This document shows positions 1 to 26,298 of a stretch of DNA of 26,298 bases, in pieces. The notes below the pieces were generated by a model. That model saw nothing but the letters and a program-made list of their open reading frames with translations, was not told the DNA's origin and searched no databases. The position numbers and the translations under genes were made by a program. Source of the DNA: Promethearchaeota archaeon. GTDB taxonomy: Archaea > Asgardarchaeota > Lokiarchaeia > Sigyniarchaeales > SOKP01. Each line of letters opens with the position of its first letter. Position 1 is the stretch's first letter. The stretch is from contig JBHLNZ010000004.1 in NCBI GenBank assembly GCA_048941015.1, positions 73,182 to 99,479 of the forward strand, read 5' to 3'.

Positions 1-430
1 AAAGCAGGGGAAGCGATCAGCAAATCTGTTGCTGAGAAGGCATTTATCCGGGAAAAATACCGTGAAGAGGATCAAAAAAGAATGGATTTAAAGCCTGATT
101 TTATGAAAACCAGTGAAGCAATTAATAAAATTGTTGCTGAAAAAGCATTTCGAATAGATAAGCAGCGTGAGGATGGTCAAAAACGAATGGGATTAAAACC
201 CGATATAGAAGAAAAAGCAGAAGCAATAAGCAAAACAGTTGGTGAAAAAGCTTTTTTGATCGAAAAGAAGCGACAGGATGATACTCAGCGTATGGCATTA
301 AAACCAGATATTGAAAAAGCAGGGGAAGCGATCAGCAAATCTGTTGGTGAGAAGGCATTTATCCGGGAAAAACACCGTGAAGAGGATCAAAAACGAATGG
401 AATTGAAACCTGATATAAAAACAATTAGTG
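1..430 (+). repeat. 105-nt coding tandem repeat with 315-nt higher-order periodicity
   Basis: Unit starts (ATG) at 82, 187, 292 and 397. Bases 1-86 match 316-401 with only 3 substitutions, whereas adjacent units are much more diverged. Confidence 0.9.
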
Positions 431-492
431 AAAAGATAGAAGGCGAAATTGAGAAGATTGAGAAAAAGAAAAAAGAAGAGGATTCACTTTAA
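1..492 (+). CDS. 35-aa tandem-repeat, highly charged helical protein (5'-truncated, C-terminal part only)
   Basis: Frame 1 is open from base 1 (KAGEAISKSVAEKAFIREKYREEDQKR) into the listed ORF at 82. Units of the form M-x-LKPD...EAI-K-V-EKAF...R...Q-R recur every 35 aa. Stop TAA at 490-492. Confidence 0.9.
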   Translation, partial: KAGEAISKSVAEKAFIREKYREEDQKRMDLKPDFMKTSEAINKIVAEKAFRIDKQREDGQKRMGLKPDIEEKAEAISKTVGEKAFLIEKKRQDDTQRMALKPDIEKAGEAISKSVGEKAFIREKHREEDQKRMELKPDIKTISEKIEGEIEKIEKKKKEEDSL

Positions 493-517
493 AAAAAATT
501 GAGAAAGCCTTATATTT

Positions 518-1003
518 TTAATAAATTTTGTTAAAATCCATATTTTCTAATCTTTTTTTATATAAGTTAATTGAAGGATCAATAATCCCATTAAAATTAT
601 TTATGCTATATTCAAATTTAGAGTAAAAATCTAACAAAACCTGATGTAAAATCCTTCTTTCTATTTCAAGATTCGTCTTTTTAGTTATTCCGATAACCAT
701 TAAGCGTCCTTTTTTCTCATATAAAATTCTAGACTCTTTAAAGTTGACTTCCTGGATCTCATCATTTCTATTATTAGGTTTTATTTCATTAATAAAAAGA
801 TTTAAGGCATTTAGAAAGCCACTGATTAAATCTTCATTAGAAGAAAGACTAGTATTACTTGAATATCTATTACTTAAAAGAAGAGAACCCGTTAAGTTAT
901 CTAAAAAATATATTGCATGGAATCTAGCTTTATTAAACATCGAATTATCGTTTTTAAATCCAAATGACTCATAACTTCTATTCTTATTCCAATCGAAAGA
1001 CAT
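518..1003 (-). CDS. Longin/roadblock-like domain protein
   Basis: Pattern AIYFLDNLTGSLLLSNRY - DLISGFLNALNLFINEI - IQEVNFKESRILYEKKGRLMVIGIT - ILHQVLLDFYSKF fits the beta-beta-alpha-beta-beta-beta-alpha longin-type domain common in Asgard archaea. Confidence 0.7.
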   Translation of the reverse strand: MSFDWNKNRSYESFGFKNDNSMFNKARFHAIYFLDNLTGSLLLSNRYSSNTSLSSNEDLISGFLNALNLFINEIKPNNRNDEIQEVNFKESRILYEKKGRLMVIGITKKTNLEIERRILHQVLLDFYSKFEYSINNFNGIIDPSINLYKKRLENMDFNKIY

Positions 1004-1256
1004 TTTAATTCTAAAAAATCTTATCTTTGATTAAAAAAATAATTCTAAATTCCTTAAATACCAAAAATAGAGATTTGATTTAAAATACTTATATTATCAT
1101 AATATCATGATATCATAATTTTTCTTTTAAAACCCATTAAATCTTATAAAATAGTAATTCTTTCCTAAAAATTTTTAAAAAAACCAAAAATTAAAAACAT
1201 ATAACATTTATTATAAGACATATATTCTTTTTATAACATTTTATCCTTTGATGCTT

Positions 1257-1718
1257 ATGGTCGAAAAAAACAACAAGGGAAACCAAAAAAATAAAATTTC
1301 AATAGGTTTAATAATAAATAAAGAAGATTTAAATTCCACTCTTTTTCCTGAAGAAGTTAAAAATGAGATAATTGATTCTCCATTCTATTTATTAATCTTT
1401 ATTTCTCGAGAGGATGTAATTAAAATTAGTTGTTTTCCTTCAAAAACGAATGTAATCAAAAAAATTCTTATTAAACTATTAGAATTTTCTCCAGAATTAG
1501 TTAAAGGTATTTCAAACGTTCTTAATGAACTTAACCTTAGTAAGGATATTTTACATACAACAGGGATTTGCTATGAATTAGAAAATTGTTTTTATGAAAC
1601 ATACTTAATAGGTGAAGCCCTCCAATCTGGAAATATTACGCTTGATGAGATAAAACAAAAATTCATGTCAATTGAGAAGGTTGTAAATGTTATTGTGGAA
1701 GATATCCCAATTCGTTAA
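1257..1718 (+). CDS. Hypothetical protein with probable C-terminal ACT-like domain (possible AbrB-like N-terminus)
   Basis: 154-156 aa ORF with start options TTG 1248, ATG 1251 and ATG 1257. The C-terminal ILIKL..PELVKGISNVLNELNL..ILHTTGIC..CFYETYL..IKQKFMSIEKVVNVIVEDI resembles an ACT beta-alpha-beta-beta-alpha-beta fold. Confidence 0.5.
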   Translation: MVEKNNKGNQKNKISIGLIINKEDLNSTLFPEEVKNEIIDSPFYLLIFISREDVIKISCFPSKTNVIKKILIKLLEFSPELVKGISNVLNELNLSKDILHTTGICYELENCFYETYLIGEALQSGNITLDEIKQKFMSIEKVVNVIVEDIPIR

Positions 1719-1771
1719 AACCTTTAAAATGAATGATATTAATTAAAAAAATCATTATTAGTTAATAGATT

Positions 1772-1978
1772 ATGCCGGAAAAAAATTTACCTCCACCCCC
1801 TGTTTTACCCCCAACACTTAAAATCTCAGAGGACTTCTGTCTTTTTCATAAAGGAAAGATAGAAGATGAAATCTATACTTGTCCTAAATGCAAATCAAAA
1901 TATTGTCTTGAATGTGCTAAAAAAGCCATGAATGAAGGAAAATTGTGCGTTAAATGCAAACAAATTATTCTTGTATAA
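1772..1978 (+). CDS. Small proline-rich RING-like zinc-finger protein
   Basis: LPPPPVLPP followed by 8 putative ligands in the pattern C-x2-H-x10-C-x2-C-x4-C-x2-C-x10-C-x2-C. Confidence 0.75.
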   Translation: MPEKNLPPPPVLPPTLKISEDFCLFHKGKIEDEIYTCPKCKSKYCLECAKKAMNEGKLCVKCKQIILV

Positions 1979-2368
1979 CTAGGAAACAGAAATTGAACTA
2001 AGGGAACGCCAAGTTTTCCAAAAAATTAACCATAGTATTATGAAAATAAAAAAACTTGTTGCGGAAGTATAACCCCCAATAAAAGGATCGATCATGATCA
2101 TATATGGAATTCCTGCAATTGAAAAACCTAATAAATAAGCATAAGCCCAATATCTATCTTTTAACCCGATAATTACTGCAGGAAGAATAGTTGTAAAAAT
2201 TATAGTTAAATACGCAATTACTTCAATATTACTTGGAGCATTGTTTATCAATACCATGTTTAACCAAGAAATTATAAAACCTATAATAAACCAGATGATT
2301 GTTACATAATTGATTTTTAATTCTGGATCCTTGACTCTAATTTCTTCCGTATTTTCTTTGTTTTCCAT
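1979..2368 (-). CDS. Small integral membrane protein (about 4 TM helices), function unknown
   Basis: Four hydrophobic segments: VTIIWFIIGFIISWL; VIAYLTIIFTTILPAVII; AYAYLLGFSIAGIPYMIMI; FFIFIILWLIFW. Confidence 0.75.
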   Translation of the reverse strand: MENKENTEEIRVKDPELKINYVTIIWFIIGFIISWLNMVLINNAPSNIEVIAYLTIIFTTILPAVIIGLKDRYWAYAYLLGFSIAGIPYMIMIDPFIGGYTSATSFFIFIILWLIFWKTWRSLSSISVS

Positions 2369-2670
2369 ATTAATAATGAAGTTTAAATTAATATATAAAT
2401 CTAAATGCTCATTCCTATTTAATTTAAATGAAATGAAATTTAGAAATGTAAATAATATAATTTTTTTTAGCAGGAGTCTAACTTTAAGAAATAAAAAATT
2501 AACAATTCCGTATAAACTAAAATCCTGTTATTAAAAATCTCGATATTTTTTATTAAAATTACATACTTTTACAAATATTTTTTGTCTTGATATATTTTTA
2601 TTTGATTAATGGTTATTTGATTAAATATTAATTTAAATAAACATCAAAATACATTTAAGAATTGATTAAT

Positions 2671-4371
2671 ATGACTGAAGAAATTATAAGACGCACGACA
2701 AGTATCTGTCCAGAATGCCTACAGCCGATCCCCGCTGAAATTTACGTTGATGAGATCACAAACTGGGTAATGATGAGGAAAAATTGTGAAGAACATGGTG
2801 ATTTTAAGGATAAACTTAGTATAGATCCAGAGGAGTATAAATGGCAACAAACATTTACGGATGAAATTGGTTCTACAGTAGCCCATTCTACCAAACCTGA
2901 ATCAGTATCTTCGGGATTAAAGGAGTGTAATGAAGGGTGTCCTTATGATTGTGGTTTATGTGAGAATCATAAAAGTGCCCCGAATATTTGTTTAATTGAT
3001 ATCACAAATCGATGCAATTTAGCCTGTCCGATTTGTTTTGCGAATGCTAGTGCTAAGGGATATGTAGTCCAACCTACTTATGATCAAATTGTACAAATTA
3101 TGGAGCATTTCAGGTCAATGAAGCCTGTTCCAGCAGTTTTATTACAAATTTCTGGAGGAGAACCAACAATTCGAGATGATCTTCCTGATATTATCCGAAA
3201 AGGTAAAGAATTAGGTTTTATCGAAGTTATGGTTACCACTAATGGAGTTAGATTTGCTAAATCAATAGAATTTATGAAGGCATGTAAAGATGCGGGAATG
3301 GATGCTATTTACTTACAATTCGATGCAACTGATGATCCTGAAGCTTGGAAAAAGATTAGAGGTGTAAATTTATGGCCTCTAAAACAAAAAGTTATTGAGA
3401 ATGCTCGAAAAATTGGATTTTATGGAGTAATGTTAGTTCCAGTCATTGCAAAAGGAGTAAATGATCAAGAGGTTGGCAAAATAATGGATTATGCTAAAGA
3501 TAATAACGATGTAATATCTGGAATTATTTACCAACCTGTTTCTCTATGTGGGAGAATAAGTTTTGAAGAATTAATGGATCTTCGATATACTACCTCCGAT
3601 TTAAAAATAGCAATAAATAAGCATACAAACAATGCGATCACCAAGTTTTATCCACTTGCAACTACAGCTAAGATGACCCGATTATTAGCATGGTTCGATA
3701 ACGTGCCTGAATGGAGTCCAACTAGTCATTCTGATTGCGGATTTGCCACAATTTGCGTTATCAATAAAAAAGACGAGTGGGAACCAATTGAAAACTATTT
3801 TGACGCAGAAGGGCTTATTCGCTGGGCTAATCAAGTATATGATATGGTTCAAAAGCAAGAAATTCCAAAACCAACAGGTTTACTTAAGGGTATTAATTTA
3901 GAAGATTTTGGTGCTGTTGCTACAACGGTAGGAAAGTTTATTGATGATATGACAAACTTAGGATATCGCCAGATGATGAAGGCTTATTTTATGGCAGGAG
4001 TGGCTCGATATATTAAAAATCCAACAAAATTGTTGACAAGTAATACACTTCAAGCTTTTGCTCGATTAGTAATGGCTCCTAATTTAGCCAACGCTGGAAT
4101 GTTTTTCCACCAAAAAAATCTTCTCATATCTAGCATGCATTTTCAAGATTCCTATAATTTTGATTTAGATAGAGTTTGCAGATGTTTAGTCCATTATGGA
4201 GTAATTGACCCAGAAGATAATAGTAAAGTTTTAGAAGTCCCCTTCTGTGCTATGAATACTCTCCATCGAGAGCGTTTAGAACTAGCAAATGCAATAGAAG
4301 GAGCGCAAGCTGAAAAGGCAGAAGTTATCCAATCAGAGATCGAAAAATACGTCAAAAGTGTTGAAGAATAA
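2671..4371 (+). CDS. tes: Radical SAM enzyme, tetraether lipid synthase (Tes / GDGT-MAS, MJ0619 family)-like
   Basis: N-terminal TxSICPEC...KxCxEHG metal site, GCPYDCGLCxxH auxiliary cluster, CNLACPIC (CxxxCxxC), SGGEPT, and C-terminal MHFQDxYNFDxxRVxRCxVHY...PFCAMN. ATG 2671 preferred over TTG 2662. Confidence 0.8.
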   Translation: MTEEIIRRTTSICPECLQPIPAEIYVDEITNWVMMRKNCEEHGDFKDKLSIDPEEYKWQQTFTDEIGSTVAHSTKPESVSSGLKECNEGCPYDCGLCENHKSAPNICLIDITNRCNLACPICFANASAKGYVVQPTYDQIVQIMEHFRSMKPVPAVLLQISGGEPTIRDDLPDIIRKGKELGFIEVMVTTNGVRFAKSIEFMKACKDAGMDAIYLQFDATDDPEAWKKIRGVNLWPLKQKVIENARKIGFYGVMLVPVIAKGVNDQEVGKIMDYAKDNNDVISGIIYQPVSLCGRISFEELMDLRYTTSDLKIAINKHTNNAITKFYPLATTAKMTRLLAWFDNVPEWSPTSHSDCGFATICVINKKDEWEPIENYFDAEGLIRWANQVYDMVQKQEIPKPTGLLKGINLEDFGAVATTVGKFIDDMTNLGYRQMMKAYFMAGVARYIKNPTKLLTSNTLQAFARLVMAPNLANAGMFFHQKNLLISSMHFQDSYNFDLDRVCRCLVHYGVIDPEDNSKVLEVPFCAMNTLHRERLELANAIEGAQAEKAEVIQSEIEKYVKSVEE

Positions 4372-4677
4372 TTCTTTATTTTAAATATTTCTTTTCATAA
4401 TTCTTTTTATTCTAATTTTTATTATTCAAATTCATGGTTAACTTTAACCAAAAAAGACAATATATTTTCTCTGTTCAATTTTAACAAAGAACTCCTGAAG
4501 CTGTATCTTTTGATGTTCTATCGATTAGTTTAAGGATTTAAAGTTGAAAGTTCGTAATAATGGGAGAAAGCACTTTTAAAAAAAACCTTAAATGTTTTAA
4601 AAATTCTACAAATATAACAAGCAAGAAATAAAGTAAATGTTAAAAATTTACGATATATAATTTTATTCTTTATCAAC

Positions 4678-5268
4678 ATGTCGGATAATTCAGAAATAAT
4701 TGGGGATTATAAAGGTACAGTAAAGAATAAAGTACTTACAGCACTTTTACAATCTTATCTGGATAATCTTGATTATGATGGAATGAAATCTATTTTAAGA
4801 GAAGCAGAATTACTTGAATTAAAAGATATTAGAGAAGTTGATCCCGATGCTTCAATAGACTTTTTCTCATTTAAAAAAATTATCGCAGCACAAAATTGTT
4901 TATTATACGATTCTACTAACTTATTATATGAAATTGGGAGGAAATTTTCTTTTTATCTCTTTCCTTTCGGAAAAAAATTTGAAGAAATAATTGAAGAAAT
5001 TAATGATTTAATCAGAACTGATTGGAAAGTACAAATTAAAGAAATGAATCCAGAGACGATCACTATTCGAGTTGATAAATGCATTTTCTGTTCTGAAATT
5101 GGAGTTTCCTGCAATTTATTTAAAGGATTTTTGGTTCATTCTTTAGAAAAAACGCTTTCTTCTGATTATAATGTAATTCAAATTGCAGAAAAAGAAAACA
5201 TTAACGATCCTCATCACAATTCTTTTGTTTTGAAATTAAAAATAGAAAAAAGATTTAAAACCTCATAA
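4678..5268 (+). CDS. V4R / H-NOX-superfamily ligand-binding protein
   Basis: H-NOX-like N-terminal helices (GMKSILREAEL, LLYEIGRKF) and V4R-like ITIRVDKCIFC..SCNLFKGFLVHSLE. Confidence 0.6.
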   Translation: MSDNSEIIGDYKGTVKNKVLTALLQSYLDNLDYDGMKSILREAELLELKDIREVDPDASIDFFSFKKIIAAQNCLLYDSTNLLYEIGRKFSFYLFPFGKKFEEIIEEINDLIRTDWKVQIKEMNPETITIRVDKCIFCSEIGVSCNLFKGFLVHSLEKTLSSDYNVIQIAEKENINDPHHNSFVLKLKIEKRFKTS

Positions 5269-5344
5269 CACGAAACATTAAATATATTAAAATTCAAATA
5301 AATTTTGTTCTTCTAAAAAAAACATAATTTTGCAATCAAAAGTA

Positions 5345-5893
5345 ATGACGGAAGAAGCAAAAGAATATGTGTTTAAAATAACTATACTCGGCGATAGTGC
5401 TGTTGGTAAGACCTCGTTAATTAATCAATTTGTTGAGGGTTCTTTTGAAGAGGATTATAAACCAACACTAGGAGCAAATATAGTAAGAAAGGATGTTAAT
5501 ATCGGTGACTCAAACCTAAAAGTAAGATTAATTATGTGGGATCTTGCTGGTCAAGAAAAATACAACGTTATAAGGAGTATGTATTTTCAGGGTTGTGTTG
5601 GAGCTCTTGTTGTTTATGATATCACTCGACATCAGACATTTGATAATGTAGAATCGAAATGGTTGAAAGACTTTAAGAAATATGTAAAAAAAGAAGGAGC
5701 TTACATTCTTATTGGAAATAAAATTGATTTACGAGATCAAAGATTAGTTACAGAAGAAGAAGGAAAATCATTAGCAAAAAAAATTAAAGCAAGTGATTTC
5801 ATAGAAACAAGTGCAAAATTCGGAGAAAATGTTGAGAAAGCTTTTAAAAACCTTGTTTTTCAGATTTTAAGAAATTATGGAGAAAAATTTTAA
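5345..5893 (+). CDS. Rab-like small GTPase
   Basis: G1 GDSAVGKT, G2 YKPTLG, G3 WDLAGQ, G4 NKID, G5 TSAK. No C-terminal Cys prenylation motif. ATG 5345 (alternative TTG 5330). Confidence 0.95.
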   Translation: MTEEAKEYVFKITILGDSAVGKTSLINQFVEGSFEEDYKPTLGANIVRKDVNIGDSNLKVRLIMWDLAGQEKYNVIRSMYFQGCVGALVVYDITRHQTFDNVESKWLKDFKKYVKKEGAYILIGNKIDLRDQRLVTEEEGKSLAKKIKASDFIETSAKFGENVEKAFKNLVFQILRNYGEKF

Positions 5894-5963
5894 TACCATT
5901 TTCTATAGTATAAAATATTCCCAAAATTCAATTGTTTAAATTTTTATAATTTGTGGATAGATT

Positions 5964-7115
5964 ATGAAAGACTTATCACTAAAAGTTAGTCACGCACCTA
6001 AATCTGAAATTAGAAGACTATTTGATCTTGCTTCCGGTCGTACTGATATAATAAGCCTTGGGATAGGTCAACCTGATTTTTCTACACCCCAACCCGCAAT
6101 AGAAGGCAACATTAATGCCCTAAGAAACAAAATTACTTACTACGCCCCAACTAAAGGAGTTTCAGAGTTACTTCAGTTAATAGAGAAAAAAGTAAAAAAA
6201 TTTAATAAAATCAATGCTAATTGGAAAGAAGATATTATAGTTACTAATGGAGGATCTCAAGCTATAACTCTTGCTTTTGCAACTGTTTTTAATCCCAATG
6301 ATGAGTTAATAATTTCATCTCCTAATTTTGTATCTTATTTTTATTGTGCTGAATTCTTTGGTATTAAAGTAATAGAAGTTGAGAGAAAGGAGGATTTTAG
6401 TCCAAACGTTGAAAAAATAAGAAATTCAATCACGAATAAAACAAAAGCAATATTAATTAATTCTCCAAACAATCCAACTGGTTATGCTTTATCTAAAAAT
6501 GAATTAAACGAAATAGTTGATATTGTTAGAGAAAATGATTTATATTTGATTACTGATGAAGCATATGAGAATTATCTTTATGATGGTTTAAAGCATATTA
6601 GCCCAGCTTCAATTGATGGGATGTTTGAAAGGACTATTACTTTAAATGCGATGTCAAAATTATTTTCAGCAACAGGTTTTAGATTAGGATATGTGATCGC
6701 TAAGAAAGAGATCATAGACTTGATGGAAAAATATCATCAATATACTGTAGCAGGAACTAACCATGCTGCTCAGTATGGTTTTATTGAAGCATTAAAAATG
6801 GATACAGCTTTTTTCGACAAAATCTTAAAGGATTTTGATGAGAGAAGGTTATTAGTCTATAATAGATTAAAAGAATTAGGTTTTGAGGTTCCTAAGCCTA
6901 AAGGAGCATTCTATATAATGCCTTCTGTTGAAAATTTAAATATTTCTGGTTTTGAGTTTTCAAAAAGAATAATGGAAGAGTATGGTGTTGCGATAGTACC
7001 GGGCAATATATTTGGTTCATATTCCAATCAGAGGTTAAGAATTTCTTATGCAACTGAAAAAAGTAAATTAATGGAAGCAATGGATCGAGTTGAAAAATTT
7101 GTGAATACTTTATAA
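5964..7115 (+). CDS. PLP-dependent aminotransferase class I/II (aspartate/aromatic aminotransferase family)
   Basis: LGIGQPDF, NSPNNPTG, DEAY, SKLFSATGFRLG (PLP lysine), PKGAFY, LRISYA. Confidence 0.93.
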   Translation: MKDLSLKVSHAPKSEIRRLFDLASGRTDIISLGIGQPDFSTPQPAIEGNINALRNKITYYAPTKGVSELLQLIEKKVKKFNKINANWKEDIIVTNGGSQAITLAFATVFNPNDELIISSPNFVSYFYCAEFFGIKVIEVERKEDFSPNVEKIRNSITNKTKAILINSPNNPTGYALSKNELNEIVDIVRENDLYLITDEAYENYLYDGLKHISPASIDGMFERTITLNAMSKLFSATGFRLGYVIAKKEIIDLMEKYHQYTVAGTNHAAQYGFIEALKMDTAFFDKILKDFDERRLLVYNRLKELGFEVPKPKGAFYIMPSVENLNISGFEFSKRIMEEYGVAIVPGNIFGSYSNQRLRISYATEKSKLMEAMDRVEKFVNTL

Positions 7116-7123
7116 CTTTTATA

Positions 7124-8269
7124 TTAACTTTTAAGATAAGTTTGTAAAAGAGCTTTAGTTAAGAAATCTGCTGCTTTATAAACATCCTCTATTTTTATAT
7201 ATTCGTTTTCTTTATGAACTACAGCAGGATCACCGGGACCATAAATTACAAAAGGAATTGGGTTTTTTGGTTGCAGAAGAACAGCTGCATCAGTAGCATA
7301 GGGGAGTCCTATCACATTTGTCTCACTCAATTCCAATAAATTTTGAAAAAAAGCATGTTTAGAATTAGTTTCGAGTGCTGGTAATGTGTGTGTTATTTTT
7401 ATCTCGAGATTATAAGGAGGAATCTTAATACTTTTAAGACTCTTAATTAAATTTTCTAAATTCTGCTCCGGTATTAATCTATAATCAATTTTTAAAGTAG
7501 TTTTATCAGGAACGACGTTAATTGTATCTCCTCCTTTAATTCTTGCAACATTTAAAGTCGATTTGCCTAATACTTTGTTTTCTCTATCTACTAAACAATT
7601 ATATAGATGTGGAATTAATTTCAAAGAACCCTCAATAGAATTAATTCCTAAATGAGGTGTAGACGAATGACTAGTTTTGCCATAAACGTCTATTGATACC
7701 CAAAGCAATCCTTTTTCAGCAATACCCACATTTAAATTTGTAGGTTCACCAACAATTAGCATAGTAGCATTTTTCATGATACCTTTTCTTGCAAATAAAT
7801 AAGCTCCTGTCATACCAGCTTCTTCATCTGCGCTACCAATAAAAACTAAAGTACATTTTTCTAAAAATTCTGGATTTTCTTTGAGCTTCATCATGGCTCC
7901 GATTAACATAGTTAATCCTCCTTTCATATCACTCGAACCACGCCCAAAAAGCTTTCCTTCAACAATCTTAGCAGAAAAAGGATGATATTTCCACTTTTTG
8001 ATATCACCGGCAGGTACCACATCAAAATGCCCTGAAAAAATGATTTTTTCTTTTCCAGAGCCAACTTTGGTGATTAAATTACTAAGCTCTATATCTCTTT
8101 TTTTATACGTTATAACTTCATTTTTAAAACCGTTGGATTCTTGAAAAACTTCTGTTATTAAATAATCTATTATTTTATTGGTTTTGCCAGGTGGATTTTC
8201 TGTAGAGATCTGTACTAAATTTTTTAAAATATCAACTAAATCTTTATTTGAGCCATTAAAAGCATCCAT
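7124..8269 (-). CDS. M20 family metallohydrolase (ArgE/DapE-like)
   Basis: GHFDVVP, GRGSSDMKGG, DEEAG, GEPT, YGPG...H-x-x-NE metal-binding motifs are intact. Confidence 0.92.
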   Translation of the reverse strand: MDAFNGSNKDLVDILKNLVQISTENPPGKTNKIIDYLITEVFQESNGFKNEVITYKKRDIELSNLITKVGSGKEKIIFSGHFDVVPAGDIKKWKYHPFSAKIVEGKLFGRGSSDMKGGLTMLIGAMMKLKENPEFLEKCTLVFIGSADEEAGMTGAYLFARKGIMKNATMLIVGEPTNLNVGIAEKGLLWVSIDVYGKTSHSSTPHLGINSIEGSLKLIPHLYNCLVDRENKVLGKSTLNVARIKGGDTINVVPDKTTLKIDYRLIPEQNLENLIKSLKSIKIPPYNLEIKITHTLPALETNSKHAFFQNLLELSETNVIGLPYATDAAVLLQPKNPIPFVIYGPGDPAVVHKENEYIKIEDVYKAADFLTKALLQTYLKS

Positions 8270-8327
8270 ATTTCAATTTGTCAACATAAAAGTCTTATTA
8301 TTACAATTAAATATAAATTTAATACGG

Positions 8328-9530
8328 TTAAACATAATCAACTTCAAACGGAGTTTTGGGGAGCACTTCAGCACCTTTCTCGGTTACTAATGTTGGAGAT
8401 TCTAATCTTAATCCTCCTAAATCTGGTCGATTAAATACTATTGCAGCAATTTCAACCATATTTTTTTCAAATTCTAAAGGACCCCATTCTTTTCCAGGTA
8501 CAACCACCGGCCAACTTTCATTTCCTATACATCCTATACCATGACCTATACCAAAAAAGAGATCATTTTCAAATCCTTCTTTTTCGGCCACTTTTCTAAC
8601 ATTTTGATAGCACTCTTCAAAGGTATTACCCGGATACATATTGTCTATAAGAGTATAACATAATTGTTCGTAGACATCATTAAACTTCTTTAAATCTGGA
8701 AGACATTTCCCAAGTACATAATTATGGCTTAAATCACCAAGATAACATCCAACTTCGCTGTGTAAATCAACGAGCAAGGATTCCCCCTCCTCAATAATTT
8801 TATTTGTTGCGGGTGTACAACCATTAAATGTATAACTCGCACGGTAGCCTGAACCAATTTCTTGATTTCCAGTAAATGTCCATTCATAATTGCTCCCTGC
8901 TTTTCGCATAGCCAAAGTTCCGATTCCTGCGATCTCATTTTCTGTAAACATTTTTCCTTCTGGGCGATCAATTAACGCTTGTTTAACAGCTTTTTGGCCT
9001 ATATCAGTAATTCTACTTGCTTCACGTAGCATTTCAATTTCTTCAGGTTCTTTAATGAATTGAATCCTTTCTGTTTTATCATTAAAATCTACTAATGAAC
9101 AACCAGGAAACATTTTCTTCAAAAATTCAGATTCCGTATAGGATAACATTTGACCAGTGACACAGATATCAATTCCAAGCTCTACACCGATTTTAGGAGG
9201 TGTTCCTTTTGGATTATATACCCCTGCTTTTTTAGCTGCTGATTGCAATTTTTTTTCCCAGAAAAAACCTTTCATTGGCCCCCAACCACTCACTTTAATG
9301 TTAGATTTGGTTTCAGCTTTTACACGTTCTACATCCAATAATACGGTAAATAATTCAGGAGTTTGACCTTCTTTTGGAAGAAAAAGATAACTTTTCCAAG
9401 GAACAAAACAACCACTTAAATAAGTTATCGATTTTATACGTGTTAATACACAGAAGTCCAAATTTAGTTCTTCCATTGCTTGTTGATACTTTTTAATATG
9501 ATTATCCCAGTTTATTTTAATTTCACTCAA
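8328..9530 (-). CDS. M24 (Xaa-Pro peptidase/creatinase fold) family protein with atypical active site
   Basis: Creatinase-like N-domain, IKEPEEIEMLREA, D...GYxxD-like (VDLHSEVGCYLGD), GHGIG, GGLRLE. TTG start preceded by a GAGGT Shine-Dalgarno sequence. Confidence 0.85.
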   Translation of the reverse strand: MSEIKINWDNHIKKYQQAMEELNLDFCVLTRIKSITYLSGCFVPWKSYLFLPKEGQTPELFTVLLDVERVKAETKSNIKVSGWGPMKGFFWEKKLQSAAKKAGVYNPKGTPPKIGVELGIDICVTGQMLSYTESEFLKKMFPGCSLVDFNDKTERIQFIKEPEEIEMLREASRITDIGQKAVKQALIDRPEGKMFTENEIAGIGTLAMRKAGSNYEWTFTGNQEIGSGYRASYTFNGCTPATNKIIEEGESLLVDLHSEVGCYLGDLSHNYVLGKCLPDLKKFNDVYEQLCYTLIDNMYPGNTFEECYQNVRKVAEKEGFENDLFFGIGHGIGCIGNESWPVVVPGKEWGPLEFEKNMVEIAAIVFNRPDLGGLRLESPTLVTEKGAEVLPKTPFEVDYV

Positions 9531-9672
9531 AAATTAAACCTCAAAATTATTTAATTTAATCTTAATTATTTGATGTATAATAAATACCTTATTCACAAAA
9601 GGTATCTTTATGAAATTAACTTTACTTTTTAAAAAAAAACATAAGAAAAGAGATTTAATAATTAATATTTCG

Positions 9673-11973
<2,301 letters not shown>

Positions 11974-12053
11974 TCAAAATTAAATTGTAAATATTATGAA
12001 TATAAAGTAAACCTTAGTTTATTTTCTTTTCTTTTATTTTAAATAATAATTTT

Positions 12054-12854
12054 TTAAGAAATATCAATTTTTAATTCTCTTTCTAAAAAGGCGATAAATT
12101 TCTTCGATATTTCTGATTTTTTTAAACTTTTAGTTAGATAAGTGGTAATGAATTGTTTTCTTTCCGCTAAAATTTCTTTTTTTAATTTAATGTAATTCGA
12201 ATTCCTTAAAAGTTTGCCTACTACTTTCCTTGTTTCTCTATCTAGATTTTGATGGTATTTGATATTAAGTTTCTTTTTATTCTTTAACACTTGGTCTTCA
12301 AATTCATCTATTTTTAGATTTATTTCAATATAATTTATTAAATCATTAGCAATTGTTTCCACCTTCGAATTCTGAGACATATCATAGATTTTTGCTGGAA
12401 TATCCCAACTATAGCCTCCAAAATCATCAAATTTTTCTTTAATATTATAGATCAGTTGATTTGGTATTGGATTTCCTCTCACGTTATTCCATTCAATGCA
12501 TTTTTCAATCGGAGTTGAAACATGAATTAGAAAATATTTTTTATTTAAATTTTCTGCGATTTTCTTTAATTCATGTCTCATACTCGAAAAGTAATTTAAA
12601 TCATCGTTAATTACAATAAATCCGTTTTTTAAACCTAATTTAACGTCCTTTAGACTTTTTTTTCTAACAATATGCTCCTTTCTATAATTAAATCCCATAG
12701 GACTCACTTTATGTCTGATTTCATCAGGATCAACTATTTTAATCTTAAAATTTGCATATTTTTTCTCAAGAATTACCTTTATATTAGAAGCAAATAGAGA
12801 TTTACCTGATGCAGGTAATCCACTTAATATAATCAAAAAATTTTGATTAATCAC
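12054..12854 (-). CDS. pstK: L-seryl-tRNA(Sec) kinase (PSTK)/Kti12-family P-loop kinase
   Basis: LIILSGLPASGKS, DPDEIR, VINDDLNYFSSMRHEL, N-x-x-R, WD-x-P, and a C-terminal DRETRKVVG helical domain. GTG start overlaps the upstream stop. Confidence 0.75.
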   Translation of the reverse strand: MINQNFLIILSGLPASGKSLFASNIKVILEKKYANFKIKIVDPDEIRHKVSPMGFNYRKEHIVRKKSLKDVKLGLKNGFIVINDDLNYFSSMRHELKKIAENLNKKYFLIHVSTPIEKCIEWNNVRGNPIPNQLIYNIKEKFDDFGGYSWDIPAKIYDMSQNSKVETIANDLINYIEINLKIDEFEDQVLKNKKKLNIKYHQNLDRETRKVVGKLLRNSNYIKLKKEILAERKQFITTYLTKSLKKSEISKKFIAFLERELKIDIS

Positions 12855-13131
12855 TTAAAGAATCAGCTTTATTTAGGTTTTTAATTAAACTTAATTTTTC
12901 CTTTCTTGAAAATGTTTTTATCTCTCTTTCTCTTTTCATCGCCTCGTTTCTTTGAGCAAAAGTTTCAAAATATTTAAGTTTAATTTTCTTCTTTCCGCGA
13001 CAAAATTTCGCTCCAACTCCTTTTTTATGTTCTTCTAATCTTCTATAGAGATTGTTTGTATATCCTGTATAGAATCGCTTCTTATTATTTTTTGAGATTG
13101 TTTCTAAGATATAAACATAAAAAAAAGTCAT
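12847..13131 (-). CDS. Stand-alone GIY-YIG nuclease (UPF0213/SLX1-like)
   Basis: FYVYILE...FYTGYTNNLYRRLEEH..G.GAKF.RG...EAMKREREIK. Confidence 0.9.
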   Translation of the reverse strand: MTFFYVYILETISKNNKKRFYTGYTNNLYRRLEEHKKGVGAKFCRGKKKIKLKYFETFAQRNEAMKREREIKTFSRKEKLSLIKNLNKADSLSD

Positions 13132-13324
13132 GTTTTCTTCACTATTTAAAAAATATAATTAGTTATATTTATTTTTTTATGCAAAGTAATCGCGTTCCAC
13201 TATTCCTTTATGGATCTAAATCAGAAATGAATAAATAAACAAAATAAATGCTTAACTTATTGATTTTAAATTAAATTTATTAATAAGAATTTTTATATTT
13301 TAAAAGTAAGGTTAAGAATAATTT

Positions 13325-13330
13325 GGTGAG
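13325..13330 (+). promoter_or_regulatory. Shine-Dalgarno-like GGTGAG
   Basis: Archaeal-type SD core (GGTGA) ending 6 nt before the in-frame ATT at 13336. Confidence 0.55.
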
Positions 13331-13335
13331 TTGCT

Positions 13336-13971
13336 ATTCCATTAGGGATTTTTTTAATTAAATGGGATGTCGTCACAGGTGGGGAGATTTACATGAAATA
13401 TCCCGAAGACTTAGAAATTTCTAATAATATCGTTCAACAAATTCAAATTTCTCATAACTTTGTTGAATCTTATATTACTATTGAAGAAAAAAATTGGAAT
13501 TCACTCTCATATTATAATGAAGATAAAGATATTATCATTGTATTAGCTTTAGACAAATACGATGATGCTTCGGATTATACCGTTATTCTAGATGAATTTA
13601 AAGCAGAATTAGAGTTAGATCTAAAAGAAAATGAATTACAAAAACATCTGGAAAGAATTTTTAAATTGTCTTTAAAGGTTTTTCGAACAAGGGATGAAGT
13701 TATTGCTAAGTTAAGTAATGATGTTGCTAACTTAAAGAATATACAGTACGATTTAAAAAAAAAGTTTAACAAAATCGCTCAATCGGACCATTTAAAAGTT
13801 AAAAGCAAAATTCAATTCTTATTAGCTATTAATGATGAGTTAAAATATAATGATTTAAAAAAAGCGATCAAAACCAGTAAAAAATGGTTAGATGAGGTAC
13901 TTAAAACCTTAATCAAAAATAAAATGATTGGTTATAATAGCAACAATGATGCTTATTACTTAATTTTCTGA
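13336..13971 (+). CDS. Longin/uDENN-like + coiled-coil + C-terminal winged-helix-like protein (probable ATT start)
   Basis: The frame is open upstream of ATG 13393 back to TGA at 13327, encoding (I)PLGIFLIKWDVVTGGEIYMKYP, a typical longin/uDENN beta-hairpin. GGTGA SD at 13325-13329. Heptad region VIAKLSNDVANLKNIQYDLKKKF and wHTH-like LKYNDLKKAIKTSKKWLDEVLKTLIKNKMIGY. Confidence 0.7.
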   Translation: MPLGIFLIKWDVVTGGEIYMKYPEDLEISNNIVQQIQISHNFVESYITIEEKNWNSLSYYNEDKDIIIVLALDKYDDASDYTVILDEFKAELELDLKENELQKHLERIFKLSLKVFRTRDEVIAKLSNDVANLKNIQYDLKKKFNKIAQSDHLKVKSKIQFLLAINDELKYNDLKKAIKTSKKWLDEVLKTLIKNKMIGYNSNNDAYYLIF

Positions 13972-14029
13972 ATATCTTGTACTCTTTATTTATAAATAAT
14001 CATCTTCTTAAGAAGGCTTTTACTTTCAT

Positions 14030-14073
14030 ACTTAAAAAAGAACTTTTGAAAACTTAAAAAAGAACTTTTAAAA
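14030..14073 (+). repeat. 22-bp tandem direct repeat (2 copies) upstream of the DegT gene
   Basis: acttaaaaaagaacttttgaaa / acttaaaaaagaacttttaaaa, one mismatch. Confidence 0.8.
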
Positions 14074-14085
14074 TTTGAAGAAATC

Positions 14086-15219
14086 ATGGATATAACGGAA
14101 GATGAAGAAAAAGAAGTGCTTAAGGTTTTAAAATCCCAAATGCTAACATTATTACACGGTAAATTCGTAAAACAATTTGAAGAGGATTTTGCAAGATATA
14201 TTGGTGTTAAGCATGCAATAGGAGTAAATAGCGGTACTGCTGCTCTACATATTGCTATAGCTGCTTTAAATATTGGCCCCGGAGATGAAGTAATTGTACC
14301 TCCTTTTACTTTTATTTCTACAGCAAGTTCTATTTTGCATAATAATGCAATCCCGATATTTGCTGATATCGATAATAAAACTTATACCTTAGATCCTAAT
14401 TCTGTAAAGAAAAACATAACCGATAAAACAAAAGCAATCATTCCAGTTCATTTAGCTGGAATAAGTGCTGATATGGATGGATTGAGGGATATAGCAGAGG
14501 CGCATGGAATTTATATTATAGAAGATGCATGTCAATCCATTGGTGCGAAATATAATGGGAAAAAAATCGGCTCTATAGGAGAATTGGGTTGTTTCAGTTT
14601 CTATCCTTCAAAAAATATCACTACTGGAGAAGGAGGTATGATAACAACCAATAATGATGAGCTAGCCGAACAATGCAAATTAATAAGACACCATGGTGAG
14701 CCTTCATGGTATTTTTATAATCGTTTAGGATATAATTATCGTATGACTGAAATTCAAGGCGCAATAGGGAAAGTTCAGTTGAAAAAAATTGATAAATTCA
14801 TAGAAATCCGAAATAAGAATGCAAAATATTTAACAGAAGCTATAAAAAACCTTCAAGGCCTTAAAGCACCTTTTGTGCCTAAATATTGTGAACCTGCTTT
14901 TAATTATTGGATAGGGCGTATTAATCCTGAGATTTTGGGCTTAAATAAGACGCAATTTATTGAAAAATTTCCTAAAAGTAAAGTTCTTTATCCTAAGCCA
15001 TTGTATAAAACGAAAATCTTTCAAGAAAAGATTGCTTACCCCAAAGGTTGCCCTTGGACTTGCCCTTTTTATGGAAGAGATATCGATTATACAAAAATTA
15101 ACCTCCCTATTGTGGAAAAAGTTACTAGTGAAATATTTGCATTAGATATTCATCCTAAGCTAACAAACTCAGAATTAGATGAATATGTTACAATAATGCA
15201 AAAATTAACTAAGAAATAA
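14086..15219 (+). CDS. DegT/DnrJ/EryC1/StrS family PLP aminotransferase
   Basis: NSGTAALH, GPGDEVIVP, PVHLAG, IEDACQS, FSFYPSKNITTGEGG, GYNYRMTEIQ. Confidence 0.95.
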   Translation: MDITEDEEKEVLKVLKSQMLTLLHGKFVKQFEEDFARYIGVKHAIGVNSGTAALHIAIAALNIGPGDEVIVPPFTFISTASSILHNNAIPIFADIDNKTYTLDPNSVKKNITDKTKAIIPVHLAGISADMDGLRDIAEAHGIYIIEDACQSIGAKYNGKKIGSIGELGCFSFYPSKNITTGEGGMITTNNDELAEQCKLIRHHGEPSWYFYNRLGYNYRMTEIQGAIGKVQLKKIDKFIEIRNKNAKYLTEAIKNLQGLKAPFVPKYCEPAFNYWIGRINPEILGLNKTQFIEKFPKSKVLYPKPLYKTKIFQEKIAYPKGCPWTCPFYGRDIDYTKINLPIVEKVTSEIFALDIHPKLTNSELDEYVTIMQKLTKK

Positions 15220-15244
15220 ATTATTAAATAAATCAGTTTTTTCT

Positions 15245-15517
15245 ATGAAAAGAATTATCATTAGAGTATATGGACTCGTACAAGGAGTTTTTTTCCGTTA
15301 TACTACTCGGAAAGAGGCACGAAAACTGGGATTAACTGGAATTGTAAAAAATATGCCTGATGGCAGTGTTTATATTGAAGCTGAAGGTTCTGAGGAGAAC
15401 TTGAATAAACTATTAGCATTTTCAAAGAAAGGTCCGAAATATGCTCAAGTAGAAAGGATTGAATTCGAATTCAAAGAATTTCAAGATAAATTTAAAGGTT
15501 TTGAATATGATTTTTAA
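15245..15517 (+). CDS. acyP: Acylphosphatase
   Basis: VYGLVQGVFFR and GIVKNMPDGSVYIEAEG signatures, 90 aa. Confidence 0.95.
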   Translation: MKRIIIRVYGLVQGVFFRYTTRKEARKLGLTGIVKNMPDGSVYIEAEGSEENLNKLLAFSKKGPKYAQVERIEFEFKEFQDKFKGFEYDF

Positions 15518-15584
15518 CTTTATCCTAATTTGTATTACCTGGATATTATTATGGAACATAAATAATTTTTGAATTTAATTATTT

Positions 15585-15932
15585 ATGTCGATAATATTAA
15601 AGAGAAACAAGTTTCTTGAACTTTTTAAACTTCTAGCTCATAATAAATATAAGTATCAAAGTCCATTAATTTTAAGGATGTATGGTTTATTGAATGATTT
15701 GAATTTAAGAAATGAAAATAGATATATTTTATGTAACTTTATTGATCAAAACAGTGAATTGTTTCAATTAAAAAGAGATATTTACATAACCAATCAAAGT
15801 TGTTCTCTTGATCAATTGTTTCTTTATGCAGTCAATAAAGCTAGAGCACACAATAAATTAAATGCGCTCTATGATGAATATAAAAATTCTATTAATGCCA
15901 TAAATGAAAAAGTTGATACTAAAGCGATTTAA
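15585..15932 (+). CDS. Hypothetical, mostly alpha-helical protein
   Basis: 115-aa ATG ORF filling the gap between acyP and the GTPase gene. No family recognised. Confidence 0.65.
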   Translation: MSIILKRNKFLELFKLLAHNKYKYQSPLILRMYGLLNDLNLRNENRYILCNFIDQNSELFQLKRDIYITNQSCSLDQLFLYAVNKARAHNKLNALYDEYKNSINAINEKVDTKAI

Positions 15933-16072
15933 TATTATTCTATTATTTAGAATCATTTTACACTTATTCCTTAGAGAAGAAATTTAAATTAAATAAGAAA
16001 AGAAAATAGTTAATAAGGATAAATTTTATTATGAAAGTATCGAATTTAAAATCTTTAACTATGTGATATGCT

Positions 16073-16600
16073 ATGAGTGATTCAAATTATATTATTAAAA
16101 TATGTTTACTTGGTGAAGCTAATGTCGGAAAAACATCTTTAGTTTATAGATTTATTGAGAATAAATTTAGAGAGAATTATAAAAGTACTCTTGGAGTAAA
16201 TCTTTTAAAAAAAGATATGTCTATTGAAGGATATGGCTCAGTTTCAGCCCAGATTTGGGACTTAGGTGGTCAAGAGTCTTTTAAATCTCTTAGAAAGCTG
16301 TATTTAGAAGGTGCAAATGGAGCATTATTAGTTTATGATTGTACAAAGAAAAAATCTTTTGAAAAAATTGAAAATTGGATGCAAGATTTCAAGCAAGCAA
16401 GGGGAGATGAACCACTTATCTTACTAGGAAATAAAAATGATTTAAAAGAAAATATTAAAGTTTCTGAAAATGAGGGTTCAGATTATGCCCGTAAATATAA
16501 AATGAGATTTGTTTCTACCTCAGCGAAAACAGGTTCAAATGTCGAAGATGCTTTTATAGAATTAACAAAAACAATATTAGATAAGAATTTGAATCAATAG
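16073..16600 (+). CDS. Rab-like small GTPase
   Basis: G1 GEANVGKT, G2 YKSTLG, G3 WDLGGQ, G4 NKND, G5 TSAK. No prenylation motif. Confidence 0.95.
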   Translation: MSDSNYIIKICLLGEANVGKTSLVYRFIENKFRENYKSTLGVNLLKKDMSIEGYGSVSAQIWDLGGQESFKSLRKLYLEGANGALLVYDCTKKKSFEKIENWMQDFKQARGDEPLILLGNKNDLKENIKVSENEGSDYARKYKMRFVSTSAKTGSNVEDAFIELTKTILDKNLNQ

Positions 16601-16673
16601 ATTATTATTATAATATTAATAAAATTTTATACGAAGTTCTCTTTTCAAAAAATTGTCCACTAGGAAATCAATT

Positions 16674-16704
16674 CATTTATAAATGTTTTATAAATGATCA
16701 TTTA
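16674..16704 (+). promoter_or_regulatory. Tandem TATA-like boxes with overlapping palindromes upstream of tbp
   Basis: tttataaatg occurs at 16676-16685 and 16687-16696. Palindromes catttataaatg (16674-16685) and taaatgatcattta (16691-16704). Confidence 0.45.
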
Positions 16705-16804
16705 TTTAACTATTGTATATCAAAATATTAAAAAAAAATATTGATTTTTAAAAAATAATCCTTTTAATTTAATTTAAATCAGATTTATTAATTTATGATG
16801 GAAA

Positions 16805-17467
16805 ATGGCGGAAGATGATTTTGAATTTGATGATGAAGAAGAAATAGAAGAAGAGGAAGAAGAACTCGAATATGAGGAAGGTTTAGATTATAAAATAGAG
16901 AATGTGGTTGCCACGGTAACAGTTGAAATTACAGAAAAGATAGATCTCAATCAGATCGCTCGTAAACATGCCGAAGTAGAATATAATCCTGAAAGATTTC
17001 CTGGTTTAGTTATGAGGATAGAAAAACCTCGAGCAACAATATTAATATTCTCCACTGGAAAAATGGTAGTCACTGGTTTACGTAAAGCGGCAGAAGCTGA
17101 AAGAGTGGTGGATAAGGTAGTAAAAAACATAAGAAAAGCAGGTATTAAATTATCTAATCCCGAAATAACTATTCAAAATATTGTAGCTAGTGGAGATCTT
17201 CATACAAATATTGATTTAAATATGGCAGCAATCGTTATGGAATATGCAATGTATGAACCTGAAGTTTTTCCTGGATTGATTTATAGAATGCAAGATCCAA
17301 AAACGGTATTCCTCATTTTTTCAACCGGAAGAATTGTTTGTACAGGAGCAAAGCAAAAAGAAATAGTAAGAGACGCAGTGAAAAAGTTAAATCAACAAGT
17401 AAGGGAACTAGGTGTCGCTAAGAAAGAATTAAGCGATAGTGATTATCAAGATATAACTTTTATTTAA
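16805..17467 (+). CDS. tbp: TATA-box binding protein with acidic N-terminal extension
   Basis: Two TBP repeats: IENVVAT..YNPERFPGLVMR..LIFSTGKMVVTG and IQNIVAS..YEPEVFPGLIYR..LIFSTGRIVCTG. Confidence 0.98.
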   Translation: MAEDDFEFDDEEEIEEEEEELEYEEGLDYKIENVVATVTVEITEKIDLNQIARKHAEVEYNPERFPGLVMRIEKPRATILIFSTGKMVVTGLRKAAEAERVVDKVVKNIRKAGIKLSNPEITIQNIVASGDLHTNIDLNMAAIVMEYAMYEPEVFPGLIYRMQDPKTVFLIFSTGRIVCTGAKQKEIVRDAVKKLNQQVRELGVAKKELSDSDYQDITFI

Positions 17468-17617
17468 TTTATATTCTAATATTTTTTCTATTTATTTTAA
17501 TGAAAGCGGGATAAGATACAAAAGAAAAATACTTTCTCAAAAGAAATTTACATAATTAAAATTTACCTCAATTTAGATATTAACACAAAAAAAATCATTT
17601 GGTTGAAGTTAATCAGA

Positions 17618-18097
17618 TTAATCCTTTTGAAAAACAATCATGAATTCACAAAAGTTGTCTCCTTTTTGTAAACAGCAGGTTATTTCTTGTGCAAAGCAGT
17701 GAATATTACTCATTCTTTCCACTATACCTGCTAAGAGTCCTGCTTCAAAAGAGCAAAAACTTCCCTGAGAAGTTATACCTTTATTAATCAAATCTTTAAT
17801 TGATGAATGTCCTCTTAATCTTATTTGAACTATTTCATTTGTACTATCAGTAATTTCTACACTACCAATATTATATTCAGATATAATTTTTTTTAATTCA
17901 TCTGGTATTTTCCCCACATCATCAATTTGATTAACTTTTAAAGTTGTTCCCAACTCATGACCCAAATAATAAAAAATTGCTTCTAATTGATGTCCCAGTG
18001 CTAACAGGGCTCCTACTTTCATATCCCCAATTTCTTTCCCCTCTTTTAAATGTTTTTTCATTTGTGCTAATATTTTTGAAAGTAATTGCCTATCCAA
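17618..18097 (-). CDS. V4R domain protein
   Basis: FYYLGHELG, YNIGSVEI, FCSFEAGLLAGIVE..QEITC..KGDNFCEFMI. TTG start with a GAGGAG SD. Confidence 0.85.
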   Translation of the reverse strand: MDRQLLSKILAQMKKHLKEGKEIGDMKVGALLALGHQLEAIFYYLGHELGTTLKVNQIDDVGKIPDELKKIISEYNIGSVEITDSTNEIVQIRLRGHSSIKDLINKGITSQGSFCSFEAGLLAGIVERMSNIHCFAQEITCCLQKGDNFCEFMIVFQKD

Positions 18098-18153
18098 TTT
18101 AATTCTCCTCTTATTATTCTTTTTTATCTTTTTTTTAACTTTTTATTTAATTC

Positions 18154-18447
18154 TTATATTTTAACTGAGGAAATAAATCCATATAATATCGCATCTATAA
18201 TATCCTCTTCTTGTATATTCACACTCAATCTTTTATCTGCTACAATTATCGTAGGTAAAGATGTTATTTTGTATTTCTGTGTTAATGGATAACTTTTTTC
18301 AACATCTATTTTTTCTATCAATAATTTTTTCCCAAACATAGAAATATTTATCCTTTTTAACATTTCTTCAACTGGTTTGCATGGTGCACAGTGGTTTGAT
18401 GAAAATAATAGAATTCTTGGGTAACCCTCATTGAAATCTTCGAACAT
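18154..18447 (-). CDS. Small thioredoxin-fold protein (CxxC = CAPC)
   Basis: LLFSSNHCAPC, IDVEK, cis-Pro motif SLPTIIV. Confidence 0.88.
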   Translation of the reverse strand: MFEDFNEGYPRILLFSSNHCAPCKPVEEMLKRINISMFGKKLLIEKIDVEKSYPLTQKYKITSLPTIIVADKRLSVNIQEEDIIDAILYGFISSVKI

Positions 18448-18488
18448 ATAAATCCATTAAGATTAAAACATGTAAATTTGAATTTTTA

Positions 18489-19037
18489 TTATTGATCTTT
18501 AAATTTTAAATACAATTCTTTAATAATTGCCTGAAAAGCTTCATAAACTCCAGAACCTGTTTTAGCGCTAGTTTTATAATATCCGAGAAAATCTCTTTTG
18601 TTTACAATTTTATCTACTTTGTCATTATCTAACTCATTGACTTTCACTAGGTCTATTTTATTGCCAAACAAAACAATTGGAATATCTCCACAGTATTTTT
18701 TAATATCCTCATGCCAATCTTTAATATGATTAAAACTTATTTCTTCTTCCTTTGGAGCATGAGAAAATACAATAATAGCTGCTTTGCTTCCTTTATAAAA
18801 TGTAGGTCGCATAAAAGAAAATTCTTGTTGTCCTGCAATATCCCAAAAAAATAATTTACAATTATCATCATCGACTTTTTCATCATATTTTGAAAATTGA
18901 GCTCCTAATGTTTTGATATATTGTTTTTGAAATGAACCTTGAGTATATTTCTTAATTAAAGATGTTTTACCGACTCCTCCATCTCCTATTACAGTGATTT
19001 TAAAAATGAAATCTCTTTTCTCTTCACTATCCTTCAT
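18489..19037 (-). CDS. Ras-superfamily small GTPase (Rab/Ran-like)
   Basis: G1 GDGGVGKT, G2 YIKTLG, G3 WDIAGQ, G4 NKID, G5 TSAK. Confidence 0.95.
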   Translation of the reverse strand: MKDSEEKRDFIFKITVIGDGGVGKTSLIKKYTQGSFQKQYIKTLGAQFSKYDEKVDDDNCKLFFWDIAGQQEFSFMRPTFYKGSKAAIIVFSHAPKEEEISFNHIKDWHEDIKKYCGDIPIVLFGNKIDLVKVNELDNDKVDKIVNKRDFLGYYKTSAKTGSGVYEAFQAIIKELYLKFKDQ

Positions 19038-19224
19038 TATATCACTTCAAAGATTATTGCGATTAATTATATAAATATATGCTTTTATGATTTAAAATAT
19101 AAATTATTATTATACTTTTTTATTTATATTGATTTTTATATTAAAATAAAATGCTTTAAATCTTTATAATATATCAAAAATAGAATAATTTGAATAGATT
19201 ATAAATAGCAATAAAGCGATTTTA

Positions 19225-19701
19225 ATGGAAATTTTAGAAAGAATAAAAAAAGTAATAGATACCTTTTCCAATAAGGGCATTTCTATAGCTTTTGCTGAAT
19301 CTTGTACAGGAGGATATATTTGTCATATGTTTACAAATATTTCAGGAGCTTCAAATGTTTTTGAGAGAGGTATTATTTGTTATAGTAATCAAGCTAAAAT
19401 TGATGTTTTAAATATAGATATAAAAAGCATCGAACAACATGGAGCAGTTTCAGAAGTAATAGCTAAAGAATTAGCATTTAATGTAAGAATCCTTTCTAAT
19501 GTTGATATTGGCATTGGTATAACTGGTATTGCTGGTCCTACAGGAGGCACTCCAGAAAAGCCAATAGGCTTAGTATATATTGGGTATTCCACAGAACAAA
19601 ATACAAAAGTTGATAAGCACCAGTTTAACGTAGATCGCTTGACTTTCAAAAAAAAAGTGTTAGAAAAAATAGTTATATTTCTTGAAAATTTTAGGATTTA
19701 A
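19225..19701 (+). CDS. pncC: CinA C-terminal domain / NMN deamidase (PncC)
   Basis: AESCTGG, SGAS, YSNQAK, HGAVS, GITGIAGPTGG..KPIGLVYIG. Confidence 0.92.
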   Translation: MEILERIKKVIDTFSNKGISIAFAESCTGGYICHMFTNISGASNVFERGIICYSNQAKIDVLNIDIKSIEQHGAVSEVIAKELAFNVRILSNVDIGIGITGIAGPTGGTPEKPIGLVYIGYSTEQNTKVDKHQFNVDRLTFKKKVLEKIVIFLENFRI

Positions 19702-19715
19702 AAAATTGATTTTGA

Positions 19716-20900
19716 TTAATTTTCTTTTAGCTTGCCATTTTCCATTATAGTTTTTTTAGAACCATCAAGATATTCAATAGTTAAATCAACTTTCGGAGCT
19801 GTAACAAAATCCCAATGCATTAGAGACACTGATGTTCCTCCAAAATGATTATTAGATCCGAAGGCAACGTGCACACTTCCATTTATTTTCTCGTCTGTTA
19901 GGATATAACCAATAGCTTCAGTAATTACTGGATTACATCCTATACCGAGCTCAGCAACATTGTATGTTCTCAGTTCTGGGACATTATTTAGTTTGTCGAG
20001 TTTTTCTCGCTCATTGAAAGCATCAATTAAAGTGTCTAAATTAGTGTCAGCTGATACCTTATCAAGTAATAGCTTGCCCTCTTTAAAAGGGAGCTCAACA
20101 TTCTTTATAATTTTATGTGTATATTTTTCTTTAGTCAATGGACAGAAAATTCTCCCTTCTCCCTGTTTTTCATTTGGAGGGAAAAATACTTCTCCAGCCG
20201 GTAAATTTCCCCCTAAATCTCCCGATTTAATTTGATCCTCAGACATCATCCCGTTATCAAGAATCTTAGTTCGATTTTCTACTGAAATCCAAAAATCTGT
20301 ACCATAATCATCTGTTACATATACTTTCCTTGCATTTTCAAAGTAATTTCCCAAATTTTTAGTAATTTTGCTTAACTTTTCGGATGGTATACTCATTCCC
20401 TCAACTATAAATTTCTCAAATAAATTATAATCAATGTTATAGAAATTAGCTGCTTTCTTTGAAGGCCAAGCAGCATAACACCATTTTTTACCTGGTGCAA
20501 ACTCTTCCTTATGTCCATAGACTATTTCTCTCCAGCCTAATTCTGATTTCTGAAAAGCTTCTAATTTTTCTTTTGATACATTACTCCGAATAGAAGGATC
20601 CTCGGGATATTCAATTACAATATAAGCATCAATATTTTCAACCATTTTTACATAATGAAGGGGTCTTGTTTCAATTGTTTCTAGCGTAATTTGATCATCA
20701 TTGAAAAAAGATTCATCAAAATAGTCACTTCTGGAGAATATATGTGGAATCCCTCCTTTTCTGAGAACACTCAAGCCAATCTCATCTAATAATTTATGAC
20801 AATAGAGACCACCTTTTATAAGAACAAATTCTCCTTTTTTGAGATTAACACTTTTAGTAATATTTTCAGCACATAGTTTAATCTTTTCATCCGTAATCAT
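19716..20900 (-). CDS. M29 family aminopeptidase (AmpS/AmpT-like)
   Basis: GNLPAGEVF, AELGIGCN, DEKINGSVHVAFG, HWDFV. Start placed at ATG 20900 (MITDEK) rather than 20951. Confidence 0.9.
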   Translation of the reverse strand: MITDEKIKLCAENITKSVNLKKGEFVLIKGGLYCHKLLDEIGLSVLRKGGIPHIFSRSDYFDESFFNDDQITLETIETRPLHYVKMVENIDAYIVIEYPEDPSIRSNVSKEKLEAFQKSELGWREIVYGHKEEFAPGKKWCYAAWPSKKAANFYNIDYNLFEKFIVEGMSIPSEKLSKITKNLGNYFENARKVYVTDDYGTDFWISVENRTKILDNGMMSEDQIKSGDLGGNLPAGEVFFPPNEKQGEGRIFCPLTKEKYTHKIIKNVELPFKEGKLLLDKVSADTNLDTLIDAFNEREKLDKLNNVPELRTYNVAELGIGCNPVITEAIGYILTDEKINGSVHVAFGSNNHFGGTSVSLMHWDFVTAPKVDLTIEYLDGSKKTIMENGKLKEN

Positions 20901-21044
20901 ATCAATAAGAAATATTGAATAAATAATATTTCTTATTAAAACATAGTTCATATAAAAAAGAAGTCAAAGAATTTATTATCGAAATATTATTCATCATTAT
21001 AGAAGAATTTTTTAAAAGTTCAAATTTAAATCGTAATTTTGATT

Positions 21045-21509
21045 ATGGTTATTCGAGAGGCAGGTCTATCATTTAGAGGATTTACTCTAGTAAAAAAAAG
21101 CTATCATAAAACAAGTTTAGGTAAAATAGATTCAGATTTGAGGAGTGGGTTATTAACAGCTCTTCTAAATTTTGCTGAAACAGCTTTCTCTGAAAATTTT
21201 ATCGAATATTTTGAGGGAAAAAAGTATACAATTGCCTTCTTAAAAGATGAAATTTTACCCGAGGATGGCATTGAACCAGAGTTTTTACTAGCATATGCCA
21301 TTTTAGATAAGGAGAAGAAAGTTGATAAATATATAAACAAAATTCTTTACCCTTTGTTAAAAAAAGTTCTTAATGATTTTAAGGATTTATATACCGGAAA
21401 GAATTTATCAGAAATTACTCAATTTAAAGCATTTAAAAAAAATCTCGATGCTATCGTTGGTTCCGAAACTCAAAAAATAGATCAAAAATTACAAGGATTA
21501 TTTTATTAA
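21045..21509 (+). CDS. Longin-like domain protein
   Basis: IREAGLSFRGFTLVKKSY - DLRSGLLTALLNFAETAF - IEYFEGKKYTIAF - LLAYAILD - LLKKVLNDFKDLY - FKAFKKNLDAIV matches longin topology. Confidence 0.65.
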   Translation: MVIREAGLSFRGFTLVKKSYHKTSLGKIDSDLRSGLLTALLNFAETAFSENFIEYFEGKKYTIAFLKDEILPEDGIEPEFLLAYAILDKEKKVDKYINKILYPLLKKVLNDFKDLYTGKNLSEITQFKAFKKNLDAIVGSETQKIDQKLQGLFY

Positions 21510-22457
21510 CTACTTCATTTTTGAGCTTTTTAAATACCAGAATATTAAAGGAAGGGCGATAGTTGCGTCGGATATTACTGTAGAATATTTAGCATTTTCT
21601 CCTATTTTTCCCCATGAAATCGCTTCATTTAATGTAGCACCACTTAAACCACCTGGTTCAGGACGGTCCATAGTAATTTGGATCGCATAAGATGCAGAGT
21701 TTGGAGAGAATTGTAGCGATTGTAATATAAAATTTTTGGGGACTCCTCCTCCAACAATACATACTCCTGCCTTTTTAGCATCCCATGCTAGATTAACCAT
21801 CTCCATCATATCCTTAAAATGGTTAAGATTGATTTTTTGATGATGGAATCCAATCTGCATTGCCAATCCTGAATCTGTAAAAGCGGGACAAAAAATTGGA
21901 ACATCTTTGTCTGAACAAATTTTTAAAACTGAATTCGGGTTGTTCGGTAATTCTTGACCAAGAAACTTCAAAAATTCACGAACAGACATATTGTAATCGG
22001 GTACATTTAATTCGGAAACAAAATTCTCTATTCCTTCATAAACGTTATTTGGTAAAAAGACATCATATATTCTATTTATTTCTTCTCTGTGTAGACTTAC
22101 ATCGTTAAATTGATCCAGTTCGATATCTCCTTGAAGATGATTATATCCTAAAGTTTCTGCGACATCGTGAGTCAGATTAGCTCCTGTGGTAACTAAAATG
22201 TCTATAAATCCTTCAGCAATAAAATCATGAATGATTCGTTGCATACCTGCGGGAACTAGGGCACCAGCTAAGCCAAAGAATTTAACGCATTCATTATCAT
22301 TAATCATTTCTTTATAAATCTCACAAGCTATAGCTAAACGTTTTGCATTGAATCCCGTATCTGATAATGAATTAATTAAACTTATTATATCTTCTTTTTC
22401 TGTTACTTTATATTGATTAACTTTTTTTAAAATATCCTTAAATTCGTTCTTTGGCAA
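21510..22457 (-). CDS. dys: Deoxyhypusine synthase
   Basis: TGANLTHD, INRIYDV, PIFCPAFTDS, GGGVPKN, GGLSGATLNEAISWGK (catalytic Lys), DATIALP. TTG start. Confidence 0.95.
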   Translation of the reverse strand: MPKNEFKDILKKVNQYKVTEKEDIISLINSLSDTGFNAKRLAIACEIYKEMINDNECVKFFGLAGALVPAGMQRIIHDFIAEGFIDILVTTGANLTHDVAETLGYNHLQGDIELDQFNDVSLHREEINRIYDVFLPNNVYEGIENFVSELNVPDYNMSVREFLKFLGQELPNNPNSVLKICSDKDVPIFCPAFTDSGLAMQIGFHHQKINLNHFKDMMEMVNLAWDAKKAGVCIVGGGVPKNFILQSLQFSPNSASYAIQITMDRPEPGGLSGATLNEAISWGKIGENAKYSTVISDATIALPLIFWYLKSSKMK

Positions 22458-22466
22458 TTAGTTCAC

Positions 22467-23369
22467 TCATAAATTATTATATATAAAGGAAATAAATTCG
22501 ATTATTATTTTTGCAGCTAGATTAGAAGTTAGATTACTCGCTATATCTAAATTTGGAGCAACTTCAACTACATCTAATCCCACTACTTTAAAATTTTTAG
22601 CTACTTCTTTTAAAATTTTCCACATTTCTCTATATGAAAGTCCACCAGGAATCGCAAATCCAGTACCTGGTGCAATAGAAGGATCGAAAACATCAATATC
22701 AATTGAAATATACAAATATTTGATTTTTGAATTTTTGAAAAAATCTATGATATTCTCAATATATTTATTTAGTCCAAATTCGCTCAATAAATATGCATCA
22801 AAATGAACTATATCTTCTTTATTTGCAATGTCTAACTCAGGAATATCGATATCTCTAGTACCAACTAATAATAGATTATAGTTGTTAATATAATCCAAGT
22901 CAAATGTTCGATGTGAGATTGTTGCATGTGAATAGACCCCTTTGTCCCACTCTTCATAAAGATCTAAATGTGCGTCAAATATTAATACACCAAATTCATC
23001 TTTTTTGTCAAATATATCTCCAACTCCTTTGATTACGGGGTAAGAACAAAAATGATCCCCCCCAATCATCACAGGAATAATATCCTTTTTCTGTTTAAAT
23101 TTTTCCAGTAAAAAAGCATTGATCTCTTTTAAGTTATTCTCGACATTAGTAGATTCGATTGGCACATCTCCTATATCAACTACTTTTAACTTGGGTATTT
23201 CAAAGCCCATTTCGGTTGTTAGAGCAAGGTTAGAAGAAACTTCCCTGATTTTTTGAGGTGCTATTGCAGAATTGGGTGTTTTTATAGAAGTTAAATAATC
23301 CCAAGGAATGCCAAAAATTACGAATTTTGTTTCCTTATCTATAATCTCTCCAAAATCAAAAAAAGTCAT
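22467..23369 (-). CDS. speB: Agmatinase / ureohydrolase (arginase family)
   Basis: GGDH, DAHLD, SHAT, SIDIDVFDPSIAPGTG..PGG, DVVEVAP. AAGGAG SD upstream. Confidence 0.88.
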   Translation of the reverse strand: MTFFDFGEIIDKETKFVIFGIPWDYLTSIKTPNSAIAPQKIREVSSNLALTTEMGFEIPKLKVVDIGDVPIESTNVENNLKEINAFLLEKFKQKKDIIPVMIGGDHFCSYPVIKGVGDIFDKKDEFGVLIFDAHLDLYEEWDKGVYSHATISHRTFDLDYINNYNLLLVGTRDIDIPELDIANKEDIVHFDAYLLSEFGLNKYIENIIDFFKNSKIKYLYISIDIDVFDPSIAPGTGFAIPGGLSYREMWKILKEVAKNFKVVGLDVVEVAPNLDIASNLTSNLAAKIIIEFISFIYNNL

Positions 23370-23400
23370 ATTAATACAATCTCCTTTATCTATTGTAATA

Positions 23401-25116
23401 TTACATTTGTTCTAATGTATCTATCCCTAACATTGTTAATCCAATTTTTATAATAATTTGAACGCATTTTATTAGCAACAATCTAGCTTTTTCCAAATCT
23501 TTATTTTCGGATATTACTTGGCATGAAGCATAAAAAGAATTAAATGCTTGGCATAAACTTAGGAGATATTGAGGTATTAAATGAATGTTATAAGTTTTCT
23601 CAACAGATTCTAAAATTTCAGGGAAATAAACTAATTGTTTAATTAGAAAAAATTCCTTTTCATGATTTAATAATTCCCAATTTATGTTTGTATCTGTTTT
23701 TAGCGCCGATTTTGAAATTATCGAAGCTATTCTTGCATAACAATATTGAATGTATGGACCTGTTTCACCCTCAAAAGAGATACTTTCATCGGGTTTAAAA
23801 ACAAAACCTTTTGAAGGATTATACTTCAAATTATAAAATTTAAGCGCTGATAAACCAATTATATTTGCTCTCCTTAACTTTTCAGATTTACTTAAATCAG
23901 TATATCTCTTATCAACTTCATCATAAGCAAGTTTTTCAACTTCTTCAATAACATCATCAGCATCAACAACAGTACCCTCCCTACTTTTCATTTTGCCGCT
24001 TGGTAATTCAACCATTCCATACGATAAATGGTAATTATCTTCTTTGAAACCAAGTAGATCCAATACTGCAAATAGCCACTTAAAGTGCTGAATTTGTTCA
24101 TCGCCAACCACATAAATTGAGCGATTATAATTGAAATCTTCTTTTTTTTTATAAGCTAAATAAATGTCTTGGGTGATATAGATTGATGTGCCATCACTTC
24201 TAATCAATATTTTATCTTCAAGATTATATTTTTCTTTTAATCGCGCAATAATTGCACCATCTTCAGTTTTATCGAAAATCCCTTTTTTCAAAGCTTCATA
24301 AATTTTATCTTTTCCTTTTACATATAAATCAGATTCATAATAGACCTTATCAAAGGAAATCCCCAACTTTTTATACGTTTTGTTATGACCCTCTAATGCC
24401 CATTGATTCATTTTTTTCCAGAGCGCTCGAGTTGACTTATCATTTTTTTCCCATAATCGAAGTAAATCATAAGCTTCATCAGTTAGTTGATCATTTTTTT
24501 CTGCTTCTTCACTGAACTTCACATAAAAATCTCCTACAAAATGATCCGTTTTCTTATCTGGATCCTTATTATTTCCCCATTTTTTATAAGCAAGCATACT
24601 TTTACAAATATGAATTCCACGATCATTGTTTAGATTTACCTGAAAAACTTTATGTCCTCTATACTCTAATAAATTCGAAAGAGATTTACCAAGTACCATA
24701 TTTCTGACATGTCCAAAATGAAGAGGTTTATTAGTATTGGGAGATGGGTATTCTATTACAAATCTTAAAATTTCTTTACTTTCTTTATAAGTTATCCCTC
24801 TAAATTTTCCATAATCTTCCTTAAGTTCAAAAATAGATTCAAGAATATAATTCGATTTGATTTTTAAATTTAGATATGGACCTATTGCTTCAATTTTGCC
24901 TAAAAATTCGATATTTTTAATTCTATTTTCTAGATCTTTTGCTATTAAATCCGGAGATTTCTTTTCGATCTTTGCTAAACTGAAACAAGGAAAAGCATAT
25001 GTGAAATCAATCTCAGAAGGAGGTATTTCTAATAAAGCTTCAATTTCCTCTGTTTTTAGGTCTGAGATATATTCATCTAAAGCTTCAGCGATAGCTTTTT
25101 TATCAAAGACTTTCAT
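23401..25116 (-). CDS. argS: Arginine--tRNA ligase
   Basis: EYPSPNTNKPLHFGHVRN (HIGH motif), KMKSREG, GETGPYIQYCYARIASI, DALR-type anticodon domain ending LEQM. ATG 25116 (alternative TTG 25122). Confidence 0.97.
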   Translation of the reverse strand: MKVFDKKAIAEALDEYISDLKTEEIEALLEIPPSEIDFTYAFPCFSLAKIEKKSPDLIAKDLENRIKNIEFLGKIEAIGPYLNLKIKSNYILESIFELKEDYGKFRGITYKESKEILRFVIEYPSPNTNKPLHFGHVRNMVLGKSLSNLLEYRGHKVFQVNLNNDRGIHICKSMLAYKKWGNNKDPDKKTDHFVGDFYVKFSEEAEKNDQLTDEAYDLLRLWEKNDKSTRALWKKMNQWALEGHNKTYKKLGISFDKVYYESDLYVKGKDKIYEALKKGIFDKTEDGAIIARLKEKYNLEDKILIRSDGTSIYITQDIYLAYKKKEDFNYNRSIYVVGDEQIQHFKWLFAVLDLLGFKEDNYHLSYGMVELPSGKMKSREGTVVDADDVIEEVEKLAYDEVDKRYTDLSKSEKLRRANIIGLSALKFYNLKYNPSKGFVFKPDESISFEGETGPYIQYCYARIASIISKSALKTDTNINWELLNHEKEFFLIKQLVYFPEILESVEKTYNIHLIPQYLLSLCQAFNSFYASCQVISENKDLEKARLLLIKCVQIIIKIGLTMLGIDTLEQM

Positions 25117-25246
25117 TTTCAAATCCGGATAATAATCAAAAATTTTAATTGTTTAAATGATTTTAACTTATATCTGTTTTGTTAAATATATCTAAAATAG
25201 CTCATAAAATTTATGTTATTCTAATTATCAAAAACTTGGTTTTATC

Positions 25247-26298
25247 ATGTCATTTAAACAAGATGTAAAGAAAAATTTTCCGAAATGGCCAATATATGAT
25301 AATAGTGAGATAAAAGCTTTAGAAAAGGTTATAAAGTCTGGAAAATGGTGGTGTGGAGCTCCTGGTGCTCATGAAGGAGAAAATGTATGGAAATTTCAGG
25401 AAGAGTTTGCTAAATTTCAAGGAGCTGAATATTGTATCGCTGTTTTTAATGGCACCGTCGCTATCGAAGCCGCACTTATAGCCTTAGGAGTTGGATTAGG
25501 CGACGAAGTAATCGTTTCCGATTATACCTTTGTAGCTTCAGCTTCAGCTGTGATAGCTACAAATGCAATTCCTATATTTTGCGATGTTAATCTAGAAACT
25601 TTTGTGATGGATGTTAATCAAGTTGAAAAATTAATAACTAAAAGAACTAAAGCAGTTATTCCAGTACACCTCGGAGGTAATCCTGTTGAAATGGATAAAC
25701 TAAAGGAATTGACTGATAGATATAAAATCAATATAGTTGAAGATTGTTCTCATGCTCATGGATCTTGCTATAAAGATAAATTAGTTGGAAATTGGGGTGA
25801 TGCTGGTACATTTAGTTTTCAAGCATCAAAAGTTTTGACAAGTGGGGAGGGTGGTGCTATTATTTGTAATTCTAAAGCTTTAGCAGAAAAGATCTATTCT
25901 TATACTGATTGTGGTAGAGAAAAAAATAAACATTCTTATTATCATAGTACGTATGGGACTAATTATCGTATGACAGAATATCAAGCAGCAATTTTAAGAG
26001 AACAGATGAAAAAATTCAATACCCAGCATGAGACAAGAAATCGAAATGCTAAGTATTTGAGTGAAAAATTGAATGAAATTGATGGAATTAATACAATGAA
26101 ACCAACTCCAGGTACAACAACATTAGGTTGGTATGTTTTTCCTTTTGTATTTGAACCTGAAAAATTCGGAGGGTTAACTAAACTAGAATTCTACAAAAAG
26201 TTAAATAGAAATGGAATACCAACAGACGACTGTTATCCTCCTCTGCATGGATTGGACTGTTTTAAAAATTTAAACTTGAAAAAGGGTATTGATTATTC
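25247..26298 (+). CDS. DegT/DnrJ family aminotransferase, RifK/BtrR-like flavour (3'-truncated, absent from the ORF track)
   Basis: Manual translation from ATG 25247: MSFKQDVKKNFPKWPIY...SGKWW...NGTVAIEAAL..GDEVIV..PVHLGG..EDCSHAHG..FSFQASKVLTSGEGG..GTNYRMTEYQ. Open to the window end. Confidence 0.92.
   Translation, partial: MSFKQDVKKNFPKWPIYDNSEIKALEKVIKSGKWWCGAPGAHEGENVWKFQEEFAKFQGAEYCIAVFNGTVAIEAALIALGVGLGDEVIVSDYTFVASASAVIATNAIPIFCDVNLETFVMDVNQVEKLITKRTKAVIPVHLGGNPVEMDKLKELTDRYKINIVEDCSHAHGSCYKDKLVGNWGDAGTFSFQASKVLTSGEGGAIICNSKALAEKIYSYTDCGREKNKHSYYHSTYGTNYRMTEYQAAILREQMKKFNTQHETRNRNAKYLSEKLNEIDGINTMKPTPGTTTLGWYVFPFVFEPEKFGGLTKLEFYKKLNRNGIPTDDCYPPLHGLDCFKNLNLKKGIDY

Follow-up and report, generated by a model that had tools for sequence, protein, structure and literature searches.

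A conserved GTPase, thioredoxin and V4R gene trio in Lokiarchaeia as a candidate redox-gated switch

Results

The window analysed here, the whole stretch of 26,298 nucleotides from the genome of a Promethearchaeota archaeon (contig JBHLNZ010000004.1), carries on its minus strand three genes, for a Rab/Ran-like small GTPase, a small thioredoxin and a stand-alone V4R protein (Table 1). An earlier reading of the letters alone (the sequence-only reading) had described them as three co-oriented genes with gaps of 41 and 56 nt, and the open reading frames are indeed present there; the two gaps are correct provided that the V4R gene starts at the TTG at 18097. Comparison between loci supports this start, because the homologous codon is ATG in nearly all orthologs and a Shine-Dalgarno-like GAGGAG (18105–18110) lies 7 nt 5' of the TTG. 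A purine-rich word (GGAG, GAGG or GTGA) is also found 5' of the V4R start in most orthologous loci. Oligo-T runs of 4–8 follow the V4R gene in most loci, and runs in the internal spacers are mostly ≤4. No promoter could be called upstream of the GTPase gene, because TATA-like words occur everywhere at 27% GC.

Table 1. Features of the locus and its surroundings, with positions in the window
Feature	Position	Strand	Evidence or remark
Rab/Ran-like small GTPase, 182 aa, first gene	18489–19037	−	Pfam Ras 2e-42
GTPase–thioredoxin spacer, 41 nt	18448–18488	−	Longest T run 4
Small thioredoxin, 97 aa	18154–18447	−	Pfam Thioredoxin 2.1e-8
Thioredoxin–V4R spacer, 56 nt, A-rich	18098–18153	−	T runs ≤2
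Stand-alone V4R protein, 159 aa, TTG start	17618–18097	−	AF2, Foldseek, NCBIfam MsvR
T8 run, candidate archaeal oligo-T terminator	17587–17594	−	23 nt past V4R stop
AT-rich 187-nt region separating the GTPase gene from the divergent CinA gene, presumed promoter region	19038–19224	.	
Second Rab-like GTPase (GTPase2)	16073–16600	+	Pfam Ras 3.5e-51
Longin, coiled-coil, winged-helix protein; context, outside operon	13336–13971	+	AF2, Foldseek

The first gene encodes a member of the Ras superfamily (Pfam Ras 145 bits, cutoff 21.6) with the motifs G1 GDGGVGKT (residues 18–25), switch-I T43, DIAGQ (66–70), NKID (126–129) and SAK (157–159); by its sequence, Gln70 is the catalytic glutamine. Rab23 (1.2e-33), Rab43, Rab2 and Ran are its closest solved relatives and score about equally. 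It is no Rab in the strict eukaryotic sense, which calls for a prenylated C-terminal cysteine and RabF/RabSF motifs, since its C terminus (...LKFKDQ) is free of Cys. The source genome holds 63 Ras-domain matches, among them the nearby GTPase2, a loosely linked paralog that is 33% identical to the first GTPase. In two families of one order of Lokiarchaeia, here called f1 and f2, GTPase2 has orthologs: most f1 genera carry theirs right after the V4R gene, and those of f2 are 51–58% identical; the orthologs of Promethearchaeum syntrophicum MK-D1 and Lokiarchaeum ossiferum stand directly ahead of the first GTPase.

The second gene product was described by the sequence-only reading as a CAPC thioredoxin-fold protein, and this description holds: CAPC occupies residues 20–23, the cis-proline is P65, and the Pfam Thioredoxin score (34.6 bits) exceeds the cutoff of 23.5. 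With its CxxC, cis-proline loop and family match the protein belongs to the thioredoxins. The C-x-P-C motif and the cis-proline are kept in 20 of 20 aligned orthologs, the closest solved relatives in the PDB are redox-active thioredoxins (4.9e-8), and the thioredoxin search, at E ≤ 1e-5, brought up 359 proteins, each representing a cluster at 90% identity; metagenomic trios number several hundred. Because two paralogs in the same genome score better (89.9 and 68.6 bits, against 33.4 for the operon copy), the latter is by these scores an extra, divergent third paralog and not the housekeeping thioredoxin. At 97 aa it is shorter than the ~105 aa of classical thioredoxins, with alignments that begin around their position 20; it reaches 36.6 against the NCBIfam thioredoxin equivalog, below the cutoff of 96.8, and resembles the minimal MJ0307/glutaredoxin-like form. 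Strong conservation extends to non-catalytic residues, namely INxSxFG and a C-terminal DAILxGFxSSV.

The third protein, encoded by a single-copy gene, falls in the V4R superfamily (PF02830) by its AlphaFold2 fold (pLDDT 85, pTM 0.84) and its conserved C-terminal cysteines. Its Pfam matches, DUF2507 (1.6e-7) and V4R (7.3e-6), both lie slightly under the gathering scores (26.4 against 31 for V4R). The best Foldseek matches of the model are the V4R protein MJ1460, TRAPPC3/Bet3, YslB and MopR/PoxR, and the family profile matches MJ1460 at 5.6e-8. The protein is Cys-rich, as had been noted from the letters, with C115, C134, C141, C142 and C150; no cysteine precedes C115, and in the model the protein stops directly after the last strand. 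Its sole NCBIfam match is MsvR (2.8e-11), over the V4R part of that model (positions 118–236). Two true MsvR members that score above the cutoff (P0250 and P0259) have cysteines that line up one for one with C115, C141 and C150, and their CxxC aligns with a CxxC in the V4R proteins of f2. The V4R protein is not itself an MsvR member, since it scores 43.6 bits against a cutoff of 220 and its N terminus begins with the V4R helices. In one lineage (L047, genome G051) three of the four V4R cysteines are gone and the thioredoxin still has its CGPC; the thioredoxin may therefore have a target other than that site. Some V4R genes contain inserts with stop codons, and these fit neither bulge-helix-bulge nor GT-AG introns.

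Of 50 complete loci across f1 and f2, 48 show the trio in the same order and on the same strand, a count drawn from related, not independent, genomes, many of them incomplete MAGs; adjacency of this kind is far beyond chance. Conserved synteny among Asgard genomes, which the sequence-only reading had made a test of the proposed module, is thus strong, and lies within one order of Lokiarchaeia. The loci include those of two cultured species, P. syntrophicum MK-D1 (V4R protein DSAG12_02516, WP_147663616.1) and L. ossiferum (NEF87_005024-26), and that of H. repetitus. Protein identity between loci goes down to 42–58%, and GTPase orthologs in f2 are 48–58% identical. Median spacers across loci are ~37 and ~45 nt, with values of 1–6 nt in some genera; where this applies to the GTPase–thioredoxin spacer (L064, L065, L066 and L061, from other genera) there is no space for an intergenic promoter. 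Order, strand, short spacers and rearranged flanks together mark the trio as a conserved, operon-like gene cluster in 48 of the 50 loci: TBP, CinA and an M29 peptidase flank it in f1 only, the flanks differ in f2, and in genus g5 the trio alone is left of a larger shared block.

Absence is shared as well. The V4R family of the trio (V4R-a) is confined to f1, f2 and a third family, f3; in the four genomes of a further family, f4, V4R-a and the thioredoxin ortholog are absent and no GTPase exceeds 42% identity, and in four f1 genomes without the V4R gene the thioredoxin is missing too. A match in genome G057 from the phylum search (E=1.4e-29) was rejected, given that the query alignment (A1) includes a protein of another V4R family (V4Rb, L048). 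Departures from the common layout are an inverted GTPase gene relative to the thioredoxin–V4R pair in G037 (L039), the order GTPase–V4R–thioredoxin in f3 (L046), and, in G183, a 58%-identical GTPase with neither thioredoxin nor V4R gene adjoining. Neither the longer proteins nor an exhaustive profile search held a GTPase–V4R or thioredoxin–V4R fusion; P0179 (201 aa), which joins a DJ-1/ElbB-like N terminus to a V4R N terminus, probably reflects a chimeric or truncated contig and was discarded as a fusion. The sole RNA-labelled sequencing run covering the MK-D1 locus yields contigs of 39–89 kb, which are genome-length, and so is silent on co-transcription.

The trio sits inside a larger, slowly rearranging block with the apparently unrelated genes for CDC48, KTI12, a GIY-YIG protein and the longin protein, and its synteny is therefore in part simply inherited. 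Within this block the longin gene is on the strand opposite to the V4R gene, at a distance of ≤1 kb in MK-D1, L. ossiferum and H. repetitus and of 3.6 kb in the window, where five genes are inserted between the two and GTPase2 has moved and become inverted; the block is dispersed in g5, and the longin gene is gone from the V4R neighbourhood in g5 and L047. The AlphaFold2 model of the longin protein (pLDDT 85) has a beta-beta-alpha-beta-beta-beta-alpha topology and finds NPRL2/3, DENND1B, VAMP7, Sec22b and the TRAPP longins in Foldseek.

Discussion

An Asgard archaeon has dozens of small GTPases of eukaryote-like type, and to our knowledge a regulator or signal can be assigned to almost none of them. 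The main structural study found genome layout unhelpful in this respect, given that GTPase genes generally lie outside operons with candidate regulators, and in MK-D1 they generally do not share operons with genes of the roadblock, longin or TRAPPC3 kind (PMC10933270); the trio is therefore an exception. Our literature searches found no paper that describes a GTPase–thioredoxin–V4R unit, in line with the sequence-only reading, which knew of no characterised module of this type, and the MK-D1 and L. ossiferum locus tags of the trio appear in no searchable paper. In joining an Asgard GTPase to candidate regulators, the operon is rare and apparently unpublished.

At about even odds (roughly 0.5), we read the trio as one operon in which a thiol- or zinc-based V4R sensor is reset by its own thioredoxin and coupled to the GTPase; a redox-gated switch is the most likely character of the unit. 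The V4R protein is a V4R domain of the MsvR type that lacks the DNA-binding part; it is probably dimeric and has a putative metal or thiol site formed by C115, E138, C141 and C150, with C134 nearby. In its spacing this putative site resembles the Cys/Glu/Cys/Cys zinc site of MopR. Oxidation, possibly also a ligand in the V4R cavity, would change the state of this site, and the co-encoded thioredoxin would reset the sensor by re-reducing it. Direct binding would convey the state of the V4R protein to the Rab/Ran-like GTPase, with the V4R protein acting as exchange factor, GAP, release inhibitor or effector, such that a strict anaerobe might convert its redox state into the GTP/GDP state of one particular GTPase. 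From zinc binding and redox sensitivity of the V4R site, through its role as the thioredoxin target, to contact with the GTPase and the direction of signalling, these steps are what we infer; the operon structure suggests that the V4R protein may regulate the GTPase.

A precedent for the thiol step is MsvR (NF053755), a methanogen-specific V4R regulator with a homologous V4R domain and the same three conserved cysteines. In MsvR the V4R cysteines work as a redox switch, which is returned to its reduced state by the thioredoxin system (PMC3729527, PMC7278568). The V4R protein differs from MsvR in its length (159 against ~240 aa) and in lacking the helix-turn-helix domain, and therefore its output cannot be DNA binding. 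Unlike the arrangement of MsvR and the thioredoxin system in Methanosarcina acetivorans, the thioredoxin is here in the same operon and the output probably goes to a small GTPase. The sequence-only reading proposed that the thioredoxin may control the thiol state of the V4R protein; the MsvR-only NCBIfam match, the shared cysteines and the MsvR precedent give this idea real support. Zinc binding also has a precedent, in that Thor-TRAPPC3 and PoxR coordinate the metal through V4R-type cysteines (PMC10933270); as in those two proteins, the cysteines may instead ligate zinc for structure only. The V4R sensor domains of XylR, DmpR, MopR and PoxR match in fold (Foldseek 3e-5 to 2e-4, TM ~0.6); those domains bind phenols and drive sigma-54 AAA+ activators. 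Operons of the MglA–MglB type, made up of a small GTPase and its regulator, differ in that the partners here are a thioredoxin and a V4R protein and not a roadblock/LC7 dimer, and in that the GTPase has a catalytic Gln and is of the Rab/Ran and not the MglA type.

One alternative, which we consider unlikely yet worth weighing, is a forerunner of TRAPP, in which a V4R dimer, perhaps with the longin protein, would be an exchange platform for one or more Rab-like GTPases and the thioredoxin would only keep the zinc-cysteine site reduced or aid assembly. The TRAPP core, the exchange factor for Rab1/Ypt1, combines TRAPPC3/Bet3 with longin subunits, and the V4R protein shares its alpha/beta fold superfamily: Foldseek matches TRAPPC3/Bet3 of several eukaryotes and Thor-TRAPPC3 at ~1e-5. 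Two Rab-like GTPase genes are genetically linked to the unit, and the longin, coiled-coil, wHTH gene lies in the wider neighbourhood of the V4R gene. By sequence, however, the V4R protein is of the V4R/MsvR type, with MJ1460 and MsvR as its best matches, and no Pfam Bet3 family matches it at E ≤ 0.1, so its likeness to TRAPPC3/Bet3 is one of fold. The acylated cysteine of Bet3 is located in the N-terminal half, and the Bet3 tail enters the Rab pocket in TRAPP; the V4R protein has no cysteine in the corresponding part and, since it ends after its last strand, no counterpart of that tail. TRAPP has no thioredoxin, and the longin gene lies outside the operon, on the opposite strand, with a linkage that it shares with CDC48, KTI12 and GIY-YIG and that is lost in g5 and L047. 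The link from V4R to TRAPP and its exchange activity drawn by the sequence-only reading thus survives at the level of fold and fails at that of sequence. Among Asgard proteins, Thor-TRAPPC3 (PDB 7YH2/7YH3) is a stand-alone V4R/TRAPPC3-fold protein with a cysteine zinc site (7YH3 is matched by Foldseek at 2.7e-5), and the MK-D1 ortholog of the V4R protein differs from both MK-D1 V4R/TRAPPC3 proteins modelled by Tran et al. 2024, WP_147663132.1 and WP_147661794.1 (PMC10933270).

We likewise regard as improbable that the genes are merely co-expressed, for example in an oxidative-stress response, with no contact between V4R protein and GTPase; the thioredoxin and the V4R protein could then be a redox pair, or the thioredoxin could act on the GTPase or on other targets, and the GTPase would be independent. 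Conserved operons do not always code for interacting proteins, the thioredoxin CxxC of the L047 lineage has outlasted the V4R cysteines, and the rearranged loci of G037 and f3 and the solitary GTPase of G183 would all suit such a loose association. Against this, all three genes are jointly absent from f4, the GTPase keeps first place in 48 of the 50 loci and spacers can be as short as 1–6 nt, and other V4R families have been paired with GTPase genes independently. Inherited synteny without any functional link, the trio being simply part of a slowly rearranging chromosome segment, seems very improbable: CDC48, KTI12, GIY-YIG and the longin gene are indeed linked to the trio in f1 and f2, but rearrangements occur all around the trio and almost never within it, and the three genes are lost together. 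The sequence-only reading also offered a role as KaiB-like adaptor, which would here mean a non-redox, fold-switching link between V4R protein and GTPase and which we regard as barely credible, because it has in its favour the shared thioredoxin-like fold only and a binding surface that INxSxFG and DAILxGFxSSV could form, against an invariant C-x-P-C and cis-proline, a Pfam Thioredoxin match above cutoff, the redox-active thioredoxins as best solved relatives and the absence of any KaiB family match at E ≤ 0.1.

A stronger form of the redox-gated reading is doubtful as it stands: the V4R dimer would directly bind the GTPase and set its nucleotide state in a redox-dependent manner, with the operon thioredoxin as reset enzyme, so that the wiring of a Bet3 fold to a Rab-like GTPase would be pre-eukaryotic and TRAPP-type regulation would descend from a prokaryotic sensor–GTPase module. 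Action of the V4R protein on the GTPase, if real, would mean that a prokaryotic sensor fold ancestral to the Bet3 subunits of TRAPP was linked to Rab-like GTPases before eukaryogenesis, and that a strict anaerobe couples its redox state to GTPase signalling. Both cultured Asgard species have the trio, with known locus tags, and it therefore offers a concrete set of three small soluble proteins for testing.

As for V4R genes elsewhere, adjacency to a GTPase gene is not a general rule, since in 10 of 12 further stand-alone V4R loci no GTPase lies within 3.5 kb; L081 has one ~3 kb off, and L085 adjoins a GTPase gene. A single-protein query with V4Rb from the window gave no match in MK-D1, L. ossiferum or H. 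repetitus. In support of the sensor reading, two further stand-alone V4R families adjoin GTPase genes, one on contig C122 of the same genome and the other V4Rb, which is paired with a GTPase at 4678–5893 of the window and in L048, L049 and L068.

Gene layout and protein families

The sequence-only reading of three co-oriented open reading frames, with gaps of 41 nt (GTPase-thioredoxin) and 56 nt (thioredoxin-V4R), holds. Two features back the TTG start of the V4R gene: nearly every ortholog has ATG in its place, and a GAGGAG lies 7 nt upstream. A T8 run lies 3' of the V4R stop codon, and T runs in both internal spacers reach at most 4. The window genome (3.59 Mb in 144 contigs, 95% complete, ~27-30% GC) carries one copy of this V4R gene and 63 Ras-domain matches.

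Features of the trio, its neighbourhood and related loci (window numbering unless a locus is named; f1, f2 and f3, families of one Lokiarchaeia order, f1 including the window genome)
Feature	Position	Strand	Evidence
Ras-family GTPase, 1st gene	18489-19037	-	Pfam Ras 2e-42
Thioredoxin, 97 aa, 2nd gene	18154-18447	-	Pfam Thioredoxin above cutoff
V4R protein, 159 aa, 3rd gene	17618-18097	-	Pfam V4R and DUF2507 just under gathering; AlphaFold2/Foldseek
V4Rb (second V4R-like family)	4678-5268	+	31-33% identity to Pfam-positive V4R proteins in L048, L049
Rab-like GTPase beside V4Rb	5330-5893	+	
CDC48 (971 bits), KTI12-like kinase, small GIY-YIG protein	9673-13131		Compared with L072, L073, L074
Longin, coiled-coil, winged-helix protein	13336-13971	+	AlphaFold2 pLDDT 85
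ORF, 115 aa	15585-15932	+	No Pfam match
Second Rab-like GTPase	16073-16600	+	
ORF, 156 aa	21039-21509	+	No Pfam match
Site homologous to V4R insert	After V4R codon 33, near 17997		
V4R genes with insert	L033:1498-2016 (-); L089; L090; L091; L057:2903-3412 (+)		
930-aa ORF, genome G186	L057:3-2795	+	LAGLIDADG-like motif
RAM-domain gene, ~93 aa	L035:3645-3926 (-); L042 ~4503-4736 (+); 10 further f2/f3 loci		Pfam 3.9e-15
Weak V4R match, window genome (L085)	G000:C122:73422-74599		

All five G motifs and the catalytic glutamine are present in the GTPase, whose closest solved structures are Rab23, Rab43, Rab2 and Ran. The thioredoxin has CAPC at residues 20-23 and cis-proline P65, and its best solved relatives are all thioredoxins. 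C-x-P-C and the cis-proline are conserved in 20/20 aligned orthologs, and several non-catalytic positions (INxSxFG, C-terminal DAILxGFxSSV) are conserved too; the conserved active site, Pfam match and structural relatives leave the earlier idea of a KaiB-like, non-redox role without support. Because two paralogs in the genome score higher (89.9 and 68.6 vs 33.4 bits), the trio thioredoxin is an extra, specialised copy and not the housekeeping enzyme.

The AlphaFold2 model of the V4R protein (pLDDT 85, pTM 0.84) matches the V4R protein MJ1460 best in Foldseek, followed by the TRAPP subunit TRAPPC3/Bet3, YslB and the sensor domains of MopR/PoxR/DmpR. Its sole NCBIfam match, at 2.8e-11, is to the V4R portion of the methanogen-specific redox regulator MsvR. 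In two protein representatives above the MsvR cutoff (P0250, P0259), the three conserved MsvR cysteines align with C115, C141 and C150, and the MsvR CxxC aligns with a CxxC kept by f2 orthologs, at which the window protein has H-S-S. E138 is near-invariant. The protein is an MsvR-type V4R domain. It is not MsvR itself, as the DNA-binding domain is absent, and by sequence it is not Bet3 (no Pfam Bet3 match, an N-terminal half without cysteine and no C-terminal tail).

Conservation of the trio

A search with the window V4R protein detected orthologs in 34/36 genomes of the window genus, 14/14 genomes of f2, 1/1 of f3 and 0/4 of f4, a fourth family of the order; elsewhere in the class only weak generic V4R similarity was seen. 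An alignment-based search of a wider sample recovered orthologs in 64/68 f1 and 7/7 f2 genomes. A hit in genome G057 was an artefact, given that the query alignment included one protein of another V4R family.

Synteny was counted on the surrounding DNA of the loci, 50 of which have all three genes complete. The order GTPase-thioredoxin-V4R on one strand occurs in 48/50, so the conserved synteny across Asgard genomes proposed earlier was found, within one order. The two exceptions are an inverted GTPase gene (G037) and a GTPase-V4R-thioredoxin order in the f3 genome. Median spacers are ~37 and ~45 nt; in some genera the first shrinks to 1-6 nt, too short to hold an intergenic promoter. Trio proteins of f1 and f2 are only 42-58% identical to each other.

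Promethearchaeum syntrophicum MK-D1, Lokiarchaeum ossiferum and Harpocratesius repetitus, of the same order and a family other than f1, share with the window a block made up, in this order, of CDC48, KTI12-like, GIY-YIG, longin protein, V4R, thioredoxin, GTPase and second GTPase genes. The longin gene is <=1 kb from the V4R gene in these three species; five genes, including the second GTPase gene, separate them in the window. Because the block includes apparently unrelated genes, the linkage of the trio is partly just inherited. Three points mark out the trio as the selected unit within the block: rearrangement has broken up its surroundings but almost never the trio itself, it alone of the shared block is left within 10 kb in one genus (g5), and the three genes vanish together. 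The second GTPase gene lies on the opposite side of the trio in f2 vs the window, and the immediate flanks TBP, CinA and M29 peptidase are conserved within f1 only. The f4 genomes have no V4R ortholog, only generic thioredoxin matches (26-34% identity) and no GTPase >42% identical. The thioredoxin is likewise missing from the four f1 genomes that have no V4R gene; since the genes are adjacent, each co-absence could be one assembly gap. Neither longer proteins nor an exhaustive profile search yielded a fusion joining trio members.

The synteny from CDC48 to the trio that f1 and f2 share is of unusually long range; the proteins are 31-61% identical. In a 98%-complete f1 genome (L092, G183:C173), V4R and thioredoxin genes are absent and a GTPase 58% identical to that of the trio is followed by a PIG-L/LmbE-like gene; this GTPase is either a close paralog or a diverged ortholog that persisted when its partners were lost. 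The 115- and 156-aa ORFs recur near the trio in several f1 genera at 42-61% identity. In f2 and f3, the V4R gene has a stand-alone Lrp/AsnC ligand-binding (RAM) domain gene nearby, which in most of the 12 loci follows it directly in the same orientation; no copy was seen in the window or any f1 locus examined. Longin orthologs begin with Met precisely at the window ATT 13336, an ATT also seen in L061, which supports a non-canonical AUU start.

Interpretation

In the best-supported reading, the trio couples a GTPase to a V4R thiol/zinc sensor that the trio thioredoxin resets. The earlier proposal of a GTPase switch is supported in part. The genes with their folds and motifs, the operon-like packing of the trio, its joint conservation and the kinship of its V4R protein to a known redox-sensing V4R domain are established; we infer that the V4R protein binds zinc and is redox-sensitive, what the thioredoxin acts on, that the V4R protein contacts the GTPase, and which way the signal runs. 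The V4R protein would act as the thiol/zinc sensor, the thioredoxin would reset it, and the state of the sensor would be passed to the GTPase as output. In MsvR, redox-sensitive DNA binding is conferred by the V4R cysteines (PMC3729527), and a passage in PMC7278568, citing Sheehan et al. 2015, has oxidised MsvR reduced by the M. acetivorans thioredoxin system. Cysteines of the corresponding region bind zinc in Thor-TRAPPC3 and PoxR (PMC10933270). A V4R thiol sensor with a thioredoxin is already known, but the output is DNA binding in MsvR and likely a small GTPase in the trio.

Several points speak against the sensor-GTPase reading. The V4R cysteines may be purely structural, and the searches for fusions joining trio members found none. 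In one lineage (L047), three of the four V4R cysteines are gone but CGPC is still present in the thioredoxin. A proto-TRAPP reading of the trio draws slight support from the neighbouring longin, coiled-coil, winged-helix protein, which matches NPRL2/3, DENND1B, VAMP7 and Sec22b in Foldseek; its gene is on the other strand and linked no more tightly than CDC48 or KTI12.

We found no paper describing the trio or naming its genes. Tran et al. 2024 (PMC10933270) analysed two other MK-D1 V4R/TRAPPC3 proteins and report that MK-D1 GTPase genes do not, as a rule, share an operon with genes for roadblock, longin or TRAPPC3 proteins; the MK-D1 ortholog of the trio V4R protein, WP_147663616.1, is a third. 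The trio can be tested directly in the two cultured Asgard species.

Other V4R-GTPase pairs and V4R genes with inserts

The window genome has four weak Pfam V4R matches, and a GTPase gene adjoins 2/4. In the window, V4Rb, unrelated to the trio V4R gene, lies directly upstream of a Rab-like GTPase gene; this pair is without thioredoxin. The window V4Rb protein has no Pfam match of its own, its family is true Pfam V4R in relatives, and at L048, L049 and L068, which represent three other families of the class, V4Rb again stands before a GTPase gene. At L085, a 219-aa open frame with a weak V4R match lies ~550 nt downstream of a GTPase-domain gene (353-aa open frame). Pairing is no general rule: of 12 further stand-alone V4R genes, 10 lack a GTPase in the 3.5 kb around them.

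In five f1 species, a 30-39-nt in-frame insert containing TAA interrupts the V4R gene in the helix 2-helix 3 loop and encodes, 3' of the stop, a conserved peptide (V)ILxFLxxIE. It appears to be translated, because between-species differences are partly synonymous. This suggests either read-through of the stop or a split gene whose translation restarts at an ATT/GTG that follows an AGGTAA word. An intron of the bulge-helix-bulge or GT-AG type does not fit. Public data list the 33-aa N-terminal pieces as proteins in their own right (P0269, P0310). In G186, the 930-aa ORF is directly upstream of the V4R gene and the thioredoxin gene is at the end of another contig (L088); this trio was probably broken up by an inserted element.
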